A stretch of DNA of 64,000 nucleotides from Patescibacteria group bacterium (GTDB lineage Bacteria; Patescibacteriota; Patescibacteriia; SG8-24; DYFX01), in NCBI GenBank assembly GCA_030583805.1, contig CP129476.1, positions 669,640 through 733,639 of the forward strand. The letters run 5' to 3'. The position numbers were made by a program, and so were the translations under genes. The notes beneath the pieces are model-generated. The model was not told where the DNA came from, ran no database searches, and worked only from the letters and a program-made list of their open reading frames with translations. The number at the start of each line of letters is the position of its first letter. Positions within the stretch are counted from its first letter, which is position 1. Shown here piece by piece: positions 1 through 64,000 of this stretch.

Positions 1-777
1 GACGATCCAGAGAAGGATCAGCCAGTACAGCACGTTCGGAACGGTGCCGAGGTTGAATCCCGCGGCGCTCAGGATCGCGTTGAGGACGATCGGGGCCGTC
101 GCGGCGTACGCCGAGGCGATAAAGGCGCGCTTCCACGGCCATGCGCGCTTCACGAGCTTGAGCGCGAACCACAAGAGCAGGCCATGCAGCGCGACACTGA
201 GCAGGAATCCGACCCATGTCGCCCCGAACACCATGAGCGTCATGAACAGCGCGCCGAGGAACAGCGCGAGCGGCGTCCAACGGGCGAACTCTCCGAGCGC
301 TTTCTCGCGCGACACGGAAAAATTCGGGATCTTCTTGAAAGAAGAGAACCGCGCTTCGTGATCGCTCGTGCGCTGCATGATTCCGTCGTAGCCGATCACG
401 ATCGTGTTGATCGATCCTGCCTCATACGGCGGAAGCGCGGCGGTCGCCGTCGCGGTATCGATCACGACGAACGATCCGTCATCGGAGAATTTGAGCGGCT
501 GCTCGAGATTGCTCGACAATCGGCCGTCCTTCATTTCGAAGACGGTGCCGGCCGGCACGCGGGCAAGCACGTTCTCCGTCGCGTAGCGCAGCGCGCGCGG
601 CACTTCGACGAAGAAGATGATCAAGAACGGCAGCGTCCAGAGGAACAACGAGAGCAGCGCGAGATGCGCGGCGGCTTCGCCGGGCTTGCGGTCTTCGAGG
701 CGACGGTAAAAGTCGGGGCGGCTCGAAGCGGCGACGGCGGTACGGATCCAGTGACGGAGCCAGGCGAAGAATTTCAT
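1..777 (-). CDS. Polytopic membrane protein, 3' end (C-terminus) runs off the left edge of the window; possibly DUF1189-like
   Basis: ATG is the reverse complement of 775-777, 2 nt after the gyrA stop. The minus-strand translation MKFFAWLRHWIRT...LFLWTLPFLIIFFVEV... has several hydrophobic helices. No stop occurs before the window edge, so the ORF track does not list it. Confidence 0.55.
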   Translation of the reverse strand, partial: MKFFAWLRHWIRTAVAASSRPDFYRRLEDRKPGEAAAHLALLSLFLWTLPFLIIFFVEVPRALRYATENVLARVPAGTVFEMKDGRLSSNLEQPLKFSDDGSFVVIDTATATAALPPYEAGSINTIVIGYDGIMQRTSDHEARFSSFKKIPNFSVSREKALGEFARWTPLALFLGALFMTLMVFGATWVGFLLSVALHGLLLWFALKLVKRAWPWKRAFIASAYAATAPIVLNAILSAAGFNLGTVPNVLYWLILLWIV

Positions 778-778
778 G

Positions 779-3250
779 TTAGACCAGGGTTACGCTCGAG
801 ACGGAGTCTTTCTCGGCCTTGAAGCGCATGACGCGCACGCCCTGCGTCTGTCGGCCGAGCTGCGGAACGGTCGCGAGCGGGAAGCGGATGACTTGGCCCT
901 TTTCGGAGATGACGATCACGTCGCGGTCATCCTTGGAGTTGATGAGAAGCGCCTGGACGATCGGTCCGGTCTTGGCGGTGACTTCGGCGGTCTTGATGCC
1001 CGAACCCGCGCGTCCCTGCACCTTGTATTCGCTCAAGTTGGTGCGCTTGCCGAAGCCGTGTTCCATGACGACCATGAGATCGAAGGCTCCCTTGTCGACC
1101 GACTTGCCGTCGACGACATCCATGCCGACGATGGCGTCCTTCCCCTTCATGCGCATGCCGGTCACGCCGGCGGCCGAACGGCCCATGGCGCGCACATCCT
1201 TCTCGTTGAAGCGGATCGACTGTCCCTGCGCGGTGACGAGAATAATGTCGTCGTTGCCGCCAGAAGGCTTCACCCATTCGAGGTTGTCCTCGGGGCGGAT
1301 CTTGATAGCGATGAGGCCCGAGCGGCGCACGTCCTTGAATTCGGAAATTTCCGTCTTCTTGATGACGCCGTTCTTCGTGACCATCACGAGATATTTGGCG
1401 TCGACGAGTTCGGAAGCCGCCATCGAGGAGGAAACCTTTTCGTTGGGCGCGAGCTGCAAGAAGTTGACGATGGCCTGGCCCTTCGAGGTGCGCGAGGCCT
1501 GCGGCACGTCGTACGCCTTGAGCTGGAAGACGCGTCCGCGCGTCGTGAAGAACAAGAGGTCGGCGTGCGTGTTGGTCGTGAACATCTGGCTCACGATGTC
1601 CTCTTCCTTGGTGGCGATGCCGGCGACGCCTTTGCCGCCGCGCGATTGCTGCTTGAAGGTGTCGGGATGCACGCGCTTGATGTAGCCGTCGGCGGTCAGC
1701 ATGACGATCGTCGGCTCGTTGGCGACGAAGTCTTCGGCGGAGAATTCCTTCACGCCGTGCGCGACGATCTGCGTCTTGCGGTCGGTAGCGTGCTTGTCGC
1801 GCAGCGTTTTTACTTCATCCTTGATGATGCCGAGGATGCGCTTCGGGGATTCCAAAATCGCTTCGAGCTCCTTGATGAGCGCGAGCTTCTCTTTCAGCTC
1901 GTCCGTAATCTTTTTCGCTTCGAGGTTGGCGAGCTGCTGGAGGCGCATGTCGAGCACGGCCTGCGCCTGGATGTCGTCCAGCTTGAACTTGGCTTTCAAG
2001 TTCGCCTTGGCTTCGTCCTTGTCCTTGGAGGCCTTGATCGTCTTGATGACGGCGTCGAGGTTGTCGAGCGCGATCTTCAAGCCCTTCAAAATATGGGCGC
2101 GTTCCTTGGCGCGGGCGAGGTCGAAAGCGGTGCGGCGGCGGACGACTTCTTGGCGGTGCTTCACGTAGGCTTCGAGCACCGCTTTCAAGTTCATGATGCG
2201 CGGCTGGATGCCGCCGTCGAGCGCCAGCATGTTGACGTGGAACGTCTCCTGGAGCTGCGTCAGGTTGAAAAGGCGGTTCAGCACCTTCTTCGGATACGCG
2301 TCGCGCTTGAGTTCGATAACGACGCGCACGCCGTCCTTGTTGGATTCGTCGCGGAGATCTTTGATGCCTTCGATTTTCTTCTCGCGGACGAGATCGGCGA
2401 TCTTCTCGAGCAGCTGCGCCTTGTTCACCTGGTACGGAACTTCGTTCACGATGATATTGAAGCCGCTCTTGGTTTCGACGATGTCCGTCTTGGCGCGCAT
2501 GACGATGCCGCCCTTGCCGGTCGCGTAGGCTTTTTTGATTTCCTTGGCGTCGTAAATGATGCCGCCCGTCGGGAAGTCGGGGCCTTTGATGAATTTGGTC
2601 AAATCGTCGACGGAACAATCCTTCTCGTCGATGAGGTGCATGACGGCGTCGCACACTTCGCCGACGTTATGCGGCGGAATGTTGGTGGCCATGCCGACCG
2701 CGATACCGAGCGTGCCGTTGATGAGCAGGTTCGGGAGCTTGGCGGGAAGCACCGTCGGTTCCTTGTGGGCGCCGTCGTAGTTCGGCACGAAGTCGACCGT
2801 GTCGCGTTCGATGTCCTGCAGCATCTCTTCGGAAATGCCGTGGAGCTTGGCCTCCGTATAACGCATGGCGGCGGCGTTGTCACCGTCCATCGAGCCGAAG
2901 TTGCCTTGGCCGTGGACGAGCGGGGCGCGCATCGCGAAATCCTGGGCCATGCGGACCATGGAGTCGTAAATGGCGGAGTCGCCGTGCGGGTGGTACTTGG
3001 CCATGACTTCACCGACCACGTTCGCCGACTTGCGGAATTTGGCGCTGGGGCGGAGTCCGATCGACCACATCGCGTACAGGATGCGACGATGCACCGGCTT
3101 CAAGCCGTCGCGCACGTCCGGAAGGGCGCGCGAGACGATGACGGACATGGCGTAGTCCAAATACGAATCCTGGACTTCGTCCACGATGGAGCGAGGTTCG
3201 AGGCGGCCGACATTCAGTTCGTCGATGGAAGTCTGTTCAGGCGGTTTCAT
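779..3250 (-). CDS. gyrA: DNA gyrase subunit A
   Basis: 823 aa. It has the N-terminal breakage-reunion domain with the active-site motif [10 protein letters not shown] and the C-terminal beta-pinwheel repeats. Similarity to GyrA is unambiguous. Confidence 0.95.
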
Positions 3251-3255
3251 AGGAT

Positions 3256-3657
3256 TCAGGGTTGGTCCGCCAAAGCTTCATCGGCGGCGGACGTTTCGTT
3301 TTCCGTTTCAGGTGTCGTCGTGGCGGCTCCGGCGGCGATCTTGGCTTTGAGCGTCGCGAGCGCTTCGCTTTGCGTTCGTTGCGCGCGCACGATCGAGCCA
3401 AGCGCGTCCGAGACCTCAAGGAGCGTTGTCTTGATCGGCATGGCTCGCGTGACCACGCCGTCGGCCAAGACCGACCAGCGCGGCGCGTCGCTTGGCTGCG
3501 TGCCGAACTTCTGATACCGCAGCGTTAGCGCGTACAAACCCGTAATGGCGAGCATCGAAACGCCGACCAAGACTCCGAGCAGGAGTTCCTGCTGAGCCTT
3601 GGTGCGTCCCGCGCCGGGCGGCGCGGCGTACGGCGGTTTGTGCGCTTTGCGCGGCAT
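3256..3657 (-). CDS. Small single-pass membrane protein (hypothetical)
   Basis: The internal ATG (MPRKAHK...) overlaps the upstream stop as ATGA at 3657. There is one predicted TM helix ([20 protein letters not shown]). It is co-directional with the flanking genes, so likely part of an operon. Confidence 0.5.
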
Positions 3658-4307
3658 CAGGCTTTGGAGAGAAGAACGATGAACGTTTCGTCTTGCGGCA
3701 GATCTTTTTTCGTAACCTTCCACTTGTCGCTTTCGATCGTCTTGGCGCCGAGCTCTTTAACGAACGGCGCGACGTCGCCAGCCGTGAGCGCGAGATCTTT
3801 CATCTTATAGTGCATCGGGATCACGACGCGCGGCTCCATGCGCGTGACGAGGTCGGCCGCGGCCTGGGCCGCGAGGACGTCTCCCCCGCCGACCGGGATC
3901 ATGAGCACGTCGACTTCGCCGATCTGCGCGAGCTGGTCGTCGGTGAGCGGCTTGTCGAGGCCGCCGAGGTGCACCACGCGCACGTCATCGACGAGGAAAT
4001 GATAGATGGTGTTGCGGTGATAGTCCTTCGATTCGCCTTTCTCGTGCGCCGCGGGCGTGCCGTAGATCGGAATGCCGCGAACTTCGTATTCGCCTGGATG
4101 CGAGACGAGGAACGCTTTCTCCCCCGCCGCTTCGACGTTGTTGTGGTGGTCGTGCGTGCGGCGGCTGATCGTCAGGATGTCCGCGTTCAGGTTGCGCGGA
4201 AGCTTTCCGACTTTGTCCGAATAGGGGTCGGTGACAAGACTGACTTCCTCGTTACCGATTTTCGTCGTGATCTTGAAGCAGGAAACCCCGAAAAACTGGA
4301 TCGTCAT
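3657..4307 (-). CDS. MBL-fold metallo-hydrolase (UPF0173-like)
   Basis: 216 aa with a His/Asp-rich metallo-beta-lactamase-fold pattern (TISRRTHDHH, HLGG, PVGG). The length is typical of small Zn-dependent hydrolases. Confidence 0.7.
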   Translation of the reverse strand: MTIQFFGVSCFKITTKIGNEEVSLVTDPYSDKVGKLPRNLNADILTISRRTHDHHNNVEAAGEKAFLVSHPGEYEVRGIPIYGTPAAHEKGESKDYHRNTIYHFLVDDVRVVHLGGLDKPLTDDQLAQIGEVDVLMIPVGGGDVLAAQAAADLVTRMEPRVVIPMHYKMKDLALTAGDVAPFVKELGAKTIESDKWKVTKKDLPQDETFIVLLSKA

Positions 4308-4394
4308 GTGAGGCGAGTGAGGCTGTTTTTACGGGTCTACTTTAGCATCGACGCGCGGGCGCGGCAAGGGGTCGCCGGGACGAAAAAACGCCCT

Positions 4395-4673
4395 TCACCA
4401 ATCGAAGGGCGCCCGGGGCAGAAGCGGCGGAAGGCCGGCGAAGCTGACGGCGAACTGCGTGAGAGAGATCGCGCAAAGGACGATGCCGGCCGCGAGGTAC
4501 GCGCGCCGGTATGCGCCGCGGAAGCGGAGGCACGCGATGCCGCAAAGAGCGGAAAGTACGGCGAACGCGATGACGGGAAAGAGAAAGGCGGGCGGTACGA
4601 CGACGAGGCTGGCGAAGACGTTCCGCCATCGGGAAGCGGGCGCGCGTTGCGCGGTACGGCTGAGCACGGGCAT
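4395..4673 (-). CDS. Small membrane protein (hypothetical)
   Basis: 92 aa with two hydrophobic helices. It is followed on the minus strand by a hairpin plus T-run at ~4378-4410. Confidence 0.4.
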   Translation of the reverse strand: MPVLSRTAQRAPASRWRNVFASLVVVPPAFLFPVIAFAVLSALCGIACLRFRGAYRRAYLAAGIVLCAISLTQFAVSFAGLPPLLPRAPFDW

Positions 4674-4732
4674 GCGCGACTCCTTGGCGGGTTATCTTCA
4701 AGGTAAGGCCGGGTAACGTTCGCGTCAACGCA

Positions 4733-4758
4733 AAACCCCGCCGAAGCGGGGTTTTTGT
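4733..4758 (-). terminator. Rho-independent terminator downstream of the cytochrome b5-like gene
   Basis: The sequence aaaaccccgccgaagcggggttttt is a GC hairpin with a flanking A/T run. Confidence 0.6.
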
Positions 4759-4762
4759 GCGG

Positions 4763-5224
4763 TTACTTCAACGCACCAATCTTGAATGATGCGAGTCTGT
4801 TCTCCTGAAGCGCGGAACCGCCGTGCTGGTTGTTGAAGGTGGCACTACCGTCTCTGCCGCAGAGCGACAAGATGGCGCTCTCGCCGCCGGGGTGTTTGCC
4901 GATCCACGAGGTGAGGTCGTAGACCGAGCCGTTGATGGCGGACCAACAGCTGGCAGCGCCGGCGTGCGCCGCGACTTCGGCCATCGTATAGGTCTTCGCG
5001 CCGGTTGGTTCGTCGGAAACCGGAGGCGTCGGCTCGGGTTCAGTCTCCGTCTCCGGAGGCGGACAGCATGGCGGTTCGGGTGTCGGGGTGGGCTCGGGCG
5101 CGGGTTCGGGAGTCGGCGCCGGGGCAGGCTGCTCTTGAGCGGCGGGCGGCAGCGTCGTCGTCGAGGCGCAGCCTGCGCCGACGAGAATCAAAACTGAAGC
5201 GAAAGAAAGCAGGATTTTTTTCAT
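4763..5224 (-). CDS. Lipoprotein with a Pro/Glu/Thr-rich linker and a cytochrome b5-like heme-binding domain
   Basis: Start MKKILLSFASVLILVGAGC is a lipobox signal peptide with an AAGGAGG SD 6 nt upstream. The long PEPTPEP linker is followed by a cyt-b5 signature region ending ...SWIGKHPGGESAIL. Confidence 0.7.
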   Translation of the reverse strand: MKKILLSFASVLILVGAGCASTTTLPPAAQEQPAPAPTPEPAPEPTPTPEPPCCPPPETETEPEPTPPVSDEPTGAKTYTMAEVAAHAGAASCWSAINGSVYDLTSWIGKHPGGESAILSLCGRDGSATFNNQHGGSALQENRLASFKIGALK

Positions 5225-5289
5225 AGGTAATAACAAGTAAGGAGGTCTTCGGCCAGTATAACAAAAACGCCTTGAGACAAGGCGCGTGG

Positions 5290-5625
5290 TCAAGCGGACT
5301 TTCGGAGGAGGTCTTTTCCGGCGTCGGTGAGATGAAACTTGTGGACCTTGAGATGCTTCAAGAAGCCGTCGATCGTAACAGGCTCGATATCAATCGTGCG
5401 TCGCACGTAGCCGGCATCCTCAAGCTTCGTGAGAAAATGGTACGGGAAAGCGATGCCTGTGACGCTGCAGATTTCGAGACCGGACATGCCCTCCAACGGC
5501 GCGCCGCGCAGCACGTAGAGCACGAGACGGGTCTGGCCTTTGCCGCCGACCCAGATGAACATGGCGACGTGGTAGACGGTCCAGAGCGCCGCGAACGCGA
5601 TGAGCCAATTGACGTGAATGTACAT
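5290..5625 (-). CDS. Membrane-anchored winged-helix (PadR/MarR-like) protein
   Basis: Start MYIHVNWL has an AAGGAGGG SD. There is an N-terminal TM helix followed by a wHTH-like segment (SGLEICSVTGIAFPYHFLTKLEDAGYVRR). Confidence 0.55.
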   Translation of the reverse strand: MYIHVNWLIAFAALWTVYHVAMFIWVGGKGQTRLVLYVLRGAPLEGMSGLEICSVTGIAFPYHFLTKLEDAGYVRRTIDIEPVTIDGFLKHLKVHKFHLTDAGKDLLRKSA

Positions 5626-5708
5626 GAACCCTCCTTGGGCATGTGCACGCTCCAAATATCACGGGCCGGAGAACGCGTCAACGCGCGTAGAAAAGAAAAA
5701 CGCCACGT

Positions 5709-6230
5709 TCAGCGTGGCGAGATAGCCGCTTCGATGCGGTCTTCGATCAGGCGTTCGAACTCGGGTTCCGGTTGCGCGAGAGCGCGGCGAATCTCGTTCG
5801 CGTCTTTCGCTCCGGCGGCGAAGAGCAGCGCGTAGCGCCAGTGGATGGCGATATCTTCGCTCCCGCGTTTCGGAAAGAGCATCGCGTCCTTCTCGATCGA
5901 GGGGCGAAACTGTTTGCTGCAGCGCAGGAGATGATCGCACTGGTCGGGATCGACGCGACGGCGCAGGTGCGGATGGCGCGTGTAGTACCACACCGCCTCG
6001 CGAATGAAGCGCAGCGCTTCCGCGCCGCCTTCATATGTGAGCGTGACGCGCGCGCCGTTCACGGTCTCGATCAGCGTGAGCTTGTCGAATCTCACTTCGC
6101 AGACGCGCGGCGCGCCGAACTTCATCTGCCGCATGAACGCGACGGACGCCTCGCCGGTCGGACACGCCACCGGCGTGCCGGCGGCGCAGCGCCAAGCGTC
6201 GTTCGCGGTGGAGGTGAGAATGTCGATCAC
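5709..6230 (-). CDS. Hypothetical protein
   Basis: A candidate GTG start is coupled to the upstream stop (GTGA at 6227-6230). The alternative long ORF start (6287) would overlap the upstream gene by 60 nt. No recognisable domain. Confidence 0.4.
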   Translation of the reverse strand: MIDILTSTANDAWRCAAGTPVACPTGEASVAFMRQMKFGAPRVCEVRFDKLTLIETVNGARVTLTYEGGAEALRFIREAVWYYTRHPHLRRRVDPDQCDHLLRCSKQFRPSIEKDAMLFPKRGSEDIAIHWRYALLFAAGAKDANEIRRALAQPEPEFERLIEDRIEAAISPR

Positions 6231-6640
6231 ATCCGCTCCACACGGTAGCGCGCGAGTTCTCTCCGGCCCTTGGCCGTGAGAACGCACCGATAGATGGAAA
6301 CATCCAGCGCCCTGCCGTCGCTCGTCACCGTCGTCCTCTCCTCGACGACGTGCTCCAAGTACCCGTCTTCCAAAAGAGAGCCGAGCGCAACGTGGGGCGC
6401 CGTGAGATAGAGCGCCTTGCCGATCTCCCTGCCCGTGCAGCCCTCCGGCTTCTTCTCGATGATCGAAAGGATCCGGGGGCGCAGCCAGAGCTGGTAGCGA
6501 TACCAGACGTAGCCAGCGAAGCCGACGCCGAGCAGCACGCCGAGCACCGTCCCGAGAACGGGACCGAGCGCCATGCGGAGCGACTGCGTCGCGATGATCG
6601 GGAACAGGAACAAGACGAGCAAAATGTGTCTCTTTTTCAC
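6227..6640 (-). CDS. Membrane-anchored winged-helix protein, paralogue of 5290-5625
   Basis: GTG start (VKKRHILLVLF) has an AAGGAGG SD 7 nt upstream. It has an N-terminal TM helix plus wHTH (TGREIGKALYLTAPHVALGSLLEDGYLEHV), the same architecture as 5290-5625. Confidence 0.55.
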   Translation of the reverse strand: MKKRHILLVLFLFPIIATQSLRMALGPVLGTVLGVLLGVGFAGYVWYRYQLWLRPRILSIIEKKPEGCTGREIGKALYLTAPHVALGSLLEDGYLEHVVEERTTVTSDGRALDVSIYRCVLTAKGRRELARYRVERM

Positions 6641-6793
6641 GGGTGTTCCTCCTTGCTGACCGGGAAAGATATATCGCAAAAAAGCGTCAGCGTCAAGGCA
6701 ACGTGCCGAGCCGTTGTTTGGCGTAATTCCCCTTCCTTATATGCGCGCCGCTTTCCTTCTCGGCGCCGCCTGGCCGGCGCGGCCGGGGAGGAC

Positions 6794-6822
6794 TTGCCAA
6801 ATACGGGGTTTTTACCTATACT
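6794..6822 (+). promoter_or_regulatory. Sigma-70-type promoter for rpsA
   Basis: TTGCCA at 6794-6799, a 17-nt spacer, then TATACT at 6817-6822. A hairpin (ggagccaccgggcggctcc, ~6836-6858) sits in the leader. There is no canonical SD before the rpsA ATG. Confidence 0.55.
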
Positions 6823-6914
6823 CCGGACGGACGAAAAGGAGCCACCGGGCGGCTCCCTCATTAATTCTTAAGAGGCCCGGATTTATTTAGGAAAACTTTA
6901 TTCTTAACCCCCGT

Positions 6915-8037
6915 ATGTCAGAAACCAAAACCGCTAAACTCGACCTGAAGGCCCTGCTCGAAGACAAGAGCTGGCTGAACATCCCGAAGGTCGGCGACGT
7001 CGTCAAAGGCGTCATTATCTCGCTCTCCAAGAACGAAATCCGCATCGACATTGACGGCTATAAGACCGGTGTCGTTCGCGGTCGCGAACTGTTCGCGGAA
7101 GCCGTCGAATACGCCGATCTCGCGGTCGGCCAGGAAGTCGAAGCGACCGTCATCGATCTCGAAAACGAGCTCGGCGAGGTCGAATTGTCGTTCCGCTACG
7201 CCGGCCAGCAGAAGGCCTGGGAAGTCCTCCGCAAGCTCATGGACTCCGGCGAACTCGTCGACGCCAAGATCATCGAAGCCAACAAGGGCGGCTTGCTCGC
7301 CAACGTGAACCACGTGAACGGCTTCCTCCCGGTTTCGCAGCTCTCCCCCGACAACTACCCGCGCGTGTCCGGCGGCGACAAGATCAAGATTCTCGAGAAG
7401 CTGAAGAGCTTCGTCGGCACCACGATGAAGGTCAAAGTCATCGACGTGAACGAGCGCGAAGAGAAGCTGATCGTCTCCGAGAAGTCCGTCTGGGAAGAAG
7501 CCCAGAAGGGCGTGCTCGACAAGTACAAGCTCGGCGACGTCGTCGAGGGCACGATCACCGCGATTGCCGACTTCGGCGTCTTCGTGAAGTTCGACAACCT
7601 CGAAGGCCTCGTCCACATTTCCGAAATCGCCTGGCAGCGCATCGACCACCCGCGCGACCTGGTGAAGGTCGGCGAAACCGTCAAAGCCGAAATCATCGGC
7701 ATTGAAGGCTCCAAGATCTTCCTCTCGATGAAGAAGCTCATCCAGGACCCGTGGAAGACGGTCAACGACAAGTACAAGATCGGCGACAAAGTCGAAGGCA
7801 AGATCCTGAAGATCAACCCGTTCGGTTTCTTCGTCGAACTCGACCGCGACATCCACGGTCTCGCGCACATCTCCGAACTCTCGAAAAAACCGGTCAAGAA
7901 CGTCACCGAAATCGCGAAGATCGGCGACACCATGACCTTCAAAATCGTCTCGATCGAGCCGGAACAGCATCGCCTGGGCCTCTCGCTGAAGGCTCTCGAA
8001 GAAGGTGGTTCCAGTGAGGCCGAGGCTCCCAAAGCCA

Positions 8038-8045
<8 letters not shown>
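6915..8045 (+). CDS. rpsA: 30S ribosomal protein S1 (four S1 domains, short form)
   Basis: 376 aa with four repeats of the S1 RNA-binding domain (GDVVKGVI..., GQEVEATV..., GDVVEGTI..., GDKVEGKI...). Confidence 0.9.
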
Positions 8046-9855
<1,810 letters not shown>

Positions 9856-9861
9856 CAGAAA

Positions 9862-9895
9862 AGAACCGGCTCCCGAAAGGGGCCGGTTCTTGCGT
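9862..9895 (+). terminator. Hairpin terminator after ftsH
   Basis: The sequence gaaccggctcccgaaaggggccggttc is followed by T-rich sequence. Confidence 0.5.
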
Positions 9896-9923
9896 TCTAA
9901 GGCGAATTCGCTACCATGCCGAC

Positions 9924-10451
9924 ATGAAGATCTACGTCGGATCGCTCAATCCCGCCAAAGTCGACGCCGTGCGCGAAGCGCTGGCCGACTATCCCGTCTT
10001 CGCCGCCTGCGAAGTCGTCGGTTTTGAAGCGTCTTCCGGCGTGTCGGAGCAACCGAAAACGCTCGACGAAACGATGCGTGGCGCGATTGCTCGGGCCAAG
10101 CACGCCTGGCAGGAAGGCGGCATCGGATTCGGCTTGGAGTCCGGGCTCATGCAGGTACCCCACACTGAAACCGGCCACATGGACGTTTGCGTCTGCGCGA
10201 TCTGGGACGGCGAGAAACACGTCGCCGGCATCTCCTCCGCCTGGGAATGCCCGCCGGAAATCACGAAGATGATGCTGAGCGAGGGTCTGACCATGAACGA
10301 CGCTTTCTACAAATCCGGGCGCACGGACGATCCGAAGATCGGCAGCTCCATCGGCGCGATCGGTTTGCTGACGGAAGGCCGCGTCGACCGCAAAGCCTAC
10401 ACCAAGCAGGCGATCCACATGGCGATGATCCATTTGAAGAAGCCGGAATAA
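9924..10451 (+). CDS. Non-canonical purine NTP phosphatase (YjjX/inosine-xanthosine triphosphatase family)
   Basis: 175 aa. The N-terminus MKIYVGSLNPAKVDAV and the SGVSEQP motif are typical of the YjjX/Maf-Ham1-like fold. Confidence 0.6.
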   Translation: MKIYVGSLNPAKVDAVREALADYPVFAACEVVGFEASSGVSEQPKTLDETMRGAIARAKHAWQEGGIGFGLESGLMQVPHTETGHMDVCVCAIWDGEKHVAGISSAWECPPEITKMMLSEGLTMNDAFYKSGRTDDPKIGSSIGAIGLLTEGRVDRKAYTKQAIHMAMIHLKKPE

Positions 10452-10476
10452 AAAAAGCGACCTGCAGGAGGTCGGA

Positions 10477-10827
10477 TCAGAAGATGGACGATTCGTCCTT
10501 GAACGTGAACAGCGGCTTGCGCTTCTTGCGGCGCACACGGTACGGATACCCTTCCTCGATGCCGAGCGTGACGGTTTCATAGCCGTCATCTTTCTTTTTC
10601 GGAGATGGCGGCGCTGCGCTGGTGGACCTCTGCGGCGGTGCGGGTGCGGGCTGGATCGGGTCCGTCTTGGGTCCAACGACCTCTCGCTCTTCGGTCTGGC
10701 GCGCAGGAAGCGCGTCCCGCACCGTGCGAACCGGTGGCAGCTTCTCCATGAATCGGGAGGCGCGTCGTCGACGCAGCTCGTTCAACGCGATCAAACCGAT
10801 ACAAAAAACGATGGCTGCGAAATACAT
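10477..10827 (-). CDS. Small membrane-anchored protein (hypothetical)
   Basis: Start MYFAAIVFCIGLIAL has a GAGGAG SD. One TM helix is followed by a Pro-rich tail. Confidence 0.45.
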   Translation of the reverse strand: MYFAAIVFCIGLIALNELRRRRASRFMEKLPPVRTVRDALPARQTEEREVVGPKTDPIQPAPAPPQRSTSAAPPSPKKKDDGYETVTLGIEEGYPYRVRRKKRKPLFTFKDESSIF

Positions 10828-10950
10828 GCGCGGACTCCTCGAATGACCTGACACAGGTTAGCCAGAAATCTATGCGCCCGTCAAGACGTTCCTCTGCACC
10901 GCAGAGTGCGCTATACTGGAACCACTATGTTCGACTCACATGGAGGAGGT

Positions 10951-11949
10951 ATGACCAAGAAACCGTCCGGCACGTTTTATCGTCACATTTTGGCCGACGC
11001 CTGGCGCACCGTGCGCGCCAACAAGGCGCTCTGGCTCTTGGGTTTTTTCGTCTCATTCCTCGGAAACGGCGGCGTCTATGAGCTCCTGGTGCAGGGCACC
11101 GGCCGGCTCGGGCTCCGCGAAGATTTCGGCGGCTTCGCCTCGCTCGGGCTCCTGCCCGGCTGGGGGCGCTTCTCCTCGAGCCTTGCAGGGCTCGATGCCG
11201 GCAACGTCGTCGTGATCCTGCTCGTGGCCCTGACCGCGATCGCCATGACGGTGATCGCCTTCTGGGTCGTCATTTCGTCGCAAGGCGGCCTCATCGTCGG
11301 CGCGCGCGACGCCCAGCGCGGGCGCAAAACGACGTTCGGCTCGCTCTTCGCCGCCGGCAACGAAACGTTCGGCTCGCTCCTCGCGCTCAACATCCTCTCG
11401 CGCTTGGCGGTCATGGCGTTTTTCTACCTGCTCCTGGCGCTTACGGTACTCTACTTGGCCGACGCCAACATCTGGAGCGTGCTCGCCTACCTTTCCGGCT
11501 TCATCTTCCTGGTACCGATCACCTTGATCATCGGCTTCGTCACGATCTACGCCGCGTGCTATATCGCGCTCCAGCGCCTGTCGTTCGTCGCCGCCATCGA
11601 GTCGGCCATCGCGCTCTTCCGCAAGTACTGGCTGATCAGCGTCGAAACCGCGCTCATCCTGTTCGGCGTGAATCTGCTCGCCGCGCTCGGCATCGGTGCC
11701 GTGACCGGAGCGGTCGGCATCGCGCTCATCCCCTTCCTGATCGGCGCCTCGCTTCTCAAGAGCGCCGCGGTCCTCTCGCTCGTGGCGGCCGTGGCCGCGC
11801 TGATCGGCGTCCTCTTCCTCGCCTTCGTCGGCTCGTTCCTGGCCGCTTTCCAGTACGCGGTCTGGGTTTCCCTCTTCACCAAATTGCACACGCGCGGCCA
11901 CGGCGGCGCGTCCAAACTCGCCCGCTGGTTCCAGCGCTTGCTGAAATAA
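10951..11949 (+). CDS. Polytopic integral membrane protein (hypothetical)
   Basis: ATG at 10951 has a GGAGGAGG SD. About 8 hydrophobic segments are visible. It lies immediately upstream of pilB, but no PilC-like motifs were recognised. Confidence 0.6.
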   Translation: MTKKPSGTFYRHILADAWRTVRANKALWLLGFFVSFLGNGGVYELLVQGTGRLGLREDFGGFASLGLLPGWGRFSSSLAGLDAGNVVVILLVALTAIAMTVIAFWVVISSQGGLIVGARDAQRGRKTTFGSLFAAGNETFGSLLALNILSRLAVMAFFYLLLALTVLYLADANIWSVLAYLSGFIFLVPITLIIGFVTIYAACYIALQRLSFVAAIESAIALFRKYWLISVETALILFGVNLLAALGIGAVTGAVGIALIPFLIGASLLKSAAVLSLVAAVAALIGVLFLAFVGSFLAAFQYAVWVSLFTKLHTRGHGGASKLARWFQRLLK

Positions 11950-11982
11950 AAGGCCCCGGCTCTTGCTGGGACGCGAAATCGG

Positions 11983-13695
11983 ATGCCTGGCGACAACCCC
12001 TCAATTGAAGACCTGCTGAAGAAAACCAAGCTGCCGAGCGTCTCTACCCCTGACGCCCAGGCCAAGTTCGCGGCGAAAATGCGCGATCTTGATACGCAGG
12101 CCAAGGAACGCGAAACCGCCAAGCGCGGCGCCCTGCTCGGCGCTTCCTACATCAACCTCAAGGGGTTTCCGATCTCTCCGGAAGCGCTCGTCCTCCTGTC
12201 GCAAGAACAGGCGGAAGCGCTCCAAGCGGTCGTGTTTTTGCAAACCGGCGACGAAGTCCGCGTCGGCGCGGTCGATCCTTCGCGCCCCGACGTAAAGGAG
12301 GCGATCTATCAAGTCGGCGAACGGGCGCATGCCAACGTCGGCACGTACATCATCTCTGAAGAAAGCTTCAGACACGCTTTCAAGCTGTATGACGCGCTGC
12401 CGAAGGTGCGCAAGATCGTAAAAGGCATCGAGATGACGGAGGAGGACCTCAAGAAGCATCAGGCGCGGATGCAATCGTACAAGGACCTCGACAGCCTCAT
12501 GAAAGGCGCCGACGTGACGGACGCCGTCACGATCATCATTGCCGGCGCGCTCAAGGGCGACGCTTCGGACATCCACGTCGAGGCTGAAGAAAAGGACGTC
12601 GTCGTCCGCTACCGCATCGACGGCGTGCTCCAGGACGCCGCCCGCCTGGAACGCGGCATCTGGCCGCGCATCATTTCGCGCATCAAGCTGTTTTCGAGCC
12701 TCAAGATCAACGTCACCAACGTGCCGCAAGACGGCCGCTTCACGATCTTCATCGGCGGCAAGAAAACCGAAGTCCGCGTCTCGACCGTGCCGACGTCCTA
12801 CGGCGAATCGGTCGTCATGCGCTTGCTCCGCCCTTCGACGATCAGTCTCGGCTTCGAGCAGCTCGGCATCCGCGGCAAGGCGTTCGAACAGCTCAAGCGC
12901 GAAATCGACAGGCCGAACGGCATGATCATCACGACCGGTCCGACCGGATCCGGTAAGACGACCACGCTCTACGCCATTTTGAAAAAATTGAACACGTCGG
13001 ACACCAAGATCATCACTCTCGAAGATCCGGTCGAATACAGCCTCGAGGGCATCAACCAGTCGCCGATCGACCTTTCGAAGGACTACACCTTCGCCAAAGG
13101 CTTGCGCGCGATCCTGCGCCAGGACCCGGACGTCATCATGGTCGGCGAAATCCGCGACCTCGAAACGGCGGAGACCGCCATCCAAGCCGCGCTCACCGGC
13201 CACTTGATGGTCTCGACGATCCATACCAACAGCGCGGCCGGCGCCATCCCCCGCTTCTTGTCGATGGGCGTGAAGCCGTTCTTGCTCGCGCCGGCCCTGA
13301 ATGCCGTGATCGGCCAACGTCTCGTCCGCCGCATTCATGAAGACTGCAAGATGGAAGCGGAACCGGACGCCGATCAAATGAAAAAAGCCAAGGCGATTCT
13401 CGGCGCGCTTTCGCCCGAGAGCGGTGAGAAACGCGATCTCGACAAGATGACGTTCTGGAAAGGCAAGGGCTGCGACGCTTGCGGAGACTCCGGCTACAAG
13501 GGCCGCATCGGCATCTACGAAATTTTCACCATGAGCCCCGAGATCGAGAAAGTCATTCTTTCCGGCAACGTCTCGGAGTACCAGATGCAGGAGATCGCCG
13601 CGAAACAAGGCATGATCACGATGGCGCAGGACGGTCTCCTCAAGGCGCTCGACGGCCTGACGACGATCGACGAAGTCCTGGCCGCCGCCGAATAG
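11983..13695 (+). CDS. pilB: Type IV pilus assembly / type II secretion ATPase (PilB/GspE family)
   Basis: 570 aa. Motifs seen: Walker A GPTGSGKTTT, His box GHLMVSTIHTNSAAGAIPR, Asp box, and C-terminal tetracysteine GCDACGDSGYKGR. An N-terminal GSPII_E_N-like domain is present. Confidence 0.88.
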   Translation: MPGDNPSIEDLLKKTKLPSVSTPDAQAKFAAKMRDLDTQAKERETAKRGALLGASYINLKGFPISPEALVLLSQEQAEALQAVVFLQTGDEVRVGAVDPSRPDVKEAIYQVGERAHANVGTYIISEESFRHAFKLYDALPKVRKIVKGIEMTEEDLKKHQARMQSYKDLDSLMKGADVTDAVTIIIAGALKGDASDIHVEAEEKDVVVRYRIDGVLQDAARLERGIWPRIISRIKLFSSLKINVTNVPQDGRFTIFIGGKKTEVRVSTVPTSYGESVVMRLLRPSTISLGFEQLGIRGKAFEQLKREIDRPNGMIITTGPTGSGKTTTLYAILKKLNTSDTKIITLEDPVEYSLEGINQSPIDLSKDYTFAKGLRAILRQDPDVIMVGEIRDLETAETAIQAALTGHLMVSTIHTNSAAGAIPRFLSMGVKPFLLAPALNAVIGQRLVRRIHEDCKMEAEPDADQMKKAKAILGALSPESGEKRDLDKMTFWKGKGCDACGDSGYKGRIGIYEIFTMSPEIEKVILSGNVSEYQMQEIAAKQGMITMAQDGLLKALDGLTTIDEVLAAAE

Positions 13696-13705
13696 AAAAT
13701 GAAAA

Positions 13706-13735
13706 CCCCGCCGTGCGTACACGGCGGGGTTGCGC
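13706..13735. terminator. Bidirectional hairpin terminator between convergent pilB and 13743-14474
   Basis: The sequence aaaaccccgccgtgcgtacacggcggggtt is a GC hairpin. Confidence 0.6.
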
Positions 13736-13742
13736 GTTTGAG

Positions 13743-14474
13743 CTAGGCGCTGCCGACCTGATGATGCTGCGTGTAATACGCGAGCACTTGGTTGCGGCCG
13801 TCTTCCGACAAATTGTCGGGGAGATTCTTGCCGCTCGCGAGAACGCCGGCGTACATCCGCAGCTGCTGCAGCTTGAACGGGCCAGCGGGCACGCGGATTG
13901 TCTTCGCGTGCACGGGAACGAGAATCGCGGGTTCCGGCGGCGTGACGACGGCCGGCTTCGGCTCGGCGCGTTCCTCGACCTCGTCGATCCAGACGTTCCG
14001 CCACTTGGCCTCCTCCGGATCCGGCGGCTCGTCCGCGGCGGTTCCGTGCACCATGGCGCGAAGAGCGTCCCGATAGGAGACCTCGTTGGAATCGAACAGG
14101 CGTTCGAAGAGCGCGTTGACCGCCGGCACGTGCCCCGACATGCGGAAGGCGGCGTGAAAGAGGTGCTCCGAGTACGTACGTTCCATGAACACGTGGTCGT
14201 CGATCTTGAACGCGATGCGCAAGCACTGGTGCTCGGCTCGGGAGATCCTGACGACGAGATTCCGGCGCGGAGCCGGCTGTTGATGTCCGAAGAGGTAGTC
14301 GGCGATCACCGACAGGTGGAGGGTGATGTGATCCCACGCGCCGTTGCCTCCCGCATCCACGAAGCGCCGGTATTCCGGATCTTCGAGGATAAACCGGAGG
14401 CTCGGGTTGCGATCAGGCTCCCACATGAGATCGAGATCTTCAGCAAGAGCGAAGCGCAGCGACTGCACGATCAT
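13743..14474 (-). CDS. Hypothetical protein
   Basis: 243-aa ORF with ordinary composition and no recognisable motif. Confidence 0.45.
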   Translation of the reverse strand: MIVQSLRFALAEDLDLMWEPDRNPSLRFILEDPEYRRFVDAGGNGAWDHITLHLSVIADYLFGHQQPAPRRNLVVRISRAEHQCLRIAFKIDDHVFMERTYSEHLFHAAFRMSGHVPAVNALFERLFDSNEVSYRDALRAMVHGTAADEPPDPEEAKWRNVWIDEVEERAEPKPAVVTPPEPAILVPVHAKTIRVPAGPFKLQQLRMYAGVLASGKNLPDNLSEDGRNQVLAYYTQHHQVGSA

Positions 14475-14609
14475 GAGCGGCTCCTTGCGATGAAATCTGC
14501 GGTCGGCAGATCGAAGTCGACGGTACCAAAAAAAATGCTCACTGTCAAGGTACGCCGCTGCGCAACAGCGCGGCCCGACGCAAATAAAAAGGCGCCGCGA
14601 TGGGCGCTT

Positions 14610-16139
14610 TCAAGGGACAGTCGGATCATCGTCGATGCGGATGTCGGCCAAGGCCTCTTCGACGGCGCTCGGCGTGTCGTCAACGATGCCGTAGCGTTCA
14701 AGAAGCAAACGGCCTTCATCTTGGTCGGCGCATTCCTCGAACGGTTTCGAGAAGTCGGCCGCATGCGTGCGCGCGTGACGGTATTCGTGGTTCACGACCA
14801 CCATGAGCCAGCGCGTCGAGCTGAACATGCTCTTTTGGACGTAGATGCCGAGCGGCGTTCCGTCACCCGACTTGAGCACGAAACCCTCGATGGACTGGAG
14901 CTCGTCCCCGATCGCCTCAAACGGGAAGATCGGCAGCTTCACGTCGGGGTACTCCCGCCGTATCGCATCGAAGACCAGGCGCGCTCGCGACTTTTCCTTC
15001 TCGTTGAGATCGACGATCTTGTACGTTGCGCCCTCGATAATCCTCGGCGCATAGTCGTTGGCCTCGGGAACGCCGCAGCGCATCAGAAAGTCGCGCAGCG
15101 TCGGCGAGGTAACCGTGACGGGCTTCTTGCCCAACGAGGAACGCACGTATTCGTCGCCGAATCCGGGGTTCGATATGACGGCTTTGTCGCCATAGGCCGT
15201 TTCCCATACCGCGCACCACGCGTCCTCGCCCGCGAGCTCTTCGAGATGCGCGGTGTGGGAAAGCGCGTGCTCCTCGAACGGCGCCTTGCCGTCCTGGATG
15301 GCGCGGAGAACCTGCAGCAGTACATCTTCGTCTTTCATCGAAGCCAGCACGATGCCGATCCATTGATAGACCGTGGTCATGTTGGCAAAGACGCGCTCTT
15401 CGGTCAGCAGCCCTTCCATGTCGAGGCTGTAGTCGAAGCGCGAAGCGTCGGCGCCGTCTTTCGAGCAGTAGGCCAGGGTGCCGTGCGCGAAGAGGCGCGT
15501 CGCGCCGTCTTCCGACTTCGGAAAGATGCGCAGCATCACGACGTTGTTCGTCGTGATGGAGAAGAGGTGCTCCGTCGCGGCGAGCCACTTGAAGTAGCGG
15601 TCCGGGTTCGCCATGATCGCCTCGTAGTCGGCAGTCTTGCGAATGAACACGGCGTGCGTGTTTTCCGGCGGCCAATGGATCTGCGCATGCTCGCTCAGCA
15701 CCGGACCGTTCAGGTCGTTGCCGCGCGCGTTGTTCAAGTACTCGCGCCAGATCGGAAACTCCGCGAGCGGATCGTCTCCGATCGGATTGCTCCAGTTCTT
15801 GTAGGCGCTGTCGACGCCGAACGGCATCGGGATTTCCTGCACGTCGCCCCCTTTGGGGCGCAGCAGGATCACGAACTGACGAAGCGTTGCGTCGTCATCC
15901 GCCGTCCGCGCTTCATAGCGCATGCTGTAGGAGCCGGCGTCGTCCGACGACATCACCAAGACGGGCAGGTCGTGCCGAAGCGCGACAAGCGGCGCGATCT
16001 TGGCGCCGGACTGGAAGATGCTGTGAGGATTCGAGCGGTCAACCTCGACAGGCGTATCGGAAAGCCCGAAGAACGTGAGGCGTTTTCGCGGGCATCGCCC
16101 ACGATTCGCAATGCGAACCCAGACGGTGTCTTTCCCCAT
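14610..16139 (-). CDS. Hypothetical protein with C-terminal HExxH motif (possible metallopeptidase-like)
   Basis: 509 aa. The sequence VVNHEYRHARTH sits near the C-terminus. It is co-directional with tsaE/tsaD immediately downstream of them. Confidence 0.5.
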   Translation of the reverse strand: MGKDTVWVRIANRGRCPRKRLTFFGLSDTPVEVDRSNPHSIFQSGAKIAPLVALRHDLPVLVMSSDDAGSYSMRYEARTADDDATLRQFVILLRPKGGDVQEIPMPFGVDSAYKNWSNPIGDDPLAEFPIWREYLNNARGNDLNGPVLSEHAQIHWPPENTHAVFIRKTADYEAIMANPDRYFKWLAATEHLFSITTNNVVMLRIFPKSEDGATRLFAHGTLAYCSKDGADASRFDYSLDMEGLLTEERVFANMTTVYQWIGIVLASMKDEDVLLQVLRAIQDGKAPFEEHALSHTAHLEELAGEDAWCAVWETAYGDKAVISNPGFGDEYVRSSLGKKPVTVTSPTLRDFLMRCGVPEANDYAPRIIEGATYKIVDLNEKEKSRARLVFDAIRREYPDVKLPIFPFEAIGDELQSIEGFVLKSGDGTPLGIYVQKSMFSSTRWLMVVVNHEYRHARTHAADFSKPFEECADQDEGRLLLERYGIVDDTPSAVEEALADIRIDDDPTVP

Positions 16140-16205
16140 GACGTACTCCTTGGGACGGGTTGGCGAAAAGGCCTATTCTGACGCTAACACCCCTGCGCGA
16201 AACCT

Positions 16206-16634
16206 TCAACCGGCGATCGTGATGGAGCGCGTATCGCCGCCGCGGTGCGCCAAACGCACTTTGATCAGTTTTTTCGGCAAAAGCTCTTGAATACGGTCGG
16301 CCCATTCGACGAGCACGATCGTATCGGGATGGCGCAAATACTCCGCGAGGCCGACAGCCTTGAACTGCGCAACGTCGCCGCGATAGGCGTCGACGTGCAG
16401 AAGCACCTTCGCCCCGCCGCGTTTCGGCAGCCGATATTCTTGCATCAAAATAAACGTCGGGCTTTGGACGCGCTTCTTCACGCCGAGCGCCTTGGCCAGC
16501 GCTTGCGCGAACGTCGTCTTGCCGGCGCCGAGATCGCCGTAAAGCGCTATTGTCTCTCCCCCGTGCAGGCCGGCGGCCAGTTCCTTGGCAATCACCGCCG
16601 TTTCTTTCGAGGTGCGCGTAACATATTTCTTCAT
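16206..16634 (-). CDS. tsaE: tRNA threonylcarbamoyladenosine biosynthesis ATPase TsaE
   Basis: 142 aa with Walker [11 protein letters not shown]. The size and placement next to tsaD fit TsaE. Confidence 0.85.
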
Positions 16635-16635
16635 A

Positions 16636-17658
16636 CTAGTTCAAACCGAGTTCCCACGCCGGATCGGCCAGCATCCCCTTCCACGGATCGGATTTCTTTT
16701 TCGACAGCCGGAAATAGCCGGCCATGGCGATCATGGCGGCGTTGTCGGTGCAATACTGCAGCGCGGGAATGACGGCTTCCGTTTTCGGAAGCTCTTTTTT
16801 GACGGCGGACGCGAGCGCCTCGCGCAGCGGCCCATTGGCCGCGACGCCGCCCGCCAGAAACACCGTTTTGGCCTTCTTGGCCTTGGCCGCGCGGATCGTT
16901 TTCGCGACGAGCGTGTCGACCACCGCGGCTTGGAACGAAGCGCAGATGTCGTTCACGTCTTCGGCCGACCATTCCTTCTTGCGCTGCAGCGTATAGAGGA
17001 CGGCCGTTTTGAGTCCCGAAAAACTGAAATCGAAATTCGGCTGACCCAGCAGCGGGCGCGGGAACGCGAATTTTTCCGGATCGCCGAGCGTGGCGCGTTT
17101 CGAAACGGCCGGGCCGCCCGGATAGCCGAGATCGAGCATCTTCGCGACCTTGTCGAACGCCTCGCCCGCCGCATCATCGAGCGTCGAACCGATGCGTTCG
17201 TATTTGCCGAATCCTTTCATCAAGATAAGTTCCGTGTGTCCGCCGGAAACGACGAGAACCAGCGCCGGAAAGGCGTAGGCGCTCGCGATTTTTTTGTCGA
17301 TCCAGTTGGCGGCGATGTGGCCTTCGATGTGGTTCACGCCGACGATCGGGAGCTCCCAGCCGTACGCCAAGGCGCGGGCGAAGTCGGTGCCGACGCGGAG
17401 CGAGGTGATGAGCCCCGGCCCGCGCGTGACGGCGATGCCGTCCAAATCCTTCTTCGAAACGCCGAGTTCGTCGATCAGGAGCGGGAGCGTTTCGACGTGC
17501 AGGCGCGCGGCCACTTCCGGCACGACGCCGCCGTACTCGGCATGTTTCAACACCTGCGAAGCCGTGAGATGCTTCTCAATCCGAGCAACGCCCTTGCTCA
17601 CATGGAGCAGGGCGGCCGAGGTTTCGTCGCAGGATGTCTCGATACCGAGGATGCGCAT
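16636..17658 (-). CDS. tsaD: tRNA N6-adenosine threonylcarbamoyltransferase TsaD (Kae1/YgjD)
   Basis: 340 aa with the N-terminal motif MRILGIETSCDETSAAL and ASKH-fold motifs (GVxxN, SGGHTE). Confidence 0.92.
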   Translation of the reverse strand: MRILGIETSCDETSAALLHVSKGVARIEKHLTASQVLKHAEYGGVVPEVAARLHVETLPLLIDELGVSKKDLDGIAVTRGPGLITSLRVGTDFARALAYGWELPIVGVNHIEGHIAANWIDKKIASAYAFPALVLVVSGGHTELILMKGFGKYERIGSTLDDAAGEAFDKVAKMLDLGYPGGPAVSKRATLGDPEKFAFPRPLLGQPNFDFSFSGLKTAVLYTLQRKKEWSAEDVNDICASFQAAVVDTLVAKTIRAAKAKKAKTVFLAGGVAANGPLREALASAVKKELPKTEAVIPALQYCTDNAAMIAMAGYFRLSKKKSDPWKGMLADPAWELGLN

Positions 17659-17723
17659 AGGATTGACAGATCCGATTCTTGATGATAGAAGGTTTACACG
17701 GATACTTCAAGGGGAGGTCGCCA

Positions 17724-18241
17724 TGGCGGATCCGAAGATCGAAGCGTTCACGCGGGAGTTCCTTGCTTACCGCCCGTTCCTGGAAAGCCAGACGCGGCGG
17801 TATCTGCACGACCGGGAAGACATGCGCGACGTGCTCCAGAACGTCTGGATCAAGGCCTCGAGAGCGATCGAATCGCTGCGGACGGATCATCTCAAGGCGT
17901 GGATGGCCACGATCACCCGGCGCGAGGCGCTCAACTTCCTCCGACGTAAGTCGCGCAGGTTGCAGATGGAACTGCCCGGCCAAGAGACGACGCTCCATGC
18001 GCGTCCCGATCCGAGACCGCTGCCGAACGAACTGGCCGAGCGACGCACGCTCGCGACCGCTCTTCGCAAGCTCGCGGAACGCTCGCCGAAGCAAGCCGCA
18101 GCCGTCTATCTCGTCCACCTCGTCGGACACACGCACACGGAAGCGGCAACTGCCCTCGGCGTCACGGAAGGCACCGCCAAAAGCAACGCCTTCAAGGGCG
18201 TCGAGCGGATGTTTCTCACCCTCACGGCCGAAGCGGCCTGA
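17724..18241 (+). CDS. RNA polymerase sigma-70 factor, ECF subfamily
   Basis: Region 2 (...DVLQNVWIKASRA...) and region 4 (AVYLVHLVGHTHTEAATALGVTEGTAKSNAFKGVERM) are present. GGGGAGG lies upstream of the ATG. No anti-sigma gene follows. Confidence 0.8.
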
Positions 18242-18314
18242 GGGTTTTTCATATCGCCGCGATCTTGACGAAAACCGGCTTTTGCTCTAAATTACCCATG
18301 TTCAACAAACCCGC

Positions 18315-18389
18315 GGCCTCATCGTCTAACGGTTAGGACAGCTCCCTTTCACGGAGCAGATAGGGGTTCGATTCCCCTTGGGGCTACCA
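18315..18389 (+). tRNA. tRNA-Glu (anticodon UUC)
   Basis: Hand-folded cloverleaf. The acceptor stem is GGCCUCA/UGGGGCU with 2 G-U pairs. The D arm is GTCT/GGAC. The anticodon arm is GCTCC-cTTTCAc-GGAGC. The T arm is AGGGG-TTCGATT-CCCCT. CCA is encoded. Confidence 0.8.
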
Positions 18390-19878
18390 AAAGCGACCTT
18401 CCTTCCGGGAAGGTCGTTTTTATTGCAAAGATTGGCGACAAAGCGGTAGTTCCAAATTTGTTTCCGTCGAAAGTCAGTCTTTCCTTGAAAATTAGGTTCT
18501 GAAAACGGATACGGGCGTGATGATTGCCTTCAAGGCCCATCCATGTCTTGGCGGGCTGACCAATAAATTTAAAGCAGTAGTCCATAGCCCCCTGCAGATC
18601 AAAGTCGTCCTTTCGGTTATCTTCTATCAGCGAGTATTGGACGTCGAGCCTCTTGCTATTCAATGCCCGCTGCTCCTGAAAATCCTCATCACTATATTTT
18701 CCGTTTCGGTGTAATTCAAAGATTTGCTGACGCTCGATCTTCAGCTTTTCAATAATCTGTTGTACGGCAGCCTCTCGTTTGTCAAAACGTCGGTGATTGG
18801 ACTTCCAAATGTCCATAACAACCGATTTGAACAACTTCTCGTATTTCTGATCGGGAGCGATTGTAGAAAGGTGCTTAACAAAAGTACTTTCAAATTTATC
18901 TTTTGCGATTGTTTTTTTCTTGGAGCACGCACTATTGGAGTGGTGGTAATAGGGGTAGCGCTTACCTTTCCACCCTCGCGTGTTGCTACCAGTTAGTGGC
19001 GACCCGCATTCAGCGCAGCAAATAAGTTTCCGTAGTGGAAACATAGAATTATCAGTTTCCCGAGGTACGGACCAGCTGGAACGTTGGCCCGTCGGCTGCT
19101 GGCACGCCCGGAAAAGTTGCGGGGCAATAATAGGTTCAAAGCCGCCCACCCATTCCTCACCAAAAGCTTTGATAACTCCGCAATATGCCGGGTTGCGTAG
19201 CAGCTTTTGGACCTCTTGCGGCAGGATGGGTTTCTTACGTTTCGTGAGCAAGCCTTGCTTTGTCAAGAAATCCGCCATTTCCTTATAGGTCTTCTCCCCC
19301 TTCGCGTATTCTTCAAAACCTGCACGCACAATGGGCGCCATGATCGGATCAGGAACAATATGCGTTCTTTTACCGCGCAGAGGTTTGTAGTACCCCAGAG
19401 GTGGTATCCAAACCCAGTACCCCTCCTTTGCACGTTGGATCATTCCATTTTTTGTTCGATTGGCACGTTGCGCATTATCGTATTGAGCAACAAGAGCATG
19501 GATACCTCCCATGAATTCACCCTCCGGGGTTTCGTTGATCGTTTCAGATACGGACCGCAAGCTCGTCCCATGCTTCAACAAGATTTCACGCACCCCTAAA
19601 TGCACCTGCGCGTTGCGAGAAAAGCGGTCCAACTTATGGACGATGAAGAAGGTGGGCTTGTTTTTCGTGCAGTAGTCAATCGCTGCCATAAACGCAGCGC
19701 GGTCAGCCGTTTTGGCGGATTGGCCACCCTCAACAAAAACCTTCAGGACGGTAATCTTGTTTCGCTGAGCATACTCGCGGCACTGCTCCTCCTGCGTCTC
19801 CAAGCTGGTCCCCTCAACCTGCTCTTTCGAAGAAACGCGGACGTAGATAATACATGTTTGGTTGGCCTGTGGGTTCAT
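18349..19878 (-). CDS. Large serine recombinase (integrase)
   Basis: 509 aa. The N-terminal resolvase catalytic domain (IIYVRVSSKEQ) is followed by a recombinase domain and a zinc ribbon (CCAECGSPL...). The last ~13 codons (...GIEPLSAP) are encoded by the complementary strand of the tRNA-Glu T-arm and acceptor. Confidence 0.85.
   Translation of the reverse strand: MNPQANQTCIIYVRVSSKEQVEGTSLETQEEQCREYAQRNKITVLKVFVEGGQSAKTADRAAFMAAIDYCTKNKPTFFIVHKLDRFSRNAQVHLGVREILLKHGTSLRSVSETINETPEGEFMGGIHALVAQYDNAQRANRTKNGMIQRAKEGYWVWIPPLGYYKPLRGKRTHIVPDPIMAPIVRAGFEEYAKGEKTYKEMADFLTKQGLLTKRKKPILPQEVQKLLRNPAYCGVIKAFGEEWVGGFEPIIAPQLFRACQQPTGQRSSWSVPRETDNSMFPLRKLICCAECGSPLTGSNTRGWKGKRYPYYHHSNSACSKKKTIAKDKFESTFVKHLSTIAPDQKYEKLFKSVVMDIWKSNHRRFDKREAAVQQIIEKLKIERQQIFELHRNGKYSDEDFQEQRALNSKRLDVQYSLIEDNRKDDFDLQGAMDYCFKFIGQPAKTWMGLEGNHHARIRFQNLIFKERLTFDGNKFGTTALSPIFAIKTTFPEGRSLLVAPRGIEPLSAP
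18393..18421 (+). terminator. Hairpin plus T-run immediately after the tRNA
   Basis: The sequence gcgaccttccttccgggaaggtcg ends in ttttt. Confidence 0.6.
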
Positions 19879-20198
19879 AGCTCATTCCGTACAATACCCA
19901 ATTTTTCGATGTTGGAGCCGACCCCAAGGGGTTTTTTGGAAAGATGATCTATTTTCCATCCCCGAGCATCGAAAGCTAGATGTCCGATGCCATACAAGAT
20001 TGCTAAAATACCCTCTAACTGCTCATTAGTGAGGTCTTTCAAGGCCGGATCGACTTTTCTAGCCTGTTTGGGCGAGAGCATCAGGAATAGCAACAAAAAA
20101 GCGTGCATGCCCACAACCCAAAAATAGGGGTTGTGAGGCATACACGCTTTCCGGCGATCCGACGTTATCGGACCGTACCCGGCTTCGGCGCTCGGCAA
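19875..20198 (-). CDS. Hypothetical small membrane protein
   Basis: 107-aa ORF that overlaps the recombinase start by 4 nt. It has one hydrophobic segment and low GC like the rest of the island. Confidence 0.35.
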   Translation of the reverse strand: MPSAEAGYGPITSDRRKACMPHNPYFWVVGMHAFLLLFLMLSPKQARKVDPALKDLTNEQLEGILAILYGIGHLAFDARGWKIDHLSKKPLGVGSNIEKLGIVRNEL

Positions 20199-20269
20199 AT
20201 TGCCGACGGTTGGGAAGACCTTATAGCGACAAGATTATATCTTTTTTGCACCCTATGCAAGTGCTGGTG

Positions 20270-22033
20270 TTATGCGGCTAGCTGCTCAAACACTGGGTCC
20301 AAACGTTCGGCTGCTACCCTTTTGGCACCGACCATTTTTGCCAGTTCCAAACACGCAACACCATATCCAATATTCTTCGAAGCAATATGGCGTTGATAAA
20401 ATTCCTTCAACATGGCTTTGCCGTGAAAACGATCTGTGGCCTTTCCCTCCGCCAATATTCCATCAACTACTTCGGTGGCATCAAGCACATAGCGCCCTAG
20501 GTCCGTGTCGTTAGGCAGCAATGCTTGAATTTCAGCCACCGCGCTTCTGTGGGCCTCCTTCACCTCCGCAACCGTAGCACCATTAAGACGCACCGTCCGA
20601 GTTTTTAACTTTTGACGAACGCGCCGTGCAATCTCGCTATTCTTCATGCTTGTAGCAATTACAACAAGCTCTTTCGAGAGTGCCGCTTCATCCGCAAAGG
20701 TATTCACTTCGATACTCAACAAGTACTGTTGCAGAATTTCCGGGTCTAAAAGGAAATTTTCGATCATGCATACAGGTAGCTGAAAAACGCCTGGGGTGCT
20801 TCCGAGAGATTGATCTGCGTCTACAAGACCCCTCACACGAATTCTATAGACGTCTTCGGGAACATGCTCGCGCAGACGAGTGACCGTATTAATGACATTC
20901 CCCTTACCACCCACTGGAACCAGTGTGTATGCAGTTGCCCTTGGATAAAAGATTTGAAGCAATCGAAGGTCGGAAGGCTCGTCGGGCGGTGCTGTCTCGC
21001 CTTCAATGCAAACCAGCGCTCGACCAGTGGTAAGGAAATAGGTACTACCAGCGAGTTGCTTTAGGGCCTCTAAGCGCTCAAGGCTAGATGCAATGCGCTT
21101 GAGTTGGTTTTCTTCCGGATCAGCTGACGGATTGGACAACAGGTACAACTCGTTGTCGAACGTCTGATCTAAGATGGTGGGTGAATGTGTAGTGAGAACG
21201 AATTGAGTTCTTGCAGTTGCTGCTTGGTTTCGTACGTAAGCAAGCAATTTTGATTGTAGGTCCGGGTGCAAATGCTGCTCTGGCTCATCCACTAAAAAAA
21301 CCCGATCCTCCGGCGCTCGAGCGGCCGGAGTGCTGCCAGACCCAATAGTTTCTAATTTCTCCAAATTCTCACGAATAGCGTCCTCCAGCAGGGGAAGGAA
21401 AAGAACGATGATCGATTTTTCGCCCGAACTCATGTCGTCAATATCAACCTCGATGGTGCCGCTGGCATCCTTACGAGCCCAGATACAACGGATATTTTCT
21501 TCGTCGGCAAAATCAATCCTATCGAAAACGAGGTGTGGCAATAGATACTTAGTCAGGTTTTCTAGGGGTTCGTAGATGCGCGGCAATGTTGCCGGATCAA
21601 TAGTTTCCCCATGACGTTGCTTTGCATCAACTACTCCAGCAATGATTGCCTGCCGCCGATTTTCGATCTTCCCTAGGGTATGCTTGATCGTACTACCAGC
21701 TTCATCGACGTTTCCGGGCGTGCGGGCAGAGTTATGAAAACTCAGGCCCTCGTAACCAGAAACATCATTGCCAGAAATCAAATCCGCAAGTGACCTAAGA
21801 CCGCCGGACAACCATCCACGCCTTACTTTAGTGGCGCGAAGAACACGGTGGGGCGGTTGATAAAAAATACGCGTGTTACCATCCGTGGTATTAGCACCTT
21901 GTTTAATGGCATATAAAAGCGTGGACTTGCCCACACCATTCGGACCAGCAATAACCATCACAGCCGGAACCTCTGTCGCTTCAGCTAGACGAATGGACTT
22001 GTTATTTACGACCCTGAAAGTTTTTAACCCCAT
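20270..22033 (-). CDS. OLD-family / PARIS (AriA-AriB fusion)-like ABC-type ATPase with C-terminal Toprim-like nuclease domain
   Basis: 587 aa. ABC-ATPase motifs seen: Walker A GPNGVGKST, Q-loop FYQPPH, signature-like MSSGEKS, Walker B/D-loop VFLVDEPEQHLHP, and H-loop LTTHSP. A C-terminal region with LVCIEGETA and GLVDADQS resembles the Toprim E and DxD motifs of OLD/DUF4435 nucleases. Confidence 0.6.
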   Translation of the reverse strand: MGLKTFRVVNNKSIRLAEATEVPAVMVIAGPNGVGKSTLLYAIKQGANTTDGNTRIFYQPPHRVLRATKVRRGWLSGGLRSLADLISGNDVSGYEGLSFHNSARTPGNVDEAGSTIKHTLGKIENRRQAIIAGVVDAKQRHGETIDPATLPRIYEPLENLTKYLLPHLVFDRIDFADEENIRCIWARKDASGTIEVDIDDMSSGEKSIIVLFLPLLEDAIRENLEKLETIGSGSTPAARAPEDRVFLVDEPEQHLHPDLQSKLLAYVRNQAATARTQFVLTTHSPTILDQTFDNELYLLSNPSADPEENQLKRIASSLERLEALKQLAGSTYFLTTGRALVCIEGETAPPDEPSDLRLLQIFYPRATAYTLVPVGGKGNVINTVTRLREHVPEDVYRIRVRGLVDADQSLGSTPGVFQLPVCMIENFLLDPEILQQYLLSIEVNTFADEAALSKELVVIATSMKNSEIARRVRQKLKTRTVRLNGATVAEVKEAHRSAVAEIQALLPNDTDLGRYVLDATEVVDGILAEGKATDRFHGKAMLKEFYQRHIASKNIGYGVACLELAKMVGAKRVAAERLDPVFEQLAA

Positions 22034-22346
22034 GTTTATTTGCTTGCTGACTTACGTTGGACAGAAGCGCCTTCACACGCTCCTTTTGATCATTGGACAT
22101 CCACTGTGCCCAATACCCCTGATATGAGGCAAGTTGTAGATAGGCGTTATACGCCGCGTCACCAGCGAATAGCTGTTGTGCCTGCGGTGAGCGGGTAACT
22201 AGTGTGGGGCTGTTGGTAGTGGCACGCAGCACCAGTCTTTGCGTGTCGGGCTGGTTATTTTCAGCGGTTTCTAAGCACCACTCAATATGGTCGAGCAATG
22301 CTCCATGCTTTGCGACATTATCACTGATTGGGATGCGAAAAAACAT
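22002..22346 (-). CDS. Hypothetical protein (114 aa), co-operonic with the OLD-like gene
   Basis: The ORF overlaps the downstream ATPase start by 32 nt. It has no known motif and the island's low-GC composition. Confidence 0.4.
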   Translation of the reverse strand: MFFRIPISDNVAKHGALLDHIEWCLETAENNQPDTQRLVLRATTNSPTLVTRSPQAQQLFAGDAAYNAYLQLASYQGYWAQWMSNDQKERVKALLSNVSQQANKHGVKNFQGRK

Positions 22347-22349
22347 ACT

Positions 22350-22562
22350 TCAGTTCTCGGTTCTCTCATTAATGAGCTCGCCTAAACATACAAGGTAAGC
22401 GACGCTAATGCCTACCACGAAAGCACGTTGTACCATTCCGCCACCGAAGACGTAGCCCAGAAGTGTGCCGCCAACAAACGCTGCGACCTGCTGAAGAATG
22501 ATCCTGCGAATTGGTGCCTCGCCTATTCCATACCAGCCCCAAAACCCTCTCTCTTTTTTCAT
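22350..22562 (-). CDS. Small two-TM membrane protein (hypothetical)
   Basis: MKKERGFWGWYG... with two hydrophobic helices. It is the first gene of the three-gene minus-strand operon. The start is uncertain (no SD). Confidence 0.35.
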   Translation of the reverse strand: MKKERGFWGWYGIGEAPIRRIILQQVAAFVGGTLLGYVFGGGMVQRAFVVGISVAYLVCLGELINERTEN

Positions 22563-22815
22563 ACCCGTGGTTGGATTTATTGGCAGGACGCACAAAGCTC
22601 CCCGCCAGCGATGGCTTGCGCCACCCATGCAAGTTTCCCTGCATGACCAACCACGGTGCTCTGACGAGGAGCCCTATACCGTGGTTGGTTTAGATGCCGT
22701 GCCCAGCGTTTTAGGCTGGGGTTAGGCACTATGAATTGTGGTGGTAATTTATCACATCTGGACCAGAAAGCTACAATGCTCGCTCCAAGACGCCTACTTT
22801 CAAAATTCGCTAAAC

Positions 22816-24273
22816 ATGGCTAGGCTTGTTAGCAACACCCCCCCCTTCACTCAGAAGACAATGATTGAAAAAACTGAAATAGAGGCCAAGGCAAAGGAGT
22901 TTGAGCTACACGTCGCAAATGTACAACGTGACTATGTTTTTGGTTGGCTACTTTTTGGTATTTTTACTTCAAGCAAATTAAAAGATCAGATTTTTTTGAA
23001 AGGCGGAAATGCATTACGCAAAGGGTATTTCCGTGACACACGCTTTTCAAGCGATTTGGACCTCGGTATTCCAAATGACATTGAACAGACTGTTTTGCTC
23101 GATGAGTTCAATGCTGTCTGCGCCTTTGTTGAGCATCACGCGGGGATTTCATTTGTTACGGATGAAAATAAAGTTGAGGAGAAGTTTGCCGCCGCCGAAG
23201 CGCCGATCCCTGGGTTGCGGGTCTATGAGGCCCGGATTTATTTCAGGGATTTCTATGGTAAAGCCGATCATTTCAAAATAAAGGTGGCGATGGACATCAC
23301 CCGTTTCGACAAGGTTCTATTACCGATACAATCGGTTGATTTGATACATCCATACTCTGATGCCAGCGATGTCGCCTGCAAAATCCAGTGTATGAAGTTG
23401 GAGGAGATCATCGCCACGAAATTGAAATGTCTTTTGCAAAGGGAGCATGCTCCTGATTTGTTCGATTACGTATATTCAATCAAACAGCTGGGCGGCGAGC
23501 TCAACAAAACCGAGGTAATTACGACGCTGGTTCAGAAAACAATTTTCGGACGCAACCCACATGTTCTGAAATGTATTCTACGAAATACACCTTTTGACTA
23601 TTTCAAAAGCTATTGGGCAACGACCGTTGTGTGTGCGAAACAATTTATCTTTGGAGTAGAAGAAGCAATTACGTTTTTTCTTTCTGACCTCGAAGGCTTG
23701 TTCACCATTTACCCGGATAATGGCTTCGAAGCGTTTGCTTACTTTGGACCAGAATTGAGATTGCCGATCATGAAGGCTGGGAGAGAGCAGACACTGCTCA
23801 AAATTTGCTATAAGGGAGCGGATAGGCTGGTCGAGCCCTACTCTCTGAAGTACATGCAACGTAAGGATGGCGTAGAGAGAGAATATCTATACGTCTACAA
23901 TCTAAGCGGCGGAGATAGCGAGCCCGGAATACGTTCATTTGTCGCGGAGAAAATTGAAGCAATCGAAAATACGAATGAAAAATTCGCCCCTCGGGCGCAA
24001 ATCGAATTATCAAAGGCTGGAGAGCTACCAGAAAATCCATACCTTTTTGACCCAGATAGGCCAACTCCCGCTCCACGCCCCCGCCATCGCGTCAGTAAGT
24101 TGACCCGAGGCTGGGGAAGCGCGGCGTCGTCAATCAAATACATCTATCAGTGTAGCTATTGCGGTCGAAAATTTTCTAAATCGAAACATGACGGATCGCT
24201 GCGAGAGCACAAAGACAAGGGAGGCTATCGCTGCGGAGGTAGGCACGGCTTCTATGTCGACACAAAATACTAA
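22816..24273 (+). CDS. AbiEii/DUF1814-like nucleotidyltransferase fused to a C-terminal zinc-ribbon (candidate abortive-infection/defence protein)
   Basis: The N-terminal motif IFLKGGNALRKGYFRDTRFSSDLDLG matches the AbiEii-type pol-beta NTase signature (hGG-x9-13-DhDh). The C-terminus YQCSYCGRKF...H...H..C...C is Cys/His-rich. The start is uncertain (22738 GTG, 22816 ATG, or 22861 ATG). A possible -10 TACAAT lies at 22772-22777. Confidence 0.6.
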   Translation: MARLVSNTPPFTQKTMIEKTEIEAKAKEFELHVANVQRDYVFGWLLFGIFTSSKLKDQIFLKGGNALRKGYFRDTRFSSDLDLGIPNDIEQTVLLDEFNAVCAFVEHHAGISFVTDENKVEEKFAAAEAPIPGLRVYEARIYFRDFYGKADHFKIKVAMDITRFDKVLLPIQSVDLIHPYSDASDVACKIQCMKLEEIIATKLKCLLQREHAPDLFDYVYSIKQLGGELNKTEVITTLVQKTIFGRNPHVLKCILRNTPFDYFKSYWATTVVCAKQFIFGVEEAITFFLSDLEGLFTIYPDNGFEAFAYFGPELRLPIMKAGREQTLLKICYKGADRLVEPYSLKYMQRKDGVEREYLYVYNLSGGDSEPGIRSFVAEKIEAIENTNEKFAPRAQIELSKAGELPENPYLFDPDRPTPAPRPRHRVSKLTRGWGSAASSIKYIYQCSYCGRKFSKSKHDGSLREHKDKGGYRCGGRHGFYVDTKY

Positions 24274-24664
24274 ACTTGTTTCCGTTGATTTCGTTCCACG
24301 ATAGCTCGTATATCTGCCGAAATCTGTGCCAGGCCGGGAAACTCGAGTTGTTGACGTTCGCCCCACCCCTCAACCCATTGAAGCCACAGCTTACGGTCTG
24401 CGGAGGCACCCGAACTTGGGCTCACAGCTCTCTTGTAAAGAGCCTGAATAACGTCGGGGGTTTTGTCTTTGGTCCAAGCAGCCATTGATCTTCGGACGCG
24501 CTCATCAAATCCGGTGACGAGCCTCCAATCAGAGAGTGTCGCCGGATCAACATCCAAAAGCACTGCCAATTCTTTCTGATTACGTGGACGTCGCAGAGGT
24601 GTAGGAAGCGCACACCACGCAACAAATTTCTCGAATTCGACTATCTTTTTTGTAAGAGACATAA
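24270..24664 (-). CDS. Small HTH DNA-binding protein (terminase-small-subunit-like, or a possible recombination directionality factor)
   Basis: Start MSLTKKIVEFEKF. The predicted HTH is ...NQKELAVLLDVDPATLSDWR. It is convergent with the NTase gene and is the last gene of the low-GC island. Confidence 0.4.
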
Positions 24665-24820
24665 TTGGCTTAAATTGGCATAGCGACGCCCGTTCCATCA
24701 CCTCGTGGCACCTAGTGTGTAGGAACGATAGTCCTGCGAGGAAGGCTGTCAGCAAAGAGCTTCCATTGTTTGAGCTCGGCCACGATTTCGTTCCAGATTT
24801 CAGTGGTCCGGGCTACCACC

Positions 24821-24855
24821 AAAACACCCGCCTAAACGGCGGGTGTTTTGTTTTT
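24821..24855. terminator. Bidirectional terminator at the right edge of the island
   Basis: The hairpin acacccgcctaaacggcgggtgt is flanked by aaaa on one side and tttgttttt on the other. Confidence 0.65.
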
Positions 24856-24873
24856 AAAAATTAGGCGCGAATC

Positions 24874-24902
24874 TTGACGTTGTCGGTTTTCTCTGCTATT
24901 TT
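24874..24902 (+). promoter_or_regulatory. Putative sigma-70 promoter for 24937-25920
   Basis: TTGACG, a 17-nt spacer, then TATTTT. A GGAGG SD lies before the GTG start. Confidence 0.4.
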
Positions 24903-24936
24903 CCGATCACATCATTGATGGTTAGAGGAGGCTCAC

Positions 24937-25920
24937 GTGAACAATGACGTAGTGGTCTTTCCAAGAGACTTCGCCCCGGCTCACGCCTTGCAGAACCCCG
25001 AAACGCTGATCGCCTGCGGCGACGCGGTCTCGGCAGGATCGGTCTCGGGCGACACCATCGAGGTCGACGTGGGTTCACGGCCGCTTCGGCTCGTCCTGCG
25101 GGGCTTCAAGATCATGGATCCCCCGAGGCCCGCCCGATCCAACGGCTCCAACGCCCTGTACCTGGCGAGCGGCAAGGACAAGCGGGACGGACTCCTGCTG
25201 CAGTACCTTCCGCCGCACGCGACGACGTCGCTGCACTTTCACGCCTGCACCCGCGAGACGTTCCACCTGCTGGCCGGCCAGGCCGCCCTCAGGACGCCCT
25301 GGGGTACGGAAGTTCCCCTGAACGTGCGCCGCAGCGTCACCAACGACGAGTTCGTCCCGCACCAGGTCGTGACCGCCGAATCCGCATCGGTCATCCTGCT
25401 CGAGATGGCATTGCCGTCCGAGTCCACGGGCATGAAGGATCACTTCTACGTGGACGCGAACACCGCGCTCGACATCCATTCCAAGGGTGCGTATCCATCT
25501 TCCGAGCTGAGCAACTTCGCAGCGCACGGCTTCTCCATCGACGGCGTCGACTGCGCTTCGATGGAGGGGTTCCTCCAGTCCCTCAAGGAACCCGATCCGG
25601 AAGTCCAGCGCATGATCTGCAAGCTCGTCGGCGGCGAAGCCAAGCGCCGCGGCGAGAAGTTGAACCTGGCCAGGCTGCCCTCGGATCCGCTCCACTGGCA
25701 GGGTCAGGTCATCGATCGTCGATCGCAGTCATACCAGCAGCTGCTGGACCGAGCCTACGCGGAGCTGGCGAAGAGCGGCAGCTTTCAGAAAGCGCTGGCG
25801 GCCACGGGGGAAGCCCTGCTGGTACACAGCATCGGCAAGAAGCTGCCGGAAGACACGATCCTCACGGAGACGGAGCTGTGCTCCAGGCTGCTGCGGATTC
25901 GATATTCGCTGCAGTCGTGA
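24937..25920 (+). CDS. Hypothetical protein with N-terminal cupin-like domain
   Basis: GTG start with a GGAGG SD. The segment TSLHFHACTRETFHLLAGQAAL resembles the cupin HxH...E...G motif. The C-terminal ~150 aa are unassigned. Confidence 0.5.
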   Translation: MNNDVVVFPRDFAPAHALQNPETLIACGDAVSAGSVSGDTIEVDVGSRPLRLVLRGFKIMDPPRPARSNGSNALYLASGKDKRDGLLLQYLPPHATTSLHFHACTRETFHLLAGQAALRTPWGTEVPLNVRRSVTNDEFVPHQVVTAESASVILLEMALPSESTGMKDHFYVDANTALDIHSKGAYPSSELSNFAAHGFSIDGVDCASMEGFLQSLKEPDPEVQRMICKLVGGEAKRRGEKLNLARLPSDPLHWQGQVIDRRSQSYQQLLDRAYAELAKSGSFQKALAATGEALLVHSIGKKLPEDTILTETELCSRLLRIRYSLQS

Positions 25921-26117
25921 ACCAATCCATTTCTCCTCATGCACGCGCCTCGACAGGCCGAGCTCTCTTGCTCACCCTGTCTGCAGGCGCTTTTTTGTTT
26001 GATTGACGTATCTTTCCTTTGAAGAAAATGATCACCTGACCCCTAGGTACCAGGTACTCGTCACCTTCTGCAAAAAGAAAAACCCGCCCGAGGAGGACCC
26101 TCGAACGGGCACACATG

Positions 26118-27056
26118 CTAGTTCAGCCTGCGAATGAGCTTCTGAAGCGGGCGACGAGCTTCGTCGACCAACTCTGGGGAGTGCGCGTCGACCAAGCCGC
26201 TAGAGAGATGATCTCGCAGATTGGCCGCGAGCGCTGCAACCTCGTCGGTATTGACCTGCTTCTCACCTCGCGCGACCTGGGAAGCCACATCGAGCAGAGC
26301 CTTGATCGAAAGGGCTTGCGCCGATGCGTAAGAAAAACGCTCGGCCTCGTCAACCTTCCTTGAAGGATCTGAGGGTTGGGGCGCCATCTCGGGCTGCGTC
26401 GCAAGGTACTGCTTGAGCACCTGCTCGCGCTGCGCATAGGCCGCGCGTTCCGCCTGATCCTTCGTATGCCAAGCCGTGGTCGAGGCATGCTGGTGCGCCG
26501 TATACGCCGCGCTCCGCGCAGAAGCATGGCGGGTATACGCCGAGCTACGTCTCTGCGCATGACGGGTATAGGCCGCGCTACGAGCCGTTTGATGCGTCTG
26601 GTAGGCGGATGCATCGAACGGCTTGCTCGAGGCGGATTGCCGTGCCGTATCCGCCTTGGCGTAGGCGCGATCGCGCTCGGCATCCGCTGCAGCATATTCC
26701 GCATCGCGCTCCCTGTCCGCTCGAACATAAGCGGTATCCCGCTTTTCCTGAGCATCGATGAGAGCAGCTTTGTATTGACTCTTGGCGTCCTGGATCGCCC
26801 CGACGTAGGAGGCCTGCGCAGCGCGCAGGGGCGCAGCCGGACCGAACAAGAGCTTGGCACGCGCCTCTTGCTCTGCTTTCCACGACGACTCGAACGGCTT
26901 GAGTTGCTCTTCGAGCGTTTGAAGATCGATCGAGCCTGCAAGCATACCGCCCCTTGATGTTCTCGAAGATCGGCTTTTCAGAACGAATAGGACTACGAGG
27001 GTCGTGAGCGCAGCCGTGACTGCGGAAACTACGATGGGGAGATAAAAAGAGCTCAT
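26118..27056 (-). CDS. Membrane-anchored low-complexity repeat protein (hypothetical)
   Basis: An N-terminal TM helix is followed by imperfect tandem peptide repeats (AYTRHAQRRSSAYTRHASARSAAYTAHQ; RDTAYVRADRERDAEYAAADAERDRAYAKAD). The repeats are also visible at nucleotide level as ~27-30 bp repeats at ~26440-26600. Confidence 0.55.
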   Translation of the reverse strand: MSSFYLPIVVSAVTAALTTLVVLFVLKSRSSRTSRGGMLAGSIDLQTLEEQLKPFESSWKAEQEARAKLLFGPAAPLRAAQASYVGAIQDAKSQYKAALIDAQEKRDTAYVRADRERDAEYAAADAERDRAYAKADTARQSASSKPFDASAYQTHQTARSAAYTRHAQRRSSAYTRHASARSAAYTAHQHASTTAWHTKDQAERAAYAQREQVLKQYLATQPEMAPQPSDPSRKVDEAERFSYASAQALSIKALLDVASQVARGEKQVNTDEVAALAANLRDHLSSGLVDAHSPELVDEARRPLQKLIRRLN

Positions 27057-27201
27057 GGCCTAGCGATACTCCTTTATGGACCTTTTTGTCAATAGCCCTG
27101 GGTTCCACGCTCTCGCGACAGCCTGCCCCTTTAGTACCAGGTACCCATTTCAAAAAAATGACACGACCGATAGTCGTGTCACGAAGCCCTGCGTTGTAGG
27201 T

Positions 27202-28266
27202 CTAGATCTCGCTAATCCCGAGAATCTCGAGTGCGCGCTCCTCGAGCTGACGCGCTCGTTCTCGAGTGATGCCACCCATCTCCTCGCCAACCTCTTCCAG
27301 GGTGCGATAGGTGGACGGCACGCTTCCATCGAGACCGAAGCGCAGCTCGATCGCTCGCCCGAAGTTCGCTTGCGATGAGGAGGCAAGAGCGCGGAGGCGA
27401 CCGTCTCGCCGAGCGGCGACAAGTTCCTTCAGCACGTCGAGGCGCGCGAGCGGCAGATTCGCAGGAAGCGCGGCGAGACCGAGCTCTTTGGCAAGCGCCT
27501 GCCGCTGCTCAGCGGACTTCAATAGCGGTCGAAGTTTCTCGACACGGCGCTTCAGCATGGCCGCCATCTGCCTCGAACGCTTGTTGGCTGGAAAACCTCC
27601 ATCGAGGTAATACAGGATGCCGTTGATATACGCCGAGATTGCGTGCTCGAGAATCGGCGCTAGTCCGAACATCGGACACAGCTCGCGTTGCGGTATGTAT
27701 TCCTCACCGTCCAGGCAGAAGTACCTGGCCGTCATGAGCGCCGAGTCCCAGCGCATGGCGACAAGCTCCTCGAAGAGCGTTCGCTGCTCTCCCTCAAGTC
27801 GAAGAAGAAACTGCCGCTGAGGCTCATACGTCTTCGAGATGATCCGACCGGGCTCCCAGGCCAGCTCAGGCCTAACATGACCCGTCTGCACCGCGACCCC
27901 GCGCTCCGCAAGAAGCTTGAGCGCACTGTCGGGATGAAGCCTGCGGTGCATCGAGGGCAGGACCTGGAAGGTCTGGAGATTCGGTGCACGCTCCAACACC
28001 AGCTCAACTGCCCAGAGCATTGGCGCTCCGTCGACGTGAACGAACGTCACCTTGTCATCCAACGTCCTGAAGGACTGATCTTCCTTTCCGAACTTTGGAC
28101 GGACGACATGAATGCCAGCCTGGAGAAGCTGCTTGGCATTCACGGCGCTGTTGCCGAACTCGGTCTTGACCTCGGAGCGAGCCGGCATCCGGGAAGGCTT
28201 GGCCTTCTCGGAGGGTGAGCACCGGGAACAGAATTCCTTGCGCAGTCCATGGGGACAGCGTTCCAT
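27202..28266 (-). CDS. Zn-ribbon protein with C-terminal sigma-70 region 4-like HTH (orphan region 4)
   Basis: The N-terminus is CPHGLRKEFCSRC. The C-terminus LRALASSSQANFGRAIELRFGLDGSVPSTYRTLEEVGEEMGGITRERARQLEERALEIL closely parallels RpoD regions 4.1/4.2. No region 2 is recognisable. Confidence 0.6.
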   Translation of the reverse strand: MERCPHGLRKEFCSRCSPSEKAKPSRMPARSEVKTEFGNSAVNAKQLLQAGIHVVRPKFGKEDQSFRTLDDKVTFVHVDGAPMLWAVELVLERAPNLQTFQVLPSMHRRLHPDSALKLLAERGVAVQTGHVRPELAWEPGRIISKTYEPQRQFLLRLEGEQRTLFEELVAMRWDSALMTARYFCLDGEEYIPQRELCPMFGLAPILEHAISAYINGILYYLDGGFPANKRSRQMAAMLKRRVEKLRPLLKSAEQRQALAKELGLAALPANLPLARLDVLKELVAARRDGRLRALASSSQANFGRAIELRFGLDGSVPSTYRTLEEVGEEMGGITRERARQLEERALEILGISEI

Positions 28267-28567
28267 TTGGAACCTTATTCGCCACCGGGGAAAGAACCTA
28301 TTCGGTCGTTCCGGGACGAATACGGCTGGTGATGGCTCACCAGACAGACTCGTCCCAGAAACAACCCATACAATCAGAAACAGGGGGTTTTGTCAATCAA
28401 GCCGTCTACCATAAGAAACGCTCCTCCACGGAAGGTCTCTTTTTGTTGTAGCGTCTAGATACTTGACGGCTTGTCTTTTTGATGATGAAGTCCACCGTTC
28501 ACGCGCCGTACGCAGTCTGATCCAGACCGCTTCGTGCGCGTGCGCAGTCATCACCAAGGAGGATGCG

Positions 28568-29278
28568 ATGGCTTCTGGAGATACCGAGACCGCTCTGCAG
28601 CTCCCAGCTGCCCGCGCCATGCGGAAGACGCATTGGTTCATGGCTCTGCTCGCATTCTGCTTCGGCTGGATGCGGAGGCCCTTCGCTCGCAAAGCGCTCA
28701 AGGGCACGAGCGAGCCCAAGCCGCTGCCGCCCGCGCCGCCGCAAGAGGAAGTGCTGCTGCCAGCTCCACCTCTCGATCCCAAGATCGTGCGCGGCCAAGA
28801 GCTGTGGAAGAAGCTGCGCGATCATCCCGCATCCGGCTGCACGTATCGGGGCTGGGATGCGGACAAGCGCTGCAAGATCGATCGTGAGCTGCCGGGATAC
28901 ATGGGCGCGCAGGGGCTCACGCCCGAGGATCTGGGAATCAGCTTGGCTGATCTCAAGGCCGCCGCTCGACGCATCCCGATCGCTCACACCCGAGGCTACA
29001 TGGAGCGCGCGGGGAGGGGCGATTTCGGTCCAGCCTTCACGGACGATCTGGAGAAGCGCATCACCACGCACAAGCTCACGCGCGAGGAGCTGGGCGTGAC
29101 GCCTGAGCAGATCGCCGCCATCTCGCGCGCGGAGAACATCAACGCCGGCATGACCGTGCTCCGGCTGCTGCGCGAAGGGCACATGACCCTGGAAGAGTTC
29201 CGCAACTCGTTGCGATGGCGCAACCTCACCGCCGCCGATCTCGGCACGACCGAACAAGAATTCGTGCTCTATCAGTAG
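28568..29278 (+). CDS. Hypothetical protein
   Basis: ATG (MASGDTE) has an AAGGAGG SD. A hydrophobic segment sits near the N-terminus. There is no recognisable domain. Confidence 0.5.
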   Translation: MASGDTETALQLPAARAMRKTHWFMALLAFCFGWMRRPFARKALKGTSEPKPLPPAPPQEEVLLPAPPLDPKIVRGQELWKKLRDHPASGCTYRGWDADKRCKIDRELPGYMGAQGLTPEDLGISLADLKAAARRIPIAHTRGYMERAGRGDFGPAFTDDLEKRITTHKLTREELGVTPEQIAAISRAENINAGMTVLRLLREGHMTLEEFRNSLRWRNLTAADLGTTEQEFVLYQ

Positions 29279-29387
29279 CGCCTCTGACGCCGCACCGGGC
29301 GGCCTCGAGGCGCTTTTTTAATCCCCTATGTCCCCGACATAACCTGTGCTAAATTATCCGCCGACCTCTTCTTAACAAACTTCAGAC

Positions 29388-29945
29388 ATGAAAAAATCTT
29401 CCCTCGTTGCCGTGATCGCGCTGCCGCTCTTGTTCACCGCCGTCATGGCTCAAGCTGCGGGAAGCAGCCCGTGGACGGCCGTCTGGTCGGCGATCGACGA
29501 ACTGCGCGCGCAAGTTGATGCGCTCGCGCCCGTCCCGGGGCCGCAGGGCGAACCTGGGCCGATGGGTCCGCAAGGTCCGCAGGGCGAAACCGGACCGATG
29601 GGTCCGCAAGGCGAGCCTGGTGCCGACGGCCAGCAAGGTCCGGCAGGGACGCAGGGCCCGGCCGGCACGTCGATCGATCGCTCGCAGCTCTACACCAAAT
29701 TCAGCATGGTGGAAGTCCCCGGCATCGGAAACCCCGGAGTATCCTTGCAGGTCGCTTGCAACGATGCGAACGACATCCTGATCGGTGGCGGCTACTGGGT
29801 GCAGCACGGAGACATCCGCGTTCTGAGCAGCTATCCGTCACGCCCGCAGTTTGCCAACGCTCTTCACATGTGGGCCGTCGGATTCACCTCCTTCGGCGCG
29901 GCCGGCCAAGCGCAAGTCATCGCCGACTGCTTGCGCGTCGAGTAA
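29388..29945 (+). CDS. Secreted collagen-like (Gly-X-Y) repeat protein with C-terminal globular domain
   Basis: A signal peptide ([23 protein letters not shown]) is followed by 14 uninterrupted GXY triplets ([44 protein letters not shown]) and a ~100-aa C-terminal domain. Confidence 0.75.
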
Positions 29946-29952
29946 GTTTCAA

Positions 29953-30010
29953 AAGAACGCTCCCCCGGAGCGTTCTTTTTTTAGAAAAAAACGCGCCGTG
30001 AAAGCGCGTT
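29953..30010. terminator. Pair of convergent rho-independent terminators
   Basis: aagaacgctcccccggagcgttctttttt serves the plus strand and aaacgcgccgtgaaagcgcgtt preceded by aaaaaaa serves the minus strand. Confidence 0.65.
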
Positions 30011-30011
30011 G

Positions 30012-30746
30012 TCAGTGTGCCGCCGAGGATGGCGGCGCGGATTGATCGGATGAAGACGTGCCGTCGCGCGGCTTCGCCTTGATCGTGAGCAGACGGGAGA
30101 TGAACGAGATGTGGGCCGCCGACAGGAAGGCGATCGAGGAAAGGCACCACACGGCGGCGCGTTCGTCCTTGTTCCCGGTGAGTTGCCACGCCAGGAACGG
30201 TCCGAGGACGAAATGGTAGGCCACGAACCGCCAGCTGCCGTAGACGATCGGGACGATGAAGACCGTGATCCAGTACGACAGGTAGTTGGGATCGAAGTTC
30301 GACAGCGTGAGCCGCCAGGCGATGTGCCACTCTCCGTGGTACGAACAGGTGTCGAGCCCGCAGAGCGCCTGCTTAGCCACGTTGCAAACGCCGAAGTGGC
30401 CTTGCCCCGTGAGCATGGAGAGCATGAACGCCGAACCGACGATGCACATCGGCCAGACCCAGCGCGCGGCCTTGCGCCGCTCGGCTGGCAGCCACGAGAG
30501 CGCGAACATGTTCACGAAGAACGGCTGGAAGCAGATGTGGATGTACGAAAGGTACGTGAGCGCCGTATTGGCGGGCAGGCCGCATTCGCCGATGACCGCG
30601 TAGGTCAGGCCCTGCAGCGTTTCCATAACGCTGAAGTACGCGAGCGGCAGCCATCGGAACGTCTCATGCCCCTTGTGACGGGACCAGTACGCGCCGGCGA
30701 ATCCGCCGACGGCCAGGGCGAACGAAGCTTCTCCGGACCAACACAT
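30012..30746 (-). CDS. Polytopic membrane protein (hypothetical)
   Basis: 244 aa with about 6 hydrophobic segments rich in W/F/Y. No known motif was recognised. Confidence 0.5.
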   Translation of the reverse strand: MCWSGEASFALAVGGFAGAYWSRHKGHETFRWLPLAYFSVMETLQGLTYAVIGECGLPANTALTYLSYIHICFQPFFVNMFALSWLPAERRKAARWVWPMCIVGSAFMLSMLTGQGHFGVCNVAKQALCGLDTCSYHGEWHIAWRLTLSNFDPNYLSYWITVFIVPIVYGSWRFVAYHFVLGPFLAWQLTGNKDERAAVWCLSSIAFLSAAHISFISRLLTIKAKPRDGTSSSDQSAPPSSAAH

Positions 30747-30867
30747 AGCAGACTCCTCCCCAGACGCGTGTCGTGCGCATGGACGCAGCGATCGTAGGGC
30801 GCGAGCGCCCGCTTGTCAAGACGCGTTCGTTGACGCGGCCCGTTTTTCATGGCACGCTGCACAGACT

Positions 30868-32103
30868 ATGAAACAACGTCCGCTCGCCGTTATTTTCCTG
30901 ACCGCGCTCGTCGACCTGATCGGTATCGGCATTCTGATCCCGGTCATGCCGCAGCTCTTGGCGAATCCCGATTCGCCGCACTATCTGTTCCCGGGCGCCA
31001 TCACGGTCGGACGCGGTTTCATGCTGCTCGGCGCGCTTACGGCCGTTTACCCGCTCATGTCGTTCCTGTCCGCCCCGATCCTCGGACAGCTTTCCGACCG
31101 CTATGGCCGCCGGAAGGTCCTGGCCGTTTGCTTGGCCGGCACGTCGATCGGATACGCGCTTTTCGGCATCGCGATCCTGCTCAAGAGCATCCCCCTTCTT
31201 TTCCTCTCGCGCATCATCGACGGCATCACGGGCGGCAATATCTCGGTGGCGCAAGCCGCCGTCGCCGACATTTCGACGCCCGAGACGCGCGCGAAAAACT
31301 TCGGCAAGCTCGGCGCCGCGTTCGGCCTTGGTTTCATTCTGGGTCCCTTTATCGGCGGCAAGCTCGCCGATCCGAGCGTTGTTTCGTGGTTCAACGCCAC
31401 GACGCCGTTTTGGTTTGCGGCGATCTTGGCCGCATTCAACTTCGCTTCGGTCATGCTGTTCTTTCCGGAGACGCGCAAGTTCGACCCCGTCGCCAAAACC
31501 TTCAACTGGCTCCGTTCGGTCGGCGATATCGGCCGCGCCTGGCGCTGGAAAGAATTGCGGAGCCTGTTCATTGTCGGCTTTCTCTTTTTCTCCGGTTTCT
31601 CCTTTTTCGTTTCCTTTTTCAACGTCTATCTGACGAACCGCTTCGGGTTCACCGAGGGCCGCGTCGGCGAGTACTTCGCGTACGTCGGGTTCTTCATCGT
31701 GCTGGCCCAGGCGCTCTTGATCGGCCCCGTGACCAAGCGCTGGAGCGAAGCGCACATTCTGCGCGTCTCGATGCTCGGAACGGCGCTCACGGTCTTCTCC
31801 ATGCTGCTCGTGCGCGAAACGTGGCAATTGTTCCTTATTCCGCCCTTCATGGCGGCCTCAAACGCCTTGTCAATGTCGAGCCTCGTGAGCGTCGTAAGCA
31901 AAACCGCCGGGCCGGAACGTCAAGGCGAAATCCTCGGCTTGAACGCCAGCATCCAATCGCTTTCGAACGCGCTGCCGCCCCTGCTCGCGGGACTGATTGC
32001 CGCCCGCCTTACGCCCGAAGCGCCGATCGCGATCGGCGCCTTCATCTGTCTGGTCGGTTGGATGGCCTTCGGCCTCGCGACCCGCACGGCGAAAGAAGCG
32101 TAA
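30868..32103 (+). CDS. MFS transporter (DHA1/TetA-like)
   Basis: 411 aa with 12 predicted TM segments and MFS motif A-like GQLSDRYGRRKVL. Confidence 0.85.
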   Translation: MKQRPLAVIFLTALVDLIGIGILIPVMPQLLANPDSPHYLFPGAITVGRGFMLLGALTAVYPLMSFLSAPILGQLSDRYGRRKVLAVCLAGTSIGYALFGIAILLKSIPLLFLSRIIDGITGGNISVAQAAVADISTPETRAKNFGKLGAAFGLGFILGPFIGGKLADPSVVSWFNATTPFWFAAILAAFNFASVMLFFPETRKFDPVAKTFNWLRSVGDIGRAWRWKELRSLFIVGFLFFSGFSFFVSFFNVYLTNRFGFTEGRVGEYFAYVGFFIVLAQALLIGPVTKRWSEAHILRVSMLGTALTVFSMLLVRETWQLFLIPPFMAASNALSMSSLVSVVSKTAGPERQGEILGLNASIQSLSNALPPLLAGLIAARLTPEAPIAIGAFICLVGWMAFGLATRTAKEA

Positions 32104-32174
32104 ACGAAAAGCGCGTCTGACCGGCCGATGCCGATGGAAGACGCGCTTACGGTTCCAGAATCTCGTCGGTAGAA

Positions 32175-33224
32175 GTGGCCGACTCGGTTGAGCTGGCCGA
32201 ATCAACCGGCGTCGTTGTAGCAGAATCGTATTCCGATGTCGAAGACGGCGTTTCGTATTTCCACATCCGTACATCGAACAGCGCCGGATGGGGGCCGACG
32301 ACGCACTATCGCGTACAAGTCGACACGAAACCGCCTGAAGCGTTTGCCGTCACGGTCGAAACCGGCCTGACGACGCTCCTGAAAGCCGCGGCGAAAGACG
32401 CCACGTCCGGCATCGCCTCGTACATCGTGCAGGTCGATGACGGAGAGAGCGTCGAGGTCGATATGAAACAACTTGAGGCCGGCACGTATGTTCTTGAGAA
32501 CTTGCCGGCCGGAGCGCACAGCGTCCTGGTAACGGCGTACGACAAGGCCGGCAACTTCACGTCGACAACCGCGAGCTTTACGTCCGTGACCGCGCAAGCG
32601 CCTGTGATTGCCGAATATCCGGCAGAACTGTCCGACGGCGACGTTTTGACGCTGAAAGGCACGACCTATCCGAACGCGCAGTTGTCGATTTGGCTGCAGC
32701 GGGACTCAAAGGACATCCAGCGCTATACGCTCAAAGCGGACGAAAACGGCGCGTTCACGTTCGTCGGACCGGATCGCGTCAAAGGCGGTTTGTATCAGGT
32801 TTGGATGGAAGCCGTCACCGACCAAGGCTTCCGCACCGACGTCTCCAAGCCGATCTTCGTGAACGTCAAACAGACGGAGTTCTGGAGGCGGCTGGCCGAG
32901 TTGCAGAAGTACCTCACAGTCATCGTGCCGATCGTCGCCCTGACAATGACGCTCGTCTTGGTCATGCTGCACGGCGTGCAAAAAGCCGTCCGCCTGCGCC
33001 GCCGCATCCACCGTGAAATCGGCGACGTGGAAGGCGAGATTCATAAAGCCTTCGACACCCTGCGCACCGACCTGCGCGACCATCTGAAATCGCTCGAGAA
33101 GGCCAGGAACCAGCGCGAGCTGACGCCGGATGAGGAGAAAATCGCCGCGCGACTGAAGAAGAATCTTGACCTCGCGGAGAAGGCGCTCAAAAAGACGGTG
33201 GAAAAAATTGAAAAAGACGTCTAA
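32175..33224 (+). CDS. Ig-like-domain protein with C-terminal TM anchor and coiled-coil tail; possibly 5'-truncated
   Basis: GTG start with no SD and no signal peptide. Beta-rich Ig-like segments are followed by a TM helix (LTVIVPIVALTMTLVLVMLHGV) and a charged coiled-coil tail. Confidence 0.45.
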   Translation: MADSVELAESTGVVVAESYSDVEDGVSYFHIRTSNSAGWGPTTHYRVQVDTKPPEAFAVTVETGLTTLLKAAAKDATSGIASYIVQVDDGESVEVDMKQLEAGTYVLENLPAGAHSVLVTAYDKAGNFTSTTASFTSVTAQAPVIAEYPAELSDGDVLTLKGTTYPNAQLSIWLQRDSKDIQRYTLKADENGAFTFVGPDRVKGGLYQVWMEAVTDQGFRTDVSKPIFVNVKQTEFWRRLAELQKYLTVIVPIVALTMTLVLVMLHGVQKAVRLRRRIHREIGDVEGEIHKAFDTLRTDLRDHLKSLEKARNQRELTPDEEKIAARLKKNLDLAEKALKKTVEKIEKDV

Positions 33225-33251
33225 ACGAAACGCCCGCTTGCAAGCGGGCGT

Positions 33252-35555
33252 TTACCGTTTCACTTCTTCCGCGATCGCTTCGTCAAAGGGTCGTTCGAGC
33301 TCAGACGACTGGCGTTCCCACAACTGTTCCAGCGACGCGATCGGTGATCCCCAGTCATACGCGGAGACGTACGCATCACCGAGTAATGGGAGTTCGGTCA
33401 TCCAATCTTCCGCAAGCGCACGTTCCTGGACACCGGGCAGGATTTGCCTCAACCGCCTGCCGCTATCGATCAGGTAGGCGTGATCGTTTCCGTACATGCG
33501 CACGACGGTTCCCGGACGGTAGCCGATCGAAAGGCCGAGCGGGAGTTTTGCCAGTTGATATTCCGGTACGGTTTCGATTTCGTCGTGCAATCGCCAGCTT
33601 TCGACAGTCGCCGCGTCCAAGAACACATGCCGCACTCTTTCCTTGTCGAGATAATAAGCCGTCGCCGTCCTCGTTCCTCTAAAGACGTCGCCGGGATGGG
33701 CATGCGGGACGCGCGACGCCTCGCACAATTCGGGAAACGCGGTGAGGTCGATGGATTGTCCGCGCTCGTAGACGCGCGTATCCCTGAGAATCCGCACATC
33801 TTCAATGACAGCCCCGTCCGCGAGCACGCGCACGCGAATCTCGTGGCTGTACCCACCCGTCGCTTCAATGTGTACATAACGCCGATGATTGAGACGCTCG
33901 ATATGAACGACGATATCATCGTCCGTTCGCCCGCTGAGCTGGTCGAAGACGTACGTGGTCTCGATATCGGTGAGCCGCGCCACTCGAGGGCGCTCCTCAA
34001 CGCCGCTCTCGCCGCCCTGAAGATTGATAAGATACGGCTCCAGCGACATGTGTTCGTAGTCGGCGCGACACTGCGGCTCGACGCCGGGCGCGATGATCTT
34101 CTCGCCGTCCGGCGTCCTGATCGTTTCATGCGCATGCGGCGAATGGCACTGGTCGGCCGCATCCAGCCGCACGGCAACGACCTCGGGTTCGGACATCAGC
34201 CCGAAGGGGCTCATGAATTGAACGTACGCTGTTTTCAAGCCGTCGCCCTCCGACAGCACAAACGGCACCGCCTCTACGCGCAACACGTCGCCGTAATACG
34301 GAATCCATTCTGAACCAGAAAATTCTGGATCTTCGCTGATGCGCACGCGATGCGCGTTGTGGGCATGCACGAGAATCGCGATATTTCTTGTTGTTGTGCA
34401 CAGTTCCGGATCGGTGGCGATCTCGATGTTCGTCGGCAAAATCGCGCCGGAGCCGCCCTGATACCCCGGCATCGTGATGATTTTCGCCGTGTTCGACCGC
34501 GCGGATTCGTTTCCGCTCGAATCGGACGCTTTCATCGCAAAGTAGTAGGTCGCTTCGGGGGCCAGACCCTCGATCGACATCGTTTGGCGCGTACCCGCCA
34601 CTTCCGGCACCGGCACGCCCGTGATTTGCCGCGCCACGACAAAATCGGTCTCAGTCACGATCGGCGTAAGCGCGTAGCGGATATCGTATGAAAAAGCGGT
34701 TCCGACCACACCGTCATCACCGGGAGCCGTCCATGCCAACTCGACGACCGATGCCGCCGGATTCACGGCGACTAAATCCGCAATCGCTGCGGGAGGCGTC
34801 GCGTCCTCTTGGAAACGCACAATGTGCCCGCGCCAGCCCACGGCAGCACCGGAGACCGCAGTCACGACACCTTGAAGACCCGGGCTATTGGCGAGGTTAT
34901 CGCCCGCCGCGAATGCCGCGTCGGGAGCCGTACCGGGACCTGAGGTATTGAAGTCTTGCCGCTCGACGAATCCCTCGCTGCCATTGCTCCACGAGGGGTT
35001 AGTCAACGCTCTTGATGCACCGATCGTGAAAGCGGCAAAAACTAGTTCGTTCGCTTCCGTCGTCGTCACGTTTCCGGAAAAAGGCGCGCGACTGTTTCCT
35101 TCCGCCCCGCTCGATCCGACATACGCCAGCGAGCCCGCGTATTCATACACGTGCAGTCCGATAGAACCCGGATTGGAAGCAGCCGTTACGGAGACCGATT
35201 GCTCTCCTCCAACCGCTCGCTTGAAAAATACGGCCTGACTGATCGCGCCAGCTTGATTGATTGCGGTATCCCAACCGTGCGGTTCCGCAATTGCCGCATT
35301 TCCATTCGCTCCGACCACGGCGATCAACATGTGCCCGGACGATACGGCCGAAGAAAAAACAGTGCTGACGGTTGTCGGGTCAGCCTCCGTTGCAAGCTTC
35401 ACGCCTTGCGCGGCCTGCACGAATGTCGCCGCCTGCGTAGGACCCGCCGAAAACAAAAGTGCGCCGCCGAACGTGAAGAGCGCAACAGCCGCCAACATCC
35501 GACGCGCCGTCCGCGTGCGGTTCTTTTGTAAAAGCCGAAGTTCCGTATGCGGCAT
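33252..35555 (-). CDS. Large secreted protein with fibronectin type III domain (hypothetical)
   Basis: A long Tat/Sec-like signal (…TRTARRMLAAVALFTFGGALLFSAGPTQA) is followed by an FN3-like segment (APGDDGVVGTAFSYDIRYA...YYFAMKASDSSGNES). Confidence 0.6.
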   Translation of the reverse strand: MPHTELRLLQKNRTRTARRMLAAVALFTFGGALLFSAGPTQAATFVQAAQGVKLATEADPTTVSTVFSSAVSSGHMLIAVVGANGNAAIAEPHGWDTAINQAGAISQAVFFKRAVGGEQSVSVTAASNPGSIGLHVYEYAGSLAYVGSSGAEGNSRAPFSGNVTTTEANELVFAAFTIGASRALTNPSWSNGSEGFVERQDFNTSGPGTAPDAAFAAGDNLANSPGLQGVVTAVSGAAVGWRGHIVRFQEDATPPAAIADLVAVNPAASVVELAWTAPGDDGVVGTAFSYDIRYALTPIVTETDFVVARQITGVPVPEVAGTRQTMSIEGLAPEATYYFAMKASDSSGNESARSNTAKIITMPGYQGGSGAILPTNIEIATDPELCTTTRNIAILVHAHNAHRVRISEDPEFSGSEWIPYYGDVLRVEAVPFVLSEGDGLKTAYVQFMSPFGLMSEPEVVAVRLDAADQCHSPHAHETIRTPDGEKIIAPGVEPQCRADYEHMSLEPYLINLQGGESGVEERPRVARLTDIETTYVFDQLSGRTDDDIVVHIERLNHRRYVHIEATGGYSHEIRVRVLADGAVIEDVRILRDTRVYERGQSIDLTAFPELCEASRVPHAHPGDVFRGTRTATAYYLDKERVRHVFLDAATVESWRLHDEIETVPEYQLAKLPLGLSIGYRPGTVVRMYGNDHAYLIDSGRRLRQILPGVQERALAEDWMTELPLLGDAYVSAYDWGSPIASLEQLWERQSSELERPFDEAIAEEVKR

Positions 35556-35658
35556 GGTGCAAAATACCCTTATATCATAGCAAAAAAATACCATTTTGTC
35601 CATTCTCTTCAGCAAAAAAACGCCCCCTTTCGGGAGCGTTTTTTTGGAACCGGGTCGA

Positions 35659-38600
35659 TTAGAGTGCGGTCAGGTCGACGGTGAATTCGCAGCCGGCAGG
35701 GTTCGTGAGATCAACCCTCCAACCGCTCAAGAAGTCGCTGTCGACGTTGCGCATGTTGACCAAGTTGACCGTGTAGCCGGCTTGGCCGCGGATGCTCAGG
35801 TTACCCGCGCGGATCGAGCCGTCGGCCTGAACGGCCGGTTGCGTCGGCACGTGCACCTGGAAGGTGGCCGACACGCCGGGTGCGACCTGGCAGGTATCGT
35901 GCACGCGGAGCGTGTTGCCCTGGAAGCGCAGGTCGCGCAGCCACGACTGAACGTAGCTCGAGTTGCGGGAATAGGCCGGTGTCAGGTTCGCCTGGGCGGT
36001 GACGACGTCGCCGGACCTGGAGTACGTCATCGAAGAAACGGATTCGTTCTGTTCGATGGCCGAACCGTTGCGGTCGAAGCGGACGACGTTCTGACCGACA
36101 ACGCTCATCTGGATGCCGCTGTGCGACCAGATGTTCGAGGTCGCGGCGAGCCAACCGTTGCGATACAGCGTGAAGGCGCCCTGGTCGTGATGCGCGTGCG
36201 ATTCGTCATACGGACCGGCGACGAACGACATCCAGAAGGCGTCGCGGTTCCACGAGTTGCGAGCGAAGAAGTGGCCGACGCCCGTGGCGTGGTATTCAAG
36301 CGCGGTTGGCGGCGTCGCGACGTCCGAGATGGTCAGCACGCCGGTGCGGCGGTTGAAGCCGTCCAAGGACGAATCGGAGTTGTTCTCGAGCCACCAGACG
36401 CCGCGGCGCGCCTGCTCGGTGCCCGGGTTGAGGGCAACGGCTTCACGCACGAGGTTCTCATGGTAGTCGTAGATTTCCGGCTGCGAGACGCGCGACTGGT
36501 CGCCGATCGGGGCGAAACGGTCGAGCGTCGGAACGGTCGCGTGAACCCAGTAATCGATCGTATCCCGGGCGTGCGTCGAGAGGCGCGAGAGATCTTCGCC
36601 GGTCGAAGCCTTCCACATGCGATAGTTCTCGAAGAGATTCTTCTGCGCCGTGCCGTATCCGGTACCTTCGCGGCTACCGCCGCCGCTGATGCGGGCGAAG
36701 TAGTTCACGAGGGGCGGGAACTTGTTCTGCTGGAGGAAGTTGATCCACGTCATGTTCTTCGAAGCGAGCGCCCAAAGCTGGGTGGCTTCCAAGAAGCTGA
36801 AGTGGTAGTTGTTGCCCGGGTTATCGATCGACCAGCCGCTCCACGGAGCGGAACGGGTGCCCCATCGGGCGGTCGACGGATTCCAGACGTTATAGATCGT
36901 CTGGTCGGCATACGCGATCCAGCGCGCGCGCTGGGACGGCGTCATGCGGTCGTAGCCGCGGTCGAACGTAAGCGCGACCTGTTCGATGTTCCAGCCGACT
37001 TCAAGGTACGAGTCGCCGGCGACATCGGGGTTCCGTCCGGCGGCGATCGCCGCTTCCGCAGCCGCAACCATGGCGTCGACCCTCGTGATGGCGTGGTCGA
37101 TATAGCTCGTCGTACCCGTGAGGGCGTACATCACGGCAGCGTCGCTCGGCGTGTAGTCGTAGCCGGGAGAGCCTGCGACAGCGGCATCCACCCAGGCCTT
37201 AAAGCTGGCGTAGCCTGATGCGGACGTGCTGAAGTTTTGAAGCGAGATGAAGGGGCGGTTGACCGGAAGGGTATACGTGTACCCCGGATAGACAGAACCG
37301 GTCGAAGGCGGCGTGCACGTCTGCGTGGTCGCCGGGCTCGGCGTGGTGACGCCGGCGCAGTCGGTCGTCATGGTGCACGAACGCGTCTGGCTGCCGCTCG
37401 CGGAGCAGGCGTTCCAGGCAGTACACGTCCAGGTGTCGGCGGTGCAGGAAGGCGTCGTCGTGGGCGGCGTGCACGACTGGGTCGTGGCCGGGCTCGGCGT
37501 GGTGACGCCAGGGCAGTCCGAGGTCATGCTGCACGAACGCGTCTGGGAACCGCTCGCGGAGCAGGCGTTCCAGTCGGTGCAAGACCACGTGTCGGCGGTG
37601 CAGGAAGGCGACGTCGAAGGCGGCGTGCACGACTGGGTCGTGGCCGGGCTCGGCGTGGTGACGCCGGCGCAGTCGTACGTCATGAGACAGCTGCGCGCTT
37701 GGCTGCCGCTCGACGAACACATAACCCAATCGGTGCAGGACCAGGTGTCCGCGGTGCAGCTCTGCGTCGGGGCCGTGCTCGATCCTTGCTGCACGACATA
37801 CAGGTGCGCGTCATCAACGGTCGCAGTAATCGTGCCGCCATCGTCCAGCTTGAACTGGAAGTAGACGCGGTCGAGGCGCTGGCCGTTGGTATTCAGCGTC
37901 AGATAGACGTCGACAATCTGCGTGCTGACAGGATAGTCCTGGCACGTTGAGGACGGATCGCTCGAGGTCATCGTGTACGCGATCGAACACACCTGCAGGC
38001 GAAGACCCGAAGCCGAAGCGCTGTCGACGCGCATTTTTGCCTTGACGGTGAGCGAGTTCGCGATCGGGCCGCCGTTATACGGATAGGCCTTTTCAAAGGC
38101 GACGCGGCCGTACGAGTTCGCGGTGACGCGCAGGCTGCTCGTGCCTTGAATGGCGTTGGCAGCGAGACGCGAGACGGTACCGTCCGAGCTTCCGTTCGGC
38201 TCGAAGCCGCCAACCGTCGTTTCAAAGCCGTTGTCGGTAATAAGGTCGACGAGTTCATAGCCCGAAGGCACCGTCGGCATCTGGCCGGTGGTCGCCGGCG
38301 GAGTCGTCGTTGCAGGCGGCGTGCAGGATTGCGTGGTGGCCGGACTCGGCGTCGAAACACCCGCGCATTCGTTCGTGATGATGCAGACGCGCATCTGGCT
38401 GCCGCTCGAAGAGCAGGCGTTCCAGTCGGTGCAGGACCAGACATCAGCGGTGCAGGAAGGCGTAGACGAAATCGGCGTGCAGGACTGGGTCGTGGCCGGA
38501 CTCGGCGTAACGACGCCGGCGCAGTCTTCCGTCATGGTGCACAAACGCGTCTGGCTGCCGCTCGAAGAACAGGCGTTCCACTCGGTGCACGACCACGTGT

Positions 38601-39369
38601 CGGCCGTGCAGGAAGGCGTCGTCGTGGGCGGGGTGCAGGATTGCGTGGTGGCCGGGCTCGGCGTAACGACGCCGGCGCAGTCAGCCGTCATGGTGCACGT
38701 GCGCGTCTGGGAACCGCTTGCGGAGCAGGCGTTCCACTCGGAGCACGACCACGTGTCGGCCGTGCAGGAAGGCGCCGGAGGAGGCGTCGTGCCGGTCGGA
38801 GCGTCAGGAAGAGGCGCGGTCGGCGTCAATGCGCCCAAATTTTTGTCGGCATTGATCGTCGTGGCGGAGGCGAGTTCCGCATTGCGGTCGTAGTCGGAAG
38901 CGGAAACGATCTGGGAGCCGATCGTATAGTTTACGAAGAAAGCATCCGGAATATCGTCGACAAGCGTGGCCCAACCGGAGCCGAAGATGGCCGCAGCCAC
39001 GGACTCAGACGCGATATGACGCAAAACGCCTCCGCGAGAAACCGCGTAGACTTTCGGGTCGGTATCGATCTTCACCATGCGGAAACCCGGGCGGTAGGTG
39101 ACGTTTCCGCCGATGCGCGCTTCGGTCAACTCAGCGGCCGTGACGTTCTGGACGCTGGAAAAGTCGACGTACCACGTGCGGAAAACACGCTCGTTCGGAA
39201 AGACGTAACGCCGGCCGTTGGTGGCGTAGTAATAGACGGCGGGATGATCGGCGCGCTTGATCAGCGAGCCCGGCGCCGGGGCGGCGTGCGCCAAAGGCGG
39301 CATGCCGAGAAGAGACGTCGCGAGCGTTATAAGAAGGATCAAGGCACGGAACGCGTTCGTCTTCTTCAT
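35659..39369 (-). CDS. Giant secreted protein: conserved N-terminal domain, 6 copies of a ~47-aa six-Cys module, and a C-terminal heparinase II/III-like polysaccharide lyase domain
   Basis: 1236 aa with a signal peptide. The repeats read SCTADTWSCTDWNACSASGSQTRSCTMTTDCAGVTTPSPATTQSCTPP. The C-terminal alpha/alpha-toroid-like region carries YDESHAHHDQGAFTLYRNGW, like the His/Tyr catalytic motif of the heparinase II/III family. Confidence 0.7.
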   Translation of the reverse strand: MKKTNAFRALILLITLATSLLGMPPLAHAAPAPGSLIKRADHPAVYYYATNGRRYVFPNERVFRTWYVDFSSVQNVTAAELTEARIGGNVTYRPGFRMVKIDTDPKVYAVSRGGVLRHIASESVAAAIFGSGWATLVDDIPDAFFVNYTIGSQIVSASDYDRNAELASATTINADKNLGALTPTAPLPDAPTGTTPPPAPSCTADTWSCSEWNACSASGSQTRTCTMTADCAGVVTPSPATTQSCTPPTTTPSCTADTWSCTEWNACSSSGSQTRLCTMTEDCAGVVTPSPATTQSCTPISSTPSCTADVWSCTDWNACSSSGSQMRVCIITNECAGVSTPSPATTQSCTPPATTTPPATTGQMPTVPSGYELVDLITDNGFETTVGGFEPNGSSDGTVSRLAANAIQGTSSLRVTANSYGRVAFEKAYPYNGGPIANSLTVKAKMRVDSASASGLRLQVCSIAYTMTSSDPSSTCQDYPVSTQIVDVYLTLNTNGQRLDRVYFQFKLDDGGTITATVDDAHLYVVQQGSSTAPTQSCTADTWSCTDWVMCSSSGSQARSCLMTYDCAGVTTPSPATTQSCTPPSTSPSCTADTWSCTDWNACSASGSQTRSCSMTSDCPGVTTPSPATTQSCTPPTTTPSCTADTWTCTAWNACSASGSQTRSCTMTTDCAGVTTPSPATTQTCTPPSTGSVYPGYTYTLPVNRPFISLQNFSTSASGYASFKAWVDAAVAGSPGYDYTPSDAAVMYALTGTTSYIDHAITRVDAMVAAAEAAIAAGRNPDVAGDSYLEVGWNIEQVALTFDRGYDRMTPSQRARWIAYADQTIYNVWNPSTARWGTRSAPWSGWSIDNPGNNYHFSFLEATQLWALASKNMTWINFLQQNKFPPLVNYFARISGGGSREGTGYGTAQKNLFENYRMWKASTGEDLSRLSTHARDTIDYWVHATVPTLDRFAPIGDQSRVSQPEIYDYHENLVREAVALNPGTEQARRGVWWLENNSDSSLDGFNRRTGVLTISDVATPPTALEYHATGVGHFFARNSWNRDAFWMSFVAGPYDESHAHHDQGAFTLYRNGWLAATSNIWSHSGIQMSVVGQNVVRFDRNGSAIEQNESVSSMTYSRSGDVVTAQANLTPAYSRNSSYVQSWLRDLRFQGNTLRVHDTCQVAPGVSATFQVHVPTQPAVQADGSIRAGNLSIRGQAGYTVNLVNMRNVDSDFLSGWRVDLTNPAGCEFTVDLTAL
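37300..37750 (-). repeat. Intragenic tandem repeat (3 x ~150 bp) encoding the six-Cys module
   Basis: The nucleotide-level repeats also give repetitive antisense ORFs. Confidence 0.7.
38320..38770 (-). repeat. Intragenic tandem repeat (3 x ~150 bp) encoding the six-Cys module
   Basis: Same unit as 37300-37750. Confidence 0.7.
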
Positions 39370-39393
39370 AGGCTTTTGAGTTTCAAGGCCTTC

Positions 39394-39422
39394 ATTGTAT
39401 CAAAAAAACGTCAAGAGTTCAA
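39394..39422 (-). promoter_or_regulatory. Sigma-70-type promoter of giant gene 1, duplicated at 42882-42910
   Basis: Minus strand reads TTGAAC, 17 nt, then TACAAT. The ~45 nt from the ATG upstream are identical between the two paralogues. Confidence 0.5.
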
Positions 39423-39437
39423 GAGCAGTTTTTGCAC

Positions 39438-39480
39438 TGTTGCAACAAAAAAGACACCCGCGACGAGTTGCCGCGGGTGT
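39438..39480 (-). terminator. Terminator of giant gene 2
   Basis: Minus strand reads aagacacccgcggcaactcgtcgcgggtgtctttttt. Confidence 0.6.
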
Positions 39481-39497
39481 CTTAGGCTTATTCTCGA

Positions 39498-42400
39498 TTA
39501 CCAGATGCTCCGGCCGCCGAGCGCCCAGCCGATGACGGGGGCGTTCTTGTACTGCCAGAGGAACTTGCGAGGCGGCGTCGTGCGGTAGATCGCACGTCCG
39601 GCGTCCCTGGTCGCCTGGTTGTCGCGCGTCCAATACGCGATCGATTCATCGTGCGTCAGAAGCAGTTCGCGAGCCATGGCTTGGAGATTCGCCCGCTGGG
39701 CCATGTCTTGCGTGAGGTACGCGCCGAGCGCGATAACCGAGCTCACGTCGAGCGCATGCTCGAAACCGTCAGACGGATTCGGGTCGGTATCGCCTGGCGT
39801 ACCGAAGCTGCGCGCGATGTAGTACGGGTACCAGCGGCCATCGCTCATCGGGCCTTCGCCGCCGACGGGCTTGGAGGTGATGCCGCGCGTGACTTCGCAC
39901 TGCGCGAGGTCGACGATCGCAGCCGGAGCCGAGGAGTACCCCGTCGCCTGATACCCGCGGAGGAAGCCGTAGCCGAGAAGGCTCGACATCCACGGAGAGA
40001 ACGTATTGGTCTCCCCTTCCGGCGGATAGTTGAAGCAGCCGTTCGGCTGGTTGCCATTCAAGGGGGACGTCTGGCGAGCACGCATCACTTCCATGGCGTT
40101 CGTGGCATAGGAACGCTGGTGAGCGCTGCCCGTCAGCTCGGCGTCGATCGCGTGCGCAAGCAGCGCGTAGCCGCGATGACGTTCCGTGTCGCCCGTACCG
40201 AGCAAGTTGTGGTGGAACTGGAAGCCCCACGAGATGTAACCGATCTTGCGGAGAACCGACGCGTCGCCCGTGAGCAAGTAGTTCGAGAGCAAGCTTTCGC
40301 TGTACGAATACTTCATGTCATGGAACGAACCGGTCGCGTTCGGGTTCTTCAGGCGGAAGCTGCCGACGCAGTACGGGTAGTACGTGCTGGAGCAGTTTTC
40401 TGGACCGTAGATATTCTGCGCGTAGTGATCCGCGGCGCGATGCGCTTCGCGGAGCATATCGACGTTCCCGGTACGGAAGTAGCCGTTATAGAACGTTTGC
40501 GTACGGTCGTAGAGCCACGGCTCCGGATCCGTGTAGAAGTTGATGTAGTCCGACGAGCTCGTGACCGGCCAGCTCTGCTTCTTCGGGTACTGCTGGTTGA
40601 TCAGCGAGTAGAAGAAGTCGTCGGTCGCCTTGTCGGTGGCGGCGAGGTACGGCTGCGTGCCGACGGCATTCACCATCGGGAACACGTTCGTGCAGTCGAG
40701 ATAGCGGTGATCGATGGCGGCGAGGACGGCCGGTTCGCGAATCGTAAGGCCGCTCGTGTTCACCGACGACGCATAGGTGCCGTCGTTCGCGACGCGGTAC
40801 GTGTCACGCACTGCCGTTTCGCTGGTGAGGCTCTGCGTGCGGGCGCGGTTCAAGCCGATCGTAACGTTGACCGGGCTCGTGCTCGAGAAGGCCATATCGA
40901 ACTGCACGAGGACGCTGCGGATACCCGGGTTACCGGAAGCCGTGAGGCCATTGCAGAGCAAGCGCTGATCCGGCATCCGTTCCCACGCGCCGAGGCTGCG
41001 GACGAACGCCGGGATTTCCTGGCCGGCCGCGTTGGTCACGCGGATATTGTTGGTGTTCACGAGCGTTCCAGGCGGCAACGGGAAGCCGAAGGAGACGCGG
41101 CGCGTCTGGCCGACGGCGTCGGCCGCCGGGACCAAGCGCACCGTCACGTCTTTCGGCGTCGTATTGACCGCGGCGCCGTTCGAGGAGACGTCGTTGCGCA
41201 AATCCATTTCGGCGGTCATCGAGCGCCAGGTGGTCGGGCGGCTGTTATAGCCCGAAATTTCAAGGTTGGTGGAGTCCGAAGCCGGAGGCGGCGGCGTGCA
41301 GGACTGCGACGTAGCCGGGCTTGGCGTGGTCACGCCGGCGCAGTCGGTCGTCATGGTGCACGAGCGCGTCTGGGAACCGCTTGCGGAGCAGGCGTTCCAG
41401 TCGGTGCACGTCCACGTGTCGGCCGTGCAGGAAGGCGTCGGCGTTCCAGGCGTGCAGCTCTGCGTCGTAGCCGGGCTCGGCGTGGTCACGCCGGCGCAGT
41501 CCGAAGTCATGGTGCAGGTACGCGTCTGGCTGCCGCTCGTGGAACAGGCGTTCCAATCGGTGCAAGACCAGGTGTCGGCCGTGCACGAAGGCGTCGGCTC
41601 GGGTGCCGGAGTCGCGCTGCCGCGTTGAACGATGTAGAGGTGCGCATCGTCAAGCGTCGCGACAAGCGTGCCGTCATCATCCAGCTTGAGCTGGAAGTAG
41701 GTGCGCGCAATCTGCTGACCGCCGACTTCATACGTCAGGAAGACGTCTTTGACCCCCTGGTTGACCCGGAAGTCCTGGCACTTCGTTCGCTGGTTGTTGC
41801 TCGTTTGGAGATAGACAACCGCGCAAATCTGCAGATTCTTGTTGGAGGCCGAAGCGCTGTCGACGCGCACTTTCGCCTTTACGGTGACGGAGTCGGCGAT
41901 GGGGCCTCCGGCGTACGGGTATTCCTGCGCGAAGGCGATACGGCCGTAGCGGTTGAAGCTGGCGCGGAGGCTGCCGGTTCCCGCGATCACGTTCGTGGTG
42001 ACGCGCGAGACGCTTCCCGAAGAGGCGCCATTGGGCGCGAAACCTCCGGTCGACGTTTCAAAACCGTTATCGGTGATAGCATCAACGAGAATGGAGCCGC
42101 TCGGAACCGTCGGCATCGGGCCGGTGGTCGGCGGAGGCGGCGGCGTGCAGGACTGCGACGTAGCCGGGCTCGGCGTAACGACGCCGGCGCAGTCGGTCGT
42201 CATGGTGCACGAACGCGTTTGCGTGCCGCTAGCAGAGCACATGTTCCAATCCGTGCACGTCCAGGTGTCGGCCGTGCAGCTCGGCGCGGGCGGCGGAGTG
42301 GGCGTCGGATCAACGACGTCGCCAAGGCCTTTATCGGCATTAATCGTCGTGGCAGAAGCCAATTCGGCGCTCGGGCTGTAATCAGAAGCCGAGGTAATAG

Positions 42401-42857
42401 GGGCTCCGTCCGTGTAGTTTACGAAAAACGGGTCGGGAATATCGTCGACGAGCGACGCCCAGCCGGAGCCGAAAATAGCGGCCGCTACGGCTTCCGAGGG
42501 AAGAAGCCTCAAAACGCCGCCGCGGGAAATCGCGTAGACGCTGGGGTCGGTGTCGATTTTAATCATCCTCAAACCCGGTCGATAGGTGACGTTGCCGCCG
42601 ATCGTGATGGCGGCAAGCTCGTCAGCCGTGACGGTTTGCACGGTGGAAAAGTCGGCATACCACGTGCGGAACACTTGTTCGTTCGGAAAGACGTAACGCC
42701 GGCTGTTTGAAGCGAAGTAATAGACGGCGGGATGATCGGCGCGTTTGATCAGCGACCCGGGCGTCGGCGCCGCTTTCGCCGTGAAAGGCATCCCCATGAA
42801 GGACGTGGCGATCGTGAGCAAGAGGATCAAGGCGCGGAACGCGTTCGTCTTCTTCAT
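39498..42857 (-). CDS. Giant secreted paralogue: same N-terminal domain, 3 copies of the six-Cys module, and a different large C-terminal domain (unassigned, possibly glycan-active)
   Basis: 1119 aa. The first ~190 aa are ~75% identical to 35659-39369. The cysteine repeats read PSCTADTWTCTDWNACSASGSQTRSCTMTTDCAGVTTPSPATSQSCTPPPP. Confidence 0.7.
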   Translation of the reverse strand: MKKTNAFRALILLLTIATSFMGMPFTAKAAPTPGSLIKRADHPAVYYFASNSRRYVFPNEQVFRTWYADFSTVQTVTADELAAITIGGNVTYRPGLRMIKIDTDPSVYAISRGGVLRLLPSEAVAAAIFGSGWASLVDDIPDPFFVNYTDGAPITSASDYSPSAELASATTINADKGLGDVVDPTPTPPPAPSCTADTWTCTDWNMCSASGTQTRSCTMTTDCAGVVTPSPATSQSCTPPPPPTTGPMPTVPSGSILVDAITDNGFETSTGGFAPNGASSGSVSRVTTNVIAGTGSLRASFNRYGRIAFAQEYPYAGGPIADSVTVKAKVRVDSASASNKNLQICAVVYLQTSNNQRTKCQDFRVNQGVKDVFLTYEVGGQQIARTYFQLKLDDDGTLVATLDDAHLYIVQRGSATPAPEPTPSCTADTWSCTDWNACSTSGSQTRTCTMTSDCAGVTTPSPATTQSCTPGTPTPSCTADTWTCTDWNACSASGSQTRSCTMTTDCAGVTTPSPATSQSCTPPPPASDSTNLEISGYNSRPTTWRSMTAEMDLRNDVSSNGAAVNTTPKDVTVRLVPAADAVGQTRRVSFGFPLPPGTLVNTNNIRVTNAAGQEIPAFVRSLGAWERMPDQRLLCNGLTASGNPGIRSVLVQFDMAFSSTSPVNVTIGLNRARTQSLTSETAVRDTYRVANDGTYASSVNTSGLTIREPAVLAAIDHRYLDCTNVFPMVNAVGTQPYLAATDKATDDFFYSLINQQYPKKQSWPVTSSSDYINFYTDPEPWLYDRTQTFYNGYFRTGNVDMLREAHRAADHYAQNIYGPENCSSTYYPYCVGSFRLKNPNATGSFHDMKYSYSESLLSNYLLTGDASVLRKIGYISWGFQFHHNLLGTGDTERHRGYALLAHAIDAELTGSAHQRSYATNAMEVMRARQTSPLNGNQPNGCFNYPPEGETNTFSPWMSSLLGYGFLRGYQATGYSSAPAAIVDLAQCEVTRGITSKPVGGEGPMSDGRWYPYYIARSFGTPGDTDPNPSDGFEHALDVSSVIALGAYLTQDMAQRANLQAMARELLLTHDESIAYWTRDNQATRDAGRAIYRTTPPRKFLWQYKNAPVIGWALGGRSIW
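41297..41597 (-). repeat. Intragenic tandem repeat (2 x ~150 bp) encoding the six-Cys module
   Basis: Same module as in gene 35659-39369. A single further copy lies at ~42137-42272. Confidence 0.65.
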
Positions 42858-42881
42858 AGGCTTTTGAGTTTCAAGGCCTTC

Positions 42882-42910
42882 ATTGTATCAAAAAATGTCA
42901 AGTATTTCAA
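42882..42910 (-). promoter_or_regulatory. Sigma-70-type promoter of giant gene 2
   Basis: Minus strand reads TTGAAA, 17 nt, then TACAAT. Confidence 0.5.
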
Positions 42911-42971
42911 GTGCATCTTTTCTTGAAAAAAACGCGCTCGATGCGCGAGCGCGAGTGGTGCGTGGTGTTGA

Positions 42972-43127
42972 CTACGACTTCGACTTCTTCTTGCGGACGG
43001 CCAGGTGGCCCTTGAACTCCTTCTTGCGGGCGCTCGTCCGGTCGTGGCCGGTCGTGCGCAGGTGCGCCTGGTACTGCCCGGGGTTGTTGGTCTTGTAGTG
43101 GCACTTGGGGTCGGGGCAGGGCCGCAT
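42972..43127 (-). CDS. Small C2H2-like zinc-finger protein with basic tail (not in the ORF track, below 60 aa)
   Basis: Minus-strand frame translates to MRPCPDPKCHYKTNNPGQYQAHLRTTGHDRTSARKKEFKGHLAVRKKKSKS, i.e. C-x4-C-x12-H-x5-H. A GAGGAG lies ~10 nt upstream. The overlapping 104-aa ORF in another frame is low-complexity Pro/Arg. Confidence 0.45.
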   Translation of the reverse strand: MRPCPDPKCHYKTNNPGQYQAHLRTTGHDRTSARKKEFKGHLAVRKKKSKS

Positions 43128-43278
43128 CGTGTTCCATCTCCTCAGTCGAAGATCCAGCTGTCCGAGCTGGGCGGTTGTCGTTTGACCGAGCCTTCCTATC
43201 AGTTTTCCGCGGCGTTGTCAATATCCTTCAATTGAAAACGCGCCTGCTGAGCAGCAAGCGCGAGGTTCGTTCGAGTCC

Positions 43279-43830
43279 TCAGTCATCCTCGACGACTTCG
43301 ACAAGACCGAGCGCGGCCATGCCATGCATGTGGTGCGGACGCATCCGGTGCATGGCGTCTGTCCCGGCCAGTTTGCCAAGCAGCTCGGCATGACGCTCTT
43401 CGTCCGGCAGGATCTGTTCGACGATCGGACGGAAATCGGCGGGCAGGAGTGGGTGCCTGGCGATCACGCGAAAGCGGTTGCGAGCGAGCATCTCTCCGAA
43501 GGCGCCGGCGGCGCACGCATCCTCGAAGGACTTGATCCAGGGCCAAATTTGGCCCCAGTACCGTTCCGGCTTGGGTGCGGACGGGACGGGTATGCCTTTC
43601 TCGACAAGAAGGTGCTCCACCAGACCGGCGTGACGAAACTCGTCAGCAATGATGCCCGCATAAGAGTTGAATGCGTAGCCCCGAGGCTGAAAACGGCCGA
43701 CGATCTCGCCGAAACGCAGCGCTCCGCCGCGTTCCGCCCAGTACAAGCTGGGCAGCCAGCCGGTATACAAGCTGTCCGTGCGAACGAGCGTTTCGAACCA
43801 CTGTGACGTGCGTTGATGGAGCTTGGTCAT
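43279..43830 (-). CDS. Ferritin-like di-iron-carboxylate protein (hypothetical)
   Basis: Start MTKLHQ has an AGGAGGA SD. Two ExxH motifs (ADEFRHAG, PDEERHAEL) are spaced as in the ferritin-like/rubrerythrin superfamily. Confidence 0.5.
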   Translation of the reverse strand: MTKLHQRTSQWFETLVRTDSLYTGWLPSLYWAERGGALRFGEIVGRFQPRGYAFNSYAGIIADEFRHAGLVEHLLVEKGIPVPSAPKPERYWGQIWPWIKSFEDACAAGAFGEMLARNRFRVIARHPLLPADFRPIVEQILPDEERHAELLGKLAGTDAMHRMRPHHMHGMAALGLVEVVEDD

Positions 43831-43910
43831 GATCTCCTCCTGCCCTATTCTGTGCACAAAAATCGCGTCTCGTCAATCCTTTGACGTCCGAACGCCAAGG
43901 TCGTAGGCTT

Positions 43911-44906
43911 ATGCCCATGACCAGCCTCGCTTCTCTCGCCACGAAACACGTCGGCGACATCGTTACTCTCGCGATCGAACACCACCCTTCCCGCAAGGCG
44001 CTGGTCGTTTTCGATGCGCGCTCCCCCCTCTCGCGCCTTTTGGCCGACGCCTATAAGGAGGCGCTCCCCCACGCGACGTTCCTCGACTTCGACGCCGTCA
44101 CGGCCGACGCGATCATGGACGAGATCAAGAAACTCGAGCCGGGCGACCTGACGGTGCTGATCCAATCCTCCAATTTCCGGCTGAGCGAATTCCGCATCCG
44201 CATCGAGCTGTTCCAACGCGGACTCTCCGTCATCGAGCACGTCCATCTCGAACGCGCCACGGACGAACGGCAGATCGAAATCTACGTCGACGCGCTGGCG
44301 TACGATCCTTCCTATTACCGCACGCGCGGACATCTTTTGAAGAAGCGTATCGATGCGGCCGAGACGATCAAGGTGATCGGAAACGGCACCGTGCTGACCT
44401 ACGAAGGCGGCATGGAGGAAACGAAACTCAACGTCGGCGACTATGAGGGCATGAAGAACGTCGGCGGCACGTTTCCGATCGGCGAAGTGTTCAGCGAACC
44501 GAAAGATTTTAATTTGCTAAACGGCGAGGCGATGATTTTCGCCTTCGCGGGCACCGACCATCTCGTGAAGCTTCACACGCCGTTCAAGATCCGCATCGAA
44601 AAAGGCATCTTGGTTTCGCATGAAGGACCGAAAGAGTTCCAAGACGTGTTGGATCAAATTTCCGCGGAAGAAGAAATCATGGTGCGCGAATTCGGCGTCG
44701 GCTTGAATCCCGCCTTCAGCAAAGAGCGCGTCGTGAGCGATATCACCGCTTTCGAACGCCAAAAAGGCCTGCATCTTTCCCTCGGCGAAAAACACGGCGT
44801 CTACGCCAAGCCCGGCCTCGTGCCGAAAAAGACGCATTTTCACATCGATATTTTCGTCGACTTCGAACGCATTGAAGCCGACGGCCAGGATTTGCTCCGC
44901 GAATAA
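43911..44906 (+). CDS. Hypothetical protein, possibly M29-type aminopeptidase-like
   Basis: 332-aa ORF. Only weak pattern resemblance to M29 was recognised. Confidence 0.4.
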   Translation: MPMTSLASLATKHVGDIVTLAIEHHPSRKALVVFDARSPLSRLLADAYKEALPHATFLDFDAVTADAIMDEIKKLEPGDLTVLIQSSNFRLSEFRIRIELFQRGLSVIEHVHLERATDERQIEIYVDALAYDPSYYRTRGHLLKKRIDAAETIKVIGNGTVLTYEGGMEETKLNVGDYEGMKNVGGTFPIGEVFSEPKDFNLLNGEAMIFAFAGTDHLVKLHTPFKIRIEKGILVSHEGPKEFQDVLDQISAEEEIMVREFGVGLNPAFSKERVVSDITAFERQKGLHLSLGEKHGVYAKPGLVPKKTHFHIDIFVDFERIEADGQDLLRE

Positions 44907-44932
44907 AAACCCGCGCAGCGCGCGGGCGAGGG

Positions 44933-45370
44933 TCAGTCGATCAAGAATTCGTACAGATCTTCCGCATCGACATCGTCGACCGGAACGGCCGCCGCGAGCC
45001 GTCCCGCCAGCACGAGGTAGCGTTCGCGCGTCGGCTGATGCGACAGCACGTATTCGCGCGTCCGCTCTTCGAACACGAGGCCGGACGTATCCGCGTCGCC
45101 GAGCTGGGCGCGCGTGAAGTCGTGCCGCGTGCCGTCGTCGAGTTCGTTGATGTAGTGCGACCGCATGTGCGCGAAGGCCGGAAGCGCTTCGAGCGAAGCG
45201 CGAAGCAGCTTGCCGCCGAAGAGCTTCTGCGCCGCCGCCGAAACGACCGCACAATGGCCCCAAAGCGGATTCTCCGCGGTCCAACCGTCGGGATCGGCGC
45301 TGGTTTCGCGGATGCAGACGTCCGGCAGCAACGCGGCGAAAGACGCTGGCGTCAGGTGCGCAGCTTTCAT
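44933..45370 (-). CDS. Hypothetical protein
   Basis: 145-aa ORF, followed on the minus strand by the hairpin cccgcgcagcgcgcggg at ~44913-44929. Confidence 0.45.
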   Translation of the reverse strand: MKAAHLTPASFAALLPDVCIRETSADPDGWTAENPLWGHCAVVSAAAQKLFGGKLLRASLEALPAFAHMRSHYINELDDGTRHDFTRAQLGDADTSGLVFEERTREYVLSHQPTRERYLVLAGRLAAAVPVDDVDAEDLYEFLID

Positions 45371-45473
45371 CGATTCCTCCTGGCTCTTGCTTGAGCACGC
45401 GCATCCTATAGAACCATGCGCTCGTGCGCAAGATTCCTTTCAAAAGAAAATCCCTGCACCGCGTGGTGCAGGG

Positions 45474-46667
45474 TCAGTTGAACTCGTGATCGAGGCTGAA
45501 CACGGACGTGCCGAGCACCGTGCCGATCCCCCGCGCGTAGGCGGAGAAGACCGGCCAGTCGACCTGGACGCAGCCGGACAGCGTGAGCTGCACGCCAGCG
45601 ACCATGATCTGCTCGAGGCCGCTCACGTCCTCGGCGAGCGGGCTGACCGTGATGCCCTTGCGCGCGGCGTCGATGGCCACGATGTAGCGGGCGCCCGGCA
45701 GGTTGAACAGCGCGTAGGCGAAGCCGCGGCGCTCGTCCACGTAGAAGTCCTGCGCGGCGATCCGCCCCGAGCTGAGCTCGTCGAACGACTTCCGTCCGAC
45801 ACGGCTCTTCGCGAAGGCCTCGCGTGCGCGCATCTCCGCCTTGGCGAGCGCGTCCTCGTCCCAGAGATCGACGTTCGCGCGGAACAGCGTCCGGTAGCGC
45901 TCGAGGAGGCGCGTCCGGTGGAAGGCGTGCTCGGGGTGCGGCTGGAGCGCGGGCCGGCCGAAGGCGATCTGCGTCTTGGCCGCGATCGCGTTCTCCTCGG
46001 CGCGCTGCTCGTCGGTCTTGGGAAGGAACCCGTTGGCCAGGAGCGGCTTCGAGGTGTACAGCTCGGCGAGACCGTTCTCGTCGATCCACTCGAGCACCGA
46101 CAGCTCGTCGATGATCTCGTGGACCAGCTCGCCGTCCTTCTCGCCGGCGTGGCGGCCGCCGCTCTTCGGGTGGTAGAAGTTGAGCGCGAAGGCGCGCTCG
46201 TCGTAGCCCTCGGGCCGCTTGCCCGCCGCCTCTTCGCGGCGGTCCGGCGGGATCCAGCCGATCGTGAGATGGCTGAAGCCGAGCTTCCGGAGACGCTTCG
46301 TCTCGGCGTTCGTGCCGGGGATGCCGACGATGCCGCGGGCGATCTTCGCGTCCTTGTGCGGGACGATCACGAGCACGCGTCCGAGCGCGCGCTCGTCGTA
46401 GATCTTGCCGTGCAGGTCGAGCTCGAAGGCGGAGTTGCGCTTGATGAACAGGTTGCGCACCTCCCCTTTCAGCCCGTGGGGCACCGGAACGTTGTAGCGT
46501 TCCTCCCGCACGAACCGCACGATCCGTCCCTTCTCCGTCACCTCGCGCGCCTCGATGCCGTCCGAGGACAGGCCTGCGAGGCGCCCGTGACCGCTGCGCG
46601 CGCGATGGCGCGAGTGATCGAGGGCGGAAGACGAACCCTTGGCGTGACCGGTGGTCGGTTGCATCCG
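45474..46667 (-). CDS. Hypothetical protein
   Basis: Start MQPTTGH has an AGGAGA SD. It contains GIPGTN and EKDGE segments, but no confident family assignment. Confidence 0.5.
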   Translation of the reverse strand, partial: RMQPTTGHAKGSSSALDHSRHRARSGHGRLAGLSSDGIEAREVTEKGRIVRFVREERYNVPVPHGLKGEVRNLFIKRNSAFELDLHGKIYDERALGRVLVIVPHKDAKIARGIVGIPGTNAETKRLRKLGFSHLTIGWIPPDRREEAAGKRPEGYDERAFALNFYHPKSGGRHAGEKDGELVHEIIDELSVLEWIDENGLAELYTSKPLLANGFLPKTDEQRAEENAIAAKTQIAFGRPALQPHPEHAFHRTRLLERYRTLFRANVDLWDEDALAKAEMRAREAFAKSRVGRKSFDELSSGRIAAQDFYVDERRGFAYALFNLPGARYIVAIDAARKGITVSPLAEDVSGLEQIMVAGVQLTLSGCVQVDWPVFSAYARGIGTVLGTSVFSLDHEFN

Positions 46668-46812
46668 ACTCTCCTTCTTTAATGCTCTCTGGTATGTATG
46701 GGAAAGACCCCGTTCCGGGTAGAGAGCAAAGCCCGAAAACCCCACTTCATACGCGATTTTTGGCGTAATGTCAAGGCCGCTTCGGCGTCTAAGCTGGTAT
46801 ACTGGCCTCACC

Positions 46813-48141
46813 ATGCTTCGCCGCCTTTCTCTCATCCTCATCTTCGCGATCGCCGCCTCCGTTTTCGCGGCGCGCCCGTTTGCGTTGGCGCAAACGTCGA
46901 GCGAGATCCAGGCGCAGCAAACCGAACTGCAAAAGCAGCTGAAAGAGATCGAGCGGCAGATCGCCGATTACGAAAAGCAGCTGAAAGACGTCCGTTCCGA
47001 AAAGAACACGCTGGCCAACAAACTGAAGCAACTGAACGCCCAGCGCGCCAAGCTGAATCTCCAAGTCCAGCAGACGAAGGCGCTCCTGAACGAAACGCTC
47101 GGGAAACTCGACGCGACGCAGAGCCAAATCGCCGTCCAGGGCGAAAAACTCGAGATGCTGCATCGACAGATGGGCGTGGTGCTGCAAGAACTCCACCGTC
47201 AGGACCAACGCGGTCTGATCGAAATATTGCTTTCGGGCAGCGACCTCTCCGGTTTTTTCGCGCAGGTCAACGGCTACGCGCAGATCAACGAGGGACTCTC
47301 CGTCCTTCTCGATCAGACCAAGCGCCTGGAAGCCTCGCTGAAGAAACAGGAGGAAACGCTCGTGGAGCAGAAGCAGCAGCAGGAAAACCTGGTCGCCATC
47401 GCGCAGCTGCAGACCCAGGAAGTCGCCACGACCATCAGCGCGCAGGACGCGCTCCTGCAGCAAACCAAGGGAAAGGAAACGAACTACCAAAGCGCGCTCT
47501 CGGATACGAAAAAACGCGCGAGCGAAATCAAGAACCGCATTTATAACTTGATCGAGGTCGGAAAGAAGGTGACCTTCGGAGAAGCCGTGGCCGTCGCGGA
47601 TTGGGCCTCGTCGCATACCGGCGTCCGCTCGGCCTTTCTGCTCGCGATCCTGACGCAGGAGTCGAACCTCGGAAAAAACGTCGGCACCTGCAACCGCGCG
47701 AACGATCCGCCGTCGAAAAGCTGGCGTGTCGTGATGAAACCCTCGCGCGACCACGAGCCGTTCAAGAACATCACCTCGTCGTTGAATTTGCCGATCGATA
47801 CGACGCCAGTTTCTTGTCCGATGAAAGACGCACAGGGCAACCAGGTCGGCTGGGGCGGCGCCATGGGTCCGGCGCAGTTCATTCCTTCGACGTGGGCGAG
47901 CTATGCTCCGAAAGTCGAAGCGATCAGCGGGAAAACCGCGAACCCTTGGGACATGCGCGACGCCTTTCTCGCCTCGGCCATCTATCTGAAGGCGCTCGGC
48001 GCCGGAAACCAAAGCGGCGAATGGACGGCGGCGATGAAATATTTTTCAGGATCGACGAATCTCAAATACCGTTTCTACGGCGACAACGTCGTGAAGCTCG
48101 CGGAGCAATATCAGGAAGACATCGACGAGTTGAAGAAATAA
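46813..48141 (+). CDS. Secreted coiled-coil protein with C-terminal lytic-transglycosylase (SLT/GH23-like) domain
   Basis: A signal peptide is followed by ~250 aa of Gln/Leu-rich coiled coil. The C-terminus has AILTQESNLG (catalytic Glu-Ser) and GAMGPAQFIPSTW. A TATACT -10 lies 13 nt before the ATG. Confidence 0.65.
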   Translation: MLRRLSLILIFAIAASVFAARPFALAQTSSEIQAQQTELQKQLKEIERQIADYEKQLKDVRSEKNTLANKLKQLNAQRAKLNLQVQQTKALLNETLGKLDATQSQIAVQGEKLEMLHRQMGVVLQELHRQDQRGLIEILLSGSDLSGFFAQVNGYAQINEGLSVLLDQTKRLEASLKKQEETLVEQKQQQENLVAIAQLQTQEVATTISAQDALLQQTKGKETNYQSALSDTKKRASEIKNRIYNLIEVGKKVTFGEAVAVADWASSHTGVRSAFLLAILTQESNLGKNVGTCNRANDPPSKSWRVVMKPSRDHEPFKNITSSLNLPIDTTPVSCPMKDAQGNQVGWGGAMGPAQFIPSTWASYAPKVEAISGKTANPWDMRDAFLASAIYLKALGAGNQSGEWTAAMKYFSGSTNLKYRFYGDNVVKLAEQYQEDIDELKK

Positions 48142-48142
48142 A

Positions 48143-48170
48143 AGAGGCCGCGAGAGCGGCCTTTTACGTA
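48143..48170. terminator. Bidirectional terminator
   Basis: The sequence aaaagaggccgcgagagcggccttttac. Confidence 0.6.
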
Positions 48171-48670
48171 TGCAGTTTCACCAGCGCCGTGTCCGCGCGC
48201 TCGGCCAGGAGCGTAAGCTTCGGGCATACGAGGCAGAGCGCGTAGAGCGCCTGACGGAAGGCGTGGCTCGATGATCGGCCAAGGCCGGGAAACTCCCGGC
48301 TGCCGACGACGTACGCGGCGCGTCCGCAAGCGCACGGCGCGCGCTCGGCCTCGCCCGCCGGACCGAACGGTCGCGCAAGCGGCATGAGCGGCGGTGACCA
48401 TCGCATTCCGTTCACCTTGTCGGTGGTGCGCCGCTTCATCTCGTCCATCTTGCCCCTGTCATCGATGACGCAGGTCTCGATCCAGAAAGGATCGTAGGCG
48501 ACCGGCCTGCCGTTCTCGATGCGGTGCGATCGGACGAAGAAGTGAATCTGCCCCGTACCGTAGCCGGGCATCGACGCCGGCCAGCCGCGCGGCAGATACC
48601 GGAGGAACTGCCCGAGCTCGCTCTCGGCATCAATGCCGAACAGCGCGATCTTCATGTCGTGCAGGTTCAT
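48164..48670 (-). CDS. Hypothetical protein
   Basis: Start MNLHDMKIALFG overlaps the upstream stop (TGATG). The long 294-aa ORF extension is rejected because it is the 3' end of the upstream gene read in another frame. Confidence 0.45.
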   Translation of the reverse strand: MNLHDMKIALFGIDAESELGQFLRYLPRGWPASMPGYGTGQIHFFVRSHRIENGRPVAYDPFWIETCVIDDRGKMDEMKRRTTDKVNGMRWSPPLMPLARPFGPAGEAERAPCACGRAAYVVGSREFPGLGRSSSHAFRQALYALCLVCPKLTLLAERADTALVKLHT

Positions 48671-49518
48671 CACACCCTCCAGGGCTTGTCCTTGTCGTCG
48701 TTGTCGAACTTCTCCCCCTTCGCGAACGGTTCGAGGATCCACTCGGCGCCCGTGTCGGACGGGCGCGCGCGGTACCCGTAGATGAGACCGGGCGAGACCT
48801 TGAGCGCGGCGAAGAGCCAGGAGATGAGGCGCGGAACGATGAGATCGTTGCCGCCCTCGTCGCGATTCAGCTCCCTGAATGACTGGAAGTCTTCGAAGGG
48901 CGCCTTGCCGGGCGACGGCCGATACACGTTCCAGGCATCCTCCCAAAGGCAGCGCCCGACGTGTTTCACGATCGAGCTGGCGGGAATGGCCGTGCCGGGA
49001 CGTCCTGGAATGAGGAAGGAGCCGGCTTGCGTCATCAGGAACGTGCACGGCTCTTCGCCGCGGCGGTGATAGCTGCGCAGCGTCATCGCGATCGTGTCCG
49101 CCGTGCGGAACGCGACCAGCGGACTGAGCCGCGCGCTCGGCAGCGCGAACTTCTCGAACTCGAGCTCCGGGTGACGGGCGATGAAGCCGGCCACGGTCGC
49201 TTCGAGCGAACGCGTCTCCGCCTCAACTGCGGCATTCAGCCGCACGATGTCGGACACCCGTTCATCAAGCGCGTCCTCGGAATCGTCGGCGTCTTCCATG
49301 AACTCGAGCAGCTTTATGGAGAGGGCGACGACCATCATGCCAGCCAAAGCGATGTCCGTAACCTCGAAGAGGTCGGCGTTCTGGCACGTCTCGCACTCGA
49401 TCACATGCGTGCGAATCGCATCGGCCTCCACTTTGGCGAGGCGGTCGAACTCGGGTGCGTCAATGTGTTGCACAAGATCGGCCAGCAAGGCCTTCCATCG
49501 GTTGCAAAGATCGGACAT
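48670..49518 (-). CDS. Hypothetical protein
   Basis: 282-aa ORF with an acidic N-terminal region (HVIECETCQNADLFE). Confidence 0.45.
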   Translation of the reverse strand: MSDLCNRWKALLADLVQHIDAPEFDRLAKVEADAIRTHVIECETCQNADLFEVTDIALAGMMVVALSIKLLEFMEDADDSEDALDERVSDIVRLNAAVEAETRSLEATVAGFIARHPELEFEKFALPSARLSPLVAFRTADTIAMTLRSYHRRGEEPCTFLMTQAGSFLIPGRPGTAIPASSIVKHVGRCLWEDAWNVYRPSPGKAPFEDFQSFRELNRDEGGNDLIVPRLISWLFAALKVSPGLIYGYRARPSDTGAEWILEPFAKGEKFDNDDKDKPWRV

Positions 49519-49608
49519 GGCGACCTCCTTGGTCGGACAGGCCGACAGTAGCGCGGGCGACCGCCTGCGTCAATCCGTTTTCCGAGGCGGTCTGATATAC
49601 TTAAGGAC

Positions 49609-51306
49609 ATGAGCCACATCTTTCTCGAACTCACCCTCGTCCTCGCGCTCGCCACGGGTTTCGGCATGCTCGCGCGATGGCTGCGGCAACCGACCATTCT
49701 CGGATACATCGCGACAGGACTTATCGTCGGGCCTCTTGGTCTCCTCCAGCTGAACAGCCCTGAAACGCTCGATGCCATGGCCGAGCTCGGCATCACCTTC
49801 CTACTGTTCTTGGTGGGCATGGAGATGCGTTTCAAGGATCTCAAGCACGTCGGAAAAGCCGCGCTCTTGACCGGCATCGGCCAGATCGTTTTCACGTTCG
49901 TGATCGGCTACGGCCTGACGCGCCTGCTCGGATACGGCGAGCTGGCAGCCCTCTACATCGCCGTGGCGCTGACCTTCTCTAGCACGATCATCGTCGTGAA
50001 ACTCCTTTCGGAAAAGCGCGAGCTTGAGAGCCTGCACGGCAAAATCGTCATCGGCTTCCTGCTCGTGCAGGACTTCGTAGCCCTTCTTTTCCTGATCCTC
50101 CTTACCAGCCTTTCCGGATCCGAAAACGCCACTCTGGCGACGCTTCCGTATGCGGCCATCGGGTTCGCCTTCCTCAAAGGCGCCGCGCTTTTGGCTGTTT
50201 CGCTGGCGATCGGCCGATGGATCATGCCGCGCCTCCTGCGCTCGGTCGGCCACTCGCAAGAAGTACTCTTCCTCGTCTCGATGGCATGGGGCATGGGCAT
50301 GGCGGCGGTCGCGGCGCTGCCGCAGGTCGGCCTGACGATCGAGATCGGCGCGTTCTTGGCCGGTATCGCTCTCGCCGGCAGCATCGAACGCCACCAGATC
50401 ACGAGCCGCATCAAATCGCTGCGCGACTTTTTCATCGTCGTATTCTTCATCGTGCTCGGCTCGAAGATGGTCCTGAGTTCCGCCGCCGCCGTCACGACGC
50501 CCGCGATCGTCCTTTCCCTCTTCGTCCTGATCGGCAATCCGATCATCGTGCTCGTGATCATGGGCTTGCTGGGCTATCGCTCGCGCACGTCGTTCATGGC
50601 GAGCGTGACGGTCGCCCAAATCTCGGAGTTCAGCTTGATCCTGATGGCGCTCGGCTCGCGGCTTGGGCACGTCAATTCCGAGGTGGTTTCGCTCGTCACC
50701 GTCGTCAGCATCGCCACGATCGCCATCTCGTCCTACCTCATCATCTACAGCGAGACGCTGTACGGATGGTTGAAGACGCCGTTGAAAATTTTCGAGTTCC
50801 GCGCGCAGAAGGAGCGCCGCCCGCATGACGAGGCGCGGCGCGGGCACATCGTGCTGGTCGGCTGCCATCGCATGGGCCACAACATCCTCGCCTCGCTGGA
50901 GGAAATGCATAAGGATTTCACCGTCGTCGACTTCAACCCGGAAGTCGTCGAGCGCCTCGCCAAGCGCGGCATTCACGCCGTGTATGGCGACATTTCCGAT
51001 CCCGAAATCGCCGAGCTCTGCGGCCTCGATCACGCGCGGCTCGTGATTTCGACCGTGCCGCCCGTCGAAGACTCTCGCGCCATTCTCGCGTACACGCGCA
51101 AGCACAACCCGGGCGCCAAAGTCATTCTCACCGCCGACAACGAATACGAATCGCTCGACCTCTACGAAGCCGGGGCGGATTACGTCCTGCTGCCTCATTT
51201 CATCGGCGGCATCCAGCTGGCGCGGCTTCTCGAGGGCGACACGTCGCTCTCGTCGCTCGTCAAATTGCGCGAGCAGGATATCGCGATCATTACCGGTCAC
51301 CCCTAA
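49609..51306 (+). CDS. Monovalent cation:proton antiporter-2 (CPA2) family, Kef-type, with C-terminal RCK/TrkA-N domain
   Basis: 565 aa with ~12 TM segments. The C-terminal Rossmann segment reads GHIVLVGCHRMGHNILASL...DFTVVD. Confidence 0.85.
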   Translation: MSHIFLELTLVLALATGFGMLARWLRQPTILGYIATGLIVGPLGLLQLNSPETLDAMAELGITFLLFLVGMEMRFKDLKHVGKAALLTGIGQIVFTFVIGYGLTRLLGYGELAALYIAVALTFSSTIIVVKLLSEKRELESLHGKIVIGFLLVQDFVALLFLILLTSLSGSENATLATLPYAAIGFAFLKGAALLAVSLAIGRWIMPRLLRSVGHSQEVLFLVSMAWGMGMAAVAALPQVGLTIEIGAFLAGIALAGSIERHQITSRIKSLRDFFIVVFFIVLGSKMVLSSAAAVTTPAIVLSLFVLIGNPIIVLVIMGLLGYRSRTSFMASVTVAQISEFSLILMALGSRLGHVNSEVVSLVTVVSIATIAISSYLIIYSETLYGWLKTPLKIFEFRAQKERRPHDEARRGHIVLVGCHRMGHNILASLEEMHKDFTVVDFNPEVVERLAKRGIHAVYGDISDPEIAELCGLDHARLVISTVPPVEDSRAILAYTRKHNPGAKVILTADNEYESLDLYEAGADYVLLPHFIGGIQLARLLEGDTSLSSLVKLREQDIAIITGHP

Positions 51307-51397
51307 ACGTCGCCCGAGACGCACCATCTCGCGCGTCCGTGCCGGTGATCCGCATAGAGAAAAGCCCCGTCCTGACGATCGTCAGGTACGGGGCGTT

Positions 51398-52732
51398 TTA
51401 TCGTTTGCACTCACTGCCGTCGACCGGCCATTCGACGGCGCACTTCGGAGCTTTCTTCCGCTTCAGCTTTTTCATGGGCGGAAGCGGCTGGCGCGCGCGC
51501 CAATCGTGGTACCCGTCGGCGGCTTTGCGAGCCTCTTCCTTATCGATGAGGTCGGGATTGCGTCTGGCAAGCCGGTGCGCGATCACGAAGTCTTCCGCGT
51601 CGAGCGCCGCCTTGAACGCCAGTGCAGGACCTTCCTTGCGAAAGGCGTCGTCGCAACCGACCTCGGCGATGATGGTCGCGTCTTCATAGAGTTTGAGTTC
51701 CAGCGCACGGTCGAACGCGCGGCGAACCCACTCTCCAGTCTTGGCCAAGCGACCGACGATGCGGACTTCATCCAGCGTCAATGCGATCGCGAGCGCGTGC
51801 TCGTGCTCTTCAGGGTGCCGATCCAAGAACGCCTTGAGGCGGTATTCCCAGTGCCCGCGCAGCATGTGCTGAAAGAGCTGTGCCTTCGCTTCATCACCCA
51901 TCCGCGCGCTTGCGGCAAGGGCCAGGGCGATATCGTATTCCTCGGACTGCATCGCGGCGAAGAAGTACTGTCGCGCCTCCTCTTGGGGAAGAAGCCACTC
52001 CGAAGGGTCGAACGTGCCCTCCTCGCAGTCCGCTTCTATCAGCATCTTCACGACGTTTTCGGGCGGCGGGCGCAAAGCGCTCACGGCGCGCAAACCGCGA
52101 TCGCAGCCAGGGTAGACGTATCCCCACTGCCCGAAAGCGGACACGTACCCCGTCGCGAAATACTCGGCCACGAACGCGGATCGTTTCTCCGCATCCCACT
52201 TCGCCTTCTCGATCTGCTCGAACGCAAAGTCGTCGAGCTTGTCGGACGCCGCCGCGTCAATGATATCGTCGCGGAGCTCCGGCTCGACCGGGCAATCGAA
52301 TTGCAGCAGGAGCCGGCGAAGCGCTTCGTTGTTCACCTGCGCATGCGCTTCGATCACGTCGTCGATCGCGAGCGTACCTGACGCTTTTACCGGCCCGTAT
52401 AGGCAGGCGATACGTACCTCGACTTGGAAGGCCCTCCAAGCCTCCTGACGCAAGTCTTCATCGAGCACGCTGTAGCCCTTGGGGTACGCCGCGAGCTTGG
52501 CCTGCGCCGCCTTGCGCGCTTCTTCAAGCGCGAGACCGATCAACATCGGATCCAGCTTGGCTTTCCAGGCGGCCTCAGCCGCCAGAGCGTACTGGCCAGC
52601 CAAAAAGTGCTTCCTCCACGCTCCGCCCGCGGCGGAACGCTCCAGCGTTTCCGCGGTCGTTTTCGTGGTCGTATCCTTCGGGCTGTGCAGGCACCCGGCC
52701 AGAACGAAAGCCGTCATCATCCATGCACGCAT
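51398..52732 (-). CDS. Lipoprotein, alpha-helical (hypothetical)
   Basis: Start MRAWMMTAFVLAGC is a lipobox with a GGGAGG SD. The long upstream ORF extension is rejected as Arg-rich antisense sequence of the GT2 gene. Confidence 0.55.
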   Translation of the reverse strand: MRAWMMTAFVLAGCLHSPKDTTTKTTAETLERSAAGGAWRKHFLAGQYALAAEAAWKAKLDPMLIGLALEEARKAAQAKLAAYPKGYSVLDEDLRQEAWRAFQVEVRIACLYGPVKASGTLAIDDVIEAHAQVNNEALRRLLLQFDCPVEPELRDDIIDAAASDKLDDFAFEQIEKAKWDAEKRSAFVAEYFATGYVSAFGQWGYVYPGCDRGLRAVSALRPPPENVVKMLIEADCEEGTFDPSEWLLPQEEARQYFFAAMQSEEYDIALALAASARMGDEAKAQLFQHMLRGHWEYRLKAFLDRHPEEHEHALAIALTLDEVRIVGRLAKTGEWVRRAFDRALELKLYEDATIIAEVGCDDAFRKEGPALAFKAALDAEDFVIAHRLARRNPDLIDKEEARKAADGYHDWRARQPLPPMKKLKRKKAPKCAVEWPVDGSECKR

Positions 52733-52773
52733 GAGTCCTCCCTTGGCAAAAAGGCCTCGAAAATCACCGTAAC

Positions 52774-53484
52774 CTACCCCAACTCTTTGCGCAACGCCGC
52801 TGCTTTTTTGAGAAAATGGAATCCCGTCGAGAAAAGCCGAACCTTGCTCGGACCGGCGGCGCCGGGGCGTTCCGTCCAACGAATGCCGATCTCGTCGATG
52901 CGCGCCTGGCTTTGACGCAGCCGCGCGAGCAATTCCGTATCGAAGAAAAAACCGTCGTCGCGGATCGTCGGCAACGCGTCGTTGCGCACGCGGACGGAGA
53001 ACGCCTTGCAGCCGCATTGAGGATCGCGCACGCCGAGTCCGAGCAAGGCGTTGGCAACGGCGGCGTAGGCGCGCGTCACCGCTTTCCGCACCAGCGGACG
53101 TCCAACCTCGGAATCGGACGCTCGGCGCGAACCGATGGCGCAATCCGCGCCCTCGGCAACGGCGCGGATGAGCCGCTCGGCGGAAACGAGGTCGGCGGAA
53201 AGATCCGCATCCATGAAAAGATAGACGTCCGCTTCGACGGCGGCGGCGGCCCGCTTGATCGCGCCGCCCTTGCCGGCGACGTTCGTGCCGAGCGCGATCG
53301 TGCCCGGCAGCAATTTTTCCAAAAGTTTCGCGACCCACGCCGTGCTGTCATGCGAGCCGTTTTCCGACAGCACGAGCGTAAAACCGTCGCCGTACGCCGC
53401 CTTCCCCCACTCCCAAACCCGCTTCGCGTTCGCTTCGAGAATCGCGGCTTCGTCGTGAGCGGGAATAAGGACGGCGACGCGCAT
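52774..53484 (-). CDS. Family 2 glycosyltransferase (DPM1/GtrB-like)
   Basis: VLIPAHDEA is followed by the DxD motif FMDADLSAD. The size and pattern fit the GT2 catalytic domain. Confidence 0.75.
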   Translation of the reverse strand: MRVAVLIPAHDEAAILEANAKRVWEWGKAAYGDGFTLVLSENGSHDSTAWVAKLLEKLLPGTIALGTNVAGKGGAIKRAAAAVEADVYLFMDADLSADLVSAERLIRAVAEGADCAIGSRRASDSEVGRPLVRKAVTRAYAAVANALLGLGVRDPQCGCKAFSVRVRNDALPTIRDDGFFFDTELLARLRQSQARIDEIGIRWTERPGAAGPSKVRLFSTGFHFLKKAAALRKELG

Positions 53485-53487
53485 CGG

Positions 53488-54708
53488 TCAAAATCCGTCG
53501 AGCGGTACGTGCGGGTCGGCGAGATCGCTTTCGCGACCCGCGACGGAAACGCCAGAGGTGATCAATGCCGCGGCAGCGGCGCGCTGGTCCACCGCGTTCA
53601 AAAGCGTCGCGCCGATCACGCGGCCGCCGAGCGTGCGGAACTCAACGATCTTTTTTCCATCCTCAAGCACGCGCTCGTAGCGCTGCGCTTCCGGCAGCAT
53701 GCGGGATTCGCCGAGGAACAGCAGGCTCGCGCCGGGGAAGACGGCCGTGCTGTAGCCCGTCAGCAAGACGAACTTCTCGTGCCTGCCGAGGAGCGCCTGG
53801 CCGACGTGCCTGCCTTGGGCGATCGCGTTGGCCCAGTTGCCGACGACGCGGCGGAAGCCGACGACCTCGTCATCGTATTCGGCGCAGTCGCCGGCAACCC
53901 AGACGTTCTCATGGCTTGCTTTCAAATACGCGTCGGCGAGCAGGCCCTGCGTGCCGCGAAGGTCGCCGAACGGCTCCATCGGAGTTTCGATGCCGATCCC
54001 GACGCCGACGAGGTTGCAGGGAACCGTCTCGCCGGTTGAAAGCGTCACGCCGGAAATCCCGCCTTCGACCTCGACGGCCGCGACTTTCGCGCCGTTGCGC
54101 ACCTCGACGCCTTTTGCCTCGAGCGCGGCTTGCACCGCATGGCCGATTTTTTCTCCGAGCGCGGACGTCCAAAAGTGCGGTCCGCGGTTGATCAGGGTCG
54201 CCTTCACGCCTTTTTCAACGCACGCGGCCGCAAACTCGATTGCGATGAATCCGCTGCCGACGATCGCCATGCGCATGTCGGGCACGAGGCGCTCGCGCAG
54301 CTTGATAGCGTCTTCATACGTCTGAAGCTGGAGAACGTCGGCGTGATCGGCGCCGGACATCTGCCACGCGCGCGGCTTGCCGCCGACCGCGATCAGCAAT
54401 TTTTTGTAGGAAATTTCTTCGTCGCCGTCGAGCGTGGCGATGCTGCGCTTGTAGTCGACGCGCAGCACGGAGCGGCCGCGCATCAGCTCGATGCGCTTTT
54501 CGGCATACCACGCTTCGTTTTTCAAAAACGCCTTCTCCGGGGAGATCTTGCCCTTGGCCGCATGCGGCAAGAGCACGCGCGAATAGAGCTGGTGCGCTTC
54601 GTCGCTCACGATGACGACGTCGCCCTGGCCGCCGCCGACCCGGTAGGTCTCGGCCGCCGTGGTGCCCGCCGCGCCGCCGCCGATGATCAGAATCTCGACT
54701 TCCCGCAT
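53488..54708 (-). CDS. FAD-dependent pyridine nucleotide-disulfide oxidoreductase (ferredoxin/rubredoxin-NAD(P)+ reductase-like)
   Basis: IIGGGAAG is the FAD GxGxxG motif, IVGSGFIAIE is the NAD GxGxxG motif, and the C-terminal dimerisation region is present. Confidence 0.8.
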   Translation of the reverse strand: MREVEILIIGGGAAGTTAAETYRVGGGQGDVVIVSDEAHQLYSRVLLPHAAKGKISPEKAFLKNEAWYAEKRIELMRGRSVLRVDYKRSIATLDGDEEISYKKLLIAVGGKPRAWQMSGADHADVLQLQTYEDAIKLRERLVPDMRMAIVGSGFIAIEFAAACVEKGVKATLINRGPHFWTSALGEKIGHAVQAALEAKGVEVRNGAKVAAVEVEGGISGVTLSTGETVPCNLVGVGIGIETPMEPFGDLRGTQGLLADAYLKASHENVWVAGDCAEYDDEVVGFRRVVGNWANAIAQGRHVGQALLGRHEKFVLLTGYSTAVFPGASLLFLGESRMLPEAQRYERVLEDGKKIVEFRTLGGRVIGATLLNAVDQRAAAAALITSGVSVAGRESDLADPHVPLDGF

Positions 54709-54726
54709 ATGCGAAATCTACCCGCG

Positions 54727-54966
54727 TTACGGGTAGACTTGGTTGCCGTCTTCGTCGTAGAGGAAGATGGCTTTCGTCGGGCAGGATTCCGCCGCCATCT
54801 TGATCGTCTCGGCGTCGTGGCCGTCGATATCGACGAGATAGGCTTTGTTTTCCTCATCCATCTGGAAGGTGCCCGGCGCGATCACGACGCACGAAGCCGC
54901 CCCGATGCAGAGGTCGCGGTCGATGACGATCTTGGTGATTTTGAGCGGCTTGGTTTCTTCAGACAT
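54727..54966 (-). CDS. Single-cluster [4Fe-4S]/[3Fe-4S] ferredoxin
   Basis: CIGAASC...ESCP cysteine pattern as in Pyrococcus/Thermotoga-type ferredoxins. It is adjacent to the oxidoreductase. Confidence 0.7.
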   Translation of the reverse strand: MSEETKPLKITKIVIDRDLCIGAASCVVIAPGTFQMDEENKAYLVDIDGHDAETIKMAAESCPTKAIFLYDEDGNQVYP

Positions 54967-55020
54967 ATCGCGGACAGCGTAAATCAAAACCGCCCCTTCG
55001 GCAAGGGCGGTTCCTTCGAA

Positions 55021-56250
55021 CTATTCGTATCGCAGCGCCTCGATTGGATCGAGCTTTGAGGCCTTTCTTGCCGGATAGAGGCCGAAAATGACGCCGACCG
55101 CCGTCGCGACGCCGAAGGCCTTGAGCACGGCGTCGATCGGCACGACGAAGACCCAGCCGTCGATCATGTTGGCGACGATTTTGGAACCAAGCCACGAAAT
55201 AGTGGCGCCAAGGAGGGCTCCGAGGAGGCCGCCGAGCATGGTAAGCAGGATCGCTTCGATCAGGAATTGCGTCATGATGTCGCGTCGTCGCGCGCCGAGC
55301 GCTTTGCGCAGGCCGATTTCGCGGGTACGTTCCGTCACGGAGACGAGCATGATGTTCATGATGCCAATGCCGCCGACGAAAAGCGAAATCGAGGCGATTG
55401 CCGACAAGAAGACGGTCAGCGCCGACGAGATCGCGCCGAACGTTTCGGCGGCTTGCTCCTGCGTCGTTACCTGGAAGTCGTCCTTCTTGCGATCGCCTTC
55501 CGGATTGTCGATATCGTGCCGATCGCGCAGGAGGAGCCGGATGTCTTCCGCGCCGTATTCCGGATTGCCTTTGAGGCGGGCGGTAATAAAGGTCAGGTGA
55601 TCCTCGCCCTGCAGCTCCCGGCGAGCCGTGGTGATCGGGATGTAGACCGATTTGTCCAAGTCTTGGAAAAACAGGACGCCGAGCTTCGGCAGCACGCCGA
55701 TCACGAGAAACGTCTTGCGCTTCACCGTCACCGACTGGCCGACCGGATTATCGTCGCCGAAAAGGTCTTCCGCCGTCTTGGAGCCGAGCACGATCGAGCG
55801 CAGCGCACCTTCGACGTCGGACTCGTCGAACCAGCGGCCTTGCGCGGCCTCGAACGAGTTGAGCTCGGCGTACTCGACCGTCGTCGCCACGATTTGCGGA
55901 GAGACGTTCGTGCCGGCGCGGCTCACGACGCCGTCGACGTACTTGATCGGCGCGGAAATCTTCACGCTGTCGAGATTGTTGATGGCCACGAAGTCGTCGT
56001 ACTTGAGGGCGTTCAGCTGCGCGAAGTTCGGCGGGCCCGCCCCGTCGCCGCCGCCGGGCTCGACGAAGACGGAGTCCTGTCCGAAGCTTTCCAACTGATT
56101 CAAGATCAGGCCTTCAACGCCCTTGCCGAGCGACGTCATCAAAATGACCGAAGCGATGCCGATAATGATGCCGAGCATCGTGAGCAGCGTGCGCAGCTTG
56201 TGCCCGAACAAGGTCTTTACTGACGAGTGGATCGTTTCAAGATAGCGCAT
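55021..56250 (-). CDS. ABC transporter permease (MacB/FtsX family)
   Basis: 409 aa with an N-terminal TM, a large periplasmic domain, and a C-terminal FtsX-type 3-TM bundle. Confidence 0.85.
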   Translation of the reverse strand: MRYLETIHSSVKTLFGHKLRTLLTMLGIIIGIASVILMTSLGKGVEGLILNQLESFGQDSVFVEPGGGDGAGPPNFAQLNALKYDDFVAINNLDSVKISAPIKYVDGVVSRAGTNVSPQIVATTVEYAELNSFEAAQGRWFDESDVEGALRSIVLGSKTAEDLFGDDNPVGQSVTVKRKTFLVIGVLPKLGVLFFQDLDKSVYIPITTARRELQGEDHLTFITARLKGNPEYGAEDIRLLLRDRHDIDNPEGDRKKDDFQVTTQEQAAETFGAISSALTVFLSAIASISLFVGGIGIMNIMLVSVTERTREIGLRKALGARRRDIMTQFLIEAILLTMLGGLLGALLGATISWLGSKIVANMIDGWVFVVPIDAVLKAFGVATAVGVIFGLYPARKASKLDPIEALRYE

Positions 56251-56251
56251 A

Positions 56252-56992
56252 TCACTTCTGCAGGCCGTTGCCGTTTTTGGAGCTCTTGCGCGTCTGCACG
56301 GCCACGTCCCCCTCGATGAAGCCGTCGCGGATCGAAAGAATGCGGCGCGCGTGCTCGGCGGTCTCCTTCTCGTGCGTCACGAGAATGATGGTATTTCCCT
56401 TGTCGTTCAGATCTTCAAGAAGTTCCATGACGACGCCTCCGGACTTCGAGTCCAAGTTGCCCGTCGGTTCGTCGGCAAAAATCACGGCCGGCTTCGAGAC
56501 CAGGGCGCGCGCAATGGCCACGCGCTGCTTTTCTCCGCCAGAGATGCGCGTCACGGAGTAATCACGGCGATGCGCAAGCCCGACGTCCGCCACCGCTTCT
56601 TCGGCCCGCGCGACGCGCTCGTGTTCGGGAATGTCGTGATACGCGAGCGCAAGCTTGACGTTTTCAAGAACAGAAAGTTCCGGCAGCAGGAAAAAGGATT
56701 GAAAGACGAAACCGACGCGCTCGCGCCGCATGCGGGCGAGGTCGTCGTCGACCAGGCTGCTTACGTCCTGGCCGTCGAATTCATATCGGCCCTCCGTCGC
56801 GTGGTCGAGGAAACCGAGGATATGCATGAGCGTCGACTTGCCGGAGCCGGACGGACCCATGATGGCGATGAACTCCCCCTTTTCGATGCCGAACGAGACC
56901 CCCTTGAGTACGGGCGTCTCGACCTCGCCGCTCACATAGCTTTTTTTGAGCCCTTCGACGCGAATGAGGGGCGTTCCAGTACCGTTCGGCAT
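56252..56992 (-). CDS. ABC transporter ATP-binding protein (MacB/LolD-like)
   Basis: Start MPNGTGTPLIRVEGL. Motifs seen: Walker A GPSGSGKST, signature ISGGEKQR, Walker B IIFADEPT. The N-terminal extension of the ORF track is rejected. Confidence 0.88.
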   Translation of the reverse strand: MPNGTGTPLIRVEGLKKSYVSGEVETPVLKGVSFGIEKGEFIAIMGPSGSGKSTLMHILGFLDHATEGRYEFDGQDVSSLVDDDLARMRRERVGFVFQSFFLLPELSVLENVKLALAYHDIPEHERVARAEEAVADVGLAHRRDYSVTRISGGEKQRVAIARALVSKPAVIFADEPTGNLDSKSGGVVMELLEDLNDKGNTIILVTHEKETAEHARRILSIRDGFIEGDVAVQTRKSSKNGNGLQK

Positions 56993-56996
56993 GCGT

Positions 56997-58682
56997 TTAG
57001 CGTTTGACTTGTCCGTTCTCGCGGATCGAGAGGATGACTTCCTCGCCGCCCGCGAGCCCTTCCAAGACTTCCACAAGACCGTTGTCGCCGCGCGTGCCGA
57101 GCTGCACGTCGAGGCGCTTCTCCGCTCCGTCCTCAAGAATGCGGACGTACTTTTTTCCGTCATCGTCTTCGCGCACCGAGCGCTGCGGAACGATGAGCGC
57201 TTCAGGCCGCTCGATCGTGACGACCGTGACGGAAGCCGTCATGCCCGCGCGCACGGAATGGCCGTTTCCGACGAAGCGGAAACGCGTCTTGTAGTAGACG
57301 ACGTCTTGAATGACGGTTTGCGCCGTATCGATCGTGGCGAGTTCTCCCGCGAAGATCACGTCGTCGCCGTACGCGTCGAGCGTCATTTCCGCTTCCATGC
57401 CGACGCGCAGCTTGGCGATGTCGGTTTCCGGCACGTCGGCCTCGATTTCGTAGACGTCGTTGCCGTGCAGTTTCAGGATAACCTCGTTCGACGTGACGGT
57501 CGATCCGATGCGTCCGAGCACGGCGGCGATCGTGCCGTCGTACGGCGCGCGGATACGCGTGCGATCAAGGGCGATCGACGCTTCGCCGAGCGCGGCCGAA
57601 GCCTGGGTCACGCTCGCGCGCGCGGCCGCGAGATCGTACGACGTCGCCGGCGCCTTCTTGAGCGCGAGCGACGCCTTGGCGCTTTCAAGCGCGCCTTCGT
57701 ACGTGCGGACGTTTTGTTCCGCGGCGTTCAGCGCGGCGGAATTGGAGGCGATAATGCTGGCAACCAGCTGCCGTTGCGATTCAGAGGCGTTCACGGCGCT
57801 GTTCATATCAACCCAGGCGGCACGCACGTTCGCCTTGCGGGTATCGAACGCGGCCTGCGTGGTTTGGCTATTCGGCGTCGAGATCTGCATCAAATCGGTC
57901 GCGGTCTGGGCGGCTTGCCGGACGCTCTTCGCTTCCAGGAGGAGCGCCGCGAGAAGCGCGTCTTTGCCGGCGCGGTTCGCGAGACGATAGGCCGCGAGAT
58001 CGGCTTCCATTTTTGCGAAGTCGTTGCGCGCGTATCCGTAGTTCAAGGCCGTCTGCGTCGCCAGCATCGTGTTCGTCGTCCAAAAATCGGCGCGCAGGTT
58101 TCCAATCCCGTCAAAAACGTCGCTCCTCAGCACCTGCATGACGGTTGAGGCCTTGAGGAAGAGGGTTTCGATCTGGCCGTCCATGTCGGCATGCGCCTTC
58201 TGAAGGCTGGCGGCGTTCGACACGTTCGTGTCGGCAAGAGCCTGCCGGGCTTGTTCAAGCGCGATTTCAGCGTTGGAGACCGCGACTTCCGCCACGCGCA
58301 CGTCTTCCGGCGTCGCGCCGTTCACGAGGCGGTCCAGATTCGCTTGGGCGGACTGGAGCGAGGCTTGGGCGGACTGCACGCGCACGCGCTCATTGCGGTC
58401 GTCGAGCGTCGCGAGGATCGCGTTCGTTTTGACGGCGTCACCGACGCTCACGTCGATCGACCTTACGCGTCCCGAGCCTTCAAATTTCAAATCGACGTCG
58501 GTGGACGAAACGACCTCGCCCGTCACTTGGACGGTTTGGCGAAGCGTGCCGCGCTCGACCGTGTGCGTATCGTACTCGATCTTCGGGCCGCGCTTCGCGA
58601 AAACGCCGATCACGAGCACGGCGCCGATCACGACGCCTCCGTACGTCGCAAGACGTTTCCAATTGAGTTTCGGCAAGGTCAT
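56997..58682 (-). CDS. HlyD/MacA-family periplasmic adaptor subunit
   Basis: An N-terminal TM is followed by a long coiled-coil hairpin and beta-barrel/lipoyl segments. It overlaps marR by 4 nt (ATGA). Confidence 0.8.
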   Translation of the reverse strand: MTLPKLNWKRLATYGGVVIGAVLVIGVFAKRGPKIEYDTHTVERGTLRQTVQVTGEVVSSTDVDLKFEGSGRVRSIDVSVGDAVKTNAILATLDDRNERVRVQSAQASLQSAQANLDRLVNGATPEDVRVAEVAVSNAEIALEQARQALADTNVSNAASLQKAHADMDGQIETLFLKASTVMQVLRSDVFDGIGNLRADFWTTNTMLATQTALNYGYARNDFAKMEADLAAYRLANRAGKDALLAALLLEAKSVRQAAQTATDLMQISTPNSQTTQAAFDTRKANVRAAWVDMNSAVNASESQRQLVASIIASNSAALNAAEQNVRTYEGALESAKASLALKKAPATSYDLAAARASVTQASAALGEASIALDRTRIRAPYDGTIAAVLGRIGSTVTSNEVILKLHGNDVYEIEADVPETDIAKLRVGMEAEMTLDAYGDDVIFAGELATIDTAQTVIQDVVYYKTRFRFVGNGHSVRAGMTASVTVVTIERPEALIVPQRSVREDDDGKKYVRILEDGAEKRLDVQLGTRGDNGLVEVLEGLAGGEEVILSIRENGQVKR

Positions 58683-59101
58683 GGCAGGATTTTTTCAAAA
58701 AGTTTGATCATGAGGTCCTGTTCCTTCGTCGAGAGCCGCCCGAGGATGTGCGCCATCTGACGATCGACTTCCGCGAAGCGCCGGCTGATGAACGTTCTCC
58801 CCTTTGCCGTGAGACGCAGCCGGATGCTGCGGCGATCGCTCGCGTCCTGCTGGCGAATGAGGAACCCGGCGGCGACGAGACCGTCCGTCAGCGCCGTCGC
58901 CGAAGGCGGAGCGATGCGGAGAAACGAGGATAATTCCTTCATGGTCGGCTCGCCGCGCTCGCGCACGTATCCGAGCACGAGGAGGCGCGGCAGCGTCGAC
59001 GGGTCGAGCGGGAAGCTTTTCTTTCCGAGGCGCTCGTGGAGCGCGCGCTTCATCGCAAGCATCAATTCGATCAGCCGTCGAAGGCGGGCAGTCTGCGGCA
59101 T
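58679..59101 (-). CDS. MarR-family transcriptional regulator
   Basis: 140 aa with a wHTH (LPRLLVLGYVRERGEPTMKELSSFLRIAPPSATALTDGLVAAGFL). It is the first gene of the efflux operon. Confidence 0.8.
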   Translation of the reverse strand: MPQTARLRRLIELMLAMKRALHERLGKKSFPLDPSTLPRLLVLGYVRERGEPTMKELSSFLRIAPPSATALTDGLVAAGFLIRQQDASDRRSIRLRLTAKGRTFISRRFAEVDRQMAHILGRLSTKEQDLMIKLFEKILP

Positions 59102-59110
59102 GCCGAAAAC

Positions 59111-59143
59111 GAAAGAATAGTTAGGTCTCCTAACTATTCTTTC
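59111..59143. promoter_or_regulatory. Probable MarR operator: perfect 15-bp inverted repeat with 3-bp spacer
   Basis: gaaagaatagttagg-tct-cctaactattctttc lies 10-40 bp upstream of the marR start. Confidence 0.55.
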
Positions 59144-59161
59144 ACCTTCGCGACCTGCCTG

Positions 59162-59938
59162 TCAACCTTGCGGCGGCGGCAGGGGCGGAGGCGGCGAGGC
59201 CTTGGGTTTCAGGGCGTGCCTGGGAATCTGCAGTTTTTTGCCGGGACGCAGCGTATACGGGGGCTTCAGCCGATTCACGCGCACGATTTCTTGCCAGCTC
59301 ACTTCAAAACGACTCGAAAGCGTCATGACGGAATCGCCCGGCTCGACACGATAGGCCAGTGAGCGCGAAAGCGGTTTGAGCTTCGGCAGCGGCTTCGGTA
59401 CCGCTTTTTTCGCCGGAGCGGGCTGTGCCGGATCCTTTCCCGTCGCTTTCGCAAAAACCTTCGCAAGCTTCACGTCGCGAGGCCGCATGAGTACGTGCAC
59501 GATGGCGAGTCCGGCGACGAGCGCGGCGGCGGCGCCTCCGGCGACGGCGGGATTCGGCAGCAGCCAAAACGCGTGAGAGGAGATCGTGGCGGACGCGCTT
59601 CCTTCATTTAAGATAATCGTCGCGCGGAGCTGTCCCACGATCGGCGCGTCATGCCAGCGCACGCGCACGTCGACAGTGCTGCCCGGCGGCACGACAACGT
59701 CCTCGATCGGAAGCGAGGCTGGAAGCGAGGTGCCATACACGCTGATTACAACCACGCGACCGCTGGCCATCACGGCCTGCGGACGATCGTTCGCGATCGT
59801 GAACGTCAGCACGCGGTCGACGCCGTCGGGTGCCTGCCGCACGGCGCGTACGTTGAGCGGAGAAATATCTTGCGCCAACGCGGGCATGGCGAGCGCCCAA
59901 AACAGCGTCGAGAGGATGAAGAGGAGCCTGTTGAACAT
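59162..59938 (-). CDS. Secreted/membrane protein with C-terminal LysM domain
   Basis: A signal peptide (MFNRLLFILSTLFWALAMPALAQ), a TM helix, and LysM (YRVEPGDSVMTLSSRFEVSWQEIVRVNRL) are present. Confidence 0.55.
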   Translation of the reverse strand: MFNRLLFILSTLFWALAMPALAQDISPLNVRAVRQAPDGVDRVLTFTIANDRPQAVMASGRVVVISVYGTSLPASLPIEDVVVPPGSTVDVRVRWHDAPIVGQLRATIILNEGSASATISSHAFWLLPNPAVAGGAAAALVAGLAIVHVLMRPRDVKLAKVFAKATGKDPAQPAPAKKAVPKPLPKLKPLSRSLAYRVEPGDSVMTLSSRFEVSWQEIVRVNRLKPPYTLRPGKKLQIPRHALKPKASPPPPLPPPQG

Positions 59939-59975
59939 ATCTGACGATATTGTACCGTATAGCCGAGGTGCCGTC

Positions 59976-60689
59976 ATGAGGAAGTTTGTTCTCACTCTCT
60001 CGCTCCTCGCGTTCCTTTTCTCATCGATTCCCGTTGTTGAGGCGCGTGGCCGGGCGCAGAAGCGCCAAAACGCGGCAGCCGACCGGCACGACCTCGATCG
60101 CATCCGGGATATCCCGCATCTCAAGCGGCTCATCGCCGGCGGGTACCTGGTCAAAATCGATGGAAGCGATACCGACGCCTACGCGATCGCTGACGAGCTC
60201 GGCGAGGAGGATCCCGGAAACCGCGCGCTCTACATGCATGGGCGTCCCTACACGAAAGCGTTTCTCAAAGACCTCCTCGGCAGGGCGCATCGCGAGTTCG
60301 GCAGGGAATACAAAGTCACGTCGCTGACGCGCACGTGGGAGTACCAGCGCCTGCTGTGCAAATCGAATGACAACGCCATCTGCGGCGGCAAGGGCTGGAA
60401 GCGTTCATCCCATCTCACCGGCGCGACCGTCGACATTTCCTACGTCGGCTTCTCAAAAAGCGAACATCGCTGGTTCCGTCGTGAGTTGGATGCGCTCCAA
60501 AAGCGCGGCACGATCATCTACATCAAGGAGTACGCTCAGTCGTGCTACCACATCATGGTGCTGCCGACCTACGGCAAAGGCAGCAAGGCGAAAGCCACCA
60601 AGAAAGCCAAGCCTACCAAGAAGGCAAAGGCCAAGAAACCTCAGAAGAAGAAAAAGAAGCGCGGAAAGAAGCGCAAGCGGTCCCGATAA
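59976..60689 (+). CDS. Peptidase M15 (VanY-like D-Ala-D-Ala carboxypeptidase fold) with Lys-rich C-terminal tail
   Basis: A signal peptide is followed by the zinc-binding signature SSHLTGATVDIS (S-x-H-x-x-G-x-A-x-D). The C-terminus is KAKATKKAKPTKKAKAKKPQKKKKKRGKKRKRSR. Confidence 0.6.
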   Translation: MRKFVLTLSLLAFLFSSIPVVEARGRAQKRQNAAADRHDLDRIRDIPHLKRLIAGGYLVKIDGSDTDAYAIADELGEEDPGNRALYMHGRPYTKAFLKDLLGRAHREFGREYKVTSLTRTWEYQRLLCKSNDNAICGGKGWKRSSHLTGATVDISYVGFSKSEHRWFRRELDALQKRGTIIYIKEYAQSCYHIMVLPTYGKGSKAKATKKAKPTKKAKAKKPQKKKKKRGKKRKRSR

Positions 60690-60757
60690 CTCGGGGCCTT
60701 TTTTATGCACATGAATGTAAAGTTGACTTAACGTAAAGCATACTTTACACTCAGGAC

Positions 60758-60961
60758 ATGCCTGTACACATCATCAATCGTCTTCGCGAGCTGCGCGCTG
60801 AGCACGCCATGACGCAAGAAACGCTGGCAGAGGACGTCGGCGTTTCCCGCCAAACGATCATCGCCATCGAAAAGGGACAGTACACGCCGTCCCTGCTTCT
60901 GGCCATGAAGATCGCCTCCCGCTTCCGCAAGCGCGTCGAGGATATTTTTGCCCTCAAATAA
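60758..60961 (+). CDS. XRE-family (Cro/CI-type) HTH transcriptional regulator
   Basis: 67 aa with MTQETLAEDVGVSRQTIIAIEKGQYTPSLLLAMKIA. Confidence 0.8.
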   Translation: MPVHIINRLRELRAEHAMTQETLAEDVGVSRQTIIAIEKGQYTPSLLLAMKIASRFRKRVEDIFALK

Positions 60962-60965
60962 TCCT

Positions 60966-61250
60966 ATGGAGATGCAACCCATGCTCGAAATGATCCTGCC
61001 GACCTTGGCCGCTGTGGCCGCCCTGATCGTCCTGGCCTTCGGCCTGGCCGAGGGGCGGGGCGACGAGCGCGATGCGCTTCACCGCTACTTGGCCAGTCGC
61101 ACCGGTTTCTTGCTCGCCCTGCCCGTCTTGGCCGTCGGTACGCTCTGGCAAACGTACACACACACGCTGGATCCCTGGCTCCTCGGCACCCTGATCGCCG
61201 CGACGCTCGGAAAAGTTATCGGCCTCCTGTACGGACGCGTTACACACTAA
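60966..61250 (+). CDS. Small two-TM membrane protein co-transcribed with the XRE regulator
   Basis: MEMQPMLEMILPTLAAVAALIVLAF... It abuts the XRE gene stop. Confidence 0.5.
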   Translation: MEMQPMLEMILPTLAAVAALIVLAFGLAEGRGDERDALHRYLASRTGFLLALPVLAVGTLWQTYTHTLDPWLLGTLIAATLGKVIGLLYGRVTH

Positions 61251-61259
61251 CCTTCTTCT

Positions 61260-61892
61260 ATGAAAAACACGTTCGCTCTCACGCTCGGATCCGCTCTGTT
61301 CGTTCTGGTAGGCGCCGGCTGCACCACAGCCCCCGTCGTGCCGGATCTCCCGACCGAACCGCCCGCGATGATGCAGGAAGAAAAAGAGGCTGACGCGATG
61401 GAAAAGAAAGAGGACGCCATGATGGAAGGTGAGAGGGACAACAACGTTATGATGGAAAAGGAGGGCGACGCCATAATGGAAGACGGGGGTGGCGTGCGAA
61501 TCGGAGGCGCAATGCTGACGGAAGATGAAGCCGAAGTCGCGAACGAAATGATGGCGCCTGAACCGCGCCCGTACTACATCGCGTATACCGAGACGGCAGC
61601 CGCATCGGCACTGCAAAAATCGCGCGCCGTCGTCTATTACTTCTGGGCCTCGTGGTGCCCGATCTGCCGCGCCGAGGAACCGAAGATCAAGACCTGGATC
61701 GAGAACTCCAACCTGCCTGTCGCCGGTTTCCGCGTGAACTACGACACGGAAGCCGCTCTCAAGGCCAAGTACAAAATTCCCTATCAGCACACGACCGTCT
61801 TCCTGAACGCCAAGGGCGAGGAAGTCGAGCGTTTCAACGGCCCCGTGGAAGAAGCGACGTTCATGGCGGCGCTGAAAAAGGCGACGCAATAA
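61260..61892 (+). CDS. Thioredoxin-fold lipoprotein (TlpA/ResA-like thiol-disulfide oxidoreductase)
   Basis: A lipobox (LVGAGC) and an acidic Met/Glu-rich linker precede the CxxC site WASWCPICR. Confidence 0.7.
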   Translation: MKNTFALTLGSALFVLVGAGCTTAPVVPDLPTEPPAMMQEEKEADAMEKKEDAMMEGERDNNVMMEKEGDAIMEDGGGVRIGGAMLTEDEAEVANEMMAPEPRPYYIAYTETAAASALQKSRAVVYYFWASWCPICRAEEPKIKTWIENSNLPVAGFRVNYDTEAALKAKYKIPYQHTTVFLNAKGEEVERFNGPVEEATFMAALKKATQ

Positions 61893-61895
61893 GGT

Positions 61896-62606
61896 ATGAG
61901 CCTGTTCTTTCTTGCCATTGCCGCCGGGTTCCTGACGATTCTCGCTCCCTGCATCCTGCCGGTTCTCCCCTTCTTGCTCGGCACGTCGGGCGGACGATCG
62001 AAGTGGCGCCCAGTCATGATCATCGTCGGTTTCGTGGGCTCGTTCACGCTGATCGGCGCGGCGCTAGCCACCGCGGGAACCTTCCTCGGCATCTCGAACG
62101 ACAATCTTCGCATCCTGGCAGGCGTTCTCCTCATCCTGTTCGGAGCGGCTCTCTTCTTTGAGAAAGCCTACGAACAGCTCGCGATTCGTCTCCAACCCGC
62201 GCTCGCCAAGCTCGGCGCGAACGTCGCGCACGGTTCGGCCACCAAGTCCGACGCCATGTCGGGCCTCTTGGTCGGCTTCAGCCTCGGCCTTGTCTGGTCG
62301 CCGTGTGCCGGACCGATTCTGGGCACGATCCTGACCTTGGCCGCGCGCAGCGCCGACTACGTCACGACGGCGCTCCTCTTCTTCGCCTACGCGCTCGGTG
62401 CCGGCATTCCGATGCTGGGCATCGCCTACGGCAGCCACCGCCTGCAGGAACGCCTCCGCTCCGTCGGCCATCTGCAACCGATACTCAACAAGATCTTCGG
62501 CGCGCTCGTCATCCTGACGGCCATCGCGATTCTCACGGGCTACGACCGCGTCGCGCAGGCGTGGCTCGTCGAACGTTTTCCGCTCGAATCGATCTTGAAA
62601 CTCTGA
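61896..62606 (+). CDS. ccdA: Cytochrome c-type biogenesis / thiol-disulfide electron transporter CcdA (DsbD core)
   Basis: 6 TM segments with the conserved Cys in LAPCILP and WSPCAGP. Confidence 0.8.
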   Translation: MSLFFLAIAAGFLTILAPCILPVLPFLLGTSGGRSKWRPVMIIVGFVGSFTLIGAALATAGTFLGISNDNLRILAGVLLILFGAALFFEKAYEQLAIRLQPALAKLGANVAHGSATKSDAMSGLLVGFSLGLVWSPCAGPILGTILTLAARSADYVTTALLFFAYALGAGIPMLGIAYGSHRLQERLRSVGHLQPILNKIFGALVILTAIAILTGYDRVAQAWLVERFPLESILKL

Positions 62607-62610
62607 CGCC

Positions 62611-63726
62611 ATGAAGACACGCTACCTCTTCGCCATCCTTGCGGGCGCCGCCGCGCTCCTCATCGCCGCCTATGCCGTGTCGGTACGCACCATGGGCATG
62701 GCCGATCTGATGCCGACGAGCCCGTTCGCCAAGCTCACGGTACCGACGAGCGAAGCCACGCTCCCCGTCTTGGCCGAGGCCATGCCGGAATTCACGAACA
62801 TCGCGTCCTGGCTCAACTCCTCGCCGCTCGCCGTCGACGATCTCAAAGGCAAGGTCGTGCTGATCGATTTCTGGACGTACTCCTGCATCAACTGCATCCG
62901 CACGCTTCCGTACGTCACGTCGTGGTACGGAAAGTACGCCGAGAACGATTTCGTCGTGATCGGCGTGCATACGCCCGAGTTCGCGTTCGAAAAGGAAGAA
63001 AAGAACGTGCGCCAGGCGATCGAACGGCACGGCATCCGCTACCCCGTCGCGCTCGACAACGCCTACGGCACCTGGACCGCGTACGGCAACCGCTACTGGC
63101 CGGCGCACTACCTGTTCGATGCCGAAGGCCGTCTTCGCTACTACCACTTTGGCGAAGGGAAATACGACAAAACCGAAGCGGCAATCCAATCGCTCTTAAA
63201 GGAGAACGGCCAGGCGGCCGCCATGCCGCTGACGGAAGGGACGACGCCGGACTTCGCGAAAATCGGCTCGCCGGAAACCTACCTCGGCTACGATCGCATG
63301 AGCGGGCTGGCGAGTCCCGAAACCGTCGCCCGGGACGCCGCGCGCACCTACACGTTCCCGGAGTCGCTCGCCCGCAACACGTTCGGCCTGAGTGGAACCT
63401 GGACGGTCGAGGACGAACGCGCGATCCCGAGCGCCGGCGGCGCGCTCCGCTACCGCTACTCCGCTTCAGCCGCCAACCTGGTCCTCGCGAGCCATCGCCC
63501 TGACGGTCCGGCGCTCCGCGTCGAAGTCCTTCTTGATGGAGGCCCCGTGCCCGAGGCGCTGCAAGGCGCAGACATCAACAATGGCGAGGACGGTACGACC
63601 TACCTGCTCGTGCAGGACGAGCGCCTGTATGAGCTCACGAATGCCCGCGGAACCTACGGCGAGCACCTACTTGAACTGATTTTTAGCGAGCCTGGCGTCT
63701 CCGCCTACGCATTTACATTCGGTTGA
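62611..63726 (+). CDS. Thioredoxin-like domain protein with C-terminal beta-rich domain (DipZ C-terminal-like)
   Basis: A signal/TM segment is followed by the CxxC site YSCINCIR in a TlpA-like fold. The ~170-aa C-terminal domain is unassigned. Confidence 0.65.
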   Translation: MKTRYLFAILAGAAALLIAAYAVSVRTMGMADLMPTSPFAKLTVPTSEATLPVLAEAMPEFTNIASWLNSSPLAVDDLKGKVVLIDFWTYSCINCIRTLPYVTSWYGKYAENDFVVIGVHTPEFAFEKEEKNVRQAIERHGIRYPVALDNAYGTWTAYGNRYWPAHYLFDAEGRLRYYHFGEGKYDKTEAAIQSLLKENGQAAAMPLTEGTTPDFAKIGSPETYLGYDRMSGLASPETVARDAARTYTFPESLARNTFGLSGTWTVEDERAIPSAGGALRYRYSASAANLVLASHRPDGPALRVEVLLDGGPVPEALQGADINNGEDGTTYLLVQDERLYELTNARGTYGEHLLELIFSEPGVSAYAFTFG

Positions 63727-63742
63727 GCTACGATAGTGCCGT

Positions 63743-64000
63743 ATGCATGAACAGTCACCCATGCGAGATACGAACGAGGCCGAACAAGACGTCACGAGCG
63801 AGACGGGCGCGAGAAAATCCTCACCAACAGCCTCAGGAGCTCCGGAAGCGACTTGGCAAGGCAAGATGTTGGAGCCGGATCTTCGCATTCCCCTCTCGGA
63901 CGCCGACGCGCTCGATCAGCTCAATCAGGTGCACCACGAACTCGGCTCTCCGCCGGAAGCCGGCGAATCCGAAACCGTCACGCCTGAAGACGAGCGCGAT
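63743..64000 (+). CDS. Hypothetical acidic protein, 5' fragment (continues beyond the window)
   Basis: An ATG at 63743 opens a frame with no stop to the end of the window. It is not in the ORF track for that reason. Confidence 0.3.
   Translation, partial: MHEQSPMRDTNEAEQDVTSETGARKSSPTASGAPEATWQGKMLEPDLRIPLSDADALDQLNQVHHELGSPPEAGESETVTPEDERD

Follow-up and report, generated by a model that had tools for sequence, protein, structure and literature searches.

Serine integrases, which are major tools of genome engineering, act in one direction, and normally only a separate directionality factor reverses this. In large serine recombinases (LSRs), the DBD2 motif is offset by 4-5 bp between attB and attP half-sites, this outer, zinc-ribbon motif being farther from the centre in attP (PMC11722253). 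Integrases of the SSV type, which occur exclusively in Archaea, have their recombination site within the integrase gene, so that integration partitions the gene (PMC8371274). In cluster G, N and P mycobacteriophages such as BPs and Brujita, attP is located within a coding gene, at its 3′ end, and attB at a tRNA; integration of BPs and Brujita removes an extension at the C-terminus that finishes in an ssrA-like tag (--LAA), the integrase is tagged too, and there is no directionality factor (RDF) (PMC9262239). Serine recombinases beside tRNA genes are also on record. One report describes Thermotogota and Firmicutes proviruses with serine recombinases next to tRNA-Glu, -Phe and -Pro (bioRxiv 10.1101/2020.11.07.368316), and the TIGER survey assigns 14 of 297 S-Int islands to t(m)RNA genes, stating that use of tRNA genes by S-Int had not previously been reported and needs proof (PMC7192596).

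We analysed a 64,000-nt stretch of a Patescibacteria genome (hereafter the window) that contains a low-GC island at a tRNA-Glu gene. The best explanation of this locus, to which we give a probability of about 0.8, is a 6,429-bp element that was inserted by its own LSR, that has attP inside the LSR gene, and whose exchange of the enzyme's C-terminal tail would act as a sensor of integration state. An earlier note on this DNA had proposed a recently acquired, mobile, defence-carrying island at tRNA-Glu; composition, junctions, an intact LSR and a relative with an empty site all support that proposal.

The island (18390 to 24818) is sharply foreign in composition and its att junctions are precise. 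Its GC content is 48.6%, against 61.6% in the rest of the window (z = -18.8 relative to 179 other 6.43-kb segments, which span 60.3%-63.7%), and its tetranucleotide profile correlates with that of the remaining window at only 0.21, compared with 0.93-0.97 for the other segments. The profile that the earlier note had suggested as a check sets the island apart; the boundaries given in that note were correct to within about 40 bp, and the drop in GC that it saw at the tRNA is real, although its figures of 65% and 45% overstate the step. A direct 9-bp repeat, GGGCTACCA, stands at both island ends, as the attL core at 18381 to 18389 (tRNA nt 68-76) and the attR core at 24810 to 24818. These are the only two copies in 64 kb, where 0.12 would be expected by chance. 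The crossover must lie inside the GGGCTACCA copy of the attL core, and beyond the 9 repeated bp the sequence beside attR is not tRNA-like.

We compared the att sites of 34 elements. In the window, attL and attR are identical over a block of 9 bp; such blocks measure 4-13 bp in 33 of the elements compared, and in the remaining one (L020) no exact block was found. The blocks share GT[AG]N, corresponding to tRNA nt 71-74, which from this alignment marks the insertion point as the extreme 3′ end of tRNA-Glu(UUC). The arrangement departs from that of a classical Islander-type island, as the only recombinase present is of the serine rather than the tyrosine type, and no displaced tRNA 3′ fragment of tens of bp was found, only 9 bp being repeated.

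The tRNA-Glu(UUC) gene itself (18315 to 18389, forward strand, ARAGORN) is whole after insertion. Directly after its CCA end the element supplies a hairpin and T-run (18389 to 18421, forward strand; -21.3 kcal/mol, z -6.1, flagged as terminator-like), which sits on the opposite strand within the recombinase ORF, at the codons for KTTFPEGRSLL. A palindromic peptide, KETSLxEKSLL, in close LSR homologs points to the same hairpin. The original terminator of the tRNA is the hairpin at 24820 to 24850 (forward strand; 13-bp stem and T-run, -23.7 kcal/mol, z -6.7), now 6.4 kb from the tRNA because of the island insertion. It resembles the hairpin found directly after the homologous tRNA in a relative (L084, TsaD 87% identical) that has tRNA-Glu and then its native terminator without an island, so that the empty site sought by the earlier note does exist. 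The closest relative (L082, 96% identical in TsaD) has a different element, with a tyrosine integrase, at the same tRNA. Judged by fold and position, the element's hairpin takes the place of the displaced terminator; integration keeps the tRNA whole and provides it with a new terminator from within the recombinase coding sequence.

The first island gene, which the earlier note had read as a large serine recombinase, extends from 18349 to 19878 on the reverse strand and encodes 509 amino acids in its integrated-state form. That reading was confirmed by Pfam matches to Resolvase (PF00239, 2.5e-31), Recombinase (PF07508, 1.6e-11) and Zn_ribbon_recom (PF13408, 1e-8). All of the catalytic residues (R14, S16, D84, R85 and R88) are present, and in a 40-sequence alignment R14, S16, R85, R88, C288, C291 and C318 are invariant and D84 nearly so (at least 90%). 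An AF2 model predicts long helices at 344-391 and 397-422, and in Foldseek searches with this model full-length SPbeta Int (E 3e-19) and the Bxb1 and LI integrases were matched. By domain searches and model, the protein is predicted to have the catalytic domain, Recombinase domain and coiled-coil-bearing zinc ribbon of an LSR. The comparison with phage integrases raised earlier upholds the LSR fold; cultured-phage and viral relatives are distant (best 28-32% identity). The only record of the window LSR is in the Logan assembly.

The LSR ORF overlaps the tRNA by 41 nt, comprising the stop codon and 12 2/3 codons, and residues 500-509 (PRGIEPLSAP) are read antisense to the tRNA acceptor and T-arm. 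The earlier note saw this antisense overlap correctly and treated it as a detail, whereas it is family-wide. Of 80 related genome loci, 56 have the stop codon of the LSR gene within a tRNA that runs antisense to it (tRNA-Glu in 50, tRNA-Lys in 3, tRNA-Ala in 2 and tRNA-Arg in 1), and 104 of 120 LSR protein homologs end in the tRNA-antisense peptide ..LV(A/T)xxG(I/V/F)EP... The same two types of tail are seen in metagenomes down to 33% identity. Hosts include Patescibacteria and other Bacteria, and such elements are found in at least several hundred species-level genomes, mostly Patescibacteria. From these sequence comparisons, overlap of the LSR gene with a tRNA is a property of the whole family, common to hundreds of related elements.

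The second tail type was found at the other end of the island. On the reverse strand at 24712 to 24816 the translation reads V-A followed by 32 codons and a stop (VARTTEIWNEIVAELKQWKLFADSLPRRTIVPTH), in the same frame as V498-A499 at attL. In 33 further islands, 3.8-11 kb in size, an in-frame tail remnant is likewise present at the far end; this alternative tail is about 32 aa long with the motif V..WN..EL..W..F. In free forms (L013, L018, L055, L070, L077, L129, L151 and others) the tail is joined to the LSR. Specifically, the LSR of L013 runs on without a break into 172 nt whose counterparts in L005, L007, L008 and L011 are found at the opposite island end. As sequence comparison of free and integrated forms shows, attP is located in the LSR gene, within its 3′ end, and integration swaps the C-terminus of the enzyme; the free form therefore encodes a 531-aa enzyme that ends in a conserved amphipathic helix. 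Integration cuts the gene after V498-A499, leaves its last 32 codons behind at the other end of the island, and fuses the gene to 10 codons running antisense through the tRNA acceptor and T-arm, while excision would rejoin the tail and restore the 531-aa recombinase. We observed no excised circle, and no locus occupying a whole contig had terminal overlap; tandem copies could therefore also yield the free-form junctions.

The two arms that are exchanged resemble each other. The sequence GAAC occurs at +18 in the B′ (tRNA) arm and at +23 in the P′ (tail) arm in 34 of 34 elements, and the aligned arms show the tail-side P′ arm to mimic the tRNA T-arm B′ with an exact 5-bp outward shift. This shift is the known attP/attB signature of LSRs, by which serine integrases tell attP from attB. 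The outward shift was found for the P′/B′ pair only, and neither P nor B displays it. Sequence conservation is seen in P′ and B′ but not in B; attB is only the universally conserved T-arm and acceptor end of the tRNA. An inverted copy of the P′ motif was not found in the P arm. Each of these features, the unconserved B arm and the P arm that lacks the inverted P′ motif, is unusual for LSR sites.

Several features of the tail bear on whether its exchange matters to the protein. The simplest alternative is an ordinary serine-integrase island in which the LSR is complete at about V498, the ORF merely runs on to the first stop in the tRNA or in P′, and conservation of the tail reflects only a DNA-level constraint on attP, so that the C-terminal exchange is a neutral by-product. 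In keeping with this, the P′ motif falls on the tail residues that vary least (W-N, TGGAAY), where pS is 0.08 among close relatives, pLDDT is low in the linker that precedes the tail (490-494), and the tail of the integrated state is set purely by tRNA sequence. Conservation nevertheless runs at least 12 codons past the half-site of about 30 nt, and in a contrast based on 12 codons in 6 related sequences the tail codons beyond the half-site have pS 0.33 and pN 0.00, synonymous change being free and non-synonymous change absent. Across 76 unique tails, to 33% LSR identity, a heptad-like L..EL..W..F pattern and a modal length of 32 aa are maintained, and AF2 confidently predicts a helix at 502-521 (pLDDT 80-90). 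The last residue is Ala in 22 of 76 tails against a background of 9% (p 9e-7, a value that is optimistic because the tails are phylogenetically related); seven of the 76 end in AA, including ..SLAA, and four in LAA. Beyond the P′ arm, these patterns indicate that the tail evolves under protein-level constraint, and we consider a neutral exchange unlikely.

If the tail is functional, its exchange would give the element a built-in sensor of integration state that alters the directionality of the LSR, its stability, or both. The swap may control either property; in SprA integrase, F532, a residue at the extreme C-terminus, was earlier shown to matter for directionality control. The free element would encode an enzyme with a putative C-terminal docking helix, often with an ssrA-like Ala tag, that is integration-competent and short-lived. 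The integrated enzyme would have no helix and would be excision-competent or locked. The tail of the window's own element ends in ..IVPTH, with no Ala-type end, and the idea of a degron is therefore not obviously applicable to this copy. No recognisable RDF was found in the island, and the proposal that the LSR family has a self-contained switch of directionality or stability, with no need for a separate RDF, is a tentative one to which we give somewhat less than an even chance. A candidate accessory or directionality factor, judging by its position, is the small ORF at 19875 to 20198 (reverse strand, conserved core from about 20081), which overlaps the LSR start. Homologous small ORFs hold the same position before the LSR in five other islands, and searches of Pfam, PHROG, NCBIfam and PADLOC gave no match.

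The exchange could instead be suicidal, the integrated, tail-less LSR being inactive and excision requiring an intact copy in trans, as proposed for SSV-type integrases, for which attP within the integrase gene is the defining trait (PMC8371274). Free copies are far fewer than integrated ones, and arrays of two or three remnants (L005, L042, L061, L126 and L141), together with an LSR scar in L085, show that elements accumulate at the site and degenerate there. Integration costs the gene 32 of its 531 codons and no more, however, and the catalytic and DNA-binding domains are all intact. Hundreds of integrated copies also retain full-length ORFs, an argument that the integrated form is still under selection. 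We regard lock-in as rather improbable.

The cargo of the island includes defence-like genes. The gene at 20270 to 22033 (reverse strand) encodes a predicted PARIS-like AriA-AriB fusion, in which an ABC-type ATPase is followed by a DUF4435/Toprim-like C-terminal part. The OLD/PARIS-like ATPase-nuclease of the earlier note was thereby recovered: PADLOC matched AriAB (4.9e-43, residues 239-552) and AriA (7.6e-24), and Pfam matched AAA_21 (3.4e-21) and AAA_15 (4.8e-17), whereas the DUF4435 match is weak (1.5e-4; 22 bits, under the curated cut-off of 27). Upstream of it are two small ORFs of 114 aa and 92 aa (22002 to 22628, reverse strand) with no family match in four libraries and no homolog in 33 sister islands. 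The AbiEii-type nucleotidyltransferase noted earlier (22738 to 24273, forward strand) is also present (Pfam AbiEii PF08843, 3.9e-21; PADLOC AbiEii, 3.7e-45; WYL weak), to be corrected in that it stands without its partner: the AbiEi models of Pfam and PADLOC match none of the island's ORFs, and the gene upstream is divergent in orientation and unassigned. The start codon is likely the ATG at 22816, and the gene caller begins the protein at MARLVSN. At its C-terminus the protein is extended by about 220 unassigned aa, which finish in a cluster of Cys and His residues and give only weak zinc-finger matches. The small HTH protein of the earlier note corresponds to an ORF at 24270 to 24755 (reverse strand; true start probably 24698 or 24659), which exists but whose HTH signal is weak (HTH_Tnp_1_2, E 0.011; terminase small subunit phrog_2538, E 0.018). 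Gene calls on the Logan assembly omit it, and it is a singleton among islands; were the element excised as a circle, about 13 nt would separate it from the end of the full-length recombinase gene ahead of it. The cargo of sister elements differs, comprising other genes for defence, restriction-modification and toxin-antitoxin systems and in some cases rolling-circle Rep genes.

The weak terminase-small-subunit match of the ORF at 24270 to 24755 speaks for the alternative of a phage satellite or degraded prophage that is moved by a helper phage, with the defence genes as satellite cargo. Clear Terminase_2 proteins are encoded in two sister islands, distant LSR relatives (at most 32% identity) are found on IMG/VR viral contigs, some of them beside tRNAs, and Thermotogota proviruses with serine recombinases adjoin tRNA-Glu (bioRxiv 10.1101/2020.11.07.368316). 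In the window's own island, by contrast, capsid, portal, large terminase, Rep and primase genes were not found and all phage-type matches in the window are above E 0.01. Searches of 2.9 million viral contigs and of 50,697 phage records gave no close relative of the LSR, the best identity being 28-32%, and we regard a satellite as distinctly improbable. A foreign low-GC contig misjoined or misbinned into a high-GC genome is scarcely credible despite the large compositional step and the metagenomic origin of the assembly, since both junctions have exactly the structure found in 33 other islands, with the end of the tRNA, a tail remnant in frame and a terminator moved away from its tRNA, and a separately built Logan contig spans both with the same arrangement.

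The preferred reading, an element inserted by its own LSR with exchange of the tail, has consequences beyond this locus. If the family does have the self-contained switch proposed above, it would be a dedicated LSR clade that targets tRNA 3′ ends and the first case of a self-splitting integrase of the serine type in Bacteria, a counterpart to those of Archaea. An integrase whose C-terminus is rewritten by its own reaction would be a new and compact way of coupling enzyme behaviour to integration state. The family also bears on a question posed in work on integrative elements, why serine integrases seem not to use tRNA genes (PMC7192596); annotation pipelines probably truncate or drop such LSR genes because they overlap a tRNA. 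In these reduced genomes the family appears to be a main vehicle for small defence, restriction-modification and toxin-antitoxin cargo.

Two of the cargo genes fit described defence systems with differences. PARIS combines an ABC-type ATPase (AAA_15/AAA_21) and a DUF4435/Toprim nuclease, encoded separately or as a fusion, in an abortive defence that phage anti-restriction proteins set off. The gene at 20270 to 22033 fits the fused AriAB and AriA ATPase models of PARIS, with the AriB-like half sub-threshold in Pfam, and that at 22738 to 24273 fits AbiEii models of AbiE, differing in the missing AbiEi neighbour and the added C-terminal extension. Among mobile elements, tycheposons resemble the LSR family as small tRNA-gene elements with variable cargo, sometimes including Rep or TerS, and with arrays beside the tRNA. 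They differ in having tyrosine recombinases in 910 of 937 cases, Prochlorococcus hosts and no described internal attP. The Thermotogota and Firmicutes proviruses and the TIGER islands share with the window a serine recombinase beside a tRNA, most often tRNA-Glu; these are prophages of tens of kb for which tRNA recognition is only hypothesised, and the passages that a term search retrieved from the two accounts describe neither gene-tRNA overlap nor an internal attP or tail exchange (bioRxiv 10.1101/2020.11.07.368316; PMC7192596).

The integrases of SPbeta (SprA), Bxb1, phiC31 and Listeria LI/A118 have the same domain set, fold, tiny core and 5-bp attP shift as the window LSR. However, cultured-phage LSRs are at most 28% identical to it and none covers the family-specific C-terminal domain; unlike theirs, the target of the window LSR is a tRNA 3′ end, its attP lies within the ORF, only one attB half-site is conserved, and no recognisable RDF accompanies it. 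With BPs and Brujita the family shares an attP in the 3′ part of a coding gene, an attB at a tRNA and the lack of a recognisable RDF. Many free LSR tails end in ..LAA, ..AA or ..LA, which may be comparable to the tags of BPs and Brujita, although that of the window does not. In those phages a repressor is split, and a tyrosine integrase acts on a core of about 35 bp that rebuilds the tRNA, whereas in the window family a serine integrase is split at a core of 4-13 bp. As in the SSV-type integrases (SSV1, pTN3 and pT26-2), tRNAs are targeted and the recombination site lies within the integrase gene, which integration partitions. Those enzymes are archaeal tyrosine recombinases whose gene is split into two substantial parts; here a bacterial serine recombinase exchanges its last 32 codons and its ORF stays open through the tRNA. 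In the literature searched we found no description of an LSR with attP in its own last codons and tail exchange.

The only tRNA gene in the window, that for tRNA-Glu(UUC) (18315-18389, plus strand), stands at the left edge of the island. In a sliding profile of the window, GC content plunges right after the tRNA 3′ end and climbs back near 24.85 kb. The island (approximately 6.43 kb, from the tRNA end to 24819) has 48.6% GC against 61.6% for the remainder of the window (z = -18.8), and the lowest value among 179 windows of the same size is 60.3%. Its tetranucleotide correlation with the remaining window is 0.21 (0.93-0.97 for other windows), and GC3 is 0.47-0.54 in island genes versus 0.66-0.84 in flanking host genes. 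The abrupt step reported in an earlier note is real, but its two levels are about 62% and about 49%, not 65% and 45%.

The genes named in that note were also recovered by the ORF map and family searches. They comprise a large serine recombinase (LSR) of 509 aa (18349-19878, minus strand), an ATPase-nuclease of 587 aa (20270-22033, minus strand) that matches the fused PARIS model AriAB best (4.9e-43) and is intact with the P-loop GPNGVGKST, and an AbiEii protein of 511 aa (22738-24273, plus strand) that has no AbiEi neighbour and carries an additional 220 aa with weak zinc-finger and WYL-like signals. Four small ORFs have no family assignment; searches with the 107-, 114-, 92- and 161-aa ORFs against Pfam, PHROGs, NCBIfam and PADLOC returned just two hits, both to the 161-aa ORF and both above E 0.01. 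The ORF described as a small HTH protein exists, but its HTH identity is weakly backed (E 0.018 and 0.011). The reading of a mobile defence island at tRNA-Glu stands, and by itself the island is a small defence island of the ordinary kind. The first gene of host composition past it (24937-25920, plus strand, GC 0.64) joins a weakly matching cupin domain to a domain that strongly resembles phage T4 Gp30.3 (PF08010, 2e-47) and is odd for a Patescibacteria chromosome.

Both edges of the island are marked by the 9-mer GGGCTACCA, which occurs twice in the 64-kb window (chance expectation 0.12), once closing the tRNA (its final nine bases, 18381-18389) and once at the far island end (24810-24818). 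The window contains no direct repeat longer than this 9-mer, and therefore a duplication of the tyrosine-integrase type is ruled out. Directly right of the second copy lies a hairpin with a 13-bp stem and a T-run (24820-24850; -23.7 kcal/mol, z -6.7), and a different hairpin lies directly right of the tRNA (18389-18421; -21.3 kcal/mol, z -6.1). In a related locus that lacks an island (L084; TsaD identity 87%), ACCA-TCGAAAAACACCCGGTTACGCCGGGTGTTTTT comes immediately after the homologous tRNA-Glu; this terminator is of the same kind as the hairpin at 24820. Because the tRNA of this empty site meets such a terminator, the island is a 6,429-bp insertion between the tRNA 3′ end and the native tRNA terminator.

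The assignment of the recombinase is secure, since it carries all three Pfam domains, its catalytic and zinc residues show no or almost no variation, and its AF2 model (mean pLDDT 88) matches the full-length SPbeta integrase (E 3e-19), Bxb1 and LI integrase. Its ORF crosses the hairpin of the element and then 41 nt of tRNA antisense, ending in ...SLLVA-PRGIEPLSAP*. At the opposite island end, the minus strand from 24816 to 24712 encodes ...V-A-RTTEIWNEIVAELKQWKLFADSLPRRTIVPTH* in the matching frame relative to the repeat. Joining of the two island ends, as by excision, restores an ORF of 531 aa. The predicted attP junction is TTCCAGATTTCAGTGGTCCGGGCTACCAAAAGCGACCTTCCTTCCGGGAAGGTCG, and the predicted attB junction is GGTTCGATTCCCCTTGGGGCTACCACCAAAACACCCGCCTAAACGGCGGGTG. 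The element hairpin is terminator-like on the strand of the LSR as well (18394-18416, minus strand, tail CTTTTGG), some 40 nt ahead of the stop codon used in the integrated state; were LSR transcription to end there, the mRNA would have no stop codon. For the exact LSR protein the sole record comes from a Logan assembly, while the neighbouring TsaD is also known from an NCBI genome, being identical to WKZ28616.1 of a Patescibacteria genome. One LSR homologue bears the name 'recombinase family protein, partial', and annotation pipelines may drop or truncate such genes owing to the tRNA overlap.

The same arrangement recurs widely. Among the best 120 homologues in our protein survey (43-64% identity, with lengths of about 500-540 aa in nearly all), 104 carry at the C-terminus ..LV(A/T)x(R/x)G(I/V/F)EP.., the peptide obtained by translating a tRNA acceptor and T-arm in antisense, and six to eight have LVxxxxxxWNxLxxELxxWxxF.. 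instead. A scan in which each species was represented by a single genome yielded at least 542 loci, most of them from metagenome-assembled genomes of Patescibacteria. Of the 80 loci fetched, 56 have an LSR whose stop codon falls within an antisense tRNA (50 Glu, 3 Lys, 2 Ala, 1 Arg). In 33 of these loci, a remnant of the alternative tail, still in frame, is found 3.8-11 kb upstream, at the far island end. In all 33, the residue following Val agrees between this remnant and the LSR/tRNA junction. Both tail types recur on metagenome contigs, down to 33% identity. A phmmer search with a family-specific C-terminal segment of 64 aa against 1.84 billion representatives gave 30 weak, mostly fragmentary hits and hence no usable family size.

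In five loci without an adjacent tRNA (L013, L018, L055, L070 and L077) the tail is attached to the LSR. The L013 gene is 84-87% identical to those of the integrated elements L005, L007, L008 and L011 as far as the junction. Past it, the L013 sequence runs on into 172 nt, 91-94% identical, that are found at the opposite island end of those four. This is an attP junction, and L013 is the clearest of the free forms. None of the whole-contig genome and metagenome loci has the terminal overlap of a circular contig, so the excised form is represented only by attP-type junctions such as this one.

In a comparison of 34 elements, the att sites follow the rules known for serine integrases. The block of identity between attL (the tRNA end) and attR (the far end) is 4-13 bp in 33 of these elements, L020 having no exact block, and the positions shared by the blocks are GT(A/G)N, corresponding to tRNA nt 71-74. 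The tRNA arm, B′, reads GTrrCCCnAnnGGGAATCGAACC, and the tail arm, P′, reads GTrrCCCaagTnGGannanaatTGGAAcCAg; in each of the 34, GAAC begins at position +18 of B′ and +23 of P′. Half-sites of LSR attP and attB are distinguished by a 5-bp outward shift of the zinc-ribbon-domain motif (4 bp in SPbeta) (PMC11722253), and the shift of GAAC is exactly this difference. The invariant Trp-Asn of the tail (TGGAAY) is therefore at least partly a DNA signal. The P arm carries no inverted copy of the P′ motif, and the B arm on the host side (40 nt beyond attR, 24819-24858 in the window) has essentially no sequence conservation across the 34 loci. In the subclade of the window, the B arm and the element P arm are both GC-rich hairpins followed by TTTTGG, a hint that a terminator-like shape is recognized, or that nothing specific is.

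These sequence comparisons show the course of integration. The LSR recombines a site within its own 3′ coding end with the final bases of the tRNA gene; the tRNA stays whole and gains a terminator supplied by the element, and the LSR ORF is closed again by tRNA-antisense codons. The detached 32 codons are retained at the far end and are rejoined in attP-type junctions.

The detached tail itself has the features of a protein segment. In a close group of related sequences (L005, L007, L008, L011, L012 and L013), the ten codons of the P′ arm have pS 0.08 and pN 0.06, and the next twelve have pS 0.33 and pN 0.00. Across 76 unique tails, most commonly 32 aa long counted from Val, the pattern (L/I)xx(E/D)(L/I)xxWxxF(G/A) is kept, and the AF2 model places a helix at residues 502-521 (pLDDT 80-90) behind a low-confidence linker, the part encoded by the hairpin. 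The tail is thus probably under selection as protein, and is confidently predicted to form an amphipathic helix just past the zinc-ribbon/coiled-coil module. In SPbeta Int, the RDF binds at the hinge between zinc ribbon and coiled coil. We favour, at a probability of roughly 0.4, a reading in which the tail exchange matters functionally, its likeliest role being control of directionality and/or stability. The rival reading, that the exchange is a neutral by-product, seems to us unlikely. An SSV-like lock-in is more doubtful still.

Phages with integration-dependent immunity carry ssrA-like tags on integrase and repressor (PMC9262239), and the Ala-type ends of many tails recall these tags. Ala terminates 22 of the 76 tails against a background of 9.2% (p 9e-7, a value that ignores relatedness among tails), and seven end in AA, including ..SFSLAA and ..SLSLAA; the tail of the window ends in ..IVPTH.

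The occupant of the tRNA-Glu site differs among close relatives. In the closest found (L082, ENA ERZ21828292 contig-100_1152; TsaD 96%, flanks approximately 88% identical), the tRNA-Glu is broken after the T-loop by a different element (7400-8830, matching window 18315-18375) and ARAGORN calls no tRNA; this element encodes a tyrosine integrase, an HTH_17 excisionase-like protein, a TrwB/DUF87 ATPase, a DnaG-type primase and RadC. A second relative (L085, GCA_964532415.1, CAZHHN010000010.1; 81%) has no recombinase, but the 68 nt after its tRNA-Glu (1883-1951) are homologous to the 3′-terminal 68 nt of the LSR gene, with 84% identity to the window over 147 nt including the tRNA; this stretch looks like the scar of a lost element of the family. 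A third (L001; 84%) carries a related LSR element (61% identical) with a 1,232-aa SNF2/DrmD-like helicase instead. The site is thus a hot spot with rapid turnover, which fits recent acquisition. Elsewhere, two tail remnants stand in series upstream of a single LSR in L005 (5352, 6413), L042 (4480, 5124), L061 (1472, 2618) and L126 (6493, 7178), and three in L141 (100, 2761, 3236). These series suggest that repeated integrations at one tRNA end push older, decaying elements outward, giving an additive island.

The cargo of 33 sister islands is diverse, 134 of their 183 ORFs being singletons. Five other islands have a homologue of the small ORF at 19875-20198 of the window, placed immediately before their LSR. 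A rolling-circle Rep (REP_ORF2-G2P) with visible HUH and Y motifs is encoded in eight, always immediately upstream of the LSR (L015:8891-9775, L025:9044-9814, L036/L042:8999-9817, L045:5008-5799, L056:9195-9809, L061:9012-9785 and L078:9088-9735), so some members of the family, at least, could replicate as free circles; no such Rep is present in the element of the window. Other products are RepSA (four islands), DNA methylases (four, plus one EcoRI-type methylase), ResIII (three), M78/IrrE peptidases (three), Terminase_2 (two), and AIPR, GmrSD, DUF4238 and SocA (single cases).

A phage origin of the LSR family is not supported, as relatives reach at most 32% identity in IMG/VR and at most 28% among cultured phages. 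The distant viral relatives share tRNA adjacency and AA-ended free tails. LSRs 28-32% identical on viral contigs have the same arrangement (L086:10001-11524 and L090:10001-11476 from IMG/VR; L088, L089 and L092), that of L086 reading into an antisense tRNA-Arg and that of L090 stopping 12 nt inside an antisense tRNA-His; free-form viral C-termini are ..LLAAA, ..MEAA and ..KGAA. The self-splitting design may predate the Patescibacteria family and extend beyond it.

In a review, self-splitting integrases are confined to Archaea and to the tyrosine type (PMC8371274). The TIGER survey states that no S-Int had been reported to use a t(m)RNA gene, with 14 of 297 cases and the remark that 'experimental proof will be required' (PMC7192596). 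Thermotogota proviruses beside tRNA-Glu carry serine recombinases, and the accessible part of a preprint on them describes adjacency only (bioRxiv 10.1101/2020.11.07.368316). A large LSR discovery paper makes no mention of tRNA. The full-text literature searched, in which subscription journals are poorly covered so that an earlier description is possible, yielded no LSR with an internal attP and no LSR family targeting tRNA 3′ ends. The element works as an integrative island of the LSR type and its enzyme belongs to the LSR family, but it differs from characterized LSRs in its tRNA target, in an attP internal to the LSR gene, in a single conserved attB half-site and in having no recognizable RDF. 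The recombinase brings to light a variant of serine integration that is widespread and apparently undescribed, and the hypothesis that its tail acts as a switch is testable.

Follow-up and report, generated by a model that had tools for sequence, protein, structure and literature searches.

A probable single-gene, merged PARIS-type (AriAB) defence gene on a small integrative island of a Patescibacteria genome

The two-gene PARIS system of E. coli B185 comprises a sensor ATPase, AriA (464 aa), and a Toprim tRNase, AriB, encoded by separate ariA and ariB genes (PDB 8UX9, 8V45-49). AriB has been described as a "toprim domain + C-terminal helical bundle" with active-site acidic residues E26, D30, D88, E90, and E122, and it reportedly lacks the catalytic Lys of OLD enzymes, whose target is DNA (PMC10802264). 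Merged ariAB genes have also been described (clades "merged 1 and 2"; Burman et al. 2024, PMC11464382); PADLOC holds models for them (PDLC02981 and PDLC02982), and both PADLOC and the literature count merged AriAB as a single-gene system (PMC11464382). Two further OLD-family types combine the same kinds of domain, namely class 1 OLD (P2 Old; Thermus scotoductus OLD, PDB 6P74), where a single chain holds an ABC ATPase and, C-terminally, a Toprim, and GajA of Gabija (class 2 OLD), which has a Toprim as well as an ABC ATPase.

Here we describe a locus within a 64,000-nucleotide stretch of a Patescibacteria genome (hereafter, the window), in which GC content drops from ~0.61 to 0.47-0.51 between ~18.3 and 24.9 kb and rises again after ~24.9 kb. 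The features of this segment, in window coordinates, are:

18315..18389, plus strand: tRNA-Glu(ttc), left edge of the low-GC island (ARAGORN)
18349..19878, minus strand: large serine recombinase, 509 aa, island integrase (Pfam Resolvase 2.5e-31, Recombinase 1.6e-11, Zn_ribbon_recom 1e-8)
19875..20198, minus strand: 107-aa ORF between ariAB and the recombinase (ORF list; in-frame codon signal)
20270..22033, minus strand: ariAB-like gene, 587 aa, probable merged PARIS-type ABC ATPase and DUF4435/Toprim nuclease (PADLOC, Pfam, homologues, AF2)
20270..21031, minus strand: its nuclease half, aa 335-587, a Toprim core followed by a helical bundle (aa 431-586) (PADLOC, DUF4435, AF2)
21032..22033, minus strand: its ATPase half, aa 1-334 (Walker A, Q59, signature, Walker B, and H-loop motifs)
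22002..22346, minus strand: 114-aa helical protein (p114), rare small family (HMMER relatives, AF2)
22350..22562, minus strand: 70-aa ORF (p70) with two hydrophobic segments, hypothetical gene (hydropathy, weak codon signal)
22350..22628, minus strand: 92-aa form of p70 from the alternative start at 22628 (ORF list)
22738..24273, plus strand: AbiEii-like nucleotidyltransferase with a long C-terminal extension, divergent from the array (Pfam AbiEii 3.9e-21, PADLOC AbiEii 3.7e-45)
24270..24755, minus strand: 161-aa HTH protein (HTH_Tnp_1_2-like), mobile-element family (Pfam HTH_Tnp_1_2 0.017)
24820..24850, plus strand: terminator-like hairpin with a 13-bp stem and a T run after it, right edge of the low-GC island

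The GC dip, the tRNA gene, and the recombinase, whose 3' end overlaps tRNA-Glu, mark the locus as a ~6.5-kb low-GC integrative island next to tRNA-Glu. A search of the island ends for att-site direct repeats yielded none that were convincing; serine recombinases are not known to need a long repeat. The AbiEii-like gene is a second defence-type cargo of the island. Its PADLOC alignments begin at residue 42, its true start likely lies near 22861, and it also has a weak WYL match (9e-4).

A first-pass annotation of the window had described three co-directional ORFs on the minus strand, which are indeed found at 20270-22033, 22002-22346, and 22350-22628, and had read them as an overlapping operon ending in the ATPase. 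The 114-aa ORF does overlap the ATPase start, by 32 nt, and the small (70/92-aa) ORF stops 3 nt short of the start of the 114-aa ORF. The array also does not end in the ATPase; after a gap of 71 nt it runs on in the same direction with the 107-aa ORF, for which no family match was found in Pfam, PADLOC, NCBIfam, or PHROG, and then with the serine recombinase, which shares 4 nt with the end of that ORF. Promoter and terminator scans gave counts at chance level and no evidence of an operon. In an alignment with 26 homologues, the N-terminus of the ATPase (MGLKTF...) coincides with their starts, so its start and the overlap with the 114-aa ORF are real. The 32-nt overlap suggests co-transcription or translational coupling of p114 and ariAB, and a possible local functional link between them.

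When the 587-aa protein was compared with PADLOC, the best of 160 matches was the AriAB model PDLC02981 (4.9e-43, 145.8 bits). On sequence score, ~146 bits on the 694-position AriAB model marks the protein as a divergent relative. AriAB was the top model for each half as well, by 5 to 20 orders of magnitude, with AriA next for the N-terminal half. In Pfam, the protein matched AAA_21 (3.4e-21) and AAA_15 (4.8e-17), as did 27/27 family members. The ATPase half carries Walker A (G29-T38, GPNGVGKST), Q59, a signature motif (S202-S203-G204), Walker B (D249-E250), and an H-loop (H283), all of them invariant or nearly invariant in an alignment of 27 sequences of 45-61% identity. Structure comparison confirmed the ABC-head fold, and the closest solved structures and sequences to this head are those of Septu PtuA and the retron type I-A effector ATPases. 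The partner of those ATPases is either an HNH nuclease encoded separately (PtuB) or a retron, and they have no fused Toprim.

The C-terminal half, searched alone against PADLOC, matched solely PARIS models (AriAB 1.8e-9, AriAB 2e-7, and AriB 7.9e-6). Of the family's C-terminal halves, 11 were compared with DUF4435 and every one matched (best 2.6e-12); the match of the 587-aa protein itself was 3.5e-5, and its score of 22-24 bits (24.1 for the half alone) is just under the Pfam cut-off of 27. The EGE and DxD motifs reported by the first-pass annotation are present as C-I-E344-G345-E346 and D405-A-D407; E344, G345, D405, D407, and E425-N426 are invariant in the 27 aligned sequences, and D355 is likewise invariant among the acidic residues of this half. 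An AF2 model of the whole protein (mean pLDDT 80) comprises an ABC head, a core of alternating strands and helices, and a helical bundle. We read the secondary structure of this modelled core, with strands at 340-345, 370-375, 400-404, and 416-418, as Toprim type; E344 falls at the end of strand 340-345, D405 follows strand 400-404, and the bundle spans aa 431-586. The large protein had been put forward as an OLD/PARIS-type defence candidate, and with AAA_15/AAA_21 and family-wide DUF4435 matches and AriAB as its best PADLOC model, it is indeed an OLD/PARIS-type ATPase-Toprim fusion and very probably a defence gene. The accompanying view that a single fused ATPase-Toprim chain is an undescribed architecture does not stand, since PADLOC has AriAB models and merged ariAB genes have been published; the fusion itself is already known.

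Like merged PARIS (PDLC02981/PDLC02982), the protein consists, in one chain, of an AAA_15/AAA_21 ABC ATPase, then a DUF4435 Toprim, and then a helical bundle, has merged PARIS as the best HMM match for the whole and for each half, and stands alone in mobile or defence contexts. It differs in being divergent, a member of a populous, mainly metagenomic clade of ~587-aa proteins that has no name and is placed by HMM match. With two-gene PARIS it shares both domain types and the order of functions, from sensor ATPase to Toprim tRNase. The acidic pattern is also alike (E344, D355, D405, D407, and E425), with residue equivalence to AriB inferred rather than aligned, and the AF2 model matches the bundle layout described for AriB (PMC10802264). 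However, the two parts are fused here, so there can be no release of AriB. Sequence similarity to AriA is weak (3.4e-4), and a PDB search with a profile of the C-terminal half found no AriB chain. At 334 aa, the ATPase half is ~130 aa shorter than AriA, and the AF2 model has short helices only (111-140 and 155-164) between Walker A and the signature motif. Given this difference in size and the modelled secondary structure, little probably remains of the coiled-coil insertions from which the AriA hexamer is built, and with the shorter ATPase half an AriA6:AriB3 propeller may not form. Class 1 OLD (PDB 6P74) has a fold related to that of the protein (Foldseek 7.8e-8).

Both domains occur, ATPase first, in a single 587-aa ORF, and more than 120 full-length homologues (44-64% identity) from across phyla have the same length and domain order. 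Some of these bear the names "EcfA2" or "lipoprotein export ATPase", assigned automatically by JGI. A phage collection contained no match and a plasmid collection one full-length match, of 31% identity. In 11 distinct neighbourhoods of relatives with 42-62% identity, the upstream genes differ or are absent, while integrases of the serine or tyrosine type, type I RM genes, ArdC, and tRNA genes recur. Such variable neighbourhoods are as expected for a one-gene defence cargo. Considering domain make-up, motif conservation, best-model match, stand-alone distribution, and mobile context, on which the assignment rests, we conclude that the 587-aa gene is probably a PARIS-type defence gene that stands alone and encodes a single polypeptide (merged AriAB, OLD-family class 4), carried as island cargo.

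Of the two small ORFs upstream of ariAB, the 114-aa ORF is a real gene, as its distant homologues and the confidence of its helical model show. Among 1.84 billion representatives searched with HMMER, six small relatives were found (103-122 aa, E 9e-10 to 6e-4), and the family has the motif H-x2-WC...N-x-PD...FAGDAAYNAY. The AF2 model (pLDDT 84) is all-helical and matched no fold in the PDB (best E 1.8); searches of Pfam, PADLOC, NCBIfam, and PHROG gave no match at a meaningful E-value, and no relative was found on viral contigs. The 70-aa ORF does have two hydrophobic stretches (~residues 21-42 and 46-64), in agreement with the two transmembrane segments assigned to it. Its sole database match was itself, and ORFs of its size are frequent by chance in this region; in its favour are only a weak in-frame codon-usage signal, also present in one antisense frame, and a composition (GC1>GC3>GC2) like that of the neighbouring genes. 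Since the 22-codon upstream extension has no coding signal, the 70-aa form (ATG at 22562) is favoured over the 92-aa form. We regard p70 as an unsupported, hypothetical gene, found upstream of ariAB in this genome only.

It is conceivable that p70 and p114 constitute an independent mobile-element module, either a small membrane toxin with its partner or a superinfection-exclusion pair, that abuts ariAB. Consistent with this, relatives of p114 are found on small integrative elements and on islands of defence type, together with integrase, excisionase-like HTH, AAA_25, HsdR, DUF2779, and HD genes, and one such island (L097) encodes a 155-aa HTH_Tnp_1_2 protein (Pfam 1.1e-5) homologous to the window's 161-aa HTH protein (tblastn 4.8e-14). 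Small membrane ORFs also adjoin p114 relatives at several loci, but they are not homologous to p70, and p114 with a small membrane ORF was rejected as a recurrent module because the adjacency does not exceed background (4/18 vs. 11/75, Fisher p = 0.32). With p70 itself unsupported and p114 lacking a recognisable fold or family, we consider such a module unlikely. The family of p114 is a separate and rare one whose members move with related small mobile elements; p114 itself lies upstream of ariAB in this genome only.

A different placement of the ATPase-Toprim protein, in another OLD branch such as class 1 OLD (like P2 Old) or a merged AbiL or MADS3-4 type, would imply that it might cut DNA rather than tRNA. 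Its ATPase half also matches PADLOC models of PtuA, GajA, AbiLi, mad3, and retron ATPases at 1e-14 to 1e-20 (GajA at ~1e-14 to 1e-16), and the failure of the PDB sequence search to find AriB could be taken the same way. The C-terminal half, in contrast, matched no GajA, OLD, AbiLii, mad4, or RloB model in PADLOC at E up to 0.01. The OLD-like TOPRIM family (PF20469), which the first-pass annotation had also suggested looking for, was matched weakly by 2/11 family C-terminal halves (0.018), and not by this protein, as against the DUF4435 match in every half; the Toprim half is thus of DUF4435 rather than OLD-like type. No helicase ORF that could correspond to the UvrD-like GajB lies within 18.3-24.9 kb. 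Since AriAB also leads for both halves by so many orders of magnitude, we find membership of another OLD branch quite improbable.

The proposal of a single defence system with three components, namely the p70 membrane protein, p114, and the ATPase-Toprim protein, the small ones serving as sensor, membrane effector, or antitoxin, draws on the tight same-strand spacing (the 3-nt gap and the 32-nt overlap) and on the lack, between the genes, of terminator-like sites in excess of chance. The three-gene arrangement also occurs in two further assemblies, but their DNA is 100% identical to the window and represents one and the same organism; because of this identity, population variation offers no test of coding constraint. 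When 94 ATPase loci were searched with p114, p70, and p92 (tblastn, E up to 10), and their six-frame translations with a p114-family profile (E up to 10), none contained a relative of p114 or p70. Conversely, a profile of the AriAB-like ATPase found no such protein at any of the 18 other loci carrying the p114 family. The closest ATPase relatives (~62% identity) have an RHH or ArdC-like gene upstream instead, p70 has no relatives, and merged AriAB is counted as a single-gene system. The earlier annotation had itself named a lack of conservation of the small ORFs beside homologues of the ATPase as grounds for refutation, and this is what was observed. Since the two small upstream genes are not conserved partners, the locus is better described as a known PARIS form than as a novel three-gene system, which we consider very unlikely. 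Just as doubtful is a lineage-specific add-on, in which p70, p114, and ariAB would work together and the helical p114, whose rare family otherwise occurs alone in small mobile elements, would control the merged PARIS nuclease by gating or tuning it, e.g., as a brake resembling an antitoxin or as an adaptor for the trigger. If true, p114 would supply in trans the sequestration that was lost by fusion of AriA and AriB, and this would be an addition to PARIS, not a new class. Finally, automatic JGI names and weak NCBIfam transporter-ATPase matches, all far below cut-offs, might point to an ordinary transporter-type ABC ATPase, but this identity is ruled out by domain content, namely the conserved 250-aa Toprim/DUF4435 half with its invariant acidic residues, and is virtually inconceivable for a gene on a mobile island whose best matches are defence HMMs and which has no permease or binding-protein gene nearby.

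For the merged PARIS-type protein, a mode of action may be proposed by analogy with two-gene PARIS, from which what triggers it, its tRNA target, its oligomeric state, and an abortive outcome are inferred. The N-terminal ABC ATPase would sense a phage protein, e.g., an anti-restriction protein, in an ATP-dependent manner, and sensing would free or re-orient the C-terminal DUF4435/Toprim domain. E344, D405, D407, and E425 would then bind the metal used to cut host tRNA, so that translation would stop and the infection be aborted. Since the two halves are covalently joined, activation would have to come about through a change inside the protein or its oligomer rather than through release of a separate AriB.

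The practical value of these findings is modest, and they do not open a new class of defence system. They do show that the compact (~587 aa) merged PARIS-like clade is large and widespread in uncultured bacteria, where it is mostly labelled as "AAA family ATPase" or even as transporter ATPase, and that it reaches a reduced Patescibacteria genome, on a small serine-recombinase island that also carries an AbiEii-like gene. Because the AriB-release step of the E. coli model is not available to merged forms, they are useful for understanding how the nuclease is restrained within one chain.

The 587-aa protein is a divergent member of the known merged-PARIS kind, and its gene sits on a small island of a Patescibacteria genome. 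The first-pass annotation had placed it at the end of a three-gene minus-strand operon. The three ORFs (587, 114 and 92 or 70 aa) were confirmed, as was their overlapping, co-directional arrangement, but the array runs on past the ATPase gene, with a 107-aa ORF and then a serine recombinase:

22350-22628 (-), small ORF, 92 aa, or 70 aa from the ATG at 22562; stop 3 nt before the 114-aa start
22002-22346 (-), 114-aa ORF; 3' end 32 nt inside the ATPase gene
20270-22033 (-), ATPase (ariAB-like) ORF, 587 aa
19875-20198 (-), 107-aa ORF without family match, after a 71-nt gap following the ATPase gene
18349-19878 (-), large serine recombinase, 509 aa (Pfam Resolvase, Recombinase, Zn_ribbon_recom); 4-nt overlap with the end of the 107-aa ORF

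Since the first residues of 26 homologues align with the N-terminus of the ATPase, its start and the 32-nt overlap are real. A simple promoter and terminator scan gave chance-level counts, which have no bearing on operon structure. The 107-aa ORF could be a candidate recombination directionality factor. Small ORFs also overlap the serine recombinase gene in two loci with ATPase relatives: in L082 a 78-aa ORF lies across the start of the gene, and in L090 a 104-aa ORF lies across its end; no sequence similarity of the 107-aa ORF to either was detected.

Pfam searches of the 587-aa protein identified AAA_21 (3.4e-21) and AAA_15 (4.8e-17), together with a sub-threshold DUF4435 match (residues 368-445, 1.5e-4, 22 bits vs. 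a cut-off of 27). The best of 160 PADLOC matches was AriAB, the fused PARIS gene (PDLC02981, 4.9e-43, 145.8 bits), followed by AriA (7.6e-24) and then by PtuA, GajA, and others at 1e-13 to 1e-19. The N-terminal 334 aa alone gave AriAB (1.2e-29) and AriA (1.7e-24) as top models, and the C-terminal 253 aa matched only three models, all of PARIS (AriAB, 1.8e-9 and 2e-7; AriB, 7.9e-6). The PARIS-like reading of the large protein was right. AAA_21 and AAA_15 were found in all 27 aligned family members and DUF4435 in 11/11 C-terminal halves tested (best 2.6e-12); OLD-like TOPRIM was found in only two of these 11, at 0.018. The EGE and DxD motifs noticed earlier are present as C-I-E344-G-E346 and D405-A-D407. 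In an alignment of 27 sequences (45-61% identity), invariant or nearly invariant residues comprised Walker A (G30...K36-S37-T38), Q59, the signature S202-S203-G204, Walker B (D249-E250), and H283 in the ATPase, and E344-G345, D355, D405, D407, and E425-N426 in the Toprim. Residues 63-109 (window 21707-21847) also hold invariant R63, R66, R72, G96, L97, R104, and P106 and nearly invariant W74. Despite its many invariant positions this segment was modelled with pLDDT <50; conserved, yet without a fold in the monomer model, it is a candidate site for oligomer contacts or for binding of the trigger.

The fusion itself is not new. PARIS is class 4 of the OLD-like family, and merged ariAB genes have been published (PMC11464382; likewise PMC12409363); two AriAB models were already in the PADLOC 2023 database. 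The proposal of an undescribed three-gene architecture is not supported.

Nor do the two small genes appear to be partners. Among 207 scored relatives of the ATPase, the best 120 are nearly all 583-610 aa long (44-64% identity) and come from Patescibacteria, Rhizomicrobium, Bryobacteraceae, Sphingosinicella, Solirubrobacteraceae, and many metagenomes. In 94 loci with ATPase relatives (80 genome loci, plus 14 metagenome loci of the closest relatives), tblastn with the 114-, 92-, and 70-aa proteins found no relative even at E up to 10, and a 114-aa family profile likewise found none in six-frame translations at the same limit. Conversely, none of 18 loci with 114-aa relatives, drawn from one look-up and a metagenome scan, contains an AriAB-like ATPase. 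The three-gene arrangement otherwise occurs only in two assemblies, both 100% identical to the window. Same-strand genes upstream of the ATPase relatives differ across 11 distinct neighbourhoods (42-62% identity):

L081, L082: no co-directional gene
L001: unrelated ORFs
L002: IS-like HTH genes, on both sides
L085: small ORFs beside tRNA-Gln
L086: AAA_13 protein
L088: HsdM and HsdS
L090: serine recombinase and 104-aa ORF
L092: 432-aa protein without assigned function
L111: 76-aa ORF and RHH protein
L112: ArdC-like protein

Close AriAB relatives in L082-L084, L086-L087, L088-L089, L090-L092, L112, L001, and L085 repeatedly adjoin genes for large serine recombinases, for a tyrosine integrase, and for the methylase and specificity subunits of type I RM systems, an ArdC-like gene, and tRNA genes (Val, Gln, Glu). 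Such neighbourhoods are the typical setting of mobile defence cargo.

The 114-aa ORF is a real gene. A word-indexed search returned only itself; HMMER, run over 1.84 billion representatives, recovered six small relatives (103-122 aa, 28-38% identity, E 9e-10 to 6e-4) sharing the motifs MF.R..., H..WC, N.PD, and FAGDAAYNAY. It is modelled with confidence as a helical bundle (pLDDT 84, pTM 0.78) that matches no PDB entry significantly (best E 1.8), and no meaningful match was found in Pfam, PADLOC, NCBIfam, or PHROG. Its last 10 residues, which overlap ariAB, reach past most aligned relatives, and the model is poor there, which agrees with the two genes having come together by chance. That the 114-aa protein works together with AriAB in this lineage, an idea based solely on the 32-nt overlap, is very improbable. 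Elsewhere, 114-aa relatives directly follow an EcoEI-type HsdR and DUF2779, facing an HD-domain gene (L095 912-3192; L100 2132-6755), or lie near HD_4 and DUF2779 (L102 5947-11090), which may be a recurrent association. Small integrative elements carry them in L097 and L105, together with genes for an integrase, an excisionase-like HTH, and an AAA_25 protein.

Two hydrophobic segments were seen in the 70-aa ORF, for which database searches returned no relatives. Its codon signal is weak, one antisense frame scoring about equally; GC1>GC3>GC2 holds as in neighbouring genes, and the 22 extra codons of the 92-aa form look non-coding. Small membrane ORFs adjoin several 114-aa relatives; a recurrent module of the two was considered and dropped (4/18 vs. 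11/75 for other genes in the same loci, p = 0.32).

GC content is ~0.60-0.65 in the window (about 0.61) versus 0.47-0.51 between ~18.3 and 24.9 kb. This stretch holds the recombinase, the 107-aa ORF, the ATPase, the two small ORFs, and two further genes, between these edges:

18315-18389, tRNA-Glu(ttc), left edge
22738-24273 (+), AbiEii-like nucleotidyltransferase, divergent from the array (Pfam 3.9e-21; PADLOC 3.7e-45)
24270-24755 (-), 161-aa HTH protein, homologous to an HTH_Tnp_1_2 protein in L097, 1586-2053 (-) (tblastn 4.8e-14)
24820-24850, strong hairpin, right edge

About 14 codons of the recombinase ORF lie within the tRNA gene, which is on the other strand. A search for long direct repeats flanking the region found none. 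Window 18315-24900 (~6.5 kb) looks like a small integrative island with defence-type cargo at tRNA-Glu(ttc). Since the metagenomic island L097 carries, besides an excisionase-like HTH, relatives of both the 114-aa and 161-aa genes, these two genes are probably part of a single family of small mobile elements, with ariAB and the AbiEii-like gene as likely cargo. The AbiEii-like protein is ~200 aa longer than the profiles matched (219-396 positions). Its C-terminal part matches WYL weakly (9e-4, aa 343-423) and has a tail resembling a Cys/His zinc finger. PADLOC alignments suggest a true start near residue 42 (~22861), and no AbiEi-type partner is visible upstream.

In E. coli PARIS, six AriA subunits keep three AriB subunits inactive until a foreign protein, e.g., Ocr, is detected in an ATP-dependent manner; AriB is then released, forms dimers, and cleaves host lysine tRNA, so that infection is blocked (PMC11464382). 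By analogy, the best-supported reading is that the 587-aa gene would be a one-gene PARIS-type abortive-infection system. Because sensor and nuclease here form one chain, unlike AriA/AriB, and the ATPase half falls ~130 aa short of AriA (464 aa), activation would have to come from a rearrangement inside the single chain or the oligomer that it forms. Direct evidence on the 587-aa protein covers domain content, motif conservation, and distribution; its trigger, substrate, stoichiometry, and phenotype are putative. Considering the repeated type I RM genes and the ArdC anti-restriction homologue beside its relatives, the fused protein may serve as a sentinel for anti-restriction proteins.

Follow-up and report, generated by a model that had tools for sequence, protein, structure and literature searches.

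AbiE and MenAT have so far been seen as toxin-antitoxin pairs whose antitoxin makes the toxin auto-phosphorylate. MenT1, MenT3, MenT4 and AbiEii of Streptococcus agalactiae add nucleotides onto tRNA 3' ends, which stops translation; AbiEi binds AbiEii and triggers its auto-phosphorylation, dephosphorylation of the S. agalactiae enzyme by a host phosphatase has been reported, and every DUF1814 enzyme characterised inhibits growth by modifying tRNA and is restrained by an antitoxin (PMC7450476, PMC10435456, bioRxiv 10.64898/2026.01.19.700257). The off-switch of MenT and AbiEii is the auto-phosphorylation of a Ser or Thr located two residues ahead of the first catalytic Asp, that is S78 in MenT3 and T65 in AbiEii, and S. 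agalactiae AbiE gave no protection in E. coli against 32 coliphages (bioRxiv 10.64898/2026.01.19.700257). Classical AbiEii (L. lactis, S. agalactiae; PF08843) is no more than the nucleotidyltransferase (NTase) domain, about 33 kDa including the His-tag, and its gene follows that of AbiEi. A WYL domain fused to an "AbiGII-like nucleotidyltransferase (DUF1814)" was already listed by Makarova et al. in 2014 (PMC4012209), and, going by PDB entry titles, there are structures of the DriD and CapW WYL domains in complex with single-stranded DNA (7tzv, 9c5g).

The protein described here is encoded in a 64-kb stretch of DNA that we analysed as a whole (hereafter the window). It belongs to the same NTase family as AbiEii, with which it shares the hGG...S/T-x-D-x-D centre and the K/R/D motifs of the C-lobe, but it has no AbiEi and it carries a WYL domain, a linker and a zinc site after the NTase domain (Table 1).

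Table 1. Features of the locus, with positions counted from the first nucleotide of the window
Feature	Position	Strand	Remarks
tRNA-Glu	18315-18389		island boundary
Large serine recombinase	18349-19878	-	Resolvase, Recombinase and Zn_ribbon_recom domains
Low-GC island carrying the gene	18390-24850		from the 3' side of tRNA-Glu to a terminator-like hairpin (24820-24850)
Fused PARIS-like AriA-AriB ATPase	20270-22033	-	PADLOC AriAB, E 4.9e-43
LOOT RNA (Rfam RF03000)	22610-22728	-	89.5 bits (gathering score 46.4); covers the full length, 1-121
Sigma-70-like promoter candidate TTATCA-17-TACAAT	22749-22777	+	9/12 consensus matches; 84 nt upstream of ATG 22861
AbiEii-WYL-zinc-finger gene	22861-24273	+	470 aa; stop codon included
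AbiEii/DUF1814 NTase domain	22861-23745	+	aa 1-295
S63-S-D65-L-D67 motif	23047-23061	+	two catalytic Asp and a Ser at the auto-phosphorylation position of relatives
WYL domain	23749-23982	+	aa 297-374; one helix, then a five-stranded Sm-like barrel
Conserved linker motif	23989-24066	+	aa 377-402; P-R-x-x-IELSKAGElPENPYLFDPdRP
Variable Arg/Ser/Pro-rich basic linker	24067-24132	+	aa 403-424; predicted disordered
C2HC zinc-binding module	24133-24270	+	aa 425-470; Y-x-Y-Q-C431-x-x-C434-G-x-K-F438...L-x-x-H450...G-Y-x-C458-G-G

Start codon and nucleotidyltransferase domain

The longest open reading frame (22738-24273, plus strand) begins with GTG and would encode 511 aa, and a preliminary description of the locus gave 480-510 aa; the true start is most likely ATG 22861. 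We prefer this start because its product is identical to NCBI WKZ28622.1, because nearly all homologues share an MI-x-K-x-EIE start at the matching position, and because the sigma-70-like site falls within the supposed 5' extension; on these grounds the 511-aa form was set aside. The promoter candidate is weak evidence, as a consensus scan returned 5 sites in the region where 2.9 were expected. In the sister assembly, the gene caller picked ATG 22816 instead (485 aa). The 470-aa product can be aligned over its whole length with 120 homologues (460-475 aa; 64-76% identity). PDB and NCBIfam searches with the single window-protein sequence gave no matches.

The N-terminal domain matches PF08843 (AbiEii) with 76.5 bits (cut-off 22.5; E 3.9e-21) and 27 AbiEii models of PADLOC (best E 3.7e-45), values that exclude a chance resemblance as the source of the AbiEii-type signature noticed earlier. 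Its characteristic residues are K47-G48-G49, S63-x-D65-x-D67, D145, K187/K189/R194 and D199/D202; all but S63 are conserved in 39-44 of 44 aligned sequences, and S63 is kept in 43. CD-NTases (CBASS) and MNT/KNTases, which the preliminary description had named for comparison, provided no profile or fold match better than DUF1814, and the fold resembles that of the solved MenT toxins. Together, the sequence and the predicted structure show a pol-beta-type NTase domain with an intact KGG...S-x-D-x-D centre.

Compared with MenT3/TglT (Rv1045) and MenT4 (Rv2826c) of M. tuberculosis, motif I can be aligned with that of MenT4 residue for residue, and the mutant names in the TglT PDB entries (S78A, D82A) indicate the same S-x-D-x-D spacing. 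From this motif, rather than from a residue-level superposition, we infer that S63 is the equivalent of the auto-phosphorylated S78 of MenT3 and T65 of AbiEii. However, overall identity to the two mycobacterial toxins is 14-16%, and the MenT toxins are paired with MenA antitoxins and lack a C-terminal sensor module.

A WYL domain and a zinc site behind the catalytic domain

As had been remarked, the protein is longer than classical AbiEii, with ~185 aa beyond the NTase domain. The C-terminal zinc ribbon proposed at the same time stands as a zinc site, but the extension (175 aa with WYL domain, linker and zinc site) is mainly made of a WYL domain and a linker motif that had been overlooked, the basic linker lying between the latter and the zinc site. 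A first AF2 model, with close homologues only in the alignment, was poor (pLDDT 70); a second one, with distant representatives added, was compact and confident (mean pLDDT 85.7, pTM 0.76).

First, the WYL domain matches the PF13280 profile and has the predicted helix and barrel of that family. Second, the linker motif has no predicted regular secondary structure (pLDDT ~77-85 in the second model) and is the most conserved segment of the close clade, with 79% identity and with E382, K385, G387, E388, P390, F396, D397, P398 and P401 invariant in 30 close homologues; the basic linker that follows has 21% identity in the same clade and a pLDDT below 50 for residues 406-422. Third, the predicted zinc ligands C431, C434, H450 and C458 are found in 44/44 aligned sequences and F438 in 42/44, which bears out most of the Cys/His cluster listed before, except that its first His (H445) is not conserved. 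Profile matches of the zinc module stayed below threshold (zf-C2H2 in 31 of 40 members, Zn_ribbon_8 in 20, zf-BED in 14), and a PDB profile search led to classical C2H2 fingers (E 3e-4). The pattern Y-x-C-x2-C-x3-F-x8-L-x2-H resembles such fingers, although AF2 gives strands only and no helix.

A search of 1.84 billion representatives with the last 186 aa of the protein gave 412 hits at E <= 0.001, each standing for a cluster at 50% identity. Ten hits of intermediate length were checked as candidates for a pairing of the module with other effectors, and none proved to be one: nine were N-terminally cut AbiEii and one had no Pfam match.

The WYL/zinc-finger module probably binds single-stranded nucleic acid, because DriD and CapW do so, PafBC responds to single-stranded DNA and WYL1 binds single-stranded RNA. 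DriD, PafBC, BrxR and CapW are HTH transcription factors, whereas in the window protein an enzyme domain precedes the WYL domain and a zinc site comes after it, which departs from the usual arrangement.

Long AbiEii-WYL-zinc-finger proteins also occur behind AbiEi, in abiEi-abiEii operons carried by plasmids of proteobacteria, namely WP_100922825.1 (Thiodictyon pTs417), WP_283054706.1 (Rhizobium sp. CB3171) and WP_051336852.1 (R. sullae). Each is preceded by an overlapping AbiEi gene, which bears this name in the PGAP annotation of two of them. These relatives have the full architecture of the window protein, and their catalytic residues, WYL core (R-x-EPY-x-L; Pfam WYL 35.9 bits in the R. sullae protein) and C-x-x-C...F...H...C pattern align with it. 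In contrast, their identity to it is only 26-28%, their linker motif does not have the KAGE-x-PENPYLFDP form and they have an insertion before the WYL domain. Since distant relatives with the same architecture keep AbiEi, the C-terminal module was gained first and the antitoxin lost later in this clade. The extension is therefore not simply an antitoxin replacement, and the gene is a derived branch of a known system and not a new one. These paired relatives and the fusion listed in 2014 (PMC4012209) temper the novelty of the variant suggested in the preliminary description.

Genomic setting and search for a partner

The gene (GC 0.452) is carried by an island with a GC content of 0.486, compared to 0.616 in the rest of the window, and no flanking direct repeats or attachment-site repeats were found around it. 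A convergent small HTH gene had been described as its only neighbour. Yet the upstream region holds, on the opposite strand, the LOOT RNA, two small ORFs and the PARIS-like ATPase, and the HTH gene itself (24270-24755, minus strand) is probably not a gene: it has a sub-threshold Pfam match only (E 0.017), no homologue in a search of 5.8 billion proteins, and it is uncalled in the sister assembly. As a candidate partner we discarded it on these grounds, and also because it is unrelated to the similarly annotated gene of another locus (L004).

The architecture of 470 aa is maintained throughout a very large family with horizontal spread, which reaches many bacterial phyla at the identities given above (one contig was binned as archaeal) and is common in Patescibacteria. 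Its distribution is patchy and island-borne, with recombinases and tRNA genes adjoining, and in 23 of 24 long loci, as well as in the window, the gene has a lower GC content than the DNA at a distance of 3-6 kb. Among 146 neighbours of homologues scanned with PADLOC, we found matches to Shedu, MADS, HerA, Nhi, a methyltransferase and a type IV restriction enzyme. A tblastn search of 50,697 phage genomes gave no homologue, which is neutral as to a defence role; together with the lack of PHROGs hits, it led us to reject a phage origin.

We then consider antitoxins. The adjacent, co-transcribed AbiEi gene (COG5340) that defines the two-gene AbiE system is absent from the window locus, where no gene at all precedes the AbiEii-WYL-zinc-finger gene on the same strand. 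An AbiEi HMM, built from three genuine AbiEi proteins and recovering all three of these training sequences, had no match in any stop-to-stop frame of 64 homologous loci and of the 64-kb window, and none of 29 same-strand upstream neighbours of homologues matched the Pfam AbiEi families. No AbiEi gene lies alongside the PGAP-annotated homologues of Sinorhizobium and Sphingomonas (37-38% identity). Clustering 824 ORFs of the 64 loci disclosed no general neighbour: at most, a cluster of small ORFs recurred near 10 loci and a serine recombinase near 9. A relaxed all-against-all phmmer comparison of the neighbours did not reveal a general partner either. By sequence, then, this is a clade without an AbiEi gene and without any other conserved neighbour. 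The orphan status claimed in the preliminary description is thus upheld, both in the window and in the survey of homologous loci, and the reservation made there, that an upstream antitoxin might have been missed, found no echo in any frame of the window.

It is improbable, in our estimation, that the gene still belongs to a two-part system of which we missed the other part, be it a distant antitoxin, a host Ser/Thr kinase or phosphatase, or variable upstream genes. About twenty homologous loci do have a same-strand gene that overlaps the start codon or ends within 40 nt of it, but these genes are of unrelated families (M48 peptidase, PLD, RelA/SpoT, YhcG nuclease, ThiF, SMC-like ATPase, and many of no known family). 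The sole recurring one encodes a 217-aa membrane-anchored protein, found immediately upstream in 4 loci and 84-90% identical among three of them. The activity of a host phosphatase on S. agalactiae AbiEii, and the fact that the source genome was searched over 64 kb only, also speak for a missed partner; the window copy without any upstream gene on its strand, the Sinorhizobium and Sphingomonas homologues, and the silent AbiEi HMM speak against it.

Could the LOOT RNA be the partner, either acting as antitoxin or being bound by the WYL/zinc-finger module? A full-length copy diverges from the NTase gene at 133 nt from its start codon, and two homologues likewise have a LOOT RNA upstream, no more than 3.6 kb away. 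However, its absence from the other 56 of 58 loci scanned is a strong counter-argument, its distance and orientation relative to the NTase gene vary among the three cases, and each copy precedes, by 30-60 nt, a different gene of its own orientation, to which it would seem to belong. We consider this explanation hardly credible. A conserved RNA partner was rejected on the same distribution and on the lack of tandem repeats of the type III antitoxin kind.

Possible roles of a lone enzyme

The best reading of the locus, and one to which we give about an even chance, agrees with the self-contained NTase effector on an island that had been proposed: the gene may encode a single-gene abortive-infection effector, namely a tRNA-modifying NTase gated by the WYL/zinc-finger module. 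Judging from its relatives, the NTase domain would likely block translation as MenT and AbiEii do, by modification of tRNA 3' ends. The binding of single-stranded nucleic acid by the WYL/zinc-finger module may sense infection and free the enzyme, or may instead hold the RNA substrate, and the protein would act as one-gene abortive-infection or defence cargo. The defence and mobile setting, with the PARIS-like AriAB and the serine recombinase in the window, supports such an effector. Several points go against it. First, an unregulated tRNA-modifying toxin should kill its host. Second, the WYL/zinc-finger module is present in the AbiEi-paired relatives too, so that it need not be an off-switch. 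Third, the absence of an anti-coliphage effect of S. agalactiae AbiE means that a defence role is not established even for that AbiE system in a heterologous host. Fourth, identities of 64-76% between phyla are more than one would usually expect of a defence gene.

This high cross-phylum conservation, together with the loss of the antitoxin, would suit an inactive AbiE remnant or a protein re-used in a housekeeping task unrelated to defence. We hold either to be very improbable, since the catalytic and zinc-binding residues are all kept across the divergence of the 412 cluster representatives, and since a patchy, island-borne, low-GC gene beside recombinases and tRNA genes does not follow a housekeeping pattern.

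Possible, if rather doubtful, is an enzyme directed to its substrate, in which the WYL/zinc-finger module would recruit single-stranded nucleic acid and the NTase domain would tail it (3' ends of DNA or RNA from phages or plasmids, for example, or one particular RNA), leaving the host unharmed and needing no antitoxin. This would account for the survival of the clade without one, and the retention of the module in AbiEi-paired relatives suggests that it serves the enzyme itself rather than standing in for an antitoxin. WYL structures with single-stranded DNA (7tzv, 9c5g), the Arg-rich basic linker and the C2H2-like zinc site are in keeping with the binding of nucleic acids. But the characterised DUF1814 enzymes all inhibit growth by modifying tRNA under antitoxin control, and the near-complete conservation of S63 hints at a retained on/off switch.

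Such a switch could in principle be built into the protein. The C-terminal part might do the antitoxin's job in cis, motif 377-402 driving the auto-phosphorylation of S63 and phage nucleic acid on the WYL/zinc-finger module arming the enzyme, which we think unlikely. The acidic, clade-specific KAGE-x-PENPYLFDP motif would insert into the active site, in the manner of the AbiEi loop, until single-stranded nucleic acid of an invading phage, bound by the WYL/zinc-finger module, pulled it off. CapRel(SJ46) unites in one polypeptide a translation-blocking toxin of the RelA/SpoT type and a cis regulatory/sensor domain, and senses a phage capsid protein. The concept is all that the two share, as an analogy and not a homology, and cis inhibition in the window protein is putative.

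Whatever the mechanism, a large clade has kept every catalytic residue and the phospho-acceptor Ser, always with a WYL domain and a zinc site and with no antitoxin. It raises a testable question, namely by which means the enzyme is silenced and what triggers it. The practical value is modest for now. A three-way comparison, between short AbiEii paired with AbiEi, long AbiEii paired with AbiEi, and long AbiEii on its own, would make it possible to dissect the role of the WYL/zinc-finger module. To our knowledge, the defences of CPR/Patescibacteria are poorly known and few defence genes have been tested there. If the C-terminal part does act as an antitoxin in cis, sensor, switch and toxin would be combined in a single chain that is widespread in these bacteria.

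Architecture and distribution of the long AbiEii protein

The open reading frame at 22738-24273 (+) encodes 511 aa when counted from its GTG, and the 470-aa product from the ATG at 22861 is 100% identical to WKZ28622.1 (NCBI), which comes from a Patescibacteria-group MAG and is recorded as "nucleotidyl transferase AbiEii/AbiGii toxin family protein". We favour the start at 22861 because nearly all homologues begin at the matching position with MI-x-K-x-EIE, a promoter-like site (22749-22777) lies inside the putative 5' extension, and the gene caller picked an ATG at 22816 (485 aa) in a sister assembly, likewise 3' of the GTG.

First, the AbiEii-type N-terminal signature noticed in the preliminary description is genuine and not a chance resemblance, since both Pfam (E 3.9e-21) and PADLOC (E 3.7e-45) match AbiEii. 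Residues K47-G48-G49, S63, D65, D67, D145, K187, K189, R194, D199 and D202 are conserved in 39-44 of the 44 aligned sequences. Motif I of MenT4 aligns directly with that of the window protein, which also has the S-x-D-x-D spacing of MenT3, S63 lying two residues N-terminal to the first catalytic Asp; the MenT3 mutants S78A and D82A are named in PDB entries. Second, the C-terminal Cys/His cluster is also genuine and conserved, none of the 44 sequences lacking any of its four ligands and 42 having F438. In sequence it looks like a classical C2H2 finger, but the predicted structure gives strands only, and the earlier label "zinc ribbon" may or may not apply. Third, we found a WYL domain between the two. 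PF13280 matched the window copy alone at E 0.098, short of the Pfam threshold, and matched 24 of 40 family members (best E 2.9e-6); WYL reached 35.9 bits, over the Pfam cut-off, in one distant homologue. The PADLOC WYL model gave E 9e-4. An AlphaFold model with 30 close homologues as input was mediocre (pLDDT 70), and adding 16 distant representatives gave pLDDT 85.7 and pTM 0.76, with disorder limited to residues 406-422. Among the near homologues of the window protein, the linker motif is the most conserved of all segments (79% identity).

With the whole protein as query, we retrieved 1674 proteins; the top 120 were 64-100% identical to it over 94-100% of its length (100% in all but two) and nearly all 459-475 aa long. 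By scanning one genome per species, we obtained 64 loci from many Patescibacteria lineages as well as Bdellovibrionales, Omnitrophota, Bacteroidota, Planctomycetota, Verrucomicrobiota, Ignavibacteria, Acidobacteriota and Gamma-, Alpha- and Deltaproteobacteria, and one contig binned as Methanosarcinales, and including relatives with 37-51% identity in Actinomycetota, Myxococcota and Chloroflexota. Since several loci lie on chromosome-scale contigs, this wide spread is not a binning artefact. Searching with the C-terminal 186 residues alone gave 412 cluster representatives (E <= 0.001), and ten intermediate-length matches that we checked comprised nine N-terminally truncated AbiEii proteins and one without a Pfam match. 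At the sensitivity used, these searches place the C-terminal module exclusively with AbiEii-type NTases.

Positions of features in the window protein, in the window and in homologue loci (L numbers)
Feature	Position	Strand	Remarks
NTase domain	residues 1-295 of 470		
WYL domain	residues 297-374		one helix, five strands
Linker motif IELSKAGElPENPYLFDPdRP	residues 377-402		without regular secondary structure
Basic linker	residues 403-424		variable, disordered
Zinc site	residues 425-470		C431, C434, H450, C458
tRNA-Glu	18315-18389	+	left edge of island
Large serine recombinase	18349-19878	-	in island
Fused AriA-AriB (PARIS-like), 587 aa	20270-22033	-	AAA_21/AAA_15 ATPase and DUF4435; best PADLOC match E 4.9e-43
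LOOT RNA (Rfam RF03000), full-length	22610-22728	-	89.5 bits (gathering score 46.4); gap just 5' of NTase gene, opposite strand
Hairpin	24820-24850		right edge of island
LOOT RNA, L040	865-982	-	75.6 bits
LOOT RNA, L043	2367-2485	+	91.4 bits
217-aa membrane-helix protein, L030	2353-3006	+	
217-aa membrane-helix protein, L038	961-1608	+	
217-aa membrane-helix protein, L065	5335-5985	+	
217-aa membrane-helix protein, L012	491-964	+	

The island and its LOOT RNA

The NTase gene is carried by a 6.5-kb island with a GC content of 0.49, compared to 0.62 in the rest of the window. The 3' end of tRNA-Glu seems to be the insertion site of the island, because the serine recombinase ORF crosses a terminator-like hairpin (18389-18421) and ends within the tRNA gene; no matching direct repeat was found at the other end (~24850). 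The 587-aa fused protein is a candidate single-gene PARIS-like defence system. An ORF of 114 aa overlaps the start of its gene by 32 nt; like the small ORFs that the island also holds, it belongs to no known family. The convergent small HTH gene proposed earlier is probably not real, being a minus-strand ORF of 130/161 aa without homologues. If it is not a gene, the ~580 nt from the NTase stop to the hairpin (24274-24850), in which we found no Rfam match, hold no recognised feature. The first gene past the island (24937-25920, +) lies in high-GC host sequence and encodes 327 aa with a weak cupin match (E 6e-4) and a strong match to phage Gp30.3 (Phage_30_3, E 2e-47).

LOOT RNA takes its name from the phyla of its first sighting, including OD1 and OP11. 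In all three cases (window, L040 and L043) it lies 30-60 nt 5' of a gene on its own strand that belongs to no known family; the product is a 70/92-aa predicted membrane protein in the window and has 185 aa (L040) or 260 aa (L043) in the others. We rejected LOOT as a partner of the NTase because it is absent from the 56 other homologue loci scanned and adjoins a different gene each time. Its position points to a leader or an sRNA tied to island cargo genes.

Partner search and loss of AbiEi

By calling and clustering ORFs in all 64 loci, we found no general neighbour. Small ORFs of 65-90 aa that form one cluster lay near 10 loci and a large serine recombinase near 9, the window among them; no other neighbour was as frequent. 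In about 20 loci a gene is tightly coupled to the NTase gene on its 5' side. These genes come from families unrelated to one another (M48 peptidase, YhcG nuclease, RelA/SpoT, PLD, ThiF, SMC-like ATPase and unknowns), and none of them matched an AbiEi family. PADLOC identified scattered Shedu, MADS, HerA, Nhi, methyltransferases and a type IV restriction enzyme among 146 neighbours, with no recurrent defence gene. In 23 of 24 long loci the NTase gene had a lower GC content than DNA at a distance of 3-6 kb, and tRNA genes are often nearby. That a partner acting in trans was missed seems to us improbable.

Four loci from different phyla have, directly 5' of the NTase gene, a gene for a 217-aa protein that belongs to no known family and bears a membrane helix at its N-terminus. 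Three of the four copies share 84-90% identity, more than the NTase shows in those loci (~64-68% to the window copy), and the two genes may form a travelling cassette. In a Doudnabacteria locus (L011, equal to L001), a gene for a 466-aa M48-family peptidase (4604-6004, +), itself preceded by a 137-aa unknown gene, overlaps the NTase start by 4 nt, which may be a different operon-level association. Two fluoride riboswitch aptamers 3' of the homologue in an Omnitrophota locus (L026; 3907-3981 and 5914-5977, +) are probably unrelated to it.

We also collected full-length relatives from cultured bacteria by plasmid tblastn. No AbiEi is annotated beside homologues with 37-38% identity (Sinorhizobium, Sphingomonas). 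At 26-28% identity in the alignment, an overlapping gene precedes each of three relatives (Thiodictyon pTs417, Rhizobium sp. CB3171 and R. sullae); PGAP names two of these genes AbiEi antitoxin and the third matches AbiEi_4 (E 1.8e-4). Since these AbiEi-paired proteins already have the NTase-WYL-zinc-site architecture of the window protein, with all key residues aligned, we infer that the module arose within ordinary AbiE operons and that AbiEi was lost later, in the clade of the window gene. An HMM trained on these three AbiEi proteins recovered only its training sequences and matched nothing in the 64 loci or in the window, which was searched in all frames. In the window, moreover, no same-strand upstream gene adjoins the NTase gene; the reported lack of an AbiEi partner thus holds. 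WYL combined with an "AbiGII-like nucleotidyltransferase (DUF1814)" was listed by Makarova et al. 2014 (PMC4012209), so this fusion is already in the literature, where our searches brought up neither experiments on the AbiEi-less clade nor a study devoted to it. What the preliminary description observed is confirmed, and its interpretation holds in part. The window gene does not represent a new system; it encodes an AbiEii lengthened by a WYL domain and a zinc site, whose AbiEi has been lost.

Possible mode of action

The AbiEii-type active site of the window protein is intact, and the chain also carries a WYL domain and a zinc site and is predicted to fold compactly. Its gene lies in an island and defence setting, without an antitoxin gene. 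MenT1, MenT3, MenT4 and AbiEii add nucleotides to tRNA 3' ends and block translation (PMC7450476, PMC10435456, bioRxiv 10.64898/2026.01.19.700257), and by analogy the NTase domain would do the same. Complexes with ssDNA have been solved for the DriD and CapW WYL domains (7tzv, 9c5g), and the WYL/zinc-site module probably binds single-stranded nucleic acid likewise. Our preferred reading, to which as a whole we give about an even chance, is a single-gene abortive-infection effector gated by this module. The main rival explanation, in which the module picks the substrate and does not sense infection, would also account for survival without an antitoxin, and we consider it possible though unlikely.

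The MenT3 Ser at the motif position of S63, like T65 of S. agalactiae AbiEii, is auto-phosphorylated on antitoxin binding, turning the enzyme off (bioRxiv 10.64898/2026.01.19.700257). It is rather doubtful that the conserved 377-402 motif mimics an AbiEi loop in cis and controls S63 phosphorylation. Known as the architecture itself has been since 2014, this widespread family poses a clear, testable question.

Follow-up and report, generated by a model that had tools for sequence, protein, structure and literature searches.

In Bacillus subtilis, the SigO-RsoA pair is a two-subunit sigma factor, the functions of which are divided between polypeptides, one of them with region 4, and the T4 protein AsiA remodels region 4 of the host sigma factor. 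LtrA-type proteins are small, are found in phages of Gram-positive bacteria and are encoded just upstream of terS. The LtrA family, part of the RinA/ArpU/LtrC superfamily that activates late genes of phages, has Sigma70_r4 as its only domain; phage-associated, with sigma region 4 as the sole recognisable domain and with a proposed binding to promoters, it is the nearest functional precedent for the protein described here (PMC3753634). In general, proteins in which domain 4 is the only part of a sigma factor are rare, and few of them have been studied.

The protein analyzed here (hereafter, the r4-only protein) is encoded in the window, that is, the whole stretch of 64,000 nucleotides under analysis, and appears, at somewhat better than even confidence, to be a stand-alone regulator of transcription that has sigma domain 4 as its basis and belongs to a rare mobile family. 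In comparison with group 1 and group 2 sigma factors (RpoD/SigA, RpoS), domain 4 is homologous and superposable over the ~80 C-terminal residues, but regions 1.2, 2 and 3 are missing, with ~290 unrelated N-terminal residues in their place, and the chain stops directly past region 4.2. Unlike the LtrA-type proteins, the protein of this family is 354 aa long, with a large N-terminal module, and its relatives are encoded either among genes of replication and nucleotide metabolism or in cellular DNA; the r4-only gene is not a small gene located immediately upstream of terS. SigO-RsoA is alike in concept, but the r4-only gene has no adjacent partner with region 2 (within 6-8 kb). The appropriation of sigma by AsiA/MotA of T4 would be a similar strategy, acting at the same sigma-4/beta-flap/-35 position, if the r4-only protein is a decoy (see below), but there is no relationship in sequence or fold, and the r4-only protein would bring its own region 4 instead of remodelling that of the host.

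The coding sequence (27202..28266 on the reverse strand, stop codon included) is a complete, real ORF of 354 aa that starts with MERCPHGLRKEFCSRC and ends with YRTLEEVGEEMGGITRERARQLEERALEILGISEI; residues 320-349 read YRTLEEVGEEMGGITRERARQLEERALEIL. The public version, WKZ28625.1 from Patescibacteria group bacterium (under the generic name "sigma factor-like helix-turn-helix DNA-binding protein"), consists of 328 aa and starts from M27 (ATG at 28188), and therefore lacks the putative zinc knuckle listed in Table 1. On sequence grounds, the ATG at 28266 is favoured over M27 as the true start because the knuckle and the N-terminus are kept in relatives and a TAAGG sequence lies ~9-13 nt 5' of this ATG; no Shine-Dalgarno sequence precedes M27. 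Thus, one outcome of this analysis is that the start codon of the public entry can be corrected. The possibility that the gene is a pseudogene or encodes a truncated sigma factor was rejected because hundreds of clusters of relatives retain both the N-terminal module and the complete length.

Table 1. Features of the r4-only gene, its product and the adjacent DNA (residue numbers refer to the 354-aa protein, positions to the window)
Feature	Residues	Positions	Strand	Basis or remark
Intrinsic terminator, 11-bp stem followed by a T-run		27148..27182	-	starts 19 nt past the stop codon
Sigma domain 4 (regions 4.1 and 4.2)	273-349	27220..27450	-	Pfam, NCBIfam, superposition, profile search, conservation
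Long helical hairpin	229-261	27484..27582	-	sub-threshold colinear alignment with region 3.2 and the last part of sigma region 3.1
Five-helix domain, motif ARYFCLxGEEY...YLD	147-221	27604..27828	-	model, weak region-4-like matches
Alpha/beta domain, VHxxGxPxxW...APNLxTIQVIP...GHxRPxxAW	50-135	27862..28119	-	model, pLDDT ~86-96
Low-confidence linker, R26-x-P28 and T35-x-x-G38	17-49	28120..28218	-	pLDDT, conservation
Putative zinc knuckle, CxH-x6-CxxC (C4, H6, C13, C16)	4-16	28219..28257	-	conservation, model
Divergent intergenic region		28267..28567	.	~300 bp; 236-aa ORF on the + strand at the other side

The ~80 C-terminal residues are a genuine, complete group-1-like region 4.1/4.2 that keeps the -35-reading residues. 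A Sigma70_r4 search, which the first-pass annotation of this DNA had proposed as a check of its region 4 assignment, is significant: the Pfam profile (PF04545) matches residues 306-347 (27226-27351) with 27.4 bits and an E-value of 2.4e-6, above the gathering cut-off of 24.1 bits. Among the NCBIfam models, those of RpoD, RpoS and related factors match best, through their region-4 ends. A search with the profile of 20 family members against solved sigma-A region 4 chains yields an E-value of 5.6e-11, and in the resulting alignment the LRFGLD, TLEEVG and TRERxRQLE motifs are paired column by column. The resemblance to RpoD regions 4.1 and 4.2, described in the first-pass annotation as almost residue by residue, therefore goes far beyond chance. 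Furthermore, an AlphaFold2 model built from the family alignment (mean pLDDT of 86.6) fits the region 4 seen in crystals of sigma-A, with 49-70 columns superposed at an rmsd of 1.4-4.0 A and 30-41% identity; together with the Pfam and profile scores, this superposition bears out the assignment of a C-terminal sigma region 4. A fold search with the full model against the viral structures of BFVD retrieves nothing beyond sigma and region 4 matches. The recognition helix of the r4-only protein is T334-R-E-R-A-R-Q340. Among 93 family members, the -35-reading residues are conserved at 73% (T334), 78% (R335), 77% (E336), 84% (R337), 78% (R339) and 87% (Q340); we take the equivalent positions of E. 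coli sigma-70 to be T583, R584, E585, R586, R588 and Q589, respectively. The conservation of the recognition residues in the family is high, yet not absolute. At several positions that are presumably occupied by basic activator-contact residues in E. coli sigma-70, the r4-only protein has E347, I348 and G350.

Searches for other families of regulators and defense proteins lead back to the same domain. In PHROGs, the only match is to a phage sigma family and involves region 4 of the latter; none of the other PHROG regulator families matches the r4-only protein. In PADLOC, the only match is through region 4 of MzaA (E-value of 0.009), a component of the MZA anti-phage system; a full-length match to MzaA (NF041931 / PDLC02203) is not found, the region 4 end scoring 26.5 bits against a cut-off of 800. 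No anti-sigma family of Pfam or NCBIfam matches the r4-only protein.

The first-pass annotation had further described the residues that precede region 4 as devoid of regions 2 and 3, and this description holds. Neither Sigma70_r2 (PF04542) nor Sigma70_r3 (PF04539) yields a Pfam match in the r4-only protein even at E<=10, and the hallmarks of region 2.2/2.3, namely DLIQEGN and the cluster of aromatic W/Y residues, are missing. A profile-profile comparison was performed by running hhalign with the 93-sequence family alignment against a profile of 79 ordinary sigma genes, and degenerate forms of regions 2 and 3 are not found by this approach either. These sigma genes come from a scan of a genome collection with a region-4 peptide pattern, in which 79 of the 80 loci are ordinary sigma factors and the only family member is L007; the 100% conservation of TRERxRQLE in the set of 79 is by construction because the loci were selected by that pattern. 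With region 4 included, the family and the sigma profile are aligned with a probability of 98.9%, and the greedy alignment continues colinearly back into regions 3 and 2 of the sigma profile, but the confidence of all columns that lie outside region 4 is near zero. When region 4 is removed on both sides, residues 1-292 compared with sigma regions 1.2-3.2 yield a probability of 1.1%, and the individual parts yield 1.3% (helical domain), 4.4% (hairpin) and 0.2% (alpha/beta domain). Given that regions 2 and 3 are missing, the r4-only protein alone would be incapable of binding the core polymerase via the clamp helices or of melting the -10 element.

Several HMM alignments nevertheless run from region 4 back to about residue 231, a stretch equivalent to sigma region 3.2 and the last part of region 3.1. 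In particular, positions 231-348 of the family profile are aligned to residues 268-385 of cyanobacterial SigA1 (PDB 9dvs_G), and the alignments with TIGR02997 and TIGR02394 cover residues 233-349. The hairpin alone is aligned to the sigma profile by hhalign with a P-value of 0.009 and a probability of 4%. Judging from these sub-threshold alignments, the stretch that starts at residue 231 (231-270) could be a vestige of the sigma linker, as opposed to region 3.

The N-terminal ~290 residues form a conserved, family-specific module, in which the CHCC knuckle is followed by a linker motif, by an alpha/beta domain of the DUF1699-like kind and by helical domains. The CxH-x6-CxxC motif is kept in 72 of the 93 full-length relatives, and C4, H6, C13 and C16 are invariant in the sampled carriers of the motif. 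The model at this site (pLDDT of 77-82) shows a bridge followed by a short helix, and the profile of the knuckle region has no match among PDB sequences. The conservation pattern suggests that the knuckle binds a metal. The first-pass annotation had assigned an N-terminal zinc ribbon to this protein; the presence of a Cys/His metal motif at the N-terminus stands, but the fold is not that of a zinc ribbon because all four ligands are located within 13 residues and there are no two CxxC knuckles on separate beta-hairpins. The zinc-binding anti-sigma (ZAS) motif is H-x3-C-x2-C; it is absent from the r4-only protein, where the spacing is H-x6-C-x2-C. In the linker, pLDDT drops to 43-53 (residues 21-40), and among the knuckle carriers P28 is invariant and R26, T35 and G38 are conserved at >=90%.

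In and next to the alpha/beta domain, H77, G80, W85, G129 and W137 are invariant among relatives. The domain shows weak similarity, at residues ~65-130 and in half of the relatives, to the archaeal DUF1699 and DUF1699_N domains (PF08004 and PF28505, respectively). Specifically, PF08004 matches 10 of the 20 relatives, with the best E-value of 1e-5; it scores 16-18 bits, against a cut-off of 33.4 bits, in two other relatives, and has no match at E<=1 in the r4-only protein itself. Precomputed matches to PF28505 exist for several relatives. The DUF1699 match explains nothing because this domain has no known function. A search with the alpha/beta domain alone against a set of 5.8 billion proteins returned zero matches, family members included, so this null result says little.

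The five helices of the following domain (147-155, 159-170, 174-182, 193-199 and 204-221) are modelled with pLDDT >90 over most of their length. An hhalign comparison of this domain with the family's own region 4 gives a P-value of 0.005 in the expected register, and a Foldseek comparison with SigA region 4 detects weak similarity (TM 0.45-0.51, rmsd >6 A). Residues 147-221 are possibly a degenerate region-4-like helix-turn-helix without the basic recognition residues. For residues 1-292 as a whole, the profile has no match among PDB sequences, and the fold search against PDB reveals nothing significant (best E-value of 0.17); the sole match that is not region-4-like is a local one, to a leucine-rich-repeat unit over 53 columns.

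Starting from a profile of residues 1-292, with region 4 left out, a search of 1.84 billion proteins identifies 310 cluster representatives of the family at E<=1e-3, of which 173 are found at E<=1e-30. Most of the representatives have 300-380 aa and the same architecture, and 14 positions are invariant across 20 members with 35-64% identity. A tblastn search against 50,697 deposited phage genomes and 72,556 plasmids detects no relative. The phage-like contigs with a family gene are 130-200 kb long, and two of these (163 and 198 kb) are present in IMG/VR. Three more contigs look like phage, with long runs of small co-directional ORFs without Pfam matches, and encode DNA polymerase A, thymidylate kinase, DHFR, a methyltransferase, and ParB-like and tape-measure-like proteins; in another locus (L088), the family gene adjoins a dCMP deaminase gene. 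The cellular contexts, in metagenome-assembled genomes, include the window, a complete chromosome of 827 kb (L007), a groundwater contig (L090) and L093, a contig in which dnaX is adjacent to the family gene and a TrwB-like ATPase is encoded as well. The GC content of the family loci ranges from 0.39 to 0.69. No neighbour is conserved across the compared family loci, the sole non-family cross-match being a TnpB-like gene in two phage-like contigs. Thus, the family appears rare and horizontally mobile, present in large phages and in bacteria with small genomes, and its gene behaves as a mobile, self-contained unit. The location of the gene among replication and nucleotide-metabolism genes in the phage-like contigs supports a regulator; against it, there is no conserved neighbour that would point to a pathway, the module has no relative of known function, and, as noted above, the recognition residues are not conserved in all members and several presumed activator-contact positions lack basic residues. 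The concept of region 4 and the idea of a regulator with region 4 only are already known; the family architecture and the fusions are not described in the literature that was searched on DUF1699 and on the family, and in this respect they are new.

The window itself shows the gene as a single transcription unit: it has its own strong terminator and therefore ends its own transcript. On the 5' side, the first-pass annotation had drawn attention to a divergent, low-GC intergenic region of 300 bp; the size and the divergent arrangement were correct, but the GC content of 0.49-0.54 (positions 28267-28567), compared with ~0.60 in the surroundings, is ordinary for an intergenic spacer. On the reverse strand, this region contains a perfect TTGACA (28391-28396) followed by a 17-nt spacer with a TG and by TTGTAT, ~100 nt 5' of the ATG, which could be the promoter of the r4-only gene; a strict promoter scan does not call this site. 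An inverted repeat with 24-nt arms (28309-28360) would fall in the leader. TTGACA is found 5' of the family genes in most stand-alone loci, and this is no evidence of autoregulation because ordinary promoters give the same result.

A distance of 2 kb separates the gene from a low-GC island (18.3-25 kb), which has tRNA-Glu at its start and encodes a serine recombinase, an ATPase of the AAA_15/AAA_21-DUF4435 type, an AbiEii protein and a LOOT RNA. We considered the r4-only gene as part of this island and did not assign it there because its GC content (~0.60) does not differ from the background and a search for att-like direct repeats, which would have put it inside the island, found none.

Additional information comes from relatives in which the module is fused to other domains. 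Long N-terminal extensions are present in 4 of the best 150 representatives. In P0140 (692 aa), Pfam identifies Sigma70_r2, r3 and r4, followed by an r4_2-like helix-turn-helix, the module and a terminal region 4; P0115 consists of region 3, the module and region 4; P0124 (499 aa) contains region 3, the module from profile position 55 onwards, and a single C-terminal region 4; and in P0133, a sigma-like N-terminus, the module and region 4 are recognized by alignment only, with Pfam giving just a weak DUF1699 match. The N-termini of P0124, P0115 and P0140 share 38-39% identity with one another. In the N-terminally extended relatives, sigma regions 2-3 stand in place of the zinc knuckle and the linker. 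Elsewhere in the family, a DnaA domain-IV helix-turn-helix is found at the C-terminus (P0021, P0098 and P0102), and in P0043 the unit consisting of a helix and region 4 is duplicated. Thus, the module with region 4 stays constant among the fusions, and what varies is always an element that binds DNA or the polymerase. The location of the module and region 4 behind sigma regions 2-3 ties this unit to the biology of RNA polymerase and sigma factors, and where the single region 4 is the family's own, the unit can provide domain 4 at the end of a complete sigma factor.

Taken as a stand-alone regulator, the r4-only protein is predicted to bind -35-like DNA through region 4.2. Region 4 probably can also dock on the beta-flap of RNA polymerase because the module and region 4 end complete sigma factors in a few relatives. 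The N-terminal module would contribute a second activity, for example, partner binding, oligomerisation or sensing, and the likely net effect would be that promoter use is redirected or modulated, as opposed to transcription being initiated by this protein alone.

Among the alternatives, the one with the greatest weight, although unlikely, is that the protein acts as a decoy or swap for sigma domain 4, with its region 4 replacing that of the host sigma factor on the beta-flap or occupying -35 hexamers, so that -35-dependent host promoters are shut off or re-targeted. This corresponds to the promoter-competing or anti-sigma-like factor envisaged in the first-pass annotation. The unusual closeness of region 4 to that of group 1 sigma factors, at the identity and rmsd given above, the retention of the -35-reading residues and the presence of many relatives in phage-like contigs are all compatible with such a role, as is the fact that the family's region 4 is the only one in P0124, together with sigma region 3, and in P0133, together with a sigma-like N-terminus. 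However, the copy in the window and several others are found in cellular, not phage, contexts, and the lack of the ZAS anti-sigma motif also speaks against a decoy.

It is quite unlikely that the r4-only protein is one half of a split, two-subunit sigma factor, providing domain 4 while a separate protein provides domain 2. The single-chain relatives with sigma regions 2-3, the module and region 4 speak for such a division, and the replacement of the knuckle and the linker by regions 2-3 looks as if these were alternative N-terminal polymerase-docking parts. Nevertheless, neither a general sigma HMM nor one derived from the sigma N-termini of the fusions finds an ORF with sigma region 2 at up to 6-8 kb from the family gene, be it in the window or in the searched family loci; the lack of any conserved neighbour and the rarity of the fusion (the four representatives mentioned above) likewise weigh against this explanation.

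Less probable still is a DNA-binding protein of replication or partition, not a transcription factor, that would use region 4 as a helix-turn-helix for an origin or a centromere-like site. The C-terminal DnaA domain-IV helix-turn-helix in three relatives, the proximity of ParB-like protein, DNA polymerase and nucleotide-metabolism genes in phage-like contigs, and the adjacent dnaX in L093 are compatible with this role; the DnaA-domain fusions and the ParB-like neighbour, which also fit a role at replication origins, count as observations against a transcription regulator. Conversely, the fusions to complete sigma factors point to transcription, the exact -35-reading residues would be unexpected for an unrelated DNA target, and no iterons or other repeats are found beside the gene in the window except for an ordinary leader hairpin. 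Finally, that the protein is an ordinary but very divergent sigma factor, with regions 2 and 3 drifted beyond recognition, is highly improbable: the greedy alignment anchored in region 4 is indeed colinear back through regions 3 and 2, and the HMM alignments reach residue ~231, but the extension carries near-zero confidence outside region 4 and falls to the probabilities of 1-4% reported above once region 4 is removed, the hallmark residues of region 2.2/2.3 are missing, residues 50-135 are modelled as an alpha/beta domain that is found in no sigma factor at this place, and the relatives with regions 2-3 carry these in addition to the module.

A more specific proposal, itself rather unlikely, is that the family represents a trans-acting "portable sigma domain 4", borne by phages and episomes, that displaces region 4 of the host primary sigma factor at the beta-flap, with the module re-programming the choice of promoters. 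If true, this would be an undescribed way to hijack the polymerase or to assemble sigma factors from modules, and the relatives that consist of regions 2-3, the module and region 4 would represent this machine in fused form.

What the analysis provides is a defined family of ~310 sequence clusters and a set of fusion proteins that suggest experiments. Although the residues with which the housekeeping sigma factor reads the -35 hexamer are retained in the family, it cannot open a promoter, and it travels between large phages and small-genome bacteria, the regulation of which is almost unknown. If the r4-only protein docks on the beta-flap, the family would offer a novel means of redirecting transcription and an example from nature of how sigma factors are built from modules; if it only binds DNA, it would represent a new class of promoter-proximal regulators.

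In WKZ28625.1 (328 aa), the public record of the family protein, translation begins at M27 (window position 28188, vs 28266 for the ATG of the 354-aa product), which leaves out the conserved CxH-x6-CxxC motif, a putative zinc knuckle; the public start codon is probably mis-called. Two relatives of this protein contain more than one copy of region 4: in P0043 (466 aa), the unit that consists of the RLxxYxxLLxAxxDGRL helix and region 4 is duplicated in tandem, and P0140 (692 aa) combines three region-4-type helix-turn-helix domains in a single chain. The phage-like contigs L002 and L006, both of which carry the family gene, are otherwise unrelated except for a TnpB/Cas12f-like protein (594 aa, L002 4512-6296, minus strand; 630 aa, L006 14360-16252, plus strand), with 29% identity over 634 aa.

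Next to the family gene in the window, a gene for a 312-aa protein, with its own TTGACA and terminator, is flanked by the two copies of a 23-nt direct repeat, each located 15-20 nt past an intrinsic terminator, so that the arrangement is cassette-like. The palindromic core of the repeat, GTACCAGGTAC, is present in two exact copies and in four when up to one mismatch is allowed, compared with 0.32 expected. The protein has an N-terminal hydrophobic segment and an Ala/Arg/Gln-rich repetitive helical region; within its coding sequence, units of 66 nt (22 aa; AYTRHA...) are repeated in tandem, and a Pfam search with the protein yields no match. A further gene encodes a small protein with collagen G-x-y repeats (PF01391), which correspond to DNA repeats of 27 and 36 nt; the hydrophobic N-terminus of this protein is, judged by eye, a probable signal peptide. 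Directly past the low-GC island, another gene encodes a fusion protein in which a weak cupin-like match at the N-terminus is combined with the phage domain GP30.3 (PF08010, E 2e-47).

Features of the low-GC island and of the adjacent part of the window
Feature	Position	Strand	Remark
tRNA-Glu	18315-18389		first element of the island
Large serine recombinase	18349..19878	-	within the island
AAA_15/AAA_21 ATPase	20270..22033	-	within the island; weak DUF4435 match
LOOT RNA	22610-22728	-	within the island
AbiEii nucleotidyltransferase	22738..24273	+	within the island
Cupin-like/GP30.3 protein	24937-25920	+	
23-nt repeat, first copy	26035-26057		
312-aa protein	26118..27056	-	
23-nt repeat, second copy	27122-27144		
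Collagen-repeat protein	29388-29945	+	

The island itself (18315-25000) has a GC content of 0.45-0.51, vs ~0.61. Its ATPase, which we take to be PARIS/OLD-like, and its AbiEii gene flank a LOOT RNA (Rfam RF03000; 89.5 bits vs a gathering score of 46.4). Altogether, this region looks like an integrated defence island.
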